Shown here: positions 1 to 64,000 of the stretch, in pieces | How positions within the stretch are numbered: the first letter of the stretch is position 1 | How the letters are laid out: each line of letters begins with the position of its first letter | Assembly: GCA_963817915.1 (NCBI GenBank) | Contig: CAWFQL010000018.1 | Coordinates: 1-64,000, forward strand | Length of the DNA: 64,000 nt | Source of the DNA: an uncultured candidate division Zixibacteria bacterium | GTDB taxonomy: Bacteria > Zixibacteria > MSB-5A5 > UBA10806 | Direction: 5' to 3' | Position numbers and translations under genes: made by a program | Notes under the pieces: model-generated | Told to the model about the DNA's origin: nothing | What the model saw: the letters and a program-made list of their open reading frames with translations, nothing else | Databases searched by the model: none

Positions 1-1
1 C

Positions 2-232
2 CCTTTCAACTCAGCCACCAAGATCAGCTATGTCCTGCCGCAATCCGGCAATATAAGGCTTTCGATATATAATTTACTCGGCCAGCATATAACCACGCTA
101 TTCGACGGCATTCAGCCCGCCGGTGTTTATTCTCAGAATTGGGACGCTTCAGCTTACCCATCCGGCCTCTACTTCGCGCGATTATCAACTGCAAATGAAG
201 TTCGAAATATAAAGATGATGCTGATGAAATGA
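2..232 (+). CDS. 3' end of a secreted protein with T9SS-CTD/FlgD-like sorting domain (partial)
   Basis: Manual translation from base 2: PFNSATKISYVLPQSGNIRLSIYNLLGQ...SGLYFARL...KMMLMK*, the same tail as other proteins in the window. Confidence 0.85.
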   Translation, partial: PFNSATKISYVLPQSGNIRLSIYNLLGQHITTLFDGIQPAGVYSQNWDASAYPSGLYFARLSTANEVRNIKMMLMK

Positions 233-293
233 TTGTGGTGCTGCTGGTTCCCGGTCGCCCGACCCGACACGATACGCGGCTCAATCATATATA

Positions 294-866
294 TTAATAC
301 TTCCTTATATTTTTCGGAGCAAAACGATTTGCGCCATAATATACCAACAACGCTACTGCCACTCCATAAATCGCCCCGGCAAGGACATCAGTCGGATAAT
401 GAACTCCGAGATAAACCCGGCCAATTGCCACCAATACCGCCAACGGATACATATAATAACGCGATGATTTATAGAATGCCCCGATAATCACCGCCTGCCC
501 GAAAAAATTAGCGGCATGCGACGATGGAAATCCGTATCGTCCTCCGCACCCATCAATCAATCTCAGCCAGGCCAATGACTCCACATGGCAGGGGCGGAGC
601 CTGCCGAACCCCGGTTTTAATAGATAATGTATCGTAAGATCAATAATTACCGCCGTCAGAATTGCCAGTAGAACTACCCATCTACCTTTAGCGCCGCCTT
701 TCCAGAGCATTATCACTATTATCGCGGCGACCGGCCAACGCCAGATCGAAAAATCGCAAATGGTTTTGAAAATGAAATCAAACGCTGAGTAAGCCAGCGT
801 CTGATTGAAAAAATGTAATATCGCGATATCAAAAGGCAAGGGTGTCTCCTCCATTAAGACCGACAA
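294..866 (-). CDS. PAP2 family membrane phosphatase
   Basis: K-x6-RP, FPSSH and GRVYLGVHYPTD motifs; hydrophobic helices. Confidence 0.9.
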   Translation of the reverse strand: MSVLMEETPLPFDIAILHFFNQTLAYSAFDFIFKTICDFSIWRWPVAAIIVIMLWKGGAKGRWVVLLAILTAVIIDLTIHYLLKPGFGRLRPCHVESLAWLRLIDGCGGRYGFPSSHAANFFGQAVIIGAFYKSSRYYMYPLAVLVAIGRVYLGVHYPTDVLAGAIYGVAVALLVYYGANRFAPKNIRKY

Positions 867-915
867 ATTGAATTATAGAAAATTTTCTCCGGATAATAAA
901 TAGGAATCTAACTTT

Positions 916-1842
916 TTATTTCTGGCATTTGGCTAAAAAGCTTTCAACCGCTTTCAATTCAGGAATTCCGTTGCGCCCGCCAAGCCATTGGCATTTGAGC
1001 GCCGCCGTAGCCGAGGCGAATTTCAATATTTTCGGCAGCTCCCAGTTCTTGATAAGGCCGTAAATATACGCCCCGTGAAATACATCGCCTGCGCCGGTCG
1101 TATCGACGACCTCAACCTCAAAGGCTTTTTGTCGGAATATCTCACCCTTTAAATTGGCAGCCACGCATCCATCGGGGCCGCTTGTAATCACGACACTTTT
1201 GAATCCTCGTATCGCGAGCATTAGAATTGCCTTCTCGTTGTCAGATTCCTTAGTGAAATCACTCGAAAATCGCTCTGAGACAACCAGATGATCGACATAA
1301 GGCAAAATTGTATCGATATCTTTGCGCGGCGACCCGGCATCGAGCACAACTTCTCCACCCGAGTTCTTGCAGACAATCGCGGCGGCCCGCGCGGTCGCGG
1401 CCTCTCTTCCGTCTATCAAAAGGTACTTCGCCGATTTAATCAAATCGATATTAATTTGATCCGGCATAATCGCCGCTGTCTCCGTGCGATCCAGGATGAC
1501 TGTACGTTTGCCGGATTTCCGCTCTACTACAATGAATGCGCGTGGAGTCCTTGTATTCCCATCGATTAGCAATCCTTCAATGCCGACTCCGAATTTCACT
1601 AGCTCTTCCGCGATTAATTTTCCATCGTGATCTGAGCCGCATTTTCCTATGAATGATGTAGTCACACCGAATTTTGAAAGAGCACAAAGCGCGGTGGGTA
1701 CCGGCCCGCCGCCCTGACATGAAAAATCTAAAGCGTCTATTTTGTCGTCGAGTTTAGGATATGATTCTACCTGGAAAATATAATCGAGCGCGCATAAACC
1801 CAGGCCAATACAGATCGGCCTAATTGAACTGGATCTGGCCAT
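916..1842 (-). CDS. PfkB family carbohydrate kinase
   Basis: GGG motif near the N-terminus and DTTGAGDVFHG signature. Confidence 0.9.
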   Translation of the reverse strand: MARSSSIRPICIGLGLCALDYIFQVESYPKLDDKIDALDFSCQGGGPVPTALCALSKFGVTTSFIGKCGSDHDGKLIAEELVKFGVGIEGLLIDGNTRTPRAFIVVERKSGKRTVILDRTETAAIMPDQINIDLIKSAKYLLIDGREAATARAAAIVCKNSGGEVVLDAGSPRKDIDTILPYVDHLVVSERFSSDFTKESDNEKAILMLAIRGFKSVVITSGPDGCVAANLKGEIFRQKAFEVEVVDTTGAGDVFHGAYIYGLIKNWELPKILKFASATAALKCQWLGGRNGIPELKAVESFLAKCQK

Positions 1843-2437
1843 TCGTGGCTTCGGTTAATTTGCTCCGGAATGATGCCATGTGAGCAGATCTTACTTCCAC
1901 AAAAAATGTTACCCGGTCGCTATATACAGAATCTTTCAATTCCGCCTCGAATGCCCCGATTACGCTATGGGCGACATTCACGAAATCAAAACTGACCGAA
2001 AATTTTATGTTTTCCATAAAATGCTTCTTTTCGATTTCGCAATCTTTCAGAAGCTCTGTCGCCAAACGGCCGTATGCCCTCATCAATCCGCCAGTGCCTA
2101 ATTTGACACCTCCGAAATATCTGGTAACTACCACGCAAATATTAGAAAGCCTCCGGCCGTCAATAGCCTTCATGATCGGCAGCCCCGCAGTGCCCGATGG
2201 TTCACCGTTATCGCTATATCGGAATTTTTGACCCCGTCCGGCGCCGATCTTCCAGCAAAAACAATTATGGGATGCGTCGTGGAATTCCTTCTTGATCTCA
2301 TCCAAAAAATCGGTTGCCTCATTTTCGGTGGCAACAACTTTCATAGAAGCGATAAATTTGCTTCCTTTGATATTTTCCTCGATGCGGCGAGGCTCCTTAA
2401 CCTGGAAGAATGAATCCGAAGGTTGTTTATGATCCAT
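1820..2437 (-). CDS. yigZ: YigZ/IMPACT family protein
   Basis: IKGSKF, ASHNC, DNGEPSGTAG and VTRYFGGVKLGTGGL motifs. Confidence 0.9.
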   Translation of the reverse strand: MDHKQPSDSFFQVKEPRRIEENIKGSKFIASMKVVATENEATDFLDEIKKEFHDASHNCFCWKIGAGRGQKFRYSDNGEPSGTAGLPIMKAIDGRRLSNICVVVTRYFGGVKLGTGGLMRAYGRLATELLKDCEIEKKHFMENIKFSVSFDFVNVAHSVIGAFEAELKDSVYSDRVTFFVEVRSAHMASFRSKLTEATNGQIQFN

Positions 2438-2690
2438 CGAAGCCCCTTGAAAGATACTGGCCGCAAAGCCGCGAAATTCGGCTCTGGTATATCATTCTGA
2501 AAAGTTCGATATCATTCATATAATTCATAGAATACTCTTCTTCTATCATACGATATTCCTGCAATGCCGTTTCCGAATTTATTTCATGGCACTTGATACG
2601 TTGGCAGAGATAATCAATTCTTGTTCGCAAGGCCAGGTAAATATTATCACGGTCAGTATTATCTGTTCCTAAATTCAATCTTAAGCTCAA
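2427..2690 (-). CDS. hypothetical protein
   Basis: 87 aa ORF overlapping both neighbours in the operon. Confidence 0.6.
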   Translation of the reverse strand: MSLRLNLGTDNTDRDNIYLALRTRIDYLCQRIKCHEINSETALQEYRMIEEEYSMNYMNDIELFRMIYQSRISRLCGQYLSRGFDGS

Positions 2691-3571
2691 ACCATGTATC
2701 TTATTATTTCGTCCACGGATTCGGTTCCTTTGATTAAAACTCCCTGGGCGCTGCTGATTGTTTCATCGTTAAGTATTTTCTCAGGGTCGGCGAAGAATAC
2801 CGGCTTTGCTTGTTTATTTGCGTAATTGACCGTTCTCAATTCACCTTTTCGTTCAACTCCCACTTGAACTACCACGACACCCTTCGATAGCGCCGATATC
2901 AATCGATTTCTAAGTATCAATGAAGGAGATCGAACCTTCTTAAACGGATCCTGCTCTGAAATAACTAATCCGTCGCGGGCGATATTCTCGGCCAGCGGCA
3001 AATTTTCTTTCGGATAAATGTTAAAATGGCCGCATCCCAAAATTGCGATAGTCTTGCCATTTTCTTTTAGGGCTCCCAAATGCGCCGCGCTGTCTATTCC
3101 AATCGCTAAGCCGGAGACTATCCCCAAACCTCTTTGAACAAATTCCTTCGCCAGGTCAACCGCCAGTCTTATTCCGGTTTCTGATGCTCTGGTTGTCCCA
3201 ACCATCGCGACATATTCAAATTCTAGGGCCTTTTTATTTCCCTTCATATACAAAATAGGTGGTGGGTCGTCGATTTTTCGTAGCATTTCCGGATAGTCAT
3301 CATCAAAATACGATGCCACATTAATACCATGGCCTTCAAATCCGTTTAATCTACTCTCGAATTCCGCGATCGATTCCAACGCCTCAAACATCCGGTCGGC
3401 GCCTTTTTCTCCAATACGAGGAATTTCTTCAAAATCCGCGCGAGATGCTTTTATAAGATTCTCCGGGGGCCCGATCGCCAAGAGCAAATGTTGAAATGTC
3501 TTAGGACCGACACCAGCCATTTCCATGATTGCCATTATGATGGATTTTCTGTTTTTTGAAATATTATCCAT
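2687..3571 (-). CDS. dprA: DNA-processing protein DprA
   Basis: YPEMLRKIDDPPPILY, VGTT, VSGLAIGID..AH and RNRLISALS motifs. Confidence 0.9.
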   Translation of the reverse strand: MDNISKNRKSIIMAIMEMAGVGPKTFQHLLLAIGPPENLIKASRADFEEIPRIGEKGADRMFEALESIAEFESRLNGFEGHGINVASYFDDDYPEMLRKIDDPPPILYMKGNKKALEFEYVAMVGTTRASETGIRLAVDLAKEFVQRGLGIVSGLAIGIDSAAHLGALKENGKTIAILGCGHFNIYPKENLPLAENIARDGLVISEQDPFKKVRSPSLILRNRLISALSKGVVVVQVGVERKGELRTVNYANKQAKPVFFADPEKILNDETISSAQGVLIKGTESVDEIIRYMV

Positions 3572-3600
3572 AATTACGGGCTGATATTAATTAAATAGCA

Positions 3601-4389
3601 TTAGCGGCCGGTCGTAAAATTCCAGATAAATTCCTCGGCAGGATTACCCGAAAGATCTTTGAAGCCCATTGACCTGTTGCTATTGACTTGGAATTCATAT
3701 TTTATTTCGGGATACAAATGAAGTTTTATTTTAAATGAGAAAGCTACCGGATCATAGATGACTTCTCCGTAGCGGCTCCACATTTTTTCAGGCTTCGCGT
3801 GAATAGAAAATGTAGAGGGATTCATTGGCTTGGAGAATTTAATAACCATTTCGACAAATTGGCCGACTCCGGTCGTATCTGGAGGAGGAAATACCGAGAT
3901 TACCCTTGGAGTTGCTTTATCAGGTGATATTATTAATCTCGAGAGTTCGGGAATTGCGGCAAGAAGCTCATTCATGCTTGAAAAAATATAAGAATTATAG
4001 AGAACTGCTTGTGCCGAATCGGCGGCGTCCAGATATTTCAGATCAAGAGTCAAAAGGCCGTCCGATGAAGAAACATGCCCGAAAACCGCACCCTTGGCGC
4101 CGAGCGCATTCGTTACCGTCTTGAGGTCCTTCAACATGTAATTCAGATCGCTTTCGTCAAATTTCTTGGCCTGTATCAATTTATTGAAAAGGTCGCGCGA
4201 TACCAATTCGCCGCCGTCATGGCTGACACGCATTCTCAACGAATCCCCGATTATTCCAGACTTAGATGATGCCGTACCACTGCAATCAAAATTGAGAATC
4301 AGCAGTTTCCCCGTCTGCTGGGCAAATAGATTTCCTTGCGTTATGGAAATGCCAAGCGCCAGTAAAATCTTTAATAAGGTGGATTTCAT
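3601..4389 (-). CDS. secreted protein with C-terminal Ig-like (Big_5/SbsA-like) domain
   Basis: Signal peptide; PRVISVFP...IKFSKPMN...KDLSGN....WNFTT pattern. Confidence 0.7.
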   Translation of the reverse strand: MKSTLLKILLALGISITQGNLFAQQTGKLLILNFDCSGTASSKSGIIGDSLRMRVSHDGGELVSRDLFNKLIQAKKFDESDLNYMLKDLKTVTNALGAKGAVFGHVSSSDGLLTLDLKYLDAADSAQAVLYNSYIFSSMNELLAAIPELSRLIISPDKATPRVISVFPPPDTTGVGQFVEMVIKFSKPMNPSTFSIHAKPEKMWSRYGEVIYDPVAFSFKIKLHLYPEIKYEFQVNSNRSMGFKDLSGNPAEEFIWNFTTGR

Positions 4390-4420
4390 ATCTGTAATAT
4401 AGGAAATTACTTGTTAAACG

Positions 4421-5704
4421 TCAATTGGTCTGAGCGACCATTCCTTCCTGATATGGATAGTCAAGGTATTGAAGATATTCCGAGACTATCTGATTGAATT
4501 CTGCCCGATATATTTCATTTACCGGCAATGCCGCCGGCAATATCATCCTAAGAGGATCTACAAACCTGCCATTTTTCTCCATTCGATAGTCCAGATGAGG
4601 CCCAGTCGCATCTCCGGTCATTCCCACATATCCAAGCACCTGTCCCTGCAGTATCTTTTCGCCTCTTTTAATATCTTTCGAAAATCCCCTCAAGTGCCCA
4701 TAACCTGTTATCAATCCGAATGAATGTTTTACTTCGACATAATTTCCGAAGCCGCTTTTCCAGCCCTTATAGGTTACTGTACCGTCGCCTGCCGAAACAA
4801 CCGGCGTTCCAAATGGTGCGGCATAATCGACTCCGAGATGCGGTCTATATACTTTGTAAATAGGGTGGAGTCTTCTAAATGAAAAGCGCGATGATATCCG
4901 TCGATAATTCAATGGCGACTTTAATAAAGCCTTTCTTAACGAATATCCCTTTTCATCGTAGTAATCCTTATGTCCGGCCGAGTCGATATACAAAAAAGCC
5001 CTGTGCGTGATTTTATCCGCTATATATTCGGCCGCCAGTATATTTCCTGTTTTTATAAACTGACCATCCTTTACGAAGACTTCGTATATAAGCTTAAATC
5101 CATCGCCCGCCTTGGATTCAGTCAAAAAATCAACTTCCCAGCCGAAAATATCAACCATATCGCTTATCAGACTCTGATCCGGTAATAATGGCGACATAGC
5201 TTCCCAAAGGTTGCTTTTTATTATGCCGCTGGATATCTGAATACTTCGTTCATATCCCAGCGAATCTATTGTCTCAATAAAATCGCTTCCTTCTCGATCA
5301 AGCCTGTATTTTTTCCAATCCTTCGTGACATATTCAAACGCAAGCACGGAATCGTCGCGACCCACGAATAGCTGGAAGCTATCTCCCGGATGCGAATTGG
5401 TTAGATTAAACAAATGGGAGAAGCGATCTGTAAGGTTGGCTATCAATGCTCCCGGCAAATCCAAATTCAACAATTCCGCATACAAATTCGAGTTCCTGGT
5501 AATGCTTCCTTTATATATGGTTTTTACACTCAATGTCTCAGGCGGCGCGATTAGCTCGCCATCCGTTTCATTTTGAACCAATACCGGTTGCCCCGCCTGA
5601 TAAAGGATTCCCGCGAAAACGATTACCAGAATTATCGATAGGGCAGAAGCTATCTTCGCCTTAATCCTGGGCCAGTCGCCCGGCTTACGATATAATATTC
5701 CCAT
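4421..5704 (-). CDS. M23 family peptidoglycan endopeptidase
   Basis: HLGVD, YGHL and TGPHLDY motifs; N-terminal TM helix. Confidence 0.9.
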   Translation of the reverse strand: MGILYRKPGDWPRIKAKIASALSIILVIVFAGILYQAGQPVLVQNETDGELIAPPETLSVKTIYKGSITRNSNLYAELLNLDLPGALIANLTDRFSHLFNLTNSHPGDSFQLFVGRDDSVLAFEYVTKDWKKYRLDREGSDFIETIDSLGYERSIQISSGIIKSNLWEAMSPLLPDQSLISDMVDIFGWEVDFLTESKAGDGFKLIYEVFVKDGQFIKTGNILAAEYIADKITHRAFLYIDSAGHKDYYDEKGYSLRKALLKSPLNYRRISSRFSFRRLHPIYKVYRPHLGVDYAAPFGTPVVSAGDGTVTYKGWKSGFGNYVEVKHSFGLITGYGHLRGFSKDIKRGEKILQGQVLGYVGMTGDATGPHLDYRMEKNGRFVDPLRMILPAALPVNEIYRAEFNQIVSEYLQYLDYPYQEGMVAQTN

Positions 5705-7287
5705 TATTTTCCCTCTCCAAAAATCTCCGCTTGAAATACATAAATTTCGGTTTTTTCATCTTTCCAAGCGTCCTTCGAAAGTCCCGCCTTGAGGCAGGTC
5801 TGTTCCAGAAATTGCTTTCTTTCCCAACCCCATTCAACCGGTACTTGCGGCAGAAGCACTCCCGAATTATAACCCTGCTTCATATATAGGCCATCTCTCC
5901 CTACCACCACGGAATCGGGATTATATACCCTCTTCATCGGCGATAAAACCGAAATCTCAATATTCAAATTAATTATTTCCTTTGGCGTGACCGGCGAGAA
6001 ACGGGGGTCGGAAAACGCCGCTTCGCGCGCCATATTGGCTATAGTCTTGTAAAGAGGCTCGCTCGCCACGAATGTCCCTATGCATCCCCGCAGTTCCTCG
6101 AATTCGGTCAGGGTCACAAATGCCCCTAATTTCAGGCCCAATGCCTTGGAAATTGAATCTGGATAATACGGGCTCTTATTCTCAAAATATGTCTGAATCG
6201 ATTTTCTTGCGATCTCAAGTAACGTAAACTTGTCATTAGATGATAGTCCGAATTCCACGCCACTTGCCATATTATTATGTAAATCAGCGTCTTTTGCTGG
6301 GGCGGCTGCAGGCTTCGACCCTAAAGTATCTTCGATTTCGTATGTTTTAGCTTCATTTGAATCGTAAATGACTGCCGATAGATAGCCAACTACATTCGAT
6401 TTATCACCGGTAACATCGCCGGAATTTTTCAGGTCCGTTATTTTTATCGAATTCGCTCCTAATTCCTTGGATGCAATCATTGCCGCTATAATTGGTCCGC
6501 CGCCGCATGCTTCGGCTTTGCCATCCGCTAAATCTTCGGCCAATCTTGCGTAATCGAATCCGCCCAAATCCTTAGCTATTACCGAATCAAGATGCCCGGC
6601 AGTCTTGGAATCATGAAAATGAGAAAGATCGCTTGAGGCTACAATCAATATATCATTACGCCCGATAATCGAACTCGATATCGCCCTGCCCAATGATTCA
6701 CATGTACTATAATCCTGATCGCCCATTATTAAGGCTACCAGCTTGAATTTGCCCAACGTCGTCTGCAAAAATGGCAGTTGAACCTCGAGGGCATGCTCCG
6801 ACCCGCTATTGCTTTTGTAATGACCATCGCGGGAAAATGAAATAATGTCGCTTGATGATACTATTTTCTCGGTCAAATCTCGATCTATCGGGATTTCGCC
6901 GAACGGTGTCGCGTAAGCTTTACCATCAAATGCCGAGACACCTCTAAAATAAAGCGTATGAGAAGGGGAAATTACGATTACTGTCCCGTATTCCTCACCC
7001 TCCAATATTTTATAACCCTTTGCAGCTATCTGACCTGAATAAATATATCCGGCGTGCGGCGAGATTATGGCGACCGGCCGTCCAGATATCTGCGGTTTTG
7101 GAGCCGAATGAAAGAATTCGGCGATCATCTTGGCCAGCTCGTTGGGCGCGCCCGGATAAAATTTCCCGGCTACGGCCGGCGGCCTTACATACGTCGTATC
7201 GGCGTTATTCACATTCCCCTCCTTTCTGGCATTTGCACATGAGAATGACGCGATTATTAATATAGCGGTCAATAACAATCGATTCAT
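5704..7287 (-). CDS. AmmeMemoRadiSam protein B (MEMO1) - protein A (AMMECR1) fusion
   Basis: VAGKFYP, PHAGYIYSG, EHALEVQLPFL, SSDLSH, ACG; then GAFVTL, LRGCIG, DPRF, LLPQV. Confidence 0.9.
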   Translation of the reverse strand: MNRLLLTAILIIASFSCANARKEGNVNNADTTYVRPPAVAGKFYPGAPNELAKMIAEFFHSAPKPQISGRPVAIISPHAGYIYSGQIAAKGYKILEGEEYGTVIVISPSHTLYFRGVSAFDGKAYATPFGEIPIDRDLTEKIVSSSDIISFSRDGHYKSNSGSEHALEVQLPFLQTTLGKFKLVALIMGDQDYSTCESLGRAISSSIIGRNDILIVASSDLSHFHDSKTAGHLDSVIAKDLGGFDYARLAEDLADGKAEACGGGPIIAAMIASKELGANSIKITDLKNSGDVTGDKSNVVGYLSAVIYDSNEAKTYEIEDTLGSKPAAAPAKDADLHNNMASGVEFGLSSNDKFTLLEIARKSIQTYFENKSPYYPDSISKALGLKLGAFVTLTEFEELRGCIGTFVASEPLYKTIANMAREAAFSDPRFSPVTPKEIINLNIEISVLSPMKRVYNPDSVVVGRDGLYMKQGYNSGVLLPQVPVEWGWERKQFLEQTCLKAGLSKDAWKDEKTEIYVFQAEIFGEGK

Positions 7288-7563
7288 TAATTCATCACTC
7301 CTTTTTGATGATAATTTTCCTGGTAATGGCTGTCAAGGTTTTTTGCCTTCATTTTTATCCAAAAGTGAATATTAATAATTTGAAAAATCAATAAAGTGCG
7401 CAAGATTTCGCAACTAATCCTGGATTTCAACTTTGTTCTGCATCTTCAGAAAATGAAATTGCATCTGTTAATAAAAAATACTTGCAGGGTTATTAATTCT
7501 CTGCTATTATCAATCAACGATATGAATGCTTCGCTTTAATGATTTGATTTGGGATAAAATTAA

Positions 7564-8052
7564 ATGAAGAAATCGTTAGTCGGTGATCCGATACTATGGC
7601 CTGGTTTGGTGTATTCGCCTTTGAATGAAGCCGGCCTCATATTTGCATTAGGAACTGTGGCAGATTCACTGGGGCTTAAATTTGAAGAGTTCCCCCAAGA
7701 TGGTACTGCTATTTGTAGAAGAAGAACCGAATCGGGATGGGAAAAAATCAAGATTGCGCTTGCCATCAAGAGTTCCGATTTCAAAGATTGGGTGGATGAC
7801 ATCGATCTTCTGATTTGCTGGGAGGACGATCTGCCCGATAGCGAGCGTCAACCGAGAATTGTGCTTTCTCAAATCGCGCTTAATAATATCGAAAAAAAAT
7901 CTCCATCCGAGGGAGAATCCAAACTACTTGATGATATAATGCCGCCTGAGGCCGCTGAATCGCTCTACTTGCGCGGTAAGAGTCGTGAGAATTTCGAAGA
8001 AACCGTCAGACAGTTGGACCGACAGATAAAAAAGATGAAGAGCGGCGAATAA
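7564..8052 (+). CDS. hypothetical protein, possible degenerate PD-(D/E)XK-like fold
   Basis: 162 aa ORF; PLNEAGLIF and DLLICWED motifs; upstream TTGCAG-17-TATTAT. Confidence 0.55.
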   Translation: MKKSLVGDPILWPGLVYSPLNEAGLIFALGTVADSLGLKFEEFPQDGTAICRRRTESGWEKIKIALAIKSSDFKDWVDDIDLLICWEDDLPDSERQPRIVLSQIALNNIEKKSPSEGESKLLDDIMPPEAAESLYLRGKSRENFEETVRQLDRQIKKMKSGE

Positions 8053-8219
8053 TCGCTTGCTTTTGATGGTTTCGTTTATAATATTGACACTGGACTAATT
8101 AGTACTAGTCCCTGCATTTTATCTTAAAACGGCGCGTTCTTTTTAAAAACGACTACAATTATGATGTTTTGGGTATTGGATAACAAAATCTATAAAAACC
8201 ATAAGACTGGAGATCTTTT

Positions 8220-10424
8220 ATGCTGAGGGGCAGAACAATCATGACATTGTCTGTGCTTGTCCTGGGCGGAATGTTAAGTCTGTGTTGGTTTTCTAATGTC
8301 TTTGCGCAGGACCCGGGAGTCCCCGATTCATTAATTATCGGAAATCTCAATCGAACTCCGATTCTCGCTGGACTGAATTCTCGTGTCGTCGTCCCGGTTT
8401 ACGCCAAGACCGATGACTCCGTTACTTTCGCCCATATCCCTGTGGCTACCGATAATAATTATGTGGCCACTCGAGATAGTGGAGCGTTTTTCCCGCCAAT
8501 GTCTCTCTGGGATTTGAAATTGTTTATGCAGCCCGATCAGAACAGCCCAACAGTAGGATATACAAGTCAAAGTATCGTAGGGTTCGCCTATCTTTCCGAT
8601 CCCCGAGATCCTCAAAATTTCCTCATGACCAATGGTCAATGGGTACATATCGCCAATTTCTTTTTGTATACTACTAATGATATCAACGCCCTCGGAGATA
8701 CCATGCATTTCGCGGCCGGCTTTAATCCTGCGAATGGTGGCTTACTAATGGGGCTGTCAGATGGAACCTCGGAAATCCATCCATTGGTAGTATGGGGCTC
8801 GCTCTATTTCCCGCCCAATACCCCGCCGGTTTTTACAGAGCCCGTTGCCGATACCATCCCGCTTAATGAGCAGTTCGGCATATGCTTTAATGTTACCGCT
8901 ACCGATGCTGACACGAATAATCTCGTTCTGACCGCCGATTTCGGCCCGACAGATTACACATTCACTCAAATTCAGAATATCCCGGGACGAATTTCCTATA
9001 GATTCTGCTGGTCGCCATCCGCGGGAAGCGCCGGGACTTATCCATTATCATTTACTGTTAATGATGGTAACGGCGGTGTGGTTACAAGGGACATCGTCTT
9101 TGTTGTCAGTCCTGCCGGTCTATCCATCGGCAATATAAGCGCTCTACCCGGTTCGACTATTTCGCTTCCTGTCTCTCTCGAAAATCCGGGAAGGACATCA
9201 ACAGTCGGAGGATTTGAGATTCTGGTCAATTGGAATACGACCGCGCTCACTCTCAACGGGATCACCAGGGGAGGGAGAACCGGTAGTTTCGAATACTTCC
9301 GCGTTAATAACGGCGATGCCGGAGAAGGCACTTCAAGAATCACGGGGATTGCCGATATCAGAAATGGCGTTGTTTCGCCACCATTACAGCCAGGTAATGG
9401 CCCGATTTTCTTCCTGGAATTCTCAGTTTCACCTGATGAATCAATGATTGGAGTCGATCTTCCAGTGATCTTCCTGAATCTCGATCAAACTGATAATACT
9501 CTCTCGGATTCTACCGGCTATCTGCTTGTGCATCCCAATCTTACTAATGGTTTGGTTTCCATCATCGGCCCGGATGATTTTATTACTGGTGATATCAACC
9601 TTAATGGAGTACCATACGAGATTGCCGACGTAGTTTTATATGTCAATCACCTCACCGATAATATAGGATTTCCGTTCAACCCAATCCAGGTTGAAGCTTC
9701 AGACGTCAACGCCGATGGTATTCCTGAGACTGTTGCCGATCTTGTATATCTTATTAATATAGTCGCCGGAATTATTCAGCCGCCTGGAAAATTAGAGCCA
9801 ATTGATGCTAACGCTATTGTCGCTTTAATTGATCAGAACGGTTCGACCGATTTCCGATTAGACTCACCTGTTGAAATGGGCGCTGTATTGTTGTCGATCT
9901 CTCATCCTCAGGGTCGGGAGATAATCCCCACGTCAGATGGCCCCTTCACTTTGTCTTACCATGATAACGGCAATACGCTGACCGTTTTGGCCTATCTGCC
10001 GCAGGGTGGGGGAGTATCTTCGGGAAATACCAAATTATTCACCCTTACCGGCAATTATACCGATCAGTCTATATCCGAAATGTCTTCATCGGATTCCAGA
10101 GGTCATCTTGTTAATATATCAAGCCGCCTGGAAGCTCCGATTCCCTCCAGCTTTGAATTATCGCAAAACTATCCCAATCCTTTTAATTCGTCTACGTTCA
10201 TAAAATTCGGCTTGCCGACTGAGGGCGATGTTAGATTGGATGTGTTCAATCTGGTCGGGCAGAAGGTTACGACTCTGATAGATTCCCGTCTAAGCCCGGG
10301 CTGGCATAATCTTATCTGGAACGGCACGAACGATCGAGGTGAAATTGTTACATCGGGTATATATTATTATCGACTCGTGACCGCGGATAATACTCAAATC
10401 ATGAAAATGACTTTGTTGAAATAG
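8220..10424 (+). CDS. secreted modular protein: N-domain, cadherin/Ig, cohesin-like, internal dockerin, sorting CTD
   Basis: Signal peptide then QDPGVPDS; ATDAD..VNDG Ig unit; LPVSL..VGGFEI cohesin-like; GDINLNG / SDVNADG Ca-loop pair; NYPNPFN...MTLLK. Confidence 0.8.
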   Translation: MLRGRTIMTLSVLVLGGMLSLCWFSNVFAQDPGVPDSLIIGNLNRTPILAGLNSRVVVPVYAKTDDSVTFAHIPVATDNNYVATRDSGAFFPPMSLWDLKLFMQPDQNSPTVGYTSQSIVGFAYLSDPRDPQNFLMTNGQWVHIANFFLYTTNDINALGDTMHFAAGFNPANGGLLMGLSDGTSEIHPLVVWGSLYFPPNTPPVFTEPVADTIPLNEQFGICFNVTATDADTNNLVLTADFGPTDYTFTQIQNIPGRISYRFCWSPSAGSAGTYPLSFTVNDGNGGVVTRDIVFVVSPAGLSIGNISALPGSTISLPVSLENPGRTSTVGGFEILVNWNTTALTLNGITRGGRTGSFEYFRVNNGDAGEGTSRITGIADIRNGVVSPPLQPGNGPIFFLEFSVSPDESMIGVDLPVIFLNLDQTDNTLSDSTGYLLVHPNLTNGLVSIIGPDDFITGDINLNGVPYEIADVVLYVNHLTDNIGFPFNPIQVEASDVNADGIPETVADLVYLINIVAGIIQPPGKLEPIDANAIVALIDQNGSTDFRLDSPVEMGAVLLSISHPQGREIIPTSDGPFTLSYHDNGNTLTVLAYLPQGGGVSSGNTKLFTLTGNYTDQSISEMSSSDSRGHLVNISSRLEAPIPSSFELSQNYPNPFNSSTFIKFGLPTEGDVRLDVFNLVGQKVTTLIDSRLSPGWHNLIWNGTNDRGEIVTSGIYYYRLVTADNTQIMKMTLLK

Positions 10425-10442
10425 AACTAAAGGAAGATTGCC

Positions 10443-12179
10443 ATGAAAAAAGGGCTGCTGTTATTTTTCGCGATTGCAGCCCTGATGATTGCGGGGGATG
10501 CATCGGGGCAAGGATTCGGAGCTTTGGGAGTGGTGCCCCAGGCTCGTATGGCTTTAGTATCATTGACTATCGGCTCGCCGCCGCATTTTGTGGCTCCCGG
10601 CGCTGGTGATACGTTAAAAGTCAATTTGGGCTATGGCATTAGGGAAAGTGTCATCGCCACAGATTCCGATAATGACCCGATATCAATTTCAGCTGAGTTC
10701 CCGTTTCCCAATTTCAGTTTACATGCCGATTCTGTCGCTCCCGGCTATTCACGGTATGTTTTCCAATGGACACCTGCACCCGGTGATAGCGGTATATTTG
10801 CGATTACATTCAGTGCCAACGACGGCCACGATAATACCGTCAATCTTCACGCTTACGTTGCTTCCACTCCAACGAGGCTGATTGCCGGTCGGGTCTATGG
10901 CATTCCCGATATGGAAGTCTCTGTCCCGATTAATTTTGTAAATGAAGGTTCATCGTCATATGCCGCTGGATTCACGGTTCTGATTCAGTTTACCGGCGAT
11001 ATAATTCATCTGAGTTCGGTCACTCGCGGCGATAGGGTAAGTCAATGGCAATATTTCAATGTCGAACATCCCGATTCAGGAACTGTCCGAATCGTTGGGC
11101 TGGCGAGAACTTTCGGTTATCGTCCATACATGGCGCCGGGGGATGGCCCGATTGCATGGCTTAATTTCCATGTCGATCCGGATCCGATCTGGATAGGACA
11201 ATATTCAAACGTTGATTTTCTGACGATTGAAGATAACGATAACACATTTTCCGATACGACCGGATATGTCCTTATTCATCCCACCTTAACCAATGGCTGG
11301 ATCTACGATATGAATCCCGCCTTAATCGTTATAGGTGACATCAATTTCAATCAAATACCCTGGGAAATTTCCGACGCCGTGCTGTTTGCCAATCACCTTA
11401 TTGATATAACACATTATCCCTTTAATCTCATGCAACGCCGCGCGTCTGACTGCAATGGCGACGGTTATTATGAGACTATCCCAGACCTGGTCTATCTTAT
11501 CAATGTCATCAATGGCTATATAGTGCCGCGCAAAATATCGTACGGTCTCGAAACAACGGCAATGGTAAACCTTCAGCCGCTAAATGGCCAATCAGAGACT
11601 TACTCCGCGAGATACGAATCGGAAATTCCTTCGGGCGGAATCCTTATACGAATCAATCACGGCCGAAACTCAATCGATTCACCTATTATCTCCAATGATA
11701 TGACGATGCTGTCCAACGATATCGATGGTATCATGTCTGTAATAATTTATGACCTGGGTGGGAAAACCATTTCGCCAAATTCTGAATTATTCCGATTCAG
11801 TTCGGGCGTGCCGATTTCAAATTCCGATGTAACCGAGATTCAAATTTCCGATATTTTTGGCAATTTTATTCCGTTAGGACACAAATCCGAATCAGCAATT
11901 CCAAATTCATTCAATTTGTCCGGCTCCTATCCCAATCCATTTAATTCAACTGCCGCGATCAGATTCTATCTGCCTTCGCACTCTAAAGTCGATCTGGATA
12001 TTTATAATATTACCGGGCAGGTTGTGCGTCATTATCAAGAGGTTCTTCCTGCCGGTGAATCGACCATCTTGTGGGACGGTAATGACTCCAATGGAAACGC
12101 GGCTTCTTCGGGTGTCTATTTCTACAGATTGGATGCGGGTAAGTACTCCGCATCATCTAAAATGACATTGCTTAAATAG
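10443..12179 (+). CDS. secreted modular protein: Ig, cohesin-like, internal dockerin, sorting CTD
   Basis: Paralogous to 8220-10424; GDINFNQ / SDCNGDG; SYPNPFN...MTLLK. Confidence 0.8.
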   Translation: MKKGLLLFFAIAALMIAGDASGQGFGALGVVPQARMALVSLTIGSPPHFVAPGAGDTLKVNLGYGIRESVIATDSDNDPISISAEFPFPNFSLHADSVAPGYSRYVFQWTPAPGDSGIFAITFSANDGHDNTVNLHAYVASTPTRLIAGRVYGIPDMEVSVPINFVNEGSSSYAAGFTVLIQFTGDIIHLSSVTRGDRVSQWQYFNVEHPDSGTVRIVGLARTFGYRPYMAPGDGPIAWLNFHVDPDPIWIGQYSNVDFLTIEDNDNTFSDTTGYVLIHPTLTNGWIYDMNPALIVIGDINFNQIPWEISDAVLFANHLIDITHYPFNLMQRRASDCNGDGYYETIPDLVYLINVINGYIVPRKISYGLETTAMVNLQPLNGQSETYSARYESEIPSGGILIRINHGRNSIDSPIISNDMTMLSNDIDGIMSVIIYDLGGKTISPNSELFRFSSGVPISNSDVTEIQISDIFGNFIPLGHKSESAIPNSFNLSGSYPNPFNSTAAIRFYLPSHSKVDLDIYNITGQVVRHYQEVLPAGESTILWDGNDSNGNAASSGVYFYRLDAGKYSASSKMTLLK

Positions 12180-12370
12180 ACATCGACCAGTATCGAGCAT
12201 CACTGACATCTTAAATAGATTGGCCGGCTCCATTATACTGCTTAAAGCATATCCCGCCATATTTGCTGTTTCAATGTGAATCAAAAAAACGAGTATTATC
12301 CGCAATGACTTCATAATTCATTTCCTGTTCCCGATTTAACTAAAGAAAACAATATCTTATAAGGAGTAAG

Positions 12371-13513
12371 GTGAGCAATATAAAGCTTATCATCTCTATT
12401 TTCATAGCGGCAATTGCGATAATTGGCTGCCAGCGCAAGACGACAAAAGCGCCAGATTATAATGTCGAACTCCGGCTGATTATTCCCAATGATCCGTTAT
12501 CAGCCGATATCGATTCGGCGCGCCTGATTATTTCCGCTATCGATATCACAGTGCCTGAAACATTGCTATTCGATATTAACCCCACGAATCAAAGCGTAAT
12601 CCCTATCTATCTAAATCTTGAAACCGGCTCTTCCAGGGAATTTGACTTTTCATTTATGAATTCTATTGGCCAGAGCTTGTTTCTTTCATCGAATTCGGGG
12701 AATATTATCAATGGAGAGATTCTCTATCTTGATTTTGCATTTATTCAGACAGGCTTCGGTATCGCGTCCCATATTGTTATATTCCGAGATAGTCTGCCAT
12801 GGGATAGCTACGCGATGGATTCAACTTTGATAAGCCTGGGCTTGACATATGGCCACGGAAACCTGCAATATCTGATATACACCTCAAATGAAATGGATAC
12901 CGTCACGCTCAATTCTGTTTCTGACATGGTAATTATCAGCAATGATCAACCGCAGGAATTTTATGATAACTATGCGCGCAATCAAACCAAGTTCAATAAT
13001 TTTCTCGAAAATGGCGGCTCGATTTTCTGGGAGGCATGCGATATGGGATGGAATTATGGAAGCATCGCTTCATCTAATATCACACTCCCGGGGAGGGTTC
13101 AGATAAATTATTCTTTGGACAATATCAATTTAAAATCCTCAATTCAATATGGCTTGCTATCCGGTTTACCGGACTCCTTAAATGGGAATTACGCCAGCGT
13201 GGAATCATTCGCGAATCTTCCTTCTGGCGCAATCATATATATGGTTAATTCTCAAGGTCATCCGACTCTGGCGGGTTTCGAATCCGGGCAGGGATGGGCT
13301 ATTATTTCCGGCCAGCCGCTGGAATATAATTATGACCGCAGAGAATTATACAATATGGGTGTAATGCTGCCGCGCGTCATCCGCTATTTTTTGGGAATGG
13401 ATGCCGGAGGTATTTTTCTCCACTTTCCTGGTAGAGGGGCAAATATGACCATGCCTGACGAGAGGCAACGCTTCTCAAATGACATGGCTTGTGAGGGGAT
13501 GCCCCGCCAGTAA
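12371..13513 (+). CDS. putative lipoprotein
   Basis: AAGGAG RBS, GTG start, hydrophobic signal ending IIGC (lipobox-like). Confidence 0.7.
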   Translation: MSNIKLIISIFIAAIAIIGCQRKTTKAPDYNVELRLIIPNDPLSADIDSARLIISAIDITVPETLLFDINPTNQSVIPIYLNLETGSSREFDFSFMNSIGQSLFLSSNSGNIINGEILYLDFAFIQTGFGIASHIVIFRDSLPWDSYAMDSTLISLGLTYGHGNLQYLIYTSNEMDTVTLNSVSDMVIISNDQPQEFYDNYARNQTKFNNFLENGGSIFWEACDMGWNYGSIASSNITLPGRVQINYSLDNINLKSSIQYGLLSGLPDSLNGNYASVESFANLPSGAIIYMVNSQGHPTLAGFESGQGWAIISGQPLEYNYDRRELYNMGVMLPRVIRYFLGMDAGGIFLHFPGRGANMTMPDERQRFSNDMACEGMPRQ

Positions 13514-13706
13514 CCATATATTTTCGGTCCGGATGGCGGCGACATGGATGTCCTGTCGGAAGGAAAATACCGGCCTTGATAATAATATATCAGGGCCGGT
13601 AATATTTTTGTTATGATTTGAAATAATGGCTATAGCCAGGCAAAAAGCTTTTACATTATAACTCCGACAAAAATTCAAATATATTATATTTTGCCAGTTA
13701 TTTTGC

Positions 13707-13734
13707 TTGACATCCATTCCTTAACGGTTATTTT
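13707..13734 (+). promoter_or_regulatory. sigma70-type promoter candidate
   Basis: TTGACA-16-TATTTT upstream of the 13945 gene. Confidence 0.4.
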
Positions 13735-13944
13735 ATATCAGTTCATAACAAGGATATTTTGATGAATGCCCGTACAGGGTCATTAAAATTTAATAGCCTC
13801 GCTACGATAGACCATTCTCTCCGTAATTGCATTTTGCGGGGGGGGGGGGCGGAGTCCGCCATCCATGATTCGGGGACTGAATTTCCTGTCCGAACGTTGC
13901 GCGTACCGACAGAGAATTCAATCACAATCTAAAGGAGGATTCCA

Positions 13945-14379
13945 ATGAGGAAGATACCCCTCATTCTGATAGCCATATTTCTGCTCATCATGAGCGGCAA
14001 TATTAGTGCCTTTGCTCAATGCAAGGGTGGAGTTACCATTTCGGCCAATTCAGATTATGACCTCGATGTCACTTCAGGCCCTTATGACCCTTGCTATAAT
14101 TATGTCAGTTGGGCGATTTCATTTCATAGAACCACTAATACTATGGGCACTGAGACTCTTCAATTTCGAATTGCCGGCACTTCAATGAATCAATATGTAA
14201 GCTCATTGGATTTTCATGAAGGAGGCGATTATTATCTTCATAATACTCAATATGTCGGCCCCAGCACCAGTCATGAGATGATTATTCATGCTGCCGGCAG
14301 TTCAAGAGGTTTTTTCACCAATATAGTCTTCAGCACAGTGTATTCAAATGGATCCCCTACGGGACCCCAGGGAGAATAA
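13945..14379 (+). CDS. small secreted hypothetical protein
   Basis: AAGGAGG RBS; signal peptide ending AFA. Confidence 0.75.
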   Translation: MRKIPLILIAIFLLIMSGNISAFAQCKGGVTISANSDYDLDVTSGPYDPCYNYVSWAISFHRTTNTMGTETLQFRIAGTSMNQYVSSLDFHEGGDYYLHNTQYVGPSTSHEMIIHAAGSSRGFFTNIVFSTVYSNGSPTGPQGE

Positions 14380-14388
14380 GAGCAATTA

Positions 14389-14414
14389 TGCCCCCCGAAT
14401 TTATTCGGGGGGCA
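14389..14414. other. intergenic stem-loop
   Basis: TGCCCCCCGAAT-tt-ATTCGGGGGGCA perfect inverted repeat. Confidence 0.6.
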
Positions 14415-14431
14415 GCAAAAAAGGATTTGAA

Positions 14432-16756
14432 ATGAAATTAATAAATAGATTAGTAACGATGGCGCTCTTATTCTTTGGGTTTCATTCGTTTCTCAATAAT
14501 TTATTGCTCGCCGGTGAGAATCAGTGGTCCACAAATGGTCCCAATGGTGGTAATACTAAATGCATTACTATTAATCCGCTTAATCATAATAACATATTCA
14601 TTGGCACAATTGCAGGAGGAATGTTTGAGACAACTGACGCTGGACTTAATTGGCGCCATATAGAGTCCCAGGTAGTTGAACCGACAATGCGTGTGATAGC
14701 TATGAATCCGTGGCATCCTGATTCTATTTATGCGGCTACAGCAAAGGGGTTATTTTTAAGTTCCGATGGTGGGAATAGCTGGAATTCTATCGGGCCTCTT
14801 TATCATGAGAGCGACGAATACTGGACAGTCGTAATAAATCCGCATTTAACTAATATTATTCTTATATCGGGTCCATTTATCGCGTATATATCGACCAATT
14901 GCGGGCTTGATTGGATTGAGATGACCATTCCGGGAGAACGTAGTTTTGATGATATTTCGGTGGACCCCCAAAACGCTAATATTGCTTATGCTTCCGCTCA
15001 ATCCAACGAATTTGGCAAAGGTGTTTATAAAAGCTCGGATTTCGGGGCGACGTGGTTCAATATTCAGCATAATATGGACAGTACCGGCTATGGGACCAGT
15101 ATTTCAGTCGATCCCGTCAATTCGAATATTGTATATTATATCAAAGCCGATCCTTTCAGAACGTCGGGCGGGAAATTCGTTTGGAAATCGATAGATGCCG
15201 GTGAAAATTGGCTCGAAATCAGCCCGGAAGGAACGGTTGAATGGTCGGCCCGACATATTCGAATCAGCCCATTTGATCATAATACTATTTATCTCTGTTC
15301 CTGGACAGATGGAGTTTTTAAGAGCACCGATGGCGGACGATCCTGGGTAAGAAAAAACAACGGATTGATTGATTGGACTATAAGAGATATGGCCATTGAT
15401 CCGATTGATGGTTCCCTTTACATAGGAACAGTGGCAGAAGGTGTTTACAAATCGATCGATGAAGGCGAAAGCTGGCAAAAAATAAGCGAAAATATAAATT
15501 TAATGGAATGCCATGATCTGGCATTCGTGCCGCCCGAGAATAATCAAATTATTGTTGGCGCCGGGAGGCAACCTTATAGGGCGAATTTAGCTGATATGTC
15601 GTGGGGAATCTGGGACGTTGGCATTTCGCCATATCAGATTCCTGTCTTTTTAAAAATAGATAAATTCAATCCAACTGATTACTATCTTTTCACTATCGAT
15701 TATTTTTGGGATCCTTACGACGGCTATCCCGGATTTTTCTTCTCCACGAACAGCGGCTCCACCTGGGAACAAAGAAATAACGGCCTTCCAGAACGGCCTT
15801 ACTTCGTAGGGATAAAAATTGCCTACCCCAATCAGAATGACAGATTGATTTTCATGGCATCTTACGGGTTATATAGAACCAGGGACCAGGGGCTTAGTTG
15901 GTCCTTATGCGACAATGGTATTCCATCTGCTCGGGCGTATTGGTCTATAGGCGTCTGTCCAACCAACCAAAACCTGGTAGCGGTTGGAGACGGAAATAAT
16001 AATTTATATCTATCAACCAATGGCGGCGATAGCTGGAATTTGACAGCGGCAAATGTTCCGTCTCGGCCATATTCGTTCATCTATGAAATCCTATTCCATC
16101 CCACTGACGAAAATCATATATATGTTTCCGGCCTTTTCTCCGGGCTCTTTGAGACCACCGACGGCGGCCACAGTTGGAATAATCTCACTACCATGCCGGT
16201 TGATTCCAGCTTCCTTCAACTGACTGGCATAACCATCAATCCCCAAAATTACTCCAATATGTTCATCGCCTCCAATCATTGCGGTGTCTATCAATCTCAT
16301 GATGCCGGCCATAACTGGGAGCCATTCAATACCGGTCTCGATACCACCGACGGCTCAGGCAATTTATATTTCGCCCCCAATGATACCAATACCCTGTATT
16401 TCGCCACCGGGATGCGGTCTGTATGGTCTATCACTCGCACTACTACCGGTATTCCGGCTGACGTCACTCCTCCGCGATCATTCGACCTCGCCTTGTCCAA
16501 TTATCCCAACCCATTTAATTCAAAAACTATGATCAATTACAGTCTGCCGTTGCCGGGTTCAATAAAGATAGAAATCTATAATATTTCCGGCCAACTCGTA
16601 AAAAAATATGATTTCGCCGACCGCCCGGCCGGTCATGGCTATATTGTCTGGGATGCTACCAATGACGCCGGCAAGGATGTCGGCTCAGGCGTTTATTTTG
16701 CCAGATTAACAACCAACATGAATTCGATTTCGAGGAATATTGTATTGATGAAATGA
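14432..16756 (+). CDS. BNR/Asp-box (VPS10-like) beta-propeller protein with sorting CTD
   Basis: Many S/T-x-D-G-G-x-x-W repeats; signal peptide from ATG 14432; NYPNPFN...IVLMK. Confidence 0.85.
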   Translation: MKLINRLVTMALLFFGFHSFLNNLLLAGENQWSTNGPNGGNTKCITINPLNHNNIFIGTIAGGMFETTDAGLNWRHIESQVVEPTMRVIAMNPWHPDSIYAATAKGLFLSSDGGNSWNSIGPLYHESDEYWTVVINPHLTNIILISGPFIAYISTNCGLDWIEMTIPGERSFDDISVDPQNANIAYASAQSNEFGKGVYKSSDFGATWFNIQHNMDSTGYGTSISVDPVNSNIVYYIKADPFRTSGGKFVWKSIDAGENWLEISPEGTVEWSARHIRISPFDHNTIYLCSWTDGVFKSTDGGRSWVRKNNGLIDWTIRDMAIDPIDGSLYIGTVAEGVYKSIDEGESWQKISENINLMECHDLAFVPPENNQIIVGAGRQPYRANLADMSWGIWDVGISPYQIPVFLKIDKFNPTDYYLFTIDYFWDPYDGYPGFFFSTNSGSTWEQRNNGLPERPYFVGIKIAYPNQNDRLIFMASYGLYRTRDQGLSWSLCDNGIPSARAYWSIGVCPTNQNLVAVGDGNNNLYLSTNGGDSWNLTAANVPSRPYSFIYEILFHPTDENHIYVSGLFSGLFETTDGGHSWNNLTTMPVDSSFLQLTGITINPQNYSNMFIASNHCGVYQSHDAGHNWEPFNTGLDTTDGSGNLYFAPNDTNTLYFATGMRSVWSITRTTTGIPADVTPPRSFDLALSNYPNPFNSKTMINYSLPLPGSIKIEIYNISGQLVKKYDFADRPAGHGYIVWDATNDAGKDVGSGVYFARLTTNMNSISRNIVLMK

Positions 16757-16772
16757 ATATTAAAACAATTTT

Positions 16773-18038
16773 TTAGCTCGATACAATCTGGCTCTTGTCT
16801 TTTCGCTCCCAGATACTCATAGCCAGCCCGCCCAGGCCTATCATTATTACCAATAAGGCTATTAGGTATCCCAGATACGGTAAAAACATCAATCCTATGA
16901 CCACAAACATGCCGATCGTATAGCAAAGATTGCCAGGCGTATACGAGGAATTGGGACTAAAAATAGAGCATATCTTCCTGCCAATGAAAATACAGGCATA
17001 GATCAATCCGGCAAACGACGCTACGCCAAAAAGCATTATTAGCATAATGCCCAACGGCGCGCCGATAAATGTGAATAGAAGAACGGTAGATATCATCGGA
17101 GCCAGCAGCATAATTACAAATCCAAGTCCAAGGCTCGGAAATGGTCTTTTTACGATGGAGTTTTCTGCATCAGTAGCGATTTTTCTCCCCAAAATTATCA
17201 ATATATTTCCAGATACTGCCAGCATTATCCACATGAATATCAACGACAGCACGGGGGGGAAAGGTATCGTGGCAAATACTAGCACTATTGTCGAAATCAA
17301 GATGTTGAAAAGAAGGTATCCTTTTAATGATACCAGCCATTTGACAACCTGCCCAAATCCGCCAAAGATTCCCTCGCCATCCTTATGATGTTTTTGATAT
17401 GCCTCTTCGGCCTCGGCCTTTTCCCAATTGATATCACCTTTAATAACCGCGCCCGGCGAAATTATTACCTGGTTTATCGATCTATTTGTAATATTGCCCA
17501 ATATGAGCGAAGAAGGATTTATTGTCAGTGTATCTCCATCAAACTGCAAATCCCCCATAATAGTACCTGATATGATTGCGGTCCGCGCGTGAATCTTGGT
17601 TGTTCCGTGGATTACACCCTGGAAGAGAAATTCATCGCAGGAAATATCGGCATTCTGGCCAATCTCACATCGCGGCCCCACTGTCAATGATCGGCAAAAC
17701 ACCAAAAGATTACGTCCGATGGGCGCATTCGATGTGATCGTATAGGCAAATCCTCTAAAACTGCCTCCGATCGCCCCGAGATTTTGTATCGAATATGCCC
17801 AGCCATTGAAGCTTTGCTCTATCGAATCTGTTTGAACAATCTCATAGCAAAACGCGAACAGATCGCCTCTGACCTTGCTGTCGAACTTGATATTGCTTCC
17901 CGAAAGGAAGAGATCATCATTATATACAGTATCTGCCTGGAAATCGGCGCTCTTGGGTGATAACCATTTTGATGCATTCGCTGACACTGCCATCAGCATC
18001 AGCCCTATTAATATTTTTGTAAAGATTGTCTTATTCAT
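16773..18038 (-). CDS. membrane protein with N-terminal bactofilin-like beta-helix repeats
   Basis: Signal peptide, I/V-x-G-D/N repeats, several C-terminal TM helices. Confidence 0.7.
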   Translation of the reverse strand: MNKTIFTKILIGLMLMAVSANASKWLSPKSADFQADTVYNDDLFLSGSNIKFDSKVRGDLFAFCYEIVQTDSIEQSFNGWAYSIQNLGAIGGSFRGFAYTITSNAPIGRNLLVFCRSLTVGPRCEIGQNADISCDEFLFQGVIHGTTKIHARTAIISGTIMGDLQFDGDTLTINPSSLILGNITNRSINQVIISPGAVIKGDINWEKAEAEEAYQKHHKDGEGIFGGFGQVVKWLVSLKGYLLFNILISTIVLVFATIPFPPVLSLIFMWIMLAVSGNILIILGRKIATDAENSIVKRPFPSLGLGFVIMLLAPMISTVLLFTFIGAPLGIMLIMLFGVASFAGLIYACIFIGRKICSIFSPNSSYTPGNLCYTIGMFVVIGLMFLPYLGYLIALLVIMIGLGGLAMSIWERKDKSQIVSS

Positions 18039-18152
18039 TATTTCTCCGCCTGATTAGTCTACGAATCCATTTGTTTATTTTGTTACCGCAATTATTATGG
18101 AACGTCAAGAGAATTCTTGCCTTAATCGATTCCCTTTAGTATCATATACTTA

Positions 18153-18695
18153 ATGGCGCCAAATCCGCAAAGACACCTTAAAAATAGTGTAGAATCTTAT
18201 TCCAATGCGATCATTCTAATTCGTTGGATTATGGTCGCCGCTGAGATGATTTTAGCGACGAAAATTGTCATATCCTTCCAATTTTATATTGGCTTATTGT
18301 TTATCTCTTATGGAGTTATCTCCATCTTTCTTCTCCTTCCGGTAATCAGATGCGTTAGATGCTATTATTACGGCAAACGATGCAATTTCGGATGGGGCAC
18401 TTGGGTTTCCAAGGTTTATTCCAAAGCCGAAAATAGCCCATATCCTTCGGCTTATGGCTATTCATTCCTCTTTTGGCCAATTAGGCTTCTGCCAATATTC
18501 ATAGGCCTCACAAGTATTCCAACAATGATCATCGAAGGCTTTGATTTTTCCAGCGATGGATTTTTCGCGATCTATCTCCTGATTATTATTCTCCATCGTA
18601 TTTTCTACCGTAGCCAGGCCTGTACTCGATGCTTACAGAGACCAACTTGTCCGGTTTATAAATTAGAGGCCATGACCGGGAAAATTTCGGAATAG
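18153..18695 (+). CDS. hypothetical membrane protein with Cys clusters
   Basis: About 4 TM segments; CVRCYYYGKRC and CTRC..RPTCP. Confidence 0.65.
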   Translation: MAPNPQRHLKNSVESYSNAIILIRWIMVAAEMILATKIVISFQFYIGLLFISYGVISIFLLLPVIRCVRCYYYGKRCNFGWGTWVSKVYSKAENSPYPSAYGYSFLFWPIRLLPIFIGLTSIPTMIIEGFDFSSDGFFAIYLLIIILHRIFYRSQACTRCLQRPTCPVYKLEAMTGKISE

Positions 18696-18911
18696 ATTCC
18701 ACAAATTCAATAGAATTCAATAAAATTTATAGTTATTAGGCCTTACCGATTCGGGCATACTAATGTTTTATGCCTTTTTGCGTCAAGGCATTGCCCAATC
18801 AGCCGATAACATTCGTAGTGGGGCAAGTATTTTCAGGCCATGGATTAGCGCATGGGAATCGTGGTCAAATGATATTCTAAATATTGTCGGCGATAATCTC
18901 AGAGGGCAACT

Positions 18912-20622
18912 ATGTCAGGTAAGACAATTTCGGGAAAATCTCGGTATGATGAATCCGAGAAATTGAATTTAGCATCAGAACTTAAAAAATTCTCCACGTC
19001 ATCGAATATTCCTCAATCAGAAAATCCCAAGAATCAACCCCATGCCTTGGGAAGCGAGGATTTGCAGGCACTTTACGAGGTTTCTCGCGCCGTAAATTCT
19101 ACTCTAATTCTCGATGAAATTCTCAATATCGTCATGAAAAAATCCATCGAGCTGCTCAAGGCGGAACGAGGCTTCCTGATGCTGCTTGATTCTAACGGCA
19201 AACTCCAATTTAAAACCGCCCATAATATCAAAAAGCAGGAAATCGACAAAAAAGACCTTCAGATATCGACCACCATCGCCGAGGGAGTGGTAAAAAGCGG
19301 CAAATCGCTCTATACCTCCGATGCTCTCAGCGACCAGCGATTTTTCCAGAAGAAATCAATCCTCGAAATGAATATCCGTTCGGCAATGTGTGTTCCGCTT
19401 AAAATAAAGAATCAAATCATCGGCGTCGTCTATCTGGATAATTCATCCAAGGCCAATATCTTCCTGCAGTCCGATCTCCACTTATTCGAAATGTTTGCCG
19501 ATCAGGCCGCCCTTGCAATCCAAAATGCCCAATTATATACCGAGCTCTATGCTCTTCAAAGATTCCAGGAAGCTATTTTAGATAAGACTCCGGTCGGCAT
19601 AATTGTAATCGAGGATAATGGCGAGATAATATCCTTCAATAACGCGGCATTCGAATTATTCAAGAAGACCAAAATTCTTAACGGTGCCAAAAGCGATTCC
19701 GCGCTTGGCAGAAATTTGATTGAGCTACTGCCAAAAACCGAACAAAATTTCTGGCGCGAAAATATAGCCAATTCAAAACTGAATTCCGTCGAAATCGGTT
19801 CGAGACGTTTTAAAGTGGGCGAGGACGATATCGTTTTAAGACTACATTTTTCTCTGTTCGATCATCACGACGACAAAAAGGCGGGCAGGATAATCGTGGT
19901 GGAAGATATTACTGAACGAGTCATTATAGAACAGCATTTGGTTCTTTCCGAAAAGCTAATTGCGCGGGGTGAAATGGCTGCCGCTATTGGGCATGAACTT
20001 AATAACTATCTCGCGACCATATCTTCCAACGCGCAGTTGCTTGCCATCAATGTCACCAATCATCAGTATGATAAAATTGACCAGAAAGTCGAAAACATCG
20101 TTAGTCATGTAGATAAAATGAAAAGATTCACGTCGGGTCTTATGGATTTTTCCAGCCTCGATACGAAGAAAGCCCCGGGCGATATCATTTCCCTGATCGA
20201 TGAAGTAATATTTTTCGCGAAGCCACAGCAAAAATTCCGAGGAATCAAAATCGAAACTCGATATTCAACTGATAATGCCACAATCGATATGGATAGCGGC
20301 CAAATCCATCAGGTTTTGCTCAATCTTCTTATGAACTCCGCCGACGCTATCAATGAGAAAAAAATCGAAAATGGTTTTATCAAGATAGAGACTAAGTCCG
20401 ATGACAAGAAATTTCATCATCGAGATTAGCGATAATGGCCCCGGAATCCCTAAAGAAATTCTGCAAAAAATATTTGAACCTCATGTAACTTCAAAAAATA
20501 CCGGCCATGGTCTTGGCCTTTCAATAAGCCATAGGATAATGTTGAGCCACACGGGAAAATTAAAGGCTGGCAATAATCCCAATGGCGGAGCGATATTCAC
20601 AATAGAATTACCGTTGAGGTAG
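18912..20622 (+). CDS. GAF-PAS sensor histidine kinase (frameshift at ~20410)
   Basis: GAF (RSAMCVPL), H-box GHELNN, N-box NLLMNS; DNGPG and GHGLGL boxes lie in the adjacent frame (20401-20622). Confidence 0.85.
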
Positions 20623-20626
20623 CCCC

Positions 20627-23600
20627 ATGAACCCTCAATTGATTCGAGGGCGTTTTCAGATTATAAAAAAAATAGGCGAGGGCGGAGTTGCCCAAATTTA
20701 CCTTGCTGAAGATAGACTGACCAAAAGAAAAGTCGCCTTAAAGATAGCATTGGCCGACGAACCTATATATATCGATGCGCTAAAACGAGAATATAAATAT
20801 GCCTCGATTCATCGCCATCCGACAATAGTCTCGCCATATTCGCTGCTATACGATAACAATATCCCGATAATAGTCATGCCGTTTATAGATGGCCAATCAT
20901 TATCAGATTTTATATCGCAGGCGGCGGCAAATAATGATAATAAAAATACGGACGAAGTCTTCCGCTCAATTTTATCGCAGATGCTGGAGGTTGCCGCATT
21001 CATACATTATTCCGGATATATTTATGGAGATTTCAAGCCCGACAATTTCATGATCAGAAACAATCCGGAGTCTCAGAATATTTACCCGTCGCTGGCTCTT
21101 TTTGATTTTAACCTCGTATCGAAAATAGGGGAGAATCCATTCAAGAGTGGTACTATCGAATATGTCGCTCCGGAAGTGCTGACAGGTCGTAATCCCGTGG
21201 CGTCTTCTGACCTCTATTCTATAGGCATTACAATGTATGAGCTCATCACGGGCAATTTGCCATATTCATCGAATGAGTATTCAAGCTTGATAAAAGAGAT
21301 CACAGAGGTCCCTCATTTTGACATGTCGAATATCCCGCCACAATTCAGGGATGGGTTAACTTCGCTTTTATCGCTTGATCCTGGTCAACGTCCCCTGAAC
21401 GCCCGCGACGCATCCAGGATTTTTGGTCTGGGCGATGAATTCGATAATATTGTCAATGAGAGAATTGATTATTACTTTTCAAGCGGCATTCCGCCATTCG
21501 CAAAGACATTGCAAAACGGGTTCAATGATTCCTTAAAAAGCGGAAATGGGAAAATATTTATACTGCAAGGCCTGGATTTCAATTCAGCCGCGTCAGAATA
21601 TCTCGCCGTCGAATCAGAGCTATCCAACCATGAGATTGAACGAATTCCATGTTCATATACCAATGACGAAATTGCCGGAATCTTTGATAATATTTCCGAA
21701 AATATCCAAAAAGATCGGAATAATCGGCCTATTATGTTTATTGATAACCTCAACACATTAGATTCCAATAATATTTCAAAATTAAGGGCGCTATTGAGAG
21801 AACCATCTCTATTGCCTGTCGTCTCGGCGAACCTTCGATCCAAATTGAGCGATCTGCCTTATACGGTTATCGATCCTTTGGCAGGGCAGTCATCATCCTC
21901 GCTTGGTAAGGCTATACTCGATTCATATCTAAAACTTGATTCCACAAGCCTTCAAACAGAAGCCCTGACTGAATCCTGCGGCAGCGATCCGATACTCATC
22001 AAAATCTATCTAAAGGACAATATCAGAAATGATAAATATGATATTTTCTTAAAAGAGGGTAACCTTGATCAAAACCTTTGCCCCGAATCTTTGATAGAAA
22101 TCAATAATATCATTGGTCGAAAAGCTGGAATACTTGACGATAGCCAGAAATTATTACTCGCAAGGCTTTCCGCATGGAACGGTACAATTCCCATGATTCT
22201 TCTTACAGACTTCAGCGACACCGATCACGATATTTTGGATAGTCTCATTCAACTGGGTTATCTGGCTCGAAACAAAGAATCGCTCCATTTTTCGTCGGGG
22301 TATTCAAGAGATTACTTTTATCAATCCCTTTCAGATAATAACAGGAAGGCAATCCATCGCTCTTGGGCGAAAGCCTCCGAAATATACCTGGATAGTGAAG
22401 ACGATAAAATTGAATCATGTGCCTATCATTGGGGAGAGGCCGATGACCCCCAAAAATCTTATGATTCCAATCTGCATGCGGCCAGATTTTTCTTTAACAA
22501 GGGTGCATTATCTAAGGCCAGGAAATCCGCCGAAAAATTGCTATCACTGTTAAAGGAAAACATAGGCTCACCGATTGACTCTCTCATGATCTTTGCGGAT
22601 ATCGCTAAGCAGGAGGGGGATTATCAACCTGCCAGAGCAAAATACCTGGAACTGCTGGCTATTCTCCATCATGAAAAGAAAATCGATATCAAGGCCGAAA
22701 CATTCAAAGATATGGGTGATTTATACCGGTCTCTCAAGAAATCATCAAAAGCGCTATATTATACACGCAAAGCTCTCGCCTTATATACCAAATTGAACAA
22801 TATCCAGCAAATAGCCAATTGTCATAATAATATCGGACTCGCCTTTTGGGTAGATGAGCAATATTCAAAAGCGCTGGAATCATTTATGTTAGCCCTTAAA
22901 ATCAATATAGACTTGAAAAATTATAAGGAATCCGCTAAGATCCATTCCAATATCGCTATTATCAAAGATATATCCGGCGCAACCTCTGAAGTCGTTGATC
23001 AATTCGAAACTGCGTTGAAATATTCACAAATGGCTTCGGATCCCTGGCTCGAGGCCTTGATCTCGAACAATCTCGGATTTTTTCATCAGAAAATCGGCGA
23101 ATATAAAAGCGCGATTCCGTACATTGAATATTCACTCCAGCTATCAAGAAAAATCGGATATACTGAAAATACCTTAAATTGCCTTTCCAACTTGGGGCTT
23201 TGCAAACTAAAGACCGGTGAATTATTCAGCGCTATTCAGCATCACCAGGATTGCAGTGAAATGGCGGAAACATTTGGTAATCGTTTTCTTGTGGCCGATT
23301 CAACTCGTCATATCGCCGAGGCGAGTTTGCTGATGGGGAATTATTTATTGGCTGATAAGGCGCTTAGGTCAATCGAAGAAACTAAGATATTCAGGGACAA
23401 TATTCAGCTTAAAATGGATACTGAAATCCTCAGGTGTCAATGGTATTATGCTACGGGAAATTACAAATCAAGTTCCGATACCGTAAATCGAGTCATTTCG
23501 GAGGCAAATCGCATCGGAAATCCCGGAATGAAATTGGAAGCGGAATTGATATTGGCCTCGATAATACTGGAAAATGAGCCTCAAACTATTTTTGAATTGC

Positions 23601-24100
23601 TCAAAACTATCCTGAATGAATCGAATCGGCTGGGTTATGGTGAATTGGGAGATAAAGCAGGGCTTTTAGCCGCGCAGGCATACTTGAAGTCAAATGATTT
23701 CTTTAATGCCGAAGGATGGATCGAAAAAATCCTCTCCAATTCCAAAATCACCAGGAAAAATTATCTCGAAGCCCGATCGATATTTGGCTATTTGAAGTAT
23801 TTGCTTAATAAATTCGATGAGGCTATTGAGATACTTATCGAAAACGAGAGCTCGTCGGCGGGTTCGGGGTATCTGCCATCGGCTCTGAATGCGGCCTTGA
23901 TGCAAATAGAAATTTTTATCGCTTGCGGGAAAATTTCCCGAACCCGGGAATCATTGAACCGCGCCAAAGCCTACGCGGAAAAAATGCTTTCGACACTTCC
24001 CGATGATGTGTCGCTGAAATTCTATCTCAATTCAAAGGCGCTGGTTTATCTTAAAAAAGCGGAAGCAACTGTAGGTGACAAGGAACTTATTCAGATTTAG
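20627..24100 (+). CDS. Ser/Thr protein kinase with degenerate NTPase-like region and TPR repeats
   Basis: GEGG, VALK, YGDFKPDN, DFN, GTIEYVAPE, SDLYSIG; C-terminal NNIG/SNIA/NNLG/SNLG TPR-type repeats. Confidence 0.85.
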   Translation: MNPQLIRGRFQIIKKIGEGGVAQIYLAEDRLTKRKVALKIALADEPIYIDALKREYKYASIHRHPTIVSPYSLLYDNNIPIIVMPFIDGQSLSDFISQAAANNDNKNTDEVFRSILSQMLEVAAFIHYSGYIYGDFKPDNFMIRNNPESQNIYPSLALFDFNLVSKIGENPFKSGTIEYVAPEVLTGRNPVASSDLYSIGITMYELITGNLPYSSNEYSSLIKEITEVPHFDMSNIPPQFRDGLTSLLSLDPGQRPLNARDASRIFGLGDEFDNIVNERIDYYFSSGIPPFAKTLQNGFNDSLKSGNGKIFILQGLDFNSAASEYLAVESELSNHEIERIPCSYTNDEIAGIFDNISENIQKDRNNRPIMFIDNLNTLDSNNISKLRALLREPSLLPVVSANLRSKLSDLPYTVIDPLAGQSSSSLGKAILDSYLKLDSTSLQTEALTESCGSDPILIKIYLKDNIRNDKYDIFLKEGNLDQNLCPESLIEINNIIGRKAGILDDSQKLLLARLSAWNGTIPMILLTDFSDTDHDILDSLIQLGYLARNKESLHFSSGYSRDYFYQSLSDNNRKAIHRSWAKASEIYLDSEDDKIESCAYHWGEADDPQKSYDSNLHAARFFFNKGALSKARKSAEKLLSLLKENIGSPIDSLMIFADIAKQEGDYQPARAKYLELLAILHHEKKIDIKAETFKDMGDLYRSLKKSSKALYYTRKALALYTKLNNIQQIANCHNNIGLAFWVDEQYSKALESFMLALKINIDLKNYKESAKIHSNIAIIKDISGATSEVVDQFETALKYSQMASDPWLEALISNNLGFFHQKIGEYKSAIPYIEYSLQLSRKIGYTENTLNCLSNLGLCKLKTGELFSAIQHHQDCSEMAETFGNRFLVADSTRHIAEASLLMGNYLLADKALRSIEETKIFRDNIQLKMDTEILRCQWYYATGNYKSSSDTVNRVISEANRIGNPGMKLEAELILASIILENEPQTIFELLKTILNESNRLGYGELGDKAGLLAAQAYLKSNDFFNAEGWIEKILSNSKITRKNYLEARSIFGYLKYLLNKFDEAIEILIENESSSAGSGYLPSALNAALMQIEIFIACGKISRTRESLNRAKAYAEKMLSTLPDDVSLKFYLNSKALVYLKKAEATVGDKELIQI

Positions 24101-24115
24101 GAATGGATCGTCTCT

Positions 24116-24143
24116 AAAAAAAGGGGCCGCTCGTGGCGGCCCG
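24116..24143 (-). terminator. rho-independent terminator of the small peptide gene
   Basis: Minus strand GGGCCGC-cacga-GCGGCCC followed by C and a T7 tract. Confidence 0.8.
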
Positions 24144-24167
24144 CAAACAGAACTAATTGGAAGTGGC

Positions 24168-24245
24168 TCAGGAACCTGCTCCAATGTACCCGGATGGGAC
24201 GATCCTTTCCTCTAGTTCTTCGATTTCAAGGATAAGATCTGCCAT
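24168..24245 (-). CDS. 25-aa peptide MADLILEIEELEERIVPSGYIGAGS (RiPP-precursor/signal-peptide-like)
   Basis: AAGGAGGTG RBS just before ATG, TGA stop, dedicated terminator, upstream TTGACA (24373-24368). Confidence 0.75.
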   Translation of the reverse strand: MADLILEIEELEERIVPSGYIGAGS

Positions 24246-24533
24246 GCTTCACCTCCTTTGGGAGAATCATTAAGGATATGGTAATTGAAAGCCCCTTCAT
24301 AGGGCAATTGCAATTAGCATCCTATCATCTTTCCGCTGCGTTCAAATAAAACCAACATATCCATGATTGTCAAGTTAAAAATAACGAATGTAACGTATGG
24401 TTTACATGTGTAATTAAAATGAATTATTAATATATTACCTTTTCTTTATTCCGCCCATATTGTTTCCGTGAGCATAAGATTGAACCCGCTTCGCCGCCCC
24501 ACAAATATTGATATTTTTTTCTTAAAAAAAGTC

Positions 24534-24561
24534 TTGACAGCCAATTTATTTGGCCTATATT
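24534..24561 (+). promoter_or_regulatory. sigma70-type promoter candidate for the cohesin/dockerin cluster
   Basis: TTGACA-16-TATATT preceded by an A-tract. Confidence 0.5.
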
Positions 24562-24569
24562 TACACTTG

Positions 24570-24830
24570 CCTAATGTAGCACCGCGATGACTTAAAAAGT
24601 CGTACACTTCTTTGCGGTAGCAGGTCACTTAAAGAAAACTCAACAACGTTGAGGTAAAAGCCAGACGATGGGCATCACTGCCAACATGCATAAAGGTGAT
24701 TAGCATCAAGAATCCTGGCATTCTATAATCAAGAGTCAACACATTGATCGACCGAGAAATGACGTCTTTGAACCGACAATCCAATCTTAAGAGGTTTAAA
24801 GCAAGCGATCCGACAAGGAGCGTTATTTAA
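24570..24830 (+). ncRNA. putative structured RNA / long 5' leader (unassigned)
   Basis: Several nested inverted repeats directly after the promoter candidate; no known family recognised. Confidence 0.3.
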
Positions 24831-25004
24831 CAAAATCTTTTTTGGCAAGCATTGTTTTCAAATATCCCAAAGCGTAATTGACAATAAACCAATAATCGGG
24901 GATGCAGTGAGAAGCAAAATGATTATTAGGCCAATGACCAAAAGCGCCGCGCATAAGCGCCAATCGAAAAAAAGCATTATCCTTATAAGGGGGAATTTAT
25001 AGTA

Positions 25005-25754
25005 ATGAAAAAGTCCATCATGACTTTATCGTTTGTGGTTTTGATGGTTGTGGCAAATGCCGGATTGGCGTTAAGTGATCCTTGTGATGTTATTTTGGCA
25101 GTCAGCGGGGCAACTGTAAATCCTTGTGAACCCCGAAGAGTAAATCTACCAGTTTATATAGTTAACCCATGCAGCGTCGGCGGATTTACGATCGACATTG
25201 CCGTTCCTGATTCGGGGTGGATAGCATTTAATCCCGATGATACCCTTGCGGCCGATACTATCGGAAGCCGCATCAGCGATTGGGATTATTTTCATTTTTC
25301 CGTCTTTGACCATTCCCCCGGACATATTCGCGTAATGGGCGTGGCCAATCTCGATTCAGTTCCTAATTACCTTCCCCCGGGAAACGGTTTATTATGTACT
25401 CTTCACCTCGATTTTAACAATTACTTTGTCACCGACACCTGTCAGATGCTTAACTTCGAGAGGGGAAATGTTTCGGATCCAACCGGGTATATTTTATATA
25501 ATGATACTTTGGAGGAAAACCAGCTCTGTATTCGGGCGTGTCCCTGCGAAGGAATTAGAGGCGACGCAAATTGCAGCGCCGCTCTAAATGGTCTTGACGT
25601 TATCTTCCTGGTTGCTTATTTTAGAGGCGGTCCTTCTTATTGCGGCCTTTGCGGCGGCGATGCCAACAATTCGGGCAATGTAAATGGAATTGATGTGACA
25701 TTTCTTGTTAATTATTTCAAAGGCGGCCCAGGTCCTGTGGGATGCCAATATTAA
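25005..25754 (+). CDS. secreted cohesin-like + C-terminal dockerin protein
   Basis: Signal peptide; LPVYI..VGGFTI..SDPTGY; GDANCSAALNGLDV / GDANNSGNVNGIDV. Confidence 0.8.
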   Translation: MKKSIMTLSFVVLMVVANAGLALSDPCDVILAVSGATVNPCEPRRVNLPVYIVNPCSVGGFTIDIAVPDSGWIAFNPDDTLAADTIGSRISDWDYFHFSVFDHSPGHIRVMGVANLDSVPNYLPPGNGLLCTLHLDFNNYFVTDTCQMLNFERGNVSDPTGYILYNDTLEENQLCIRACPCEGIRGDANCSAALNGLDVIFLVAYFRGGPSYCGLCGGDANNSGNVNGIDVTFLVNYFKGGPGPVGCQY

Positions 25755-25946
25755 GAAAGCTTTGGTATAATGATTATTTTTTATTTTGATAATCCTGATT
25801 TCCTTGAAGGAGGTGAGAAACCAAAGAGAAGAAACTTCATAGAGGGGTTCTAGGTGAAAAACGTGGAAACGGAATTCTACGTGTGGCTTTTACTAAGGAG
25901 TATTTAACTCTAAACGCCCATGCAATGTTTTAAGGAGTAAAAAAGT

Positions 25947-28150
25947 ATGAAGAAATTGTTGCTGTTGACATTAGCGCTTTGCTTGACATTCGGTCTGGCT
26001 ATGGCTCAAGATCCGGCGTAGCCGATTCCTTGTGCTTTGGCAATCCGGCCGCAACTGAAATGAATGTAGGCATTAACGCTTCAATCTCAGTTCCAGTATT
26101 TGTTTGGACAGATGATGATATCGATTTCCTTCACATGCCATTGGCTTCAGATAATGCTATCATCGTTTCCCGTGACAACCCGGTTGGCCCGACCAACTTT
26201 GGCTATCCGTTGAATCAATGGGCAGTCCATACCTTCTTGGCATCAGAAGCCAATAGCGGAAACCGTACCAACCAGTCAATCCTCGGATTCATGGATACCG
26301 GCTCCGGCCCGATTCTTCCAATGAATACCGGTGGCGCTTGGTTACAAGTCGCAACATTCCTTATGCACACTGATACTGCCACTTCCTTAATTGGCACGAC
26401 AGTTTGCCCGTTCACCGAAGGTACCAATGGTGCTAATGGTGGACAGCTTTGGGGTATCGGCGGAACCATTAACGTGTTCCCAGTAACCCGTTACACCTGC
26501 TTGTTCTTCAGCCCAAACCAAGCCCCGACCTTCACTGATTGCCCAGCAACAGTGAATAGCAATGGCTCACCAGTATCAGTGGCTATCACCGGTACCGATG
26601 TCGACGCACTCGATAACGTTACATTAGCCCAGATCTCCGGTCCTGGCGCCTTCACAGTGACTGCTGACGGCACAGACCGCCCAGTCTCCGGCACATGGAC
26701 ATATACACCTCCAATAGGCCCAGGCTCTTATGTTGCTACATTCGTAATTAGCGACGGCTTAGCCGCGGATACCTGCGAAGTCACACTCGTCGTGACCCCT
26801 GGCGATCTCGGCACAAACCCAGCTCTTGGTATCGGTTATGTTCCAGGACAGTGCATTGGAGCAGTTCCAGGCGCCGATGTATGGGTTCCGATCAGCCTCA
26901 CTTCCGAAGGCTATTGCGGTGGTGTTGATATTCTTATTCAAACCGACCCGACCGTATTGACCGCTTTCGAAGTAGTCTACACAGGCCGTCTCAATGGCGG
27001 AAGCGAATATCATCAGTGGACACACAACGCTGAAGGCCAGGGCACAGACAGGATCGTCTGGGCGGCCAATATGCCAGATGGCAATTACACTCCTCCAGCG
27101 CTTCCTGGCGATGGCCCGATTCTCTGGATTCATTATCAAGTTGCAGCAGGCGACTTCCTATTTGATACCGAAGTGCCGATCAACTTTGATAGCACCGATT
27201 TCAGAGACAACACCATTTCCGACGAAACAGGTTTCGAATTTGTTCGTCCTCCGCTCTCCAATGGTTGCGTTCACATTCAGAATCCCGCTTCCTTTAAGGG
27301 TGACCCGAACATGAACTGCCAGCTTTATGAAATCGCGGATGCGGTTCTCGTAGCTCGCAGACTCATCGAAGGCGTCTCTGCTTGGAACGGTGACGAAGCA
27401 CTACCGAACGTTGGCGGTTGCAACAGACACTATGTTGGCAATAATGCCGTTCAGGAAGCTTCTGCTGATCTTAATAACAACCATTACGTTGACGTCGCAG
27501 ACTTAGTCCGCTTCATCAACATTCTTAATGGCACCGTTGAGCCCCCACCTGCTAAGATTAACCCGGGTGACTACAATGTTTCCATCGCCATGGACAACAA
27601 TGCCGTGAAGATCAATTCCAGCATCGAAATCGGTGGCGTGCTTGTTCAGATCAACCATACCGGAACAATCGAAGCCCCAGTAGCAGCTAATGGCATGCAG
27701 ATCATGTCAAATGATGCTAATGGCGTTCTTTCCGTACTGGTTTATTCAATTGAAGGCAAGAGAGTTGCAGCTGGTACCCAGACATTGTTCACAATCGCCG
27801 GTGAAGGCATGACCCTCGGTCAAGTTTCTTCTTCTGACTCATACGGCACATTGCTGCCGACAGCAGTAAGAGAAATCGCCCCAGTTCCGACAACTTTCTC
27901 AGTTTCGCAGAACTATCCGAATCCGTTCAATGCTCAAACCCGCATTAACTTTGCTATACCGCAGAGTGGCGATGTTGCAATCAACATCTACAGCATTACC
28001 GGACAGTTGGTCGAGACATTAGGTGGTAATTATGCCGCCGGTTCGTATTCCATTATGTGGGATGCGTCCAAGGTTGCTTCTGGCGTATACTTCTACAAAG
28101 TGAATGCCGGCAGCTACAGCCAGACAATGAAGATGACCTTGTTGAAGTAA
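25947..28150 (+). CDS. secreted modular protein: N-domain, Ig, cohesin-like, internal dockerin, sorting CTD (frameshift at ~26014)
   Basis: AAGGAG RBS + MKKLLLLTLALCLTFGLAMAQDP joins the long ORF at GVADS with one added base; GDPNMN / ADLNNN; NYPNPFN...MTLLK. Confidence 0.8.
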
Positions 28151-28175
28151 TTCAACATAGCTTCTTCGAATTGCG

Positions 28176-28205
28176 GGATAAGAGAGGGTTCGCCCTCTCT
28201 TATCC
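28176..28205 (+). terminator. strong stem-loop after the 25947 gene
   Basis: GGATAAGAGAGGG-TTCG-CCCTCTCTTATCC, 13 bp perfect stem, weak U tail. Confidence 0.65.
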
Positions 28206-28524
28206 TCTAATTAGGAACCATTAAAACCAAGAAAGAGAGAGGGGGTGGTTGACGGGAAGTGTGCAAAAAATTTGTTAAATGTTGCAGGAGTAGTATGTGA
28301 TTTTTAAATTATGTCTTATTTTAGTAGTTTCTCAAATATCTCAATTCCACTATCTATCAAACCAAAATTTTATTATATTTTGTAGGTATGATGTCTGATA
28401 AGGGCTTAATAGTCAACTTTTTGCAATTAACCGAGTTATGTATAATAGGGCACATATTTTGCTTCATTTCGGTAGTGGTGGTTCTATGTCTAATTTGATT
28501 GAAAATTTCTTTCGAAGGGGGTCT

Positions 28525-29370
28525 ATGCCTAAGTCCCGGTTGGTATTAACGATATTGACTTTTGCCATATTGGCTGTTTCCGCTATTGCTCAAACACCTG
28601 ATAGCCTGATAATCTCCAGCATGGCGATCCCGCCTGGCGATTCAAACATAGTGCCGATTTATCTCTCGAACCATAATTTCTCCGTCGGCGGATTCTCGCT
28701 TAGAGTTATTCTTAAAGACTCGCTTTATACCTCAATCAGCAGGATTGAAAGAGGCAGCGCCGCCGCCAATTTCGACTATTTTAATGTAAGAGTGTCACGG
28801 GGAGTCTGCAAAATTGTAGCGATTGCCAATATGCCAGGAGGCGGCGATCCGCCCCCCCTGCCCTTGGGAATTCATGAAATTGTCAAGATGCATATAGTAG
28901 TGGGAAATGACGCACCTTGGGGCGCGTGGGATTCTCTTCTTTTTAGGGAAGATTCTATTCCCCCCTATACTGATAACGCAATATCTGACAGCACGGGTTA
29001 TATATATACGATTCCAGTTTTCAAAAACGGTAAAGTCCTGTTCGACGTTTTCAGTGGGGTTGGTGAAAATCCTGCCAGCCTTCCCCGTCAAATCGAGCTT
29101 TCACAAAATTATCCAAATCCTTTCAACGCCGAAACGACGATCAAGTTTGTTTTGCCTTTTGATTCCAATGATATTTCGCTGAATATCTATGACCTTCTCG
29201 GGAGAGAAATCAGGAAATATCAATGGAATGGGCTTTCGGCCGGCGCCCATAATGTAATTTGGAACGGCAAAAATTATGACAACTCACCGGTAGCGTCGGG
29301 CGTTTATTTTTACCGTTTGACCGCCCCAGATTATCATAGCGATGCGATGAGAATGACTCTTTTGAAATAA
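28525..29370 (+). CDS. secreted single cohesin-like domain + sorting CTD
   Basis: Signal peptide from ATG 28525; VPIYL..VGGFSL..DNAISDSTGY; NYPNPFN...MTLLK. Confidence 0.8.
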   Translation: MPKSRLVLTILTFAILAVSAIAQTPDSLIISSMAIPPGDSNIVPIYLSNHNFSVGGFSLRVILKDSLYTSISRIERGSAAANFDYFNVRVSRGVCKIVAIANMPGGGDPPPLPLGIHEIVKMHIVVGNDAPWGAWDSLLFREDSIPPYTDNAISDSTGYIYTIPVFKNGKVLFDVFSGVGENPASLPRQIELSQNYPNPFNAETTIKFVLPFDSNDISLNIYDLLGREIRKYQWNGLSAGAHNVIWNGKNYDNSPVASGVYFYRLTAPDYHSDAMRMTLLK

Positions 29371-29405
29371 TTTTTAATTCAATGATAATGATGTAAAGAA
29401 TAATA

Positions 29406-30272
29406 TTGAAGAATTTATTAAACAAAATTGGAGGAATAAAACTGCGGATACAGCTATTCGTTGTAATTATATTGGTGTTTGTTTTCCTTGCCGGAACAAG
29501 TGTCAACGCTCAGTATTTTTCTAATGCTGACACTCTCAAAATTTTATCATCGAATGTTTCCGGCGGAGATACTCTTACTTTGCCCATATATTTGGCGAAT
29601 TCCTTTGCTGTAGGCGCATTCTTTCTTCGAATCAGCTTCGATAGCGCTGGTTTTGTGCCGATTTCCGCGTCATTGACAGAGAGATCAGCGCAATTTGATT
29701 TGAATGGCTCGAATTTTTCAGTACCGGGAATAGTCAGAATTTTGGGATCTTCATGGGATCCTTTGAATCACGCGATTCAAATTGGCTCTGGCCCTATAGA
29801 AATTGTTAAATTCCTGGTTTCGCAGAATATTGCTCCGGGTATTTACGATTTTCGTCTCCAAGATACTGATTCTACATCCTACGAGAATTCACTAGCCAAC
29901 TCCATAGGCGATTCGCTCGTAATCCCTATACTTATTCATGGCCAGATTCAGGTAAATTCGACCGGAATTGAAGGTGAGATTCCATCGCCCATTAATTTTG
30001 AGCTTTCTCAAAATTACCCCAATCCATTCAATAATGAAACCAGCCTTTCATTTAATCTAAAGGAATCAGCGACGGTCGATCTAACCGTTTATGATGTTCT
30101 TGGAAAATCGGTTAGGCGGCTTTTCAATGGATTAGCCCCGGCCGGTAGAATGCAATTACATTGGAATGGCATAAGTGACGACGGCGCATATGTAGCGTCG
30201 GGTATCTATTTTTATAAGTTAGAAATAATCGGGGGGAATTCTGTAACTAAGAGTATGACGCTCTTAAAATAA
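29406..30272 (+). CDS. secreted single cohesin-like domain + sorting CTD
   Basis: LPIYL..VGAFFLRISFD; NYPNPFN...MTLLK; exact start uncertain. Confidence 0.8.
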   Translation: MKNLLNKIGGIKLRIQLFVVIILVFVFLAGTSVNAQYFSNADTLKILSSNVSGGDTLTLPIYLANSFAVGAFFLRISFDSAGFVPISASLTERSAQFDLNGSNFSVPGIVRILGSSWDPLNHAIQIGSGPIEIVKFLVSQNIAPGIYDFRLQDTDSTSYENSLANSIGDSLVIPILIHGQIQVNSTGIEGEIPSPINFELSQNYPNPFNNETSLSFNLKESATVDLTVYDVLGKSVRRLFNGLAPAGRMQLHWNGISDDGAYVASGIYFYKLEIIGGNSVTKSMTLLK

Positions 30273-30285
30273 AGAGGCCATCGTT

Positions 30286-32400
30286 ATGAAAAGGCTCATT
30301 TTAATAGTAATTTTGCTGGGCTTCATTTGGGGGGGGAATAGTATCCTCTATGCCCAGGAAAGAGAATTGTTTTCTGACACCATGGCTATAGGCAACATTT
30401 ATGGTCGCGCGGGCGACACAGTTGATGTAAGCCTCTATTGTGCTAACCCTACGGTAGCTATTGGAGGATTTCTCGCGGTAATTACATATAATGATACGCT
30501 CTTGACTCCCTTGGGAGCCGTCTGCGCTGAGCGAGGATGTGTTCTCGAAAACTTTGCAGTACAGCAGCACGGAACCAGGATTTTTTATGTCCTGGGATAC
30601 ACATTTACGCCTGCTGATTCTTTTATCGCACGCGGATACGGAAATGTCGGCACATTAAGTTTTCGAATAAATCCGGGCGCAGCACCTGGAAGGGTAGCCC
30701 ATGTCGGATTTACGACTCTCGGCACCGATACAACATCCTGGACTGATAGCATGGGAGCGGAACTCCTATTTCCGCGAACCAGAGATGGTAGCATAACAAT
30801 CAGGGATATCAACTCGAACTTCCCACCAGTTGTCGGCGGAGTCAGCAATCAGACTGTTTCCGAGGGGCAGACGATTCAATTCAATGTTACCGCCAGTGAT
30901 CCCGAGGGCGATCCAATCACGCTATCTGCTCAAAATCTTCCCGCGAACGCCACATTCCCGATGGTTCAGGGGGATTCGGTCGTCTCAGGTACGTTTACCT
31001 TCCATCCCGATTTCAATCAAGGCGGTGATACCTTTTATGTGGACTTTGTGGCAATGGATGATCACAACAATACGACCACCCAACAATCCAGAATAATTGT
31101 CTTCGAACAACCTAATGATTTTGTCTTTGTAGCTACCGATCAGGGTGGAGTGCCAGGAGCAACAAACCGAGCCGTTAATGTTTCTCTTTTTAATTCGATA
31201 CCGGTTTATGGTGTCCAATTCCAATACCATTATGACCCGGCGCTGGTTTCGGTTAGCCAGGTTACTCAGACGGAAAGAGTCGGCGAAATGTGGTTTAATT
31301 ACAATGAACCACGCCCGGGCACAATCATCGTGCTGATTTTCTCGCCGGGACTTGACTTTATAGCATCCGGATCAGCTCCACTGGCACAATTTTTTGTCGA
31401 CGTTAGAGCCGATGCCATATTCGGCCCCACGCCGGTTGTCATAGATTCAGCTATCGAAGTCATCGATTCTATTGGAACATCCAAAAATATGCTCATGGAA
31501 GATGGCTTTTTCACGGTTGATAGATTCGGTGACGGCAACCTTGACGGCCTCATTAATGTCGGCGATTGTATTACCGTCGTCTCCTACATTATCGGCCGAA
31601 TGGATCTTGGTGTCAGGCAATTTGACGCGGCCGACATTAACCGCGATACCAGAGTCAATATCGGTGACCTTCAAAACGTTATTGATATAATTCTTCAATT
31701 TGAGACTATCAGGGGCGAAATCCCGGGTTCACCTCAAGTATCGGTAGAGCTGCTTAAAGATTCCGCGCCGTTCAATAATGTCCTTACTGTACCTATGTGG
31801 GCTGAGCTTGATGCCGAGGCTGCCGGTCTCCAATTTGATGTAACATTTAATCCTGACCAGGTTCAACCGATGGAAATTGAGCAGGGCGATATGATTTCCG
31901 GGATGCGCATGGACTATAATATTGAAAACAATCGTATTCACGGCGTCGTTTATGACCTCGGCGGTTCGACATTCGGACCGGATAACGGGGCATTGCTCAA
32001 TTTAAATTTTGGAATGGTCGGAAATGACTTCGACAAAGTCAACGATATTCAATTGACTGATTTCCTGATCGTAAACAAGGGAGCCCAGTTTATTCCCGCC
32101 GAAGTAAAGGGACAGCTTCCAAAGCGGTTCAGCTTGAATCAGAACTATCCAAACCCATTCAACGCCAGCACCAATATCAGCTTTGATATGCCCCAGGGCG
32201 GTGTCGTTGAATTGCTGGTTTTCGATCTTTTAGGTAGACAGGTCGCTACTCTTCATAATGGCTATTTGCCAGCCGGTAACCATATTATTAACTGGAATGG
32301 GAATTCTTCTAACGGCGAACAATTAGCGTCAGGCATTTACTTCTATAGCCTGAGGGCTGGTGACTACAGCCAGTCTTTGAAGATGTTGTTAATGAAATAA
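30286..32400 (+). CDS. secreted multi-cohesin protein with Ig, internal dockerin and sorting CTD
   Basis: Three cohesin-like units (IGGFLAVITYN, VYGVQFQYHYD, AAGLQFDVTFN); ASDPEGD Ig unit; GDGNLDG / ADINRD; NYPNPFN...MLLMK. Confidence 0.8.
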   Translation: MKRLILIVILLGFIWGGNSILYAQERELFSDTMAIGNIYGRAGDTVDVSLYCANPTVAIGGFLAVITYNDTLLTPLGAVCAERGCVLENFAVQQHGTRIFYVLGYTFTPADSFIARGYGNVGTLSFRINPGAAPGRVAHVGFTTLGTDTTSWTDSMGAELLFPRTRDGSITIRDINSNFPPVVGGVSNQTVSEGQTIQFNVTASDPEGDPITLSAQNLPANATFPMVQGDSVVSGTFTFHPDFNQGGDTFYVDFVAMDDHNNTTTQQSRIIVFEQPNDFVFVATDQGGVPGATNRAVNVSLFNSIPVYGVQFQYHYDPALVSVSQVTQTERVGEMWFNYNEPRPGTIIVLIFSPGLDFIASGSAPLAQFFVDVRADAIFGPTPVVIDSAIEVIDSIGTSKNMLMEDGFFTVDRFGDGNLDGLINVGDCITVVSYIIGRMDLGVRQFDAADINRDTRVNIGDLQNVIDIILQFETIRGEIPGSPQVSVELLKDSAPFNNVLTVPMWAELDAEAAGLQFDVTFNPDQVQPMEIEQGDMISGMRMDYNIENNRIHGVVYDLGGSTFGPDNGALLNLNFGMVGNDFDKVNDIQLTDFLIVNKGAQFIPAEVKGQLPKRFSLNQNYPNPFNASTNISFDMPQGGVVELLVFDLLGRQVATLHNGYLPAGNHIINWNGNSSNGEQLASGIYFYSLRAGDYSQSLKMLLMK

Positions 32401-32482
32401 CTCTGGCTTCACTTTTCCTCGCCGAGGATTTGTTTCAACTCTGAGGGGATTTTATGGAAGTGAGGATTAATAAGGAGCCGCG

Positions 32483-35400
32483 ATGAAAATAGGATTTATC
32501 GTGAAAACGGCAATTTTAGCTATTTTAATTCTATCTGCCGTGTCCTATGCACAAAACCTGCCACCGGTAATTAATCCGATCGGGCCACAGGTTGTTGACG
32601 AGGGCGTTCAACTCGATGTCCGGATTGTAGCTACCGATCCCGATATCGGTGATATTATAACATTAACCGCCGACCAACTGCCACTCAATTCCATTTTCAA
32701 CGATTCAACCGGCGGTGTCGGAGGCCTTGTTTTTACTCCAGATTATACTCAATCTGGCGTATATCAAGTTCGCGTGTTCGCTGCAGATACTGCCGGTCTG
32801 GTAGATACTGCCTTAATTGATATAACAGTTAATAACGTCGATCGCGCTCCGGTGATTTCACCGGTCGCGCCGCAGACAGTCGCCGAGGGTGGCAATCTCA
32901 ATGTTCGCGTAACCGCCGCCGATCCCGATGGTGATCCGATTACGCTGGTTGCCCAGCAATTGCCGCTTAATGCGACATTTACGGATTCAACCGGCGGAGT
33001 TGGTCATTTGGTATTTAATCCCAGCTTCACACAGGCCGGGTCATATACAGTTAGAATAATTGCCAATTCGACAACACTGGTTGATACCGAGCTCGTAAAT
33101 ATAACAGTCACCGGCACTGATCGTCCGCCGGTGATTACGCCAGTCGCGCCGCAGACAGTTGCCGAGGGTGGCAATCTCAATGTTCGCGTAACCGCCGCTG
33201 ACCCCGATGGTGATCCGATAACATTGATCGCTCAGCAGCTTCCGCCTAATGCCACATTTACGGATTCAACCGGCGGAGTTGGTCATTTGGTATTCAATCC
33301 CAACTACACCCAGGCGGGATCGTATACAGTAAGAATAATAGCCAATTCGACAACATTGGTTGATACCGAGCTTGTCAGCATAACAGTCACCAATACCGAT
33401 CGTGCGCCGGTGATTACACCGGTCGCGCCGCAGACAGTTGCCGAGGGTGGCAATCTCAATGTTCGCGTAACCGCCGCTGACCCCGATGGTGATCCGATAA
33501 CATTGATCGCTCAGCAGCTTCCGCTTAATGCGACATTTACGGATTCGACCGGCGGAGTTGGTCATTTGGTATTCAATCCCAACTACACTCAGGCCGGGTC
33601 ATATACGGTTAGAATAATAGCCAATTCAACGACTCTCGTTGATACTGAGCTCGTCAGCATAACAGTCACCAATACCGATCGCGCTCCAGCGATCACCCCT
33701 GTCGCACCGCAGACAGTCGCCGAGGGCGGCAATCTCAATGTTCGAGTTTCAGCTATCGATCCCGATGGTGATCCGATAACATTGATCGCTCAGCAGCTTC
33801 CGCCTAATGCGACATTTACCGATTCAACCGGCGGAGTTGGCAGGTTAGTATTCAATCCCGACTTCACTCAGGCCGGGTCATATACGGTTAGAATAATAGC
33901 CAATTCGACAACATTGGTTGATACCGAGCTTGTCAGCATAACAGTCACCAATACCGATCGCGCGCCGGTGATAACGCCAGTCGCTCCGCAGACAGTCGCC
34001 GAGGGTGGCAATCTCAATGTTCGCGTAACCGCCGCTGACCCCGATGGCGATCCGATAACGTTGATCGCTCAGCAGCTTCCGCTTAATGCCACATTTACGG
34101 ATTCGACCGGCGGAGTTGGCAGGTTGGTATTCAATCCCAGCTACACCGAGGCCGGGTCATATACGGTTAGAATAATAGCCAATTCAACAACGTTGGTTGA
34201 TACTGAATTAGTCAGTATAACCGTGACCAATACCGATCGTGCGCCGGTAATTACGCCAGTCGCACCGCAGACAGTTGCTGAGGGTGGTAATCTCAATGTT
34301 CGCATGACTGCTGCCGATCCCGATGGCGATCCGATAACGTTGATCGCTCAGCAGCTTCCGCTTAATGCGACATTTACGGATTCGACCGGCGGAGTTGGTC
34401 ATTTGGTATTCAATCCCAACTACACTCAGGCCGGGTCATATACGGTTAGAATAATAGCCAATTCGACAACATTGGTTGATACCGAGCTAGTAAGTATAAC
34501 AGTCACCGGCACCGATCGTCCACCAGTGATTACACCGGTCGCGCCGCAGACAGTCGCCGAGGGTGGCAATCTCAATGTTCGCGTAACCGCCGCCGATCCC
34601 GATGGCGATCCGATTACGCTGATTGCCCAGCAATTGCCGCCAATGCGACATTTACGGATTCGACCGGCGGAGTTGGCAGGTTGGTATTCAATCCCGACTT
34701 CACTCAGGCCGGTTCATATACAGTTAGAATAATTGCCAATTCGACAACACTGGTTGATACCGAGCTCGTAAGTATAACAGTCACCGGCACCGATCGTCCG
34801 CCGGTGATTACGCCAGTCGCGCCGCAGACAGTTGCCGAGGGTGGCAATCTCAATGTTCGCGTAACCGCCGCTGACCCCGATGGTGATCCGATAACATTGA
34901 TTGCTCAGCAGCTTCCGCCTAATGCCACATTTACGGATTCAACCGGCGGAGTTGGTCATTTGGTATTCAATCCCAACTACACCCAGGCCGGATCATATAC
35001 AGTAAGAATAATAGCCAATTCGACAACATTGGTTGATACCGAGCTTGTCAGCATAACAGTCACCAATACCGATCGTGCGCCGGTGATTACACCAGTCGCG
35101 CCGCAGACAGTCGCCGAGGGTGGCAATCTCAATGTTCGCGTAACCGCCGCCGATCCCGATGGTGATCCGATTACATTGATTGCTCAGCAGCTTCCGCTTA
35201 ATGCCACATTTACGGATTCGACCGGCGGAGTTGGTCATTTGGTATTCAATCCCGACTTCACCCAAGCCGGATCATATACAGTAAGAATAATAGCCAATTC
35301 GACAACATTGGTTGATACCGAGCTTGTCAGCATAACGGTCACCAATACTGATCGCGCGCCGGTGATTACGCCAGTCGCTCCGCAGACAGTCGCCGAGGGT

Positions 35401-38400
35401 GGCAATCTCAATGTTCGGGTAACTGCCGCCGATCCCGATGGTGATCCAATTACGTTGATTGCCCAGCAATTACCGCTTAATGCGACATTTACGGATTCAA
35501 CCGGCGGAGTTGGCAGGTTAGTATTCAATCCCGATTTCACTCAAGCCGGATCATATACAGTAAGAATCATAGCCAATTCGACAACATTGGTTGATACCGA
35601 GCTTGTTAGCATAACAGTCACCAATGTCGATCTCCCGCCTGTCTTTGGATCAATTCTTCCTCAATCCGTCTATGAAAATAGCGTACTTAATTTCAGTGTT
35701 GCCGCTACGGATACTGACGGCAATCTCATTACCCTTACTAGCGGCGCCTTGCCGGCCAATGCCACTTTCACTGATCTCGGCGGCGGCAATGGAAGCTTCC
35801 ATTTCGCGCCTAATCTTACGCAGGAAGGTAATTATTCAATCTCATTTTATGCTAATTCGGGAAGCCCCTCCATCAGCGATACACTCATTGTGCCAGTCAC
35901 CGTATTACATACAAATGCTGCGCCGGTGCTGAATCCAATCGGGCCTCAAAGCGTTAATGAAAACCAGTCTTTGCAGTTTAGAATTATCTCCAGTGATATC
36001 GACGGTACATTCCCAACATTAACAGCTCTAAATTTACCGGCCAATGCGGTTCTCACTGATAGTTTGAATGGACGCGGCCTGTTAGTATTCAATCCTAATT
36101 TCAGCCAGGCCGGTACTTATAATGTAATATTCATTGCCAGCGATGGCTTGCTTGCCGATTCCGAGAATGTTGCCATAACAGTTAATAATGTCAATAGACC
36201 TCCTGTGCTTAATCCCATTGGCAATCGTTCGGTTATCGAATCGGCGACTCTCAGCTTCAGGGTATCATCCAGCGATCCTGATCTGCAGACTCCGTCTTTG
36301 ATCGCTCTTAATCTTCCGATAAATTCTACATTTGTCGATTCCACCAACGGAGCTGGATTGTTCAGGTTTACGCCCGGATATACACAAGCAGGAACCTACA
36401 ATATTCTTTTTATAGCTTCAGATGGCACCTTGTCGGATTCGGAAATGGTCCGGATTACAGTATTCGATGCTGGAAACCAACCTCCTGTAATCGATCCGAT
36501 TTTGCCCCAGTCCATTATCGAGGGCCAGCATCTGCAATTTATAGTTAGAACCAGCGATCCCGATAGCACAATTCCGATTGTTCAAGCATTTAATCTTCCG
36601 CTCCATGCCGTTTATGCAGACTCCGGCAATGGACGCGGGCTTTTTGCATTCGACCCCGATTTTACTCAAAGCGGAAATTATAACGTTCTTTTCAGAGCCT
36701 TTGATGGATCTCTATATGATTCCCTTTGGGTACAAATTACGGTGATTGATTTTGGCCGTCCGCCGGTCTTGAACCCGATCGGACCCAGAACTATGACTGA
36801 GGGGGATACTCTACGAATCGTTGTCACATCCACTGACCCCGATGGCACCTATCCGCGGCTTTTTGCCGCCCCATTGCCGAATCACGCGACCTTTGCTGAT
36901 TCGCTAAACGGTCACGGATTGTTTACGTTTACACCTGACTTTACGCAATCTGGCATCTATACAATATTATTCAGAGCATCCGATGGAGCGTTGGTCGATT
37001 CAGAATATGTCCAGATAACTGTCAATGATTGGGGAAACCATGCCCCTGTCCTGGCGCCTATTGGACCTCGGAGCGTTAATGAGGGCCAGTTGCTTAGCAT
37101 ACATTTTTCAGCTTCAGATATTGACGGCACTATCCCGCAGCTTAATGTTATGAATATGCCCGCCAATGCGGCATTTACGGATAGCCTTAATGGCCGAGGC
37201 GCGTTCACATTCGCGCCCGATTATTCCCAATCGGGGGGCCATAATGTTTTGTTTATAGCATCCGATGGCACCGCCGCCGATTCGGAGCTTGTCGTCATAA
37301 CCGTGATTAATACAGATCGTCCGCCGGTGATTACGCCTGTTCCCGCTCAGACTGTGGCCGAAGGCGGCGCTCTCCGGGTTCGAATTTCATCATCTGATCC
37401 CGATGCCGATCCAATTACCCTCATAGCTCAGCAGCTTCCGCTCAATGCCACTTTTGTTGATTCAACCGGTGGAATCGGTGGATTAGTATTCAATCCCGAT
37501 TATACTCAGGCAGGATCATATCAGGTGAGGATTATAGCCAATTCATTGACTCTCGCCGACACCGAGCTTGTTAATATAGCTGTAACCGGAAGCGATCTGC
37601 CTCCTGTAATCACTCCGGTCCCGCCGCAGACAATAGCCGAGGGCGGGACTCTCGGGGTTCGCGTGACAGCAACCGATCCCAATGGCGACGCGATAACATT
37701 AATAGCGCAGCAATTGCCGCCTAATGCTTCATTTGTTGATTCTACCGGTGGAAGAGGTGGATTGGTATTCAATCCCGACTTCACTCAAGCCGGTTCATAT
37801 ACTGTCAGGATAATTGCCAATTCGACTACATTGGTTGATACCGAGCTTGTCAGTATAACAGTCACCAATACAGACCGCGCGCCGGTGATTACTCCTGTCG
37901 CTCCGCAGACAGTGGTCGAAGGTGGTAATCTTAATGTTCGAATAACCGCAAGCGATCCCGATGGCGATTTAATTACGCTAATCGCTCAGCAATTACCGCT
38001 TAATGCCACCTTTACGGATTCGACCGGCGGGAGTCGGCCATTTGGTTTTCAATCCCGATTACACCCAGGCCGGGTCATATACAGTCAGAATCATAGCCAA
38101 CTCAACTACATCTGGTTGATACCGAGCTTGTCAGTATAACCGTAACAAATTCAGACCGCGCACCGGTGATTACGCCGGTCGCTCCACAGACCGTAGCAGA
38201 GGGCGGCAATCTCAATGTTCGAGTGACCGCTAGCGATCCCGATGGCGATCCGATAACATTAGTTGCCCAGCAGCTTCCGCCGAACGCCACCTTTACAGAT
38301 TCGACAGGTGGAGTTGGCCGGTTGGTATTCAATCCCGATTTCACTCAGGCCGGTTCGTATACGGTTAGGATAATAGCTCACTCGACAACTTTGGTAGATA

Positions 38401-41400
38401 CCGAGCTTGTTAGCATAACCGTAACGAATATAGATCGCCCGCCGGCAATTACCCCAATCACTCCGCAGACCGTGGCGGAGGGAGCCCGACTAAATGTCCG
38501 AGTGACTGCAATCGATCCCGATAATGATTCATTATCCCTGACTGCCGAACAGTTACCTATTAACGCTGTATTTGCAGATTCGGGAAAGGGTATAGGCGGA
38601 TTAGCTTTCAATCCCGATTTTACCCAGGCCGGTTCTTACAGTGTGAGGATAATAGCTAGATCAACAACCCTTGTTGATACTGAATTAGTCAGTATAACTG
38701 TGACCAATACCGATCGTGCCCCTGTGATTACACCTGTCACTCCCCAGACAGTGGCCGAGGGTGGCCATCTCGCGGTTAGGGTGACAGCTTCCGACCCTGA
38801 CGGCGATTTAATAACCTTGATCGCCCAGCAGCTTCCGCTCAATGCTTCTTTCGTTGATTCGACTGGCGGAAGAGGTGGATTGGTATTCAATCCCGATTTC
38901 ACTCAAGCAGGATCATATACGGTTAGGATAATAGCTAATTCAACTACATTAGTAGACACCGAGCTTGTTAGTATCACTGTCACAGGAAGCGATCGTCCGC
39001 CAGTGATTACACCTGTCACTCCACAGACTGTGGCCGAGGGCGGGAATCTAACGGTTCGAATCACAGCTACCGACCCCGATGGCGATCCAATAACTTTCAT
39101 CGCCCAGCAGCTGCCTCTTAATGCCACGTTTACGGATTCTACCGGCGGAGTTGGCAGATTAGTTTTCAATCCCGACTTCACTCAGGCAGGATCATACACT
39201 GTAAGGATAATAGCGAATTCAACTACATTAGCAGATACCGAGCTGGTCAGCATTACAGTGACCAACACCGATCGTCCTCCAGTGATAACACCTATCACTC
39301 CGCGGACAGTGGCCGAAGGCGGTCATCTTGCTGTTCGAGTAACTGCCACCGACCCCGATGGTGATTTGATTACACTCGTGGCGCAGCAGCTTCCGCTAAA
39401 TGCGACATTCGTAGATTCTACCGGCGGAATAGGTGGATTAGTATTCAATCCCGACTTTACGCAGGCCGGATCATACGCTGTGCGAATAATAGCAAACTCC
39501 ACAACTTTGGTTGATACTGAATTTGTCAGCATAACCGTTACTGGCAGCGATCGTCCGCCGGTGATTACACCAGTAGCTCCGCAGACAGTGGCCGAGGGAG
39601 GGAGCCTCTACGTTCAGAGTAACCGCCACCGATCCCGATGGCGATCCGATTCTTCTTTCCGCACAGCAATTGCCGCTCAATGCCACATTTACGGATTCGA
39701 CCGGTGGAGTCGGCCATTTGGTATTTAATCCCGACTTTGCTCAGGCCGGATCTTATACAGTAAGGATATTGGCCAATTCCACAACCTTGGTCGATACCGA
39801 ACTTGTCAGCATAACTGTTACGAACGTTGATAGACCGCCGGTTCTTTCACCGATCGCGCCTCAGGTCGTGGCTGAAGGAGCTAATCTCAATGTCAGAATT
39901 ACGGCTGCTGATCCCGATGGCGAGCCCATTACATTAATTGCCCAGCAGCTTCCTCTCAACTCTACCTTCACCGATTCTACCGGCGGAGTCGGCAGATTAG
40001 TATTCAATCCTGACTTTACGCAGGCCGGCGCCTACACTGTAAGAATTATTGCTAATTCGACAACTCTGGCTGATACCGAGCTTGTCAATATAACAGTGAA
40101 TAATATCGACAGACCTCCTGTCATTACACCTGTAGCGCCGCAAACTGTTGCCGAAGGTGCAAATCTTAATGTCAGAATAACGTCTATTGATCCTGACGGC
40201 GAGCCAATAATATTAACGGCCCTTCAACTGCCGCTAAATTCATCATTTTCAGATTCAACAGGAGGCGTGGGTCATCTGATATTTAATCCTGATTACTCTC
40301 AAGCCGGACCATATCAGGTAATTATTATTGCCTCTTCGACCACTTTGACAGATACAGAATTTGTAAATATTACGGTGACCAATACCGATCGACCGCCTCT
40401 CTTCGTAGCCGTACCACCTCAATCAGTCTACGAGGACAGCGTACTCAATTTCAGTGTCAGCGCATCGGATCCTGATAACGACCTAATTACATTGACTCAT
40501 GACGCGCTGCCTCCCAATGCTACTTTCACTGATCTGGGCGGAGGGAATGGAACACTTCATTTCGCTCCCAACCTAACCCAGGAAGGGAATTATACCCTGG
40601 CATTCTATGCCAATTCGGGAACCCCGGTAATTCGAGATACCTTGCAGGTTTTCGTTGTAGTACTTCATACCAATGCGCCCCCTATTCTAAACCCCATAGG
40701 GCCGCAGAATGTCAATGAGAATCAGCGTCTCCAGATTCATGTCACCTCAAGCGACATCGATGGTACCTTCCCGGTATTATCGGCCCTAAATTTGCCGATC
40801 AATGCGGTCTTTACCGATAGTCTAAATGGACGCGGCCTGTTCGTATTTAATCCCGATTTTGTCCAGGCGGGCACATACAATGTCTTATTCATAGCGAATG
40901 ACGGTCTGATTGCTGATTCTGAAAATGTTGCCATAACCGTAAATAATGTCGACAGACCCCCTGTCCTCACTAATATAGGCAGTCGTTCAATTGTTGAAGG
41001 TGCAGCGCTCAGCTTCCGAGTGACATCTACCGACCCCGACCTGCAGATTCCAGTCTTGACCGCTCTGAATCTGCCCGTTAATGCATCCTTCATAGATTCT
41101 ACGAACGGCAATGGATTATTCAGGTTCAATCCGGGCTACACTCAAGCAGGCATGTACAATGTTCTTTTTATAGCATCTGATGGTGTTCTTGCTGATTCCG
41201 AATTAGTACGAATAACTGTCTTTGAAGCCGGAAATCAGCCACCTGTTATTGAACCTATAGCGCCTCAATCAATAGTAGAAGGACAGCATCTGAGCTTCCC
41301 TGTGAGATCAAGCGATCCCGACAGCACTATCCCAGTTGTTCAGGCGTTCAATTTGCCGCTTCATGCTGTCTATGCCGATTCCGGCAACGGCCGCGGTGTT

Positions 41401-44400
41401 TTCAGCTTTGATCCGGATTTTACACAAAGTGGCGTTTATAATGTACTTTTCAGAGCCTTCGATGGCTCGCTATATGATTCCTTGTGGGTTCAGATTACCG
41501 TCATAGATTATGGCCGCCCGCCGGTTCTCAATCCTATCGGGCCTCATTCTGTGACCGAGGGTAATTTGCTCAGCTTCATCGTTACCTCCACCGACCCCGA
41601 TGGTACGTTCCCGCATTTATTCGCAGGGCCGCTACCGCTTCATGCCGCCTTTGTCGATTCGCTCAATGGCCACGGGCTTTTCTCATTCACCCCTGACTTA
41701 TTCTCAGGCTGGAGTTTATTCAATATTGTTTACAGCCTCCGATGGTGCCATGACAGATTCGGAATATGTCCAGATAACTGTCATTGATTGGGGAAATCAT
41801 CCACCTGTCTTATCCGCAATCGGACCGCAGACCCTTAATGAAGGCCAGTCACTCAGCATTCATGTTATAGGTACGGACTTGGATGGCACGATCCCGTCAT
41901 TATATTCAATGAATTTGCCGGCCAATGCCATATTTACTGATAGCCTTAATGGCAGAGGCGCCTTCATGTTTTCGCCGAATTATTTCCAGGCGGGAGCGTA
42001 TTCAGTGTTATTTATAGCCTCCGATGGCCTTTTGGCCGACTCGGAACTTGTGGCGATAACCGTTAATAACATTAACAGACCGCCGGCCATTACTCCAATA
42101 GCATCTCCGATAAATATCGCCGAGGGGGATACTGCTCGGTTCGTAGTTATCTCATCAGATCCCGACGCGGAAATACCTATTTTAACCGCTCAGAATTTGC
42201 CATTGAGCAATTATATGTTCTTCCCTAACGGCGACGGCACCGCTGATTTCGCGTTCTATCCCGACTATACTCAGTCCGGTACCTACAATATAAGATTTAT
42301 CGCCACTGATCCATTTGCGGCTGCCGATACGGAAATGGTCACTATAAATGTTTCAAATGTCAATCAACCTCCGATCCTGGCTCCAATCGGGCCTCTATCG
42401 GTGATTGAGGGTCATACTCTTAACGTTGTCATCAGAGCCGCCGATCCCGATAGCACATTGCCCACTTTCGCGGCCCGCAATTTGCCCCGCAATTCCGCCT
42501 TTGCCGATTCCCTGAACGGTCGAGGTCTTTTCACATTTTCTCCCGACTTTGTACAAGCGGGGATTATCGATTCAGTTCTCTTTGTCGCCACCGATGGCGT
42601 ATTAAGGGATTCCGAATTCGTCAGAATAACAGTCATCGATGCGGGCAATCAGCCGCCTGTGCTAAATCCGATTGGACCTTATACCGTAAATGAAAATGAA
42701 GTACTTGCATTCCCGGTTAGTGCATACGACCTTGACAATACCACTCCTATTCTATCCGCAAATCATCTGCCTCTTAATGCGACATTCGTCGACAATATGA
42801 ACGGCACAGGGAATTTCGAATTCAGGCCGAATGCTAATCAGGCCGGTTCCGATACAGTCCATTTCTTCGCCAGCGATGGAAGTCTAATTGATTCTGAATA
42901 TGTCGTCATAACCGTGCTCAATGTAAATCAAGCGCCGATATTGAATCCAATTGGAAACAGAGTAATGACCGAGGGCGATTCGCTTGGAATTATAATCACA
43001 GCGTTCGACCCCGATGCCAATCCGATCATAATGACAACAGGGGCTCTTTCACCTAATATGGTATTCAGCCATATTAGCTCCGATTCAGCTTATTTCGGAT
43101 TCAAACCGACTTATATTCAAAGCGGCACCTATAATGTTCTATTTAGAGTCTCGGACAGCCTTCTTGTCGATTCGGAAATGGTTCAAATTATCGTAAATGA
43201 CGCCGGCAACCAACGTCCTCATATGGCGACAATTGATACGGCTTATTACGTGACTGAAGGCGATACGTTGATAATCAATGTCAGTGTCACCGATCCCGAT
43301 GGAAATACCGTTGTGCTTTCCGCTTCGCCGCTCGCGACCAATATGACCTTTGTAGACAATCTTAATAATACCGGTTTGTTTACATTCATGCCCAACTATG
43401 TACAATTCGGGACATATCCATTAACTGTACGAGCGTTCGATGGCAGCCTGTGGGATTCGCTTTCTACCGTCATCCATGTAGCCGAACAAGGCAACCAACC
43501 GCCGATTCTCAGCCCAATAGGACCCAGGACTGTTCCGGAAGGCGATAGCCTGGTAATCAACGTCAGCGCTATCGACCCTGAAGGCGCAACACCATTCCTG
43601 TTTGTGACATCGATTCCGCCCTTCTCGAATTTTACGGATAATCATAACGGAACAGGAAGATTCGCGTTCCACCCCGACTATTATTCAGCAGGAGTAAGAA
43701 CTGTCAGATTTAATGCCATGGATAATGGTGGATTGATTGATTTTGAAGACGTGCAGATAACCATTACCGATGTCAACAGGCCGCCAATTATAGTGTTCGT
43801 CGGCGATACACTTGTATATGAAGGTGATTCGCTTAGAGTGAATGTGATTGTCACGGATTCTACCGATGCCGTCCCTGGTCAACTAAATCTTTCAAATGGC
43901 TATATGCCTCGCAACTCGACATTCACAATTACCGGAAATGGCACCGGAGTTTATATGATCAGGCCCGATTATAATCAGGCCGGTGTTGACTCCGCGTTAT
44001 TCTATGCCAGTGATAATGATTCTCCTCCGTTGGGAGATCAGAAATGGTTTAGGATACACATCAGGGAAGCTAACCGCCGACCAATTTTCCTGCAGCCGCC
44101 CCCTGGAATAGTTAATCAAGGTGAAACTTTGATAATGAATCTTTCTGCCACGGACCCCGATAATGATTCGCTCAGATTCTTTATTAACTGCTCGTCCTGT
44201 AATCCTCTTATCCCTGCCCGTTCGAGCTTTGTTGATAATGGAAACGGTACCGCTCAATTCATTTTCAATCCTGATTTCACTCAAACCGGAATATTCCTGA
44301 TATATTTCGCAGTTACGGATGGACGGGCAACAGTCACGAGACCGACAATGATTCAGGTAATAGATATGGGTAATCAGATTCCCGTATTAAATCCGATAGG

Positions 44401-46060
44401 CCCTCTGTCGGTGATCGAGGGTGAAAGTCTTTCCGTTCATATTACATCATCCGACCCTGACTCCACACCGCCTGCCATCACCCTGCGGGGAGCCCCTGTT
44501 AACGCTGTTTTGCATGATTCCACCAATGGTAGAGCATCGTTTTTCTATGTGCCGTTGTATAATCAATCCGGCTCTTATGGGTTAACATTCAGAGCCACTG
44601 ATCCGCAGGGCGCTATAGATTCTGAAATTGTGAGCCTTAACGTCATTGAAGCCGGTAATCAACGGCCCCAATTGAGCTTCATGACTAATAGGACAATCAC
44701 CGAAGGCCAGACTCTCATGTTCAATGTCTTTGCATCCGATCCTGATTCTACATACCCCCGTCTGGCTGCTCTTAATTTGCCTCTAAATGCCACATTCGTT
44801 GATTCTTTACACGGAGTTGGATATTTTACATTTACACCGGATTTCACTCAATCGGGAGATTATCAGATTACATTTATGGCAATCGATTCTATGGATTCGA
44901 CTCTAACCGATAATCAGATAGTAGTGATCCACGTTCTGAATTACAATCGAAGACCTGTCTTTTTGCCGGCTGGACCGTTCACTGTCAACGAAGGCGAAAT
45001 TCTTGATTTCAACATAGTCGCCGCCGATCCTGATGGCCAGACTCCTCGGCTGGTTTCAATCCGATTGCCGCGAAACACAATTTTCACCGACAATCATAAC
45101 GGCACCGGCAGCATTAACTTTGCCCCTGATTTCAATCAGGCTGGTCTGGATTCAATCATGATATCGGCTATCGATAGTCTCGATCCCACTATGAATTCGA
45201 TGCTCAACGTCAGACTGAACATTCTCGATGTCAATCGCCCGCCTGTTCTTGCGCAAATACCGGATACCACAATTGGTGACGGATTCCTGCTGAATTTGCC
45301 GATTGTCGCAACCGATCCCGATTCAACCGTGCCTCTTTTATTCCATCGGGCGTTGCCGGATTCCTCACAATTTATTAACAACAATAATGGCACTGCCACC
45401 TTTAGATGGCGTCCGAGATTCCAGGATATTGGGATTTATCAGATCACCTTCGGGTGTATAGATCGAAATAATTCATCGCTGGTTGATTCTCAAGTTGTCA
45501 CTATCCAGGTTCTTACCGCGGGAAATCACCCGCCTGTGTTTAATCCAATCGCTAATCAGCAATTGCGAGTGCCGGATACCCTAAGTCTCCGAATTATGGC
45601 CAGTGATCTGGAAAATGATCCTCTGACAATCTCATATGAAGGAGTTTTGCCGATTGGCATGGTCTTCTTCGATTCGGGTTCGGGCGCCGCTTCGCTTACA
45701 TGGATTCCTACTATGGACCAGGGCGGCAACTATGAAATCACTCTGGTGGCTTCTGATCCCGCAGGTCTAACCGACACGGCAAGGGCAAATATTCAAGTCA
45801 TCGCCTATATCAGGGGAGATGCCAATGGCAGCGGAACCCTCAATGGTCTCGATGTCGTCTATCTGGTCAATTATTTTAAGGGAACAGGCGATCCGCCGGT
45901 TCCATTCGAGGCCGGCGATGCCAATGGAGATTCGCATGTCAATGGACTTGACGTTGTATATTTGGTTAACTACTTTAAAGGCGGTCCTCCTCCTCCACCG
46001 ATTATGCGCGTGGGGCCGGGATTGAAACCGGGGATGACCACTTTAGGTTCGAGAAATTAG
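32483..46060 (+). CDS. giant (~4,500 aa) tandem cadherin/Ig-like repeat protein with C-terminal dockerin (5 frameshifts)
   Basis: Signal peptide; roughly 47 units of ~93-95 aa (PPV..I..Q.V.EG...DPDG...F.PDF.QAG.Y) continuing in register across five ORFs; ends GDANGSG / GDANGDS. Confidence 0.85.
32840..35628 (+). repeat. 10 near-identical 279-bp intragenic tandem repeats
   Basis: Unit starts recur at 32840, 33119, 33398, 33677 and so on. Confidence 0.9.
37315..40386 (+). repeat. second array of 11 related 279-bp repeats
   Basis: Unit starts at 37315, 37594, 37873 and so on; same consensus, more diverged. Confidence 0.85.
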
Positions 46061-46070
46061 GAATGTTTTT

Positions 46071-47534
46071 ATGAAGATGGCTCGAACGATTCTTATCATT
46101 GCGATGACCTGCTATTCGATGCTCCATTCCGGAGTTGCGAATGCTGATCAGGCCACCGACGTATATGAGATATCGTTCGGGCCATCGACTATTGAAGCGG
46201 ATCCCGGTAATCCCGCTCTATTAGTTCCGATAGCTATAAGTACCACTCAACCCGTGGTCAGGATCAATCTGCTTCTGATTTACGATCCAATTCTAGTCAC
46301 TCCTACAACTATTGCGCCCAGTATGTTCTTTCAGAGTTTCATTTACGACATAAGTATTCCTGGCCGCATCAAGATTAGTATCATTACGGACATGCCCGCC
46401 CCACCGGAAGTTCCGCCCATATCCGGAGATACAACATTTGCCTGGATATCGTTTCGAATAGCTAATGAAGATATAGGTTATGACTATATGACTCATATCT
46501 TCTACTACGAAGATCCCTTTACGCCATTACCTGATAACTATATCATCCTCCAAAATAGCAATTTTATCGCTATTCCGGATTTGTCTCTGCTGCCCGCCGA
46601 TATTATCATAATCCATCCTATCTACGGGGATATCAATGCAAATGGATATGCTTATGAAATTGGAGACGCCGTTACTTTCTTCAATTATTTCATCGGCGAT
46701 ATCCATTTTACTCGCCGGCAATATGCCAATTCCGACTGCAATCGCGACGGCCTGCAGGCGACTATTTCAGACCTGGTCTATCTCTTGAGAATGATCAATG
46801 GCGATATAATTTCATCGATTTCGGATTCAGCCCGATACGGGGCCAATACAAATAGTTCAACCAATCGCATTTCCTCTGATTTCTTGGATTTAGACGAGCT
46901 TAATAAATCTGAAATATATATCGAGAGCGATAAAATGCTCGGAGGCGCTCATATTCAATGCTCGTACGATAATAGCGCTATTACCCCAATGGCAATTGTA
47001 TTAGGCGATGAATCAAATGATCTGGAATTAAACTATGCTATTTCTCCACAGGGAAAGATTGACGTTGTCCTTCTAAATAAGAACTCTTCCGATTTGCCAG
47101 GCTCTCTAAAATCGATAACGATATTCTACAAGGGCCAATTTAGCCAAAATGCGATCAGTATTTCTAATACCGATTACTCCGATTTTAATGGCCGACGAAT
47201 CGACGCTTCCATCAGAATCGATAACTTAAAGGGCTCTAGCCCTAATGCGACTATACCATCTGCGATATCGCTTTCCGGCTATCCCAACCCCTTTAATGCT
47301 GACGTCATGATTGATTATAATCTGCCGAATCCGGGCAACTATCAAATCTGCATTTACGATGTGCTCGGCAGGAAGGTGGCCACCCTCTTCGATGGTTATA
47401 AGGAAGCTGGCCGTAATTCTGTTCACTGGAACGCGCATAATGCCAATTCGGGCAGTCTCTCGAGCGGAATCTACTTTGTGCGCTTATCAGGAGAAAATTC
47501 ATCGAAAAACCTAAAGTTGTTTTATCTTAAATAA
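46071..47534 (+). CDS. secreted cohesin-like + internal dockerin + sorting CTD protein
   Basis: VPIAI..INLLLIYD; GDINANG / SDCNRDG; GYPNPFN...LFYLK. Confidence 0.8.
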   Translation: MKMARTILIIAMTCYSMLHSGVANADQATDVYEISFGPSTIEADPGNPALLVPIAISTTQPVVRINLLLIYDPILVTPTTIAPSMFFQSFIYDISIPGRIKISIITDMPAPPEVPPISGDTTFAWISFRIANEDIGYDYMTHIFYYEDPFTPLPDNYIILQNSNFIAIPDLSLLPADIIIIHPIYGDINANGYAYEIGDAVTFFNYFIGDIHFTRRQYANSDCNRDGLQATISDLVYLLRMINGDIISSISDSARYGANTNSSTNRISSDFLDLDELNKSEIYIESDKMLGGAHIQCSYDNSAITPMAIVLGDESNDLELNYAISPQGKIDVVLLNKNSSDLPGSLKSITIFYKGQFSQNAISISNTDYSDFNGRRIDASIRIDNLKGSSPNATIPSAISLSGYPNPFNADVMIDYNLPNPGNYQICIYDVLGRKVATLFDGYKEAGRNSVHWNAHNANSGSLSSGIYFVRLSGENSSKNLKLFYLK

Positions 47535-47555
47535 CGATTAGCCGCATTTGTCTTT

Positions 47556-50348
47556 GTGGGGAGGAGAGAATCATTGAAATATTCTAAAGAGGGGGTTGTC
47601 GCCGGATTATTTCTGGCATTGATTTGTATTTCAACCGCAAACGCCAATTATCTTCAGCCAGGCGTTCAATACGCCCAAAATAAAATTATTATTGCTATTC
47701 AGCCCCCGTTGGCTCCGATAACGCCAAATTTAATCAATGGTGTTATCTCTACCGGCTTGAATGATATTGATCAGTTAAATCGCCAATATGCGGTCTCTGT
47801 AATGTGGCCGCTTTTCCCAAAGGCAGAAAAGCACGGCGAACCGGCCATGGCAGGTTATTACTCCATAACATTCAATAATACCGCAGACCTTGAATCAGTC
47901 CTCGCTGAATATGCCAAACTCACATCAATTGAGCATGTGGAACCTGTGGGCATTCATCGAACTAATTTTAATCCTAATGACCCGCTGATCAGCAATCAAT
48001 GGGCAATAAATAAAATTGCAGCAAGACAAGCTTGGGATATTACACAAGGCAGCGCCGATATAGCACTTGGAATTGCTGATACCGGCGTCGATTGGGATCA
48101 TCCTGACCTGAACGACAATATCTGGGTCAATTCAGGAGATCCCTCCAATGGCGTCGATGACGACGGCAACGGCTATGTCGACGATTTTCACGGCTGGGAT
48201 TGGGTAAATGGTGTCGATGGGGCGCCGGGCGAAGATGACCAGACTCCTGATAATAACCCTATGGATTTTAATGGCCACGGCACTCATGTTTCCGGAATAG
48301 CCTCGGCGGAAACAAATAACGCGTTGGGCGTAGCAGGAATTGGTTTTAATTGTAAAATAATGGCTCTTAGAATCGGCTGGGAGGCAACCGACGGTCTGGG
48401 ATATGTCCAGATGGATTTTGCAGCCGCGGCCCTCTATTATGCCGCCAATGAAGGTGCCAGGGCGGTAAATTGCTCCTGGAGTTCCTCAAACTCCGGCGGT
48501 ATTGCTACCGCGGCCAATTATGCTACTAGTCATAATGTTGTTCTTGTCTCGGCCGCAGGCAACGATGGCAACACTGTTGCGTCCTACTTATGCGGAAGAA
48601 GCGATGTTATCGCGGTTGCCGCGACCGATCAATACGATCACAAGGCAACATTCTCCAACTATGGTAGCTGGGTTGATGTTTCTGCTCCCGGTGTGACTAT
48701 TTATTCTACTATTTTTAATAATACGTATGATTACATGGATGGCACCTCGATGGCCGCCCCTTATGTTACCGGGCTCGTGGGGCTCATAGCTTCGGTTAGC
48801 CCCGGAATGTCTCGCTCTGCGATTCAGACTAGAATAATTAATACAACTGTCGATATAGACGCGCTTAATCCAGGCTATGCAAATCTTTTGGGTAGCGGCA
48901 GGATAAACGCTTATAACGCAGTCAATGGACTGATACCTGCCCCGCCGGTTCCGACACCTTATTCACCAATAGGCAGTGTTTTTGTCAGCCAGCGCTTTCC
49001 CGTTTTTTATTGGAGCAGTGTCTCGGGAGCAATCGGATACAATATTCAGATTGATCAGGATTCTCAATTCAATTCTCCCGACGTTGACAATTCATCGATT
49101 ACCGATACGACATTCACATCCAATGTCAGCCTGGCAGATGGTAATTGGTATTGGAGAATACGTTCAGGAAATGGTGCCTGGTCTAATTTTTCAAGCACTC
49201 AAAGCTTCCGGGTTGACGCCAGTCCCCCTCAGACAACGACCCTTTTAACTCCGCCCCATGGACATTGGATGACAACCAGAGTGCCTTATTTCAGTTGGCA
49301 AACAGTGTCTGACCCGGGCGGCTCAGGTCTGGCAAAATATTATTTTCAAATTGATACAGATTCAATTTTCGCCAACCCGATTTACCTTTCCGATTCGACC
49401 ACATTTGCAAATTATGCCCCGCAAACTGAGCTTGATGACAATCAGCGTTACTATTGGAGAGTTAGGGCGCGTGACAATGCCGGTAATTACTCGAACTATG
49501 CTTCGAGCGTTTTCGGGATTGATAATTCGGCTCCGCTTTCGCCAATTGGTTTTTCGGTTTCACCATCCGGCTGGAGCAATAATTCCAATTTCAACCTTCA
49601 GTGGACCAATCCGGTTGAATTATCTGGAGTCGCTAAAGGATTGTACAAAATCGGCAATTTACCAATTTCTAACATGGACACGACCGGAAGTGTCGATCGA
49701 AATCCGCCCCAAACGATTTCTATTGCCAATAACGGGCCGAATCGCGTGAGTTTCTGGTTGCAGGATTCTGTTGGTAATGTGGATTATAGCACATATCGGC
49801 AGGATACAATATACTTCGATAATATCCCGCCGTCCGGTTGCATGGCAAGCTCGCCCGGAACATCAGGGAATCTGCTTTTCACTGTCGCCTGGTCTGCGGG
49901 ATCGGATGATCTCTCGGGCCCGGCTATTCTATTTGATGTCAATTATAAAGATGGGGCAGGCGCCTGGACCCCCTGGCTTGACCATTTCCCGGGCTCTTCC
50001 AGCCAGTTTACAGGCGTTCACAACCACACATATTATTTTGAGGCAAGGGTTTATGATAATGCCGGTAACGCCGAACCATTTACCGGTATCGCTGAATCCC
50101 AAACCCTGATTGATACCTTTTTTGTCGGACCGTCTTTCATACCAGGCGATGCCAACAATGACGGTGCCCTTAATGGTATCGATGTGATTTACCTCGTGAA
50201 TTATTTCAAAGGGCTTGTCCCGCCGCCCGACCCATATTTGGCGGCAGATGCCAACGGTTCCTGTGCCGTCAATGGTCTTGACGTTACCTATCTTGTCAAT
50301 TATTTCAGGGGGGCAGGCCCGGCACCTTTCGCCGGAAATTGCCGGTAA
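47556..50348 (+). CDS. S8 subtilisin-like serine protease with Ig/Fn3-like domains and C-terminal dockerin
   Basis: DTG, HGTHVSG, AAGN, GTSMAAP; GDANNDG / ADANGS; exact start uncertain. Confidence 0.9.
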   Translation: MGRRESLKYSKEGVVAGLFLALICISTANANYLQPGVQYAQNKIIIAIQPPLAPITPNLINGVISTGLNDIDQLNRQYAVSVMWPLFPKAEKHGEPAMAGYYSITFNNTADLESVLAEYAKLTSIEHVEPVGIHRTNFNPNDPLISNQWAINKIAARQAWDITQGSADIALGIADTGVDWDHPDLNDNIWVNSGDPSNGVDDDGNGYVDDFHGWDWVNGVDGAPGEDDQTPDNNPMDFNGHGTHVSGIASAETNNALGVAGIGFNCKIMALRIGWEATDGLGYVQMDFAAAALYYAANEGARAVNCSWSSSNSGGIATAANYATSHNVVLVSAAGNDGNTVASYLCGRSDVIAVAATDQYDHKATFSNYGSWVDVSAPGVTIYSTIFNNTYDYMDGTSMAAPYVTGLVGLIASVSPGMSRSAIQTRIINTTVDIDALNPGYANLLGSGRINAYNAVNGLIPAPPVPTPYSPIGSVFVSQRFPVFYWSSVSGAIGYNIQIDQDSQFNSPDVDNSSITDTTFTSNVSLADGNWYWRIRSGNGAWSNFSSTQSFRVDASPPQTTTLLTPPHGHWMTTRVPYFSWQTVSDPGGSGLAKYYFQIDTDSIFANPIYLSDSTTFANYAPQTELDDNQRYYWRVRARDNAGNYSNYASSVFGIDNSAPLSPIGFSVSPSGWSNNSNFNLQWTNPVELSGVAKGLYKIGNLPISNMDTTGSVDRNPPQTISIANNGPNRVSFWLQDSVGNVDYSTYRQDTIYFDNIPPSGCMASSPGTSGNLLFTVAWSAGSDDLSGPAILFDVNYKDGAGAWTPWLDHFPGSSSQFTGVHNHTYYFEARVYDNAGNAEPFTGIAESQTLIDTFFVGPSFIPGDANNDGALNGIDVIYLVNYFKGLVPPPDPYLAADANGSCAVNGLDVTYLVNYFRGAGPAPFAGNCR

Positions 50349-50419
50349 TTGGCAAAATGAAGGCGACTTTCGTTGGATTTTGGACCCCGGAAAATCAAGT
50401 TTTCCCCATGATTATTATC

Positions 50420-50448
50420 TTGACACTTGGGGCCCTGATATTTATATT
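50420..50448 (+). promoter_or_regulatory. sigma70-type promoter candidate
   Basis: TTGACA-17-TATATT, ~300 nt upstream of 50757. Confidence 0.55.
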
Positions 50449-50756
50449 TGGGTTAGCATTTATGGCAGGGATCGAAGCTAAAAAAATATACGAGATCCCC
50501 GTCAAATGTATCAACATCGTGCTTTTCTAAAATGCTTCGCTTGAGGAGTAAAACGCTCCGTTAAGTCATGTTAAATTAAAAAATTGAATGATGCGTACAG
50601 CGTTCTTTGTAAAATTCAAACATCAGATAAGGAGGTGCTTCAGGGCAATTGTTTTGTAATTTGCCTTTTTAACTTCAAACCATAGAAACAAGGAAATCAG
50701 GAAATCTTCGTTTTGAAAGTTTGATATTCCTAAATATCATTTAGGAGAAAGGCGAT

Positions 50757-53700
50757 ATGAAAAAAATCTTAGTTTTAAGCTTGTCATTAATGTTGCTTTG
50801 TTGTTGGATTGCTGCATACGCGGCGCCGACTAAAAACAACCAAAATCCATTAGTTACGAACAATCCGATTGTAACTAAATCGATTGAAAAACAAGCCGTA
50901 CAGCCGGTGCTTTCACAAGCTCCAAAGAGCAACGTGGAAAGAGTAGCTGCCGACAAAGCAGTAAAGGATGAGAACTCAAACGCACCAGTTCCTCCTCCAG
51001 ATCCCAATGTAATTCTTCAGGGCGGAGATGACTTCGCAAGTGCGACCGTCATCGGCGCGCTGCCATATATGGATAATGGAACTACTACCGGCATGACCCC
51101 CAATTATACGGTTTGCGGATATACAGTAGCTCCTGACGTCGTGTACTCTTATACTCCGGCCTCAAATATTTCCATAAAGGTTACCTTGTGCACCGGCACA
51201 ACTTGGGATACGGCTATCGGCGTAAATACTGATCCTACAACTCAAATCGCCTGCAATGACGATTTCTGCGGATTAGTATCTGAGTTAAGCTCCGTTAGTC
51301 TCACTGGCGGAGTCACCTACTACATCATCATTAAGGGTTATAGTACTTATAATGGTCCTTACCAGATCAACGTGACCGAAGTGGTCGCACTCACTCCCGA
51401 TGTTAGCGTGACTTTACCTGCGGAATTGCCATATTCCAACACCAATACCAATTGCGGTCTTGGCAATAGACAGAGCACTACCTGCCTTGGTAGCTATGAT
51501 GGTGGTGAAGACATCACTTATCAAGTCACTTTAACCGCTCCATTGTCTCTGAATATCGTACTGGATCCTGGAGCATCCGATTATACCGGTATGGCTATCA
51601 GCGACGCATTCCCGCTCGGCGCAACTTGTATCGCGACTTCCACCAATTCCGGCGTCGGTGCCCATGGTTTCTACGGCCTAAGCTTGGCCGCAGGTACCTA
51701 TTACATCATGATCGATACTTGGCCAACCCCCAATTGCATCCCATCATTTACATTGTCTATTCAAGAGAATACTACAATTCCTCCGCCTAATGATGCATGC
51801 GCTGATGTCACTCCGGTCGGAATAACTGTCAATGTTCCAACAACAGTGACAGGCACAACCGATGGAGCAACTTCCAACGATTGCGCTACATTCCCTGGCT
51901 ACCCGCTGGTATGGGAAGCCTTCACTACTACTGAAGCCATGGATATTACCATTGATATGTGCGGCTCCGGTTCCCAGTATGGATTGATGTACTTCTACCT
52001 GACAACTGATTGCGCTTGCACAGCCATCATTCCAAATAATGGTTATAATTGGACTACTTGCGCAGATCTTAACCCCACATGGGTATTCTACAACGTTCCT
52101 GCTGGCACATATTATGTGCCGATCATTTATGATCCGGCCAACGGCAATCAGGGACCCTACCAGATGACCTTCCTCGGCACTCCCCCCCCTGGGCCGCCAG
52201 CTAATGACGCTTGCGCTACCGCGGAAGCTATTGGCGATGTGACCGGCTTAGCTTGGAGCACGCTAGCCGCTACAGCCGATGGTATCGGTACTTGCATTAC
52301 AACCCCTGACATTTGGTACGTTTACACCGCGTCAACTACCGGACTCATTCGTGCCAGCTTATGCGGTTCAGCATTCGATACCAAATTGGCGGTATACGAT
52401 GGTAATAGCTGCAGCCCATTGCCGACCGAATTAGGTTGCAATGACGATTTCTGCGGTTTACAATCTCAGCTCGATTTCCAGGGTGTTCTTGGAGAAGAGT
52501 ATTTGATTCAAGTCGGTGGCTATTCTGGTTCTGGAACCGGCGTATTGACAGTCGGTCCTCCTCCTCCTCCTCCGCCAAACGATCTCTGCACAGACGTTAC
52601 CCCCGTTCCGCTGCCGCTCGGCTCAACTCTTACATTCAACGGTACAACAGTAAATTCCAACAATGATTGCGCTTTGTTAGGTACATATAACCAGGTTTGG
52701 GAAGCTTTTACAATTTCCTCACCTGCGAATGTTACCGTCGATTTCTGCACAACAGTTGGCTTTACAAATTATTATTGGGTACTGGTTCAGGGTTGTCCTT
52801 GCGGAAGTTATATCCTTCGCACCAACTACGATTACACAACTTGCGGCGATGGTCAAATAACTTTCTGGTTTGATAACCTACCTTCCGGAACCTACTATCT
52901 GCCCGTACTGGGTCTAGCCGGATCAGCCGATGGCCCATATACGGTTCATATTTCCGCGGCCGCGTCTCCGCAGCCGGTTTTTGGAGTAGATCCTACTTCG
53001 ATTACTGCGACTGTGGATCCCGGATGATATTGCCACCCAGGCATTATCAGTTACAAATAGCGGCACATCCCCATTGACATTCACAGCCGGCATTTCGATT
53101 GATGCTCCTCCAGTTCCAGGTTCAGTACCTCGCAACGATTATTCTAATCCATCTTCTGCTATTCGCTCAATCGATAAGAACTTTATTACCACCCCAACCG
53201 GTCCGAGTGGATGGTTACCATCATCTGCGACTGATTATTTCACAGAAACATTCTCTGATGGCGATTACACCACCAATCCGGCTTGGACAGCAAACAATGC
53301 CAGCACAAACCCGGCGTCTTATTGGACAGTCGTAACCGATCCATGGACATACATGACTCCTCCGATGACAAATCATGGAACCGGTTTCTTCGCGGCATCT
53401 AACGCTGATGCCGGCGGTTCCGGCTCAATTACCGATGAAAGACTTTCTGCTTCATTCACCGGTAACGGCGCGGGATACCTCGGATTGTCATTCTGGCTCG
53501 GCTACAGAGCTTTAGGCGATTATTTTGAGGTCTTGATTGACGGTGCCCAGGTTGCGATATACACCACAACTACAACGGGACCGCAGCTCATTGATGTTTC
53601 CGCCTATAATGACGGAGCTCCTCACACATTAACTATGCATTTCTATTCTGAGTGGGGCTGGTGGGCCGCGTTTGACGACGTAGTTATCACCGATGTCGCA

Positions 53701-54855
53701 CCCATGGGAAAATGCTGTTATGGCGATCCAGGTGCGCCTTCTTGTGCTGATAATTCACAGGCAGAGTGCAATGCTCTACAGGGTCTCTGGACAATGGGCG
53801 AAACCTGCGCAGGCAATCCGTGCCCGTCGGTTCAAGGTTGCGCTCCCGGTACCAACGTATTCGGTCAGCCTCCAATGCCGTCTGATGGCGCTTGGACATT
53901 CGTGACAACTGATATCGAATCTCCTGGTCCATACCTCGCATACGATAATTTTGCCGGCGCATACGGCGAAGTTACCGCGGTCAAATTCTGGATTGCGGAT
54001 CTATTCTACAGCGGCGGATGGGGAGAATGCGATAAGCCAGATCCAGCTGCATTCCAAATTAAGTTCTATGAAGATGCAGCCGGAATGCCCGGTACTGAAG
54101 TCGCTTCGTATGATGTCTCAGTTTCCCCAGTTCTCGGAGAAATGTATTCTGGCGTTTACCAGCAGAAAGAGTACACAGCTACTCTTCCGACACCAGTCTC
54201 CTTGTCTAATGGTTGGATTTCCATTCAGGGTGCCGATATTGGCGCCAGCTGCTGGATGTTGTGGCTTAATTCCTCTGAAGCCGGTACTGCGGTACAATGG
54301 GATGGCACAGCCTTCGTCCAGCTCGCTTACAATCTGGCGTTCTGCTTGATCGGTACACCGGTCCAGCCATGGCTTGCTATTGATGTCAACTCTGGCACAA
54401 TCAACCCTGGCGATCCAGCCGTAGTAGTTACTGCCACCATGAATTCCACTGGCTTGGCTAATGGAACCTATCATGGTAGAGTTAACTTTAACACCAACGA
54501 AGTTGGCCTGTTAATTCACGAAGTTCCTGTTACCTTCACAGTCGGTGGCGGCGGATGCGAGTATATCATTGGCGATGCTAATGGTAGCAATAGCTTCAAC
54601 GGCCTCGACGTTACTTACAGCGTTAACTACTTCAAGGGTGGCGCTGCTCCGCCGTTCTCTTGCGAGTGCACTCCAGGCAACATCTGGTTTGTTACTGGCG
54701 ACGTTAACGGCAGCTGTTCGTTCAATGGTCTCGATGTGACCTACATGGTCAACTACTTCAAGGGCGGCGCGAATCCTATTCCTTGCGCTTCCTGCCCGCC
54801 TGCAGGTGTAGCCGCATCCACACCGCATACCAATACGAGCAACAGCGGTCAATAA
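50757..54855 (+). CDS. large Cys-rich secreted repeat protein (PPC-like beta modules) with C-terminal dockerin (frameshift at ~53020)
   Basis: Signal peptide; repeated PPND.C and CNDDFCGL modules; continues in ORF 53074-54855 ending GDANGSN / GDVNGS. Confidence 0.8.
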
Positions 54856-54896
54856 GACTTAAATAGCAAGACTGTAAAGTCTTGGTATTAAGCAAT

Positions 54897-54931
54897 AATC
54901 GGGTCTTCCAAACGGAAGGCCCGATTTTTTT
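54897..54931 (+). terminator. rho-independent terminator closing the cluster
   Basis: AATCGGGTCTTCC-aaac-GGAAGGCCCGATT plus T tract; preceded by a second hairpin CAAGACT-gtaa-AGTCTTG. Confidence 0.85.
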
Positions 54932-55025
54932 GATGCCTATCGCCATATGCCATTTTGGCAGTGGTCTGTCAATCGTCAATAGCGCCCCGTAACCATTTAA
55001 TATACAAGCAGATACCTTTTTTTAT

Positions 55026-55054
55026 TTGACATTGCAGGTCAATTAAGGTATTAT
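55026..55054 (+). promoter_or_regulatory. sigma70-type promoter
   Basis: TTGACA-17-TATTAT. Confidence 0.65.
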
Positions 55055-55108
55055 AGACGGTCGATTTATGGGATATTCAAACCATTAAAGAAGGTTTTAA
55101 GGTAGATA

Positions 55109-57283
55109 ATGCTTGGAGTCATTGAGAACAAATTTGTGATTGGAAGAGATGAGTTTTTCCCGTTTTCTGCGGAGATTCACTACTTCAGGGTGGAAAAACG
55201 TTACTGGTCAATCTGTTTCGAAAGAATTAGGCGCGCCGGATTTCGTATTATTTCAACTTATGTGCCGTGGAATCTTCATGAAGAGCGGCCGGGCAATTTC
55301 GATTTTCGCGGAGTCACCGGTAGCCAGAAGGACCTTATAGTATTTCTCGAGCTCGCTCGCGAATTCGGTTTTAAGGTTATTCTTAAGCCGGGCCCATGGA
55401 TCAAGGCTGAATGGTCAAATGGTGGACTGCCTAAATACTTATTTCAGGATGAGGCCATTGTCGCGCGCGATTTTAAATCCGAATTGGTAATGGCCAAAAA
55501 TGGTCCCGGAATCGTCGAAAACTATCAACCGAGTTATCTCCACCCGAAATATATCGGACACGTCAAAAGATATCTGGGGGGACTGGTTGAGGTTATTCAA
55601 AATTATATCTTCCCCAAAGGTCCGGTCTTCATTATACAATTGGATGAAGAGCTTAGCTTCGGCGGCAACCTGGGCGCGTTTGATGCCGATTACAATAATT
55701 TCATCATTACCGAATATTACTTCCAATTTCTGGAAGAAAAATATAAGGACCCGTCCAAGCTTCCCGCGTGCTATGGCAAGAAGCTCAAGAGCTTCAATGT
55801 TGTCGAGCCGCCGATTGCCATCGACGCCAAAAGCCCCGTTGACATGGTCAGGTATTTCGATTGGATCGAGTTCAAGGGCACCATTCTTTCAAAATATATC
55901 ATCACTATCAGGGAAAGATTGGAAGCCCTTGGTGTTGGATGTCTGTTCTCGCTGAATTTGCCCTGGACCGATGACTTCAGCCTTCCGGCCAATTTAGATA
56001 GTTTCGGACACGATAAAATGGTAATCGGAATGCAAGTTCCCGATTCGGTCGATTATTGCCGCCTCGGAAGAAATCTCCGCTATCTTACCGGCAAGACAGG
56101 TTTCTGCTGGTCGTCCCAATTATATGGCGGAAGACCCACCGAAACATCAGTACCGGTAGCCCACGCTGAAAAACAATCCTGGCAGGTAGGCGCACGTTAT
56201 CACAAGTATCATATGATCTGCTCTCTCGCCGCCGGCTTGAAGGGTATGAATCACTACATGTTTGTTGGACGGGATCACTGGCAGGGCTCACCGCTGGGGC
56301 ATGATGGTACGGTCAATGAAAATTACGAAATAATCCGAAAAAGCAACGCCGCCCTTGAAGCCATAGATATCAATACGGCAAAATCGGTGTCGAAAATCGG
56401 TATCGCCTATTATAGAAATTACCTCGTTCAGCATCATCTCATGCTTCAACAGCAATTTCCCTATGTTGTAGATCTGGTCTCGCAGACACTAAATCCACTT
56501 GGCCAGGACCTCATGAATCTTAAATATGATTACTCTGTGGTCGATATCGAATCGCAGGATTCACTCGCAGAAAAAGACCTCTATTTTATACCTGTCGCCG
56601 AATATATGTCTCAGACCGCGCAAAAGCAGATTCTTGAAGCTGTCAAAAAGGGGAAAAATGTCGTTCTATTCGGATTGATGCCGAAATTCGATGAAAAATT
56701 CGAAAACTGCAAAATCCTTTCCAAAGGCTTGGGGCTGAGCACCAATTACGATTGGGCGCCTGCCAATATTGTATGGGAAAAAGCAAATATCAAATCCATT
56801 CGTTATGGATTCATAGCCTCCACCGGCTCTTCCAAAGTACTGGCCAAATCAGGGACAAAACCCGTAGGCGTCTGCAAAAAGGTTGGTTCGGGTAATGTTT
56901 ATTTATTCACATTCGATGTCTCTCCGAAATTCGACCCCTCAAAATTCGAGCTTCTACGTTCCGTCTTCGAAGCTCTCAAGATCGATTCGCCTGTGTCAAC
57001 CTCCGATCCCCAGGTCGATCTGATTGCCCAGGTTAATGAAAAGGGCATCATTCTCTATCTCATCAATACTGATACGACCTTTGCCACTCCGGATAGCACA
57101 TTCGCCAAGAAGGTGGTACTATCGATTGATATCGCCGAATTGGGAGTTAAGATGGCCAAAGTAAAGATGATCGATATTCTCGACGAGCAGACTTTCACCT
57201 TTACTGCCAAAGAACTCAAAGAAGGAATCGTATTCCCTGTTCGTTTCCACGAAGCCAGGATATTCTTTATTCCGAAAAAATAG
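55109..57283 (+). CDS. GH35/GH42-like beta-galactosidase family protein
   Basis: EIHYFRV, TYVPWNLHE, KPGPWIKAEW.NGGLP; no signal peptide. Confidence 0.8.
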   Translation: MLGVIENKFVIGRDEFFPFSAEIHYFRVEKRYWSICFERIRRAGFRIISTYVPWNLHEERPGNFDFRGVTGSQKDLIVFLELAREFGFKVILKPGPWIKAEWSNGGLPKYLFQDEAIVARDFKSELVMAKNGPGIVENYQPSYLHPKYIGHVKRYLGGLVEVIQNYIFPKGPVFIIQLDEELSFGGNLGAFDADYNNFIITEYYFQFLEEKYKDPSKLPACYGKKLKSFNVVEPPIAIDAKSPVDMVRYFDWIEFKGTILSKYIITIRERLEALGVGCLFSLNLPWTDDFSLPANLDSFGHDKMVIGMQVPDSVDYCRLGRNLRYLTGKTGFCWSSQLYGGRPTETSVPVAHAEKQSWQVGARYHKYHMICSLAAGLKGMNHYMFVGRDHWQGSPLGHDGTVNENYEIIRKSNAALEAIDINTAKSVSKIGIAYYRNYLVQHHLMLQQQFPYVVDLVSQTLNPLGQDLMNLKYDYSVVDIESQDSLAEKDLYFIPVAEYMSQTAQKQILEAVKKGKNVVLFGLMPKFDEKFENCKILSKGLGLSTNYDWAPANIVWEKANIKSIRYGFIASTGSSKVLAKSGTKPVGVCKKVGSGNVYLFTFDVSPKFDPSKFELLRSVFEALKIDSPVSTSDPQVDLIAQVNEKGIILYLINTDTTFATPDSTFAKKVVLSIDIAELGVKMAKVKMIDILDEQTFTFTAKELKEGIVFPVRFHEARIFFIPKK

Positions 57284-57303
57284 TTTCCAAAGATATTGAA
57301 AAT

Positions 57304-57336
57304 AAAAAAAGGCGGCCATCTATTAGCCGCCTTTTT
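57304..57336. terminator. bidirectional terminator
   Basis: A7-GGCGGC...GCCGCC-T5 between convergent genes. Confidence 0.8.
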
Positions 57337-57355
57337 GATATATATTAAATCTATC

Positions 57356-59626
57356 TTAGCATTTCGAGTATCCGCAGTCGGGGCAGTAAATACATCCTGA
57401 TTCGGTATTCAGCTTATTTCCGCAATCGGGGCAGATCAACGCTGATAGATCTGTTTGCGCCTTGAGCGTCTTGCCGTTGCCGAAATGCTTATGCAACGTC
57501 TTCGCGATAGCATCGGGCACCGAACGAACCAAGCCACCTGATCCGAAGACCGGCGTATCGCCGCCGATTCCTCGCAATTGCTCTATAATCTCCTCGACTG
57601 ATACTCCTGTTCTCAACGCCAGCGAAATCAGCCTGCAAACAGCCTCGGTATCGGCCATTGTGTCATGGCCCGATTTACCAATCTGGGCGAATACCTCGAA
57701 TGGTTTGCCGTTGAGCGTATTTATAGTGACATAAAGATTGCCGAATCCGGTCTTGATCTTGTTGGTGATTCCCTGCAATGTCTCCGGGCGATCCCTTACC
57801 TCGCCTTTCCCGTCCTCTAATTCCTTCTTATCGCTTTTCTTGGTGGAAAGAACCTGATAAGCCCTTGAGCCGTCGCGATAAATAGTCACGCCTTTGCAAC
57901 CCGAATTATAGGCAAGCTCGTATGCGGTCTTGACATCATCGGCGGTCGCGGAGTTGGGTAGATTTATTGTTTTTGATACAGCGTTTTCGGTATGCTTCTG
58001 GAATGCAGCCTGCATCCTGACATGCCATTCAGGTGAGATATCGTGAGCAGTCACGAACACTTGCTTGATTGCTTCAGGGATTTCTTCGAATTCGGAGATC
58101 GAATTCTTTTCAGCAATCCGCTCCATAAGACGATCCGAATATATCCCCATCTCCTTGGCGCGAGATTCAAACAACGGGTTTACTTCGACAAGTCGTGTAT
58201 TATCCATGACATTGCGAATATAGCTGATCGCGAAGATCGGTTCTATTCCCGACGAACATCCAGCTATAATCGAAATAGTTCCGGTTGGCGCGATTGTCGT
58301 TACTGTCGAATTTCTCCGCGAATGACCCGATCCAAGCTTTTCATTATAGAATGACGATTTTTTCCAGTTTGGAAATTCTCCGCGCTTTTTGGCGAGCTCA
58401 TTACTGGCGGCATCCGCGGCGCCCTGAATAAAGCTCATCACTTGCTCCGATAACTTCAGCGCCTCTTCAGAATTGTATGGCACATCGAGCATGATAAGCA
58501 AATCCGCCCAGCCCATAACTCCGAGTCCGATTCGGCGATTATTCTTGGTGGATTTGTCTATTTCCGGAAGTGGATAGCGATTTTCCTCTATGACATTATC
58601 GAGGAAATGAATTGCCTGCTCTACAAGCTCTTTCAATTTATCCCAGTCGATTTCGTTGCGAAACATTTTGGAGGTATCCGATGAATCGACAACTGCCTTC
58701 ACGACCTTGGATAAATTAATCGATCCTAAATTGCAGCTTTCATAGGGGAGAAGCGGCTGTTCGCCGCAGGGATTAGTAGCTTCGACCAACCCGACTGCAT
58801 TGGTTTTTTCTTTGGAATTGATTCTGTCGATAAATATTACACCCGGCTCGCCGGTTCTGTGAGCGTGATCTATAATTGCCTGGAACACTTCGTTGGCATC
58901 GAGACTCAACGGCTTATTGTCTCTGATAAAATGCTGGCCGTCTTTCGGATTCAGCAGGGGATAGGTCGTATGATTTTTTACTGCCCGCATGAATTCATCT
59001 GTGATCGCCACGGAAATATTGAAATTCGTCAGTTCATTCAAATCATCTTTGCATTTGATAAAATCCAATATATCAGGATGATCCACCCGTAGTATGCCCA
59101 TGTTGGCGCCGCGCCGCGTGCCGCCCTGCTTAACAGCCTCGGTTGCCGCGTTAATTACCTTCATGAAACTCACAGGCCCCGATGCTACTCCCGAGGTCGA
59201 GGCTACCATCGAATTCTTGGGCCTTAGACGAGAAAACGAAAATCCGGTGCCACCGCCCGATTTATGAATCAATGCGGTATGTTTAACAGTATCGAAAATT
59301 GAATCCATGGAATCTTCGATTGGCAATACGAAGCACGCCGAAAGCTGTCCCAATTTTCTGCCGGCATTCATGAGAGTAGGAGAATTAGGCAAAAATTCCA
59401 GGCGGGCCATCATACGATAAAAATCCGAAGTCGCCTTTTCGACATCCTCAGCGGTGGCTCCGAATTTTAAATCGGCATCCGCGATTGTCCGTGCTACTCG
59501 TAAGAATAGCTCGCCTGGAGTTTCAACTACTTGCCCGAGATCGTTCTTGATCAGGTAACGCCTTTTTAAGACGGCAAGTGAATTTGCTGTCAATTGTGGC
59601 GTCATCTCTGTCTGTTGTTTTTGCAC
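57356..59626 (-). CDS. nrdJ: class II (B12-dependent) ribonucleotide reductase
   Basis: [40 protein letters not shown]-terminal CPDC..C..C. Confidence 0.92.
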
Positions 59627-59662
59627 CTGGCCGCCCTCCTGCTAATGGAAACTACATAGCCT

Positions 59663-60424
59663 CTATGTATAAAATTCATAAGTTGCCGATTTTGTTTCTT
59701 CATCTATCTTGAAGTCTCCGAATACGATAGGAGCTTCCTTCTTCATCGTTTTCAGCATTTCCAACGCTATTGATCTTATCTCCCAATGAGCCCTCGGGTG
59801 AGTGCGAAGGCAGAAAAAATGCCTCAATTCGCGGAAGTTCGCCGTGATTACTATTTCCGATACGGTCGCGTTTGGCAGTAAGTATCTGGCATCCTCGGGC
59901 GGCACTCCGGCATCAAGCAGTTTTTCATATAGCTCGTAACTCACCAAAATCGCCTTTTCGTATAGCTTTACAAAATCCTCTTTTTTGTCTGGATATGAAG
60001 CGTTAACTATTGTCTCAGGAATTACGACCTGAAAATCAGTGGTTTTCTTTCTGTCTTTTTTATCCGCATAGCAGACATAGCGCTGGCTTTCCTGCGATGG
60101 CGAGATAAGCCTATGGCGCACAAGCTCATGCGTGAATACCCTCGATGCCCCTTTTATCCTGAAGGTAGCCGAGGCATGTTCCATCACCGAATGATGCCCT
60201 TTATTTAATATCTTTTCGATAAGTTCTTTGGTCGATGTTGGTGGATCATAACGATGGAATGAAAGATAGCAGGTTCTGCACGCCTTCTCAATAATATCTT
60301 CTCCATTGGGAGTGATTGACATAAGCTCAATACTGCTTTGGGCAAAATATGGACTCAGTCGGTCTCCGCGGAAAGTCTTGTTCGAACTATTTAACAACAA
60401 ATCAATAACCTCTCCCCCCGGCAT
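59663..60424 (-). CDS. thyX: FAD-dependent thymidylate synthase
   Basis: GHHSVMEH, RHRLISPSQESQRY, EDARYLLP, AHWEIR; true start may lie slightly downstream. Confidence 0.92.
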   Translation of the reverse strand: MPGGEVIDLLLNSSNKTFRGDRLSPYFAQSSIELMSITPNGEDIIEKACRTCYLSFHRYDPPTSTKELIEKILNKGHHSVMEHASATFRIKGASRVFTHELVRHRLISPSQESQRYVCYADKKDRKKTTDFQVVIPETIVNASYPDKKEDFVKLYEKAILVSYELYEKLLDAGVPPEDARYLLPNATVSEIVITANFRELRHFFCLRTHPRAHWEIRSIALEMLKTMKKEAPIVFGDFKIDEETKSATYEFYT

Positions 60425-60496
60425 TGCTTTTTTATGTAAAAACTACCACAAAATACTTCTAACTTCTCAACCATTTATCTTCAAATGGCGAGGAGC

Positions 60497-60525
60497 ATTG
60501 TAGCGACCAGCCAAAATACTGTCAA
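60497..60525 (-). promoter_or_regulatory. sigma70-type promoter of thyX-nrdJ
   Basis: Minus strand TTGACA-17-TACAAT. Confidence 0.7.
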
Positions 60526-60553
60526 GAAAAAATTGTTATTTTTTTTCGATTTA

Positions 60554-60601
60554 ACACAACATGTTGTGTATCAACATACTTCAAAATACCATATATCGTG
60601 T
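60554..60601. promoter_or_regulatory. tandem NrdR boxes
   Basis: ACACAACATGTTGTGT (60554-60569) and ATACCATATATCGTGT (60586-60601), 32 bp apart, upstream of thyX-nrdJ. Confidence 0.75.
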
Positions 60602-60687
60602 CTGGCCTATTTTTTTGTGTCATATTCAGGCTTGACTTTTTGCCGATTTTTGTTAAATTATTGTTAATTAACAAGAAAGGAGCTTTA

Positions 60688-63151
60688 ATGTTTAGAAAGC
60701 TTTTAATAGTAATAATAATGATAGCAAGCTTCACCACGATCGCTATCGCTTCTGATAACTATATTATCGTTGTAGAAAACCCCCAAAGCGGAGCTCCGGC
60801 TGATTTAAATAGCTATCCGGGAGGGGTATGGGGAAAGACAATTGACAAAATTTATCTGGCCGGCGATGACAACGATATAGCTTGGCTCGATGATCATTAC
60901 ATTCAGTATAAAAAAATTCCATTCGATGGGGAATGCTCCAATCTTTATCTGATTCAATCAGACGGTCGGGGGTCTTTGATGAATTCCAATATTCTTGATT
61001 CCGGCCCCGGATACATTTTAAGCCTTGATAAGCCCATCGGAAATCATGAATATCAAATTCTCACTCAGCGAAGACTGCCATTAGGAAATCGCGATTTTCA
61101 GCCCGAAATGATCCTGACATACAATAATGCCGTGGCAAACATGATCGGCCAGGTCAATCAGGACACTATCATTAATGGTCTTTCGAGATTGTCGGGCGCT
61201 TCTCCGATCATGTTTAATGGCCATCAGGATACGATCAAAACCAGATTCTCAGGCACCGATGATAATTCCATGGCCGCGGAATATATTTCCCAGATTTTAA
61301 ATTCGTATGGATACGATGTCGAATACGATGGTTTCTTCTCGGGAAATTTACGGCACGTCGCCGCATATAATAATAATTTCGCCTGGGCCGTCGCGGAAAA
61401 TTCTACGGCATACAGAACTACCAATGGCGGCAATACCTGGAATATCATGGCCGATAATTCGGCTTATTCTCTATGGGGTGTTTCCAATATTGGCCCGGAT
61501 TCGATATGGATTACCGGCGATATCGGGACGATCAGATTTTCATCCGATGGCGGATTAAATTTCGCGACACAAAATGCTAATACGCAGGAATTTCCTATTC
61601 GGATCGAGTTTCATAAATTCATCCGAAGGCTGGGTGGCCTGCGATAACGGCCATGTTCTGTATACTACTAATTCCGGACTAAACTGGACTCAGCAAACTA
61701 CTCCGGTCGGCTCCCGATTTTACGATATCAAATTTGTCGATTCCCAATATGGTTGGGCTGTCGGTAGGGACGGTTCGATAGTCAGTACCACAAATGGAGG
61801 CGCTAATTGGGTTCGGCAGACATCCAACACTATTGAACGATTATATGGCGTCGATTTCACTGATCGCAATAACGGCTGGGTGGTTGGATGGAATGGTGTC
61901 GTGTTGCATACCACCAATGGCGGCGCCAACTGGCAAAATGTATCTCTTGGAACTGCGGTCGAAAAATACCAGGTCAATTTCAGCGATGCTTCACACGGCT
62001 GCATAGTCGGCTGGAACGGCGAAGTATTTATAACATCGAATGCGGGCGGCAACTGGACACAAATCCAGGCGGGAACTCTCAAGAATTTCTACGGCGTTGA
62101 TTTTGCCAGTACCCAAATCGGGTACGCTGTTGGCGATGGCGCAATATATAAGACCGCCGATGGTGGCACAACCTGGATCAGCCAGAATGCAGGCGTAGAG
62201 GGGGCGTGGCGCAATGTCATCGCGACAAAACCGGGGACGGTCAATCCTAATCATCAGGTTATTGTCTGTGGTCACTTCGATAACACATCCCAGCAGCCGC
62301 AAATTACCGCTACTGGTGCCGATGATAACGGCTCGGGGACAATAGGCGTAATTGAAGCGGCCAGAATTTTCGCGAATAGGCATTTTGAAAAGACTATCAA
62401 ATTCTGCCTTTGGACAGGCGAGGAGCAGGGGTTGCTTGGTTCGGCTTCATACGCAGAAGCGGCCAGTTTCAGGGGCGATAGCATAGACGGTGTTTTTAAC
62501 TACGATATGATTTCATATGATGGTAACGCCGACAATCATGGCGAGCTGCATTGCGGCACGCAGGCGGCGTCTATTGCTCTCGGTAATCTTACACAAACCG
62601 TCATCGAGGATTATACCATTGATTTGAATACCACTATCCTTACCTGGAATGCCACAAATCGTTCTGACCATGCGTCCTTCTGGAATTACAATTATCCCGC
62701 AATGCTCAGCATTGAGGATTTCTCCAGCGATTTCAATCCATTCTATCATACTACCGGTGATAACATGAGTATCATTGTGCCGACATACTTTACGAGTTAT
62801 GTCAAAACATTGGTTGGCGGCTCAGCGTCGCTCGCTATTCCCGATACAATTAATACCGGTATCGATAATAACGAAATATTGCCTGAAAATATCGCGCTAA
62901 TCCAGAGCTATCCCAACCCATTCAATCCATCTGCCACTATATCTTTCACACTTAAGGCGCCATCAGATATGGATCTTTCAATATTTGATATTCTCGGACG
63001 TAAGGTTGCGACAGTGTATAGTGGCCGTGCCGAAGCGGGCACTCATAATATCACCTGGAATGCCGGAGATAATTCATCCGGCATCTATTTGTATCGTCTG
63101 TCGTCGAAAGACGGCCTTAATGCCTCCGGCCGAATGACATTGTTGAAATGA
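60688..63151 (+). CDS. M28 family peptidase with inserted YCF48/BNR-like propeller and sorting CTD (frameshift at ~61587)
   Basis: AAGGAG RBS; NVIA, GHFD, GADDNGSG, GEEQGLLGS, DMI, SDH, YH; TTNGG..W repeats; SYPNPFN...MTLLK. Confidence 0.85.
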
Positions 63152-63172
63152 TCATGAATATTAAAATGCTCT

Positions 63173-63196
63173 GTAGGGGCGAGGTTACCTCGCCCT
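63173..63196 (+). repeat. REP-like palindrome
   Basis: GTAG followed by GGGCGAGG-tta-CCTCGCCC. Confidence 0.5.
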
Positions 63197-63368
63197 GATC
63201 GCGCCTTCAGAAACCCTTCCTGACGGCATTTTTTTTGGCGCTGGCTTTTATCATATTATCGGGTCGCCTGATCCGACACAAAAAGAATCGCCAAATGAGG
63301 GCACTCTGTTTCATTTTTAATAGTTTTTCTAAGCATAAAAGAAATGCTGATTGATTAAAAGGAGCAAT

Positions 63369-64000
63369 ATGAAAACCAAAACTATCGTAATCACAGGGGC
63401 CAGCGGCGGTATCGGAGCCGAATTGGCCAGACAACTTGGAGCTCAAGGTCATAACATTATCCTGGCCGCCCGCAGGGAAATTGAACTAACCAATGTTGCC
63501 AATCAGATCGGCAAGAACGCCATTACAGTCATCGCCGATGTCAGACAGCGCTCAAATGTCGATAATATTAAATCCAAAGCCCTACAAAAATTCCCGGCGA
63601 TCGATGTCTGGGTAAATAATGCGGGCAGGGGCATTCGCAAAAATGTCCTCGATCTCACCGATGATGATATCGACGAAATCATCGCAGTCAATATCAAATC
63701 TGCCATCTACGGCATGCAAGCCATTATTCCATATTTCATGCAAAGGGGAGAAGGCCATCTTCTCAATATCTCGTCCTTTCTCGGCAAAGTCCCCATTGTA
63801 CCATTCCGCTCGATCTATAGCGCCGCCAAAGCAGCCCTAAATTCATTAACATCGAACCTCCGGATGGACCTGGGTGATCGATATCCGAATATCCATGTAA
63901 CTACAGTCATGCCGGGCGGAGTCGCTACCGATTTTTCGAAAAATGCTCTGGGTGGCCCGCCGCCAACTCCACCTCCAGCCGGCGCTATGAGGGCCCAAAC
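63369..64000 (+). CDS. SDR family oxidoreductase (partial, runs off the window)
   Basis: Manual translation: MKTKTIVITGASGGIG...NNAG...ISS...YSAAK; AAGGAG RBS. Confidence 0.9.
   Translation, partial: MKTKTIVITGASGGIGAELARQLGAQGHNIILAARREIELTNVANQIGKNAITVIADVRQRSNVDNIKSKALQKFPAIDVWVNNAGRGIRKNVLDLTDDDIDEIIAVNIKSAIYGMQAIIPYFMQRGEGHLLNISSFLGKVPIVPFRSIYSAAKAALNSLTSNLRMDLGDRYPNIHVTTVMPGGVATDFSKNALGGPPPTPPPAGAMRAQ

Follow-up and report, generated by a model that had tools for sequence, protein, structure and literature searches.

A conserved 25-codon gene convergent with a kinase-TPR gene in Zixibacteria: a candidate leader-guided peptide precursor

Introduction

What does a 25-codon open reading frame (ORF) do, if it does anything, when it sits tail to tail with the gene for a large kinase-TPR protein? 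The question is raised by the window, which is the whole stretch of DNA that we analysed, 64,000 nucleotides from an uncultured bacterium of the phylum Zixibacteria. A preliminary description, made from the letters of the window, took the ORF for a stand-alone small gene and its product for either an orphan precursor peptide modified in trans or a ligand or substrate of the kinase-TPR protein. The ORF by itself means nothing, as 13 kb contain 191 ORFs of at least 20 aa; what sets this one apart from chance is that it is conserved. Neither gene callers nor family libraries pick the gene up, yet a profile of its family matches 81% of the species genomes of the phylum.

Results

The peptide gene and its transcript

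The features of the locus are collected in Table 1. The ribosome-binding site, the TTGACA, the GC hairpin and the run of seven Ts pointed out in the preliminary description are all present and are conserved among relatives. CTTGACA with its 17-nt spacing is invariant in 18/18 loci of the order, a GGAGGTG-type site precedes nearly all of the 88 listed homologous copies of the gene, and in 20 loci the stop codon has, on its 3' side, a GC hairpin and then a T-rich tract whose length varies. The stop codon itself varies among TGA, TAA and TAG in the order and its position is unchanged. The promoter is missing from our consensus-scan list because its second hexamer fails the rule of the scan. With its own promoter, Shine-Dalgarno (SD) site and terminator kept, the gene is genuinely a stand-alone one.

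Table 1. Features of the peptide locus and its neighbours, in positions of the window.
Feature	Position	Strand	Remarks
GAF-PAS histidine kinase gene	18912..20622	plus	Pfam; directly upstream of the kinase-TPR gene
Gene for Ser/Thr kinase + middle domain + TPR protein	20627..24100	plus	1157 aa; convergent with the peptide gene
Intrinsic terminator of the peptide transcript	24116..24142	minus	7 G-C pairs, loop of 5, then CTTTTTTT; stem-loop 24142..24124, CTTTTTTT running on to 24116 (terminator scan)
Peptide ORF	24245..24168	minus	25 aa, MADLILEIEELEERIVPSGYIGAGS; ATG start, TGA stop
Tail, residues 18-25 (SGYIGAGS), and TGA stop	24168..24194	minus	predicted released octapeptide
Leader, residues 1-17 (MADLILEIEELEERIVP)	24195..24245	minus	ends on the invariant Pro
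Shine-Dalgarno site AAGGAGGTG	24250..24258	minus	ends 4 nt before the ATG
5' UTR hairpin CTCC-CAAA-GGAG	24253..24264	minus	present in the minimum-energy fold
Peptide-gene promoter	24345..24373	minus	-35 TTGACA 24373..24368, 17-nt spacer, T-rich -10 TTTATT 24350..24345
Divergent promoter (24534..24561) and gene for a secreted dockerin-bearing 249-aa protein (25005..25754)	24534..25754	plus	promoter match 11/12

The hairpin in the 5' UTR would pair with the core of the ribosome-binding site and may have a function there. Its form, CTCC-NNNN-GGAGG, occurs in most of ten aligned loci of family f1 and was not seen in the loci of family f2; variants are CCTCGGAAGGAGG in locus L055 and GGGGG cores in loci L005 and L015. 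The fold of the whole transcript has a z-score of -1.58, and beyond the terminator and this small hairpin there is no sign of a structured RNA. A search of Rfam with positions 23500-25500 gave no match at E<=1, and Pfam and NCBIfam gave no family for the peptide at E<=10.

Two kinds of small peptide gene were considered and rejected. An attenuation leader peptide does not fit a gene with its own terminator and no downstream gene on the same strand, and the membrane toxin of a type I toxin-antitoxin pair does not fit a peptide with no hydrophobic stretch.

Conservation and coding

In 18 of the 24 genomes of the order we found this ORF once, complete with SD, start, stop and terminator. We searched for the family with six-frame profile scans of whole genomes, covering 285 species genomes of the phylum. 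The profile made from alignment A2 matched 231 of them (81%), mostly with one match per genome, including 163 of the 198 high-quality genomes and 105 of the 130 genera; the profile from alignment A1 matched 188. The conservation on which the preliminary description had staked its reading is thus found at the level of both the order and the phylum. There is no paralogue of the peptide in its own genome, either by tblastn or by the profile run over all six-frame ORFs.

Codon statistics rest on 88 unique coding sequences, and the counts of synteny and tails below on 89 copies of the gene. Mean entropy at codon positions 1, 2 and 3 is 0.79, 0.73 and 1.64 bits, and pN/pS is 0.38 overall, 0.24 in the leader and 0.63 in the tail. 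Third codon positions vary freely and residues do not, so the gene is coding. Within its own order the peptide is more strongly conserved than the large neighbouring proteins, with 60-81% identity as against 27-45% for the TPR half of the kinase. By these sequence comparisons the 25-codon ORF is a real, coding and conserved gene, and under the explanation that we favour it would be ancestral to the phylum Zixibacteria.

Leader and tail

The peptides of the family have a conserved leader of 13-19 residues that ends in (I/V)ExLEx(K/R)(I/V)AP, or more fully, in alignment A2, (I/V)E(E/V)LE(E/A)(K/R)(I/V)AP. Among 49 aligned sequences, E9, L11, E12 and P17 never vary. The window's copy is the only one of the 88 unique sequences with Val at -2 instead of Ala. 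The tail that follows is 8 residues long in 58/89 copies, and in 79/89 it is Gly-rich with 7-9 residues. Tails are of the type (A/G)-G-aromatic or aliphatic-S-x-G-G-Q or of the type GY(I/T/S)GAGS. The preliminary description looked for a conserved leader and a variable tail, and this is what the pN/pS values of the two parts bear out.

Ser stands at tail position 4 in 64/89 copies, and within the order this position is I, T or S. Two loci of the order have Phe in place of the Tyr of the tail, which speaks against the idea that Tyr is a required acceptor, and one has Leu in place of the last Ser. None of the 89 peptides has a Cys or a C-terminal Thr; the window's copy ends in Ser. By analogy with daptides, where Pro at -1 is the last residue of the leader, the peptide would be cleaved after its invariant Pro, freeing SGYIGAGS.

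The protease-adaptor gene

In 32/89 copies there is a gene for a protein of about 770 aa that is on the same strand as the peptide gene and ends 180-660 bp upstream of it. We call it the protease-adaptor. Its N-terminal half matches NCBIfam NF041824, the daptide intramembrane metalloprotease (4e-67 and 8e-60), and its C-terminal half matches HlyD. Across genomes the E-values of the NF041824 match are between 1e-45 and 1e-74 for the great majority, and go down to 6.7e-35; the scores are about 200-252 bits against a curated cut-off of 300, with a best score of 251.6 and none of the 285 genomes above the cut-off. A PqqD domain was sub-threshold in three of five Zixibacteria protease-adaptors tested and undetected in the other two.

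The gene is present in 234 of the 285 genomes, nearly always as one copy, and it tracks the peptide. By a hand tally, 222 genomes have both, 9 have the peptide only, 12 have the protease only and 42 have neither. Joint absences occur in separate lineages, with both missing from all genomes of g3 (0/4), g9 (0/2), f3 (0/3) and f4 (0/5). Outside the phylum, among the matches listed, the same leader is found beside the same kind of gene in a Burkholderiales MAG with nine precursor ORFs in tandem, and in a Deltaproteobacteria MAG two precursor ORFs lie beside a protease-adaptor-like gene. One of the proteases from outside the phylum has a PqqD domain above the Pfam cut-off.

In the window's order the protease-adaptor gene is unlinked to the peptide gene and in relatives lies elsewhere in the genome. 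We did not find it in the window's genome; every other genome of the order that carries the peptide has it. At a completeness of 93.9% for the window's genome, a loss of the gene and an assembly gap both fit, and synteny with the protease-adaptor loci of relatives is too poorly conserved to separate the two. No exporter gene to go with the HlyD part was identified.

The preliminary description saw no RiPP maturase in the window, which is confirmed by Pfam on 17 ORFs, and its phrase "modified in trans" fits in that relatives of the same order carry a matching processing gene elsewhere in the genome. The kinds of partner it proposed to look for (radical-SAM, LanB-like or YcaO enzymes) have to be replaced, as what tracks the peptide is a daptide-type site-2 protease with a recognition domain and HlyD.

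The kinase-TPR gene and its neighbours

The kinase-TPR protein has a Pkinase domain at residues 10-256 (2.1e-36) and TPR_12 repeats (Pfam), and has no transmembrane helix, which would place it in the cytoplasm. In 42 orthologues G17, G19, K39, E55, D135, K137, N140, D160, P182 and E183 are invariant, so that the Gly-rich loop, the catalytic Lys, the alphaC Glu, D-x-K-x-x-N, the DFG Asp and APE of a Hanks-type kinase are all there.

An orthologue of this gene is convergent with the peptide gene, ending at most 1.2 kb downstream of it, in 72/89 copies across the phylum and in 17 of the 18 loci of the order. The linkage claimed in the preliminary description is thus well borne out, and in the order it is the kinase gene, not that of the protease, next to which the peptide gene has remained. 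There are also cases where the kinase gene stands alone. Two genomes of genus g3 have a full-length kinase-TPR orthologue with neither peptide nor protease, which means that the kinase does not strictly need the peptide. In a g3 genome the stretch downstream of its kinase gene, partly N, showed no diverged peptide.

The histidine kinase gene in front of the kinase-TPR gene is split in the window by a frameshift near 20397..20430, where tblastn with the protein of a relative shows a change of frame. Such a GAF-PAS histidine kinase gene comes before the kinase-TPR gene in 14 of the 21 wide loci and in most of the 10-kb loci. Pfam-scanned gene clusters common to at least 3 of the 21 loci (within 8 kb on either side) were kinase-TPR, histidine kinase, Omp85-like, protease-adaptor and NUDIX.

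On the other side of the peptide gene, the 249-aa protein has a Dockerin_1 domain (Pfam) and its gene is the first of a cohesin/dockerin/T9SS cluster. A homologue is found upstream in 15/17 other loci of the order and is conserved only there; phylum-wide this position is held by the protease-adaptor gene in the 32 copies counted above. The preliminary description suggested that the peptide may control the cluster, and we found no evidence that the dockerin protein or the cohesin cluster belongs to the peptide system.

The TPR domain as a possible peptide binder

The model of the TPR domain has a pLDDT of 95.6, and its best fold matches are the TPR domains of LGN/Pins that were solved with bound NuMA, Inscuteable or Frmpd peptides (3sf4, 6hc2, 4wnd; E 5e-10, TM-score on the target 0.74-0.83). 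Both have repeats of about 40 residues, with an invariant Asn at 40-residue spacing (N136, N176 and N216 in alignment A4). LGN/Pins are eukaryotic scaffold proteins with 17-19% identity to the model, and matches at E<=0.001 extend to another 404 TPR chains; the likeness therefore concerns the type of fold only. The preliminary description thought of peptide sensing as in RRNPP receptors; the fold is of the LGN type, and no RRNPP receptor is among the matches listed.

We co-folded TPR residues 640-1157 with the 25-mer peptide, as the preliminary description had proposed. The score of 0.47 is above the best of three controls (0.02) and gives weak support, as it falls in a range (passing scores of 0.60 or less) that holds only 18 of the 157 solved complexes of the calibration set together with both of its passing mismatches. 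The passing mark was reached by 116/157 solved complexes and 2/215 mismatched pairs, in a set where no chain is shorter than 30 residues, and a weak pass is wrong more often than it is right, unless the pairing was already likely. Between runs, 69% or more of the contacts agreed, and the pLDDT of the partner was at least 42.

Distances between tails correlate more with distances between TPR domains (r 0.34) than with those between kinase domains (r 0.25) over 42 loci. The partial correlation of tail and TPR is 0.245 and was reached by 6/2000 permutations, in 42 loci that still carry the effect of shared ancestry. We believe that the LGN-like TPR superhelix most likely binds the peptide, whether by its leader, its tail or both.

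Discussion

What the peptide may do

We give slightly better than even chances to the explanation that the ORF is the gene for a leader-guided mini-peptide precursor that is cut after the Pro and is functionally tied to the kinase-TPR protein. Residues 1-17 would serve as a recognition leader, acidic and amphipathic, with (I/V)(A/V)P at its end, and residues 18-25 would be the product part. In relatives a single-copy membrane protein, composed of an N-terminal RRE/PqqD-like domain, a daptide-type intramembrane site-2 zinc protease and an HlyD periplasmic adaptor, would read the leader, cut after the invariant Pro and pass the octapeptide (here SGYIGAGS) towards the periplasm or the outside. 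The peptide would be coupled to the convergent cytoplasmic Ser/Thr kinase by way of the TPR superhelix, and the peptide, the protease-adaptor and the operon of kinase-TPR and histidine kinase would make up one signalling or feedback circuit. In the window's genome the peptide may act uncut on the kinase-TPR protein, another protease may cut it, or the protease-adaptor gene may lie in an assembly gap. A leader that looks like the docking tag of processed natural-product peptides, in a gene tail to tail with that of a TPR kinase, probably points to an undescribed peptide processing and signalling circuit. The first interpretation of this locus was supported as to the gene being real, the motif and the link to kinase-TPR, and its modification in trans fits; it was not supported, or had to be changed, as to the BhaA scaffold, the class of the maturase and the RRNPP type of the TPR.

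A bolder form of this explanation is speculative, and we would not bet on it. Zixibacteria might have a peptide circuit for cell-to-cell signalling such as is not known from bacteria with two membranes. A leader-tagged precursor of 19-34 residues would be cut and pushed out by one recognition/protease/HlyD protein, and the unmodified octapeptide or the freed leader would be read by the LGN-like TPR of a cytoplasmic Hanks kinase that works with the GAF-PAS histidine kinase. Tail and TPR would co-vary like pherotypes. The window's order would have been rewired, with a new tail (GY.GAGS), an unlinked protease gene and the peptide gene back-to-back with a cluster of cohesin/dockerin surface proteins.

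Daptide logic (leader, recognition domain and site-2 protease) appears here without visible tailoring chemistry, with an export adaptor fused on and a tie to kinase signalling of a eukaryote-like kind. Should the peptide prove to be a signal, uncultured diderm bacteria would gain a peptide communication comparable to the systems of Firmicutes, and one of the large and mostly orphan class of bacterial kinase-TPR proteins would gain a defined ligand. The window is also a natural experiment: where the module came apart, the peptide gene remained beside the gene for the kinase and not beside that for the protease.

Of the other functions, the best placed is that the peptide is an intracellular partner of the kinase-TPR protein (an activator, inhibitor or pseudo-substrate) that stays uncut in the cytoplasm, at least in the window's genome, while processing by the protease-adaptor would be secondary or for turnover. 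We find this unlikely. The kinase-TPR protein is cytoplasmic, the synteny is with the kinase gene (72/89) more than with the protease gene (32/89), and promoter, SD, ORF and terminator are intact although no protease-adaptor gene was found in the window's genome; the weak co-fold support was also obtained with the whole 25-mer (0.47 against 0.02 for the best control). However, co-occurrence with the protease-adaptor is very tight (222 with both, 42 with neither), and leaders of this type are read by the recognition domains of proteases (bioRxiv 10.1101/2023.03.08.531785). The g3 genomes also keep the kinase without the peptide.

It is less likely again that the peptide is an exported bioactive (antimicrobial or competitive) peptide and that the operon of kinase-TPR and histidine kinase is merely its regulator. 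This would suit a RiPP-type protease fused to an export adaptor, the two MAGs from other phyla in which nine precursor ORFs, or two, adjoin a gene of this kind, and a weak match of the kinase domain to TOMM_kin_cyc (2.4e-13); kinase-TPR fusion genes adjoin some TOMM clusters. On the other hand, bacteriocin loci are patchy and variable, and a gene with one copy per genome, vertical inheritance across the phylum and no immunity or tailoring genes among its conserved neighbours is unlike them. The 8-residue Gly-rich tail looks unmodified.

We think it improbable that the kinase-TPR protein is a leader-guided modifying enzyme, with a TPR that binds the leader and a kinase that phosphorylates Ser, Thr or Tyr of the tail before cleavage and export. 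The kinase domains of class III/IV lanthipeptide synthetases phosphorylate residues of their precursors, the genes here are adjacent, Ser is frequent at tail position 4 (64/89), and the invariant catalytic residues make the kinase look active. There are also matches in the kinase region to LanL (2.6e-20, 72 bits against a cut-off of 650) and LanKC (3.2e-06, 26 bits against 575), but they are generic to the Hanks domain and far below the cut-offs. No hydroxyl residue of the tail is invariant, given the I, T or S at position 4 and the changes of Tyr to Phe and of the last Ser to Leu in the order, and there is no lyase or cyclase domain. A class III/IV lanthipeptide as such was rejected because there is no Cys in 89 peptides and the neighbour has Pkinase and TPR only.

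That the peptide is a pearlin scaffold, to whose C terminus a peptide-aminoacyl-tRNA ligase adds amino acids, is highly improbable. The helix of BhaA-Ala resembles the family leader position by position, but the peptides end without the PLALA that is described for pearlin substrates (PMC11962472), and the gene that tracks the peptide is the protease-adaptor; we regard this reading as already disfavoured. A small RNA or a chance ORF, which the shortness and missing annotation of the gene might suggest, has a negligible chance, being refuted as far as sequence comparison can go by the codon-position pattern and pN/pS, the conserved SD and a stop that varies in identity and is fixed in place, together with the empty Rfam search and the unremarkable fold z-score.

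Comparison with known systems

A full-text search of the literature for motif strings returned only chance matches in unrelated papers, a search on RRE, site-2 protease, HlyD and precursor peptide returned only the daptide paper as relevant, and one on Zixibacteria, RiPPs and quorum sensing had nothing on the peptide module among the papers listed. There is no description of this module in the literature searched.

Daptides are the nearest relatives. In the daptide paper (bioRxiv 10.1101/2023.03.08.531785) the leaders have the motif ELExMEAP with P(-1) as the last leader residue, the core is a stretch rich in branched-chain aliphatic residues, and the protease MpaP/DapP has a recognition domain fused N-terminally to a site-2 protease. 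The precursor MpaA/DapA and our peptide share a short, acidic leader ending in Ala-Pro, with L-7, E-6, A-2 and P-1 common to both and E-8 of the daptide motif in about half of the Zixibacteria copies; positions -4 and -3 are K/R and I/V here and M and E in daptides. The protease of relatives is homologous to the daptide leader peptidase (NF041824). The differences are as many. The invariant C-terminal Thr that is converted to an amine is absent (0/89), the core is Gly-rich with 7-9 residues in 79/89 copies, and the protease carries a C-terminal HlyD adaptor, of which the two daptide papers searched say nothing. We looked at the loci for the tailoring set (DUF-RRE protein, alcohol-dehydrogenase-like decarboxylase, aminotransferase and methyltransferase), and no tailoring enzymes of the DapB/C/D/M type were among the Pfam-scanned clusters common to at least 3 of 21 loci. 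The Zixibacteria peptide is also linked to a kinase-TPR operon, with one copy per genome across the phylum. We rejected an identity with daptides on the missing C-terminal Thr, the lack of tailoring genes at the scanned loci and the protease score below the NF041824 cut-off.

The second comparison is with the pearlin precursors BhaA and AmmA. The motif LEE.E.K(I/V)AP, which the preliminary description gave, is indeed in print (PMC11962472) and aligns with the family leader from -10 to -1. BhaA-Ala ends in the 14-mer LEEIEDKVAPLALA, and its helix LEEIEDKVAP has, by eye, the same residue class as alignment A2 at all ten positions. Both have an acidic hydrophobic-E-E-(I/L)-E-(D/E)-K-(V/I)-A-P helix before a short C-terminal stretch. 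The likeness stops there, since the Zixibacteria peptides are without the PLALA end and their partner is the protease-adaptor, and the ammosamide/BhaA-type scaffold of the preliminary description does not stand. A search of the window's genome with the LanB-like PF04738 gave no match, as it did in all 14 control genomes.

The epipeptide system YydF/YydH (NCBIfam NF058609) likewise relies on a membrane protease with HExxH for the maturation of a small exported peptide. The match (6e-11 to 2e-15) is a weak one, far under the 225-bit cut-off, and none of the Pfam-scanned window ORFs or scanned neighbour genes was a radical-SAM epimerase.

The RRNPP systems of Firmicutes offer an analogy for a signalling role. 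Their precursors have about 20-25 residues of which the C-terminal 7-9 are the signal, the gene lies beside, and sometimes convergent with, the gene for a cytoplasmic TPR receptor, and in SHP/Rgg the pheromone is matured by Eep, an M50 site-2 protease. The Zixibacteria system differs in having a Hanks kinase as output instead of an HTH or phosphatase, an LGN-like TPR, an acidic recognition leader instead of a hydrophobic signal-like propeptide, and a protease with a recognition domain and HlyD adaptor, in a cell with two membranes and no import system identified. What the two would have in common is a small peptide gene that adjoins the gene for a putative receptor (72/89 copies) and, in relatives, maturation of the peptide by an intramembrane zinc protease.

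The peptide gene and its signals

The preliminary description had a minus-strand ORF with a ribosome-binding site, an upstream TTGACA, and a GC hairpin with a T tract, and we found all of them in place (see the table of features). The consensus promoter scan passes over this promoter, as the second hexamer does not satisfy the scanning rule. The ORF alone is no evidence of a gene, since the surrounding 13 kb contains 191 ORFs that reach 20 aa. The peptide ORF has no match in Rfam, Pfam or NCBIfam.

Features of the peptide gene and its neighbors in the window
Feature	Position	Strand	Details	Source
Peptide ORF MADLILEIEELEERIVPSGYIGAGS	24245..24168	minus	25 codons	read from sequence
Shine-Dalgarno AAGGAGGTG	24258..24250	minus	ends 4 nt before ATG	
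Peptide gene promoter	24373..24368 and 24350..24345	minus	TTGACA, 17-nt spacer, TTTATT	
Terminator	24142..24124, T tract to 24116	minus	hairpin of seven G-C pairs, then CTTTTTTT	terminator scan
Kinase-TPR gene	20627..24100	plus	1157 aa; Hanks kinase domain, middle domain, TPR repeats; convergent with peptide gene	Pfam
GAF-PAS histidine kinase gene, frameshifted	18912..20429 and 20401..20622		upstream of kinase-TPR gene	Pfam
Secreted dockerin-bearing protein gene			249 aa; divergent from peptide gene; followed by cohesin/dockerin/T9SS cluster	Pfam
Promoter toward dockerin gene	within 24515-24561	plus	TTGACA, 16 nt, TATATT; 11/12 matches	

On the minus strand at 24253-24264, a hairpin CTCC-CAAA-GGAG would sequester the Shine-Dalgarno core. 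The form CTCC-NNNN-GGAGG is common to most of ten aligned loci of family f1 (with variants in three) and is not in family f2; the hairpin may be a translational control element.

Conservation and coding evidence

In a six-frame search with the peptide as query, 17 of the 23 other genomes of the order had a copy, at 60-78% identity, and a 16-sequence profile found exactly one copy in each of 18 of the order's 24 genomes. The same profile matched 188 of the 285 genomes of the class, and a 49-sequence profile matched 231 of them. Among high-quality genomes the latter figure is 163 of 198, and among genera 105 of 130. In these counts one set of 285 genomes makes up both the class and the phylum. 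The first 20 loci keep the Shine-Dalgarno, start and frame, have a TGA, TAA or TAG stop at a constant position, and carry a GC hairpin and T-rich tract 3' of it. A GGAGGTG-type site precedes the start in nearly all of 88 further copies, and CTTGACA with the 17-nt spacing is invariant in 18/18 loci of the order. Third codon positions are the most variable: with 88 unique coding sequences aligned at the Pro codon, positions 1, 2 and 3 have a mean entropy of 0.79, 0.73 and 1.64 bits, and the third base of the invariant Pro codon reaches 1.93 bits. Judged by these comparisons, the ORF is a real, coding and conserved gene.

Family copies (89 in all) are 21-34 residues long. The leader, residues 1-17 here, consists of hydrophobic residues and then (I/V)-E-x-L-E-x-(K/R)-(I/V)-A-P, and an alignment of 49 sequences shows no variation at E9, L11, E12 and P17 (window numbering). 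The tail that follows (SGYIGAGS in the window) has 8 residues in 58 copies, 7 in 15, 9 in 6 and 10-17 in 10. It usually reads x-G-(aromatic or aliphatic)-S-x-G-G-Q; the window's order has a new motif, (G/A)-G-(Y/F)-(I/T/S/A)-G-x-G-S. Cys occurs in 0/89 copies. The expected pattern of a conserved leader and a variable tail was borne out by these lengths and by pN/pS, which over the 88 unique sequences is 0.24 in the leader versus 0.63 in the tail (0.38 overall). At position -2, counting back from the Pro, the window's copy has Val (codons 16-17, 24195-24200), where 87/88 unique sequences have Ala.

Gene neighborhood

The histidine kinase gene is split inside the ATPase domain (20380-20440); with a relative's 567-aa protein, residues 1-493 align in one reading frame and residues 501-566 in the following one, and the frameshift is either a sequencing error or a sign of a pseudogene. 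On the other side, a plus-strand promoter faces the dockerin gene, so that the promoters of the peptide gene and the surface-protein cluster stand back to back at a distance of about 160 bp. A TGTCAAG(A/G)AAAAAA block upstream of the peptide gene is common to six f2 loci and, by eye, is also in the window. From 25005 to 57283 the plus strand holds a long run of secreted proteins with Big_9/cadherin-like repeats, cohesin and dockerin domains, and T9SS C-terminal sorting domains, pointing to a cellulosome-like assembly on the surface of an organism with a T9SS.

Our survey of the neighbors of the 89 copies took in every family and used loci of 3 to 16 kb, with five duplicates left out. The proposed linkage to kinase-TPR held up: in 72/89 copies a convergent orthologue on the opposite strand ends at most 1.2 kb downstream, and 17/18 loci of the order have the kinase gene (the 18th is cut short). 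A second gene, for a protease-adaptor of about 770 aa, shares the peptide gene's strand and ends 180-660 bp upstream in 32/89 copies. Both genes are near the peptide in 28 copies and neither in 13; these 13 include two loci too short downstream (L015, L098), three with the kinase gene about 3 kb off, and two second copies in a genome. None of the order's loci has the 770-aa gene, and in 15 of its 17 other loci the dockerin gene occupies the upstream place where other families have the protease gene. The window shows a derived arrangement of one order in which the protease gene is unlinked, and here not found.

The protease-adaptor and its co-occurrence with the peptide

The first ~400 residues of the protease-adaptor match the daptide biosynthesis intramembrane metalloprotease family, NCBIfam NF041824, with E-values of 4e-67 and 8e-60 and with every score below the family cut-off of 300 bits, and weakly match the YydH/LiaK epipeptide protease. 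The last ~300 residues are a HlyD-type periplasmic adaptor. PqqD is sub-threshold in 3/5 Zixibacteria proteins tested and absent in 2/5.

At E<=1e-20 the gene is in 234/285 genomes, nearly always single. Peptide and protease-adaptor occur together in 222 genomes, the protease-adaptor alone in 12, neither in 42, and the peptide alone in nine, the window genome and eight MAGs (five <90% complete). We made this tally by hand from two profile-search tables; its totals reproduce 231 and 234, and relatedness inflates any statistic drawn from it. Joint absence recurs in separate lineages: genera g3 (0/4, with two single-contig genomes) and g9 (0/2), families f3 (0/3) and f4 (0/5), and several genera of f9 and f18. 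Partner genes would be expected to show such repeated joint loss.

The order keeps the gene unlinked, in one genome about 100 kb off on the same contig. Four different queries did not find it in the window genome (completeness 93.9%); this is either loss or an assembly gap, and synteny with relatives' loci is too little conserved to separate them. The window genome is the only peptide-bearing genome of the order with no detectable protease-adaptor gene and also has the sole Val(-2) copy. In f2, one or two genes for GNAT acetyltransferases of ~300 aa come after the unlinked protease-adaptor gene on its strand (L127:5253-7101, L128:5005-5928); they are possible tailoring enzymes.

A leader-pattern scan over one genome per species confirmed, among the matches listed, nine Zixibacteria records and two others. 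A Burkholderiales MAG (L122:560-5946) has nine tandem ORFs with an EELEERIAP-type leader and longer Asn/Gly/Pro-rich cores, then an 815-aa protein that combines a PqqD domain exceeding the Pfam cut-off (1e-7) with an NF041824-like protease (5e-66) and a HlyD domain. In a Deltaproteobacteria MAG (L123:1877-6593), an NF041824-like gene (3e-61) lies between two precursor ORFs of this leader and core type, with genes for a luciferase-like monooxygenase and an amidohydrolase nearby. These ORFs look like a wider undescribed peptide family.

The kinase-TPR protein

The window's kinase-TPR protein has no predicted transmembrane helix. Catalytic residues are invariant in 42 orthologues, which are 17-39% identical to it. 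Two g3 genomes without peptide and protease-adaptor keep a full-length kinase-TPR (G006:C1:1073031-1076363, G013:C1:355526-358882; 31% identity), and their histidine kinase gene is retained as well; the two g9 genomes lack an orthologue.

The TPR half is predicted to form a superhelix (pLDDT 95.6), with Asn residues invariant at 40-residue spacing. The PDB entries that match it best are LGN/Pins TPR domains solved in complex with peptides (TM on target 0.74-0.83, E 5e-10), a likeness of the modeled fold type only because 404 chains match at E<=0.001. In pairwise comparisons over 42 loci, the correlation of tail distance is strongest with the TPR (r 0.34), versus 0.25 for the kinase domain and 0.17 for the middle domain. 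Controlling for the kinase domain leaves a tail-TPR partial correlation of 0.245, which 6/2000 permutations reach, and the reverse partial is -0.08, with shared ancestry still in these figures. The suggested co-folding of the peptide with the TPR region (640-1157) passed weakly, at 0.47 (runs 0.53, 0.47, 0.36) versus 0.02 for the best control, on a calibration set that held no chains <30 residues. The mark was reached by 116/157 solved complexes and 2/215 mismatches, but at <=0.60 by only 18/157 and both mismatches. Contacts agreed at >=69%, with partner pLDDT >=42.

Proposed mechanism and alternatives

Conservation, synteny, co-occurrence and homology are established by the comparisons above. 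For the mechanism we favor, by a little over an even chance, a precursor whose leader would dock on the recognition domain of the protease-adaptor. We infer that it would be cut after Pro17 and that the octapeptide would leave the cell; the kinase-TPR, with the histidine kinase, would bind and read the peptide as a signal or else control it.

An uncut peptide acting as an intracellular partner of the kinase would suit the window genome, where the protease-adaptor gene is missing, and we consider it unlikely. We think it quite improbable that the peptide is an exported bioactive product and the kinase a mere regulator. Leader-guided phosphorylation by the kinase is very doubtful, as no hydroxyl residue is invariant in the peptide. 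A pearlin scaffold is hardly credible, and a non-coding ORF can be practically dismissed.

Comparison with known systems

Motif-string and keyword searches of the literature found no description of a peptide/kinase-TPR/protease-adaptor module. A LanB-domain search of the genome found nothing, and its control was likewise silent.

The preliminary description likened the acidic segment to an ammosamide/BhaA-type motif. This motif exists: in PMC11962472, LEEIEDKVAPLALA is the C-terminal end of BhaA-Ala, and its ten residues ahead of PLALA resemble the Zixibacteria leader at every position. However, the PLALA end conserved among PEARL substrates is missing from the Zixibacteria peptides.

Daptides offer a second comparison, as described in bioRxiv 10.1101/2023.03.08.531785. 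Their C-terminal Thr is invariant, whereas 0/89 Zixibacteria copies have one, and MpaB, C, D and M carry out their tailoring. The daptide leader motif, ELExMEAP, has M and E where the Zixibacteria leader has K/R and I/V. It is read by recognition domains, one of which forms the N-terminal part of a fusion with the intramembrane site-2 protease that cleaves off the leader, and P(-1) is the last leader residue. L(-7), E(-6), A(-2) and P(-1) are common to both leaders.
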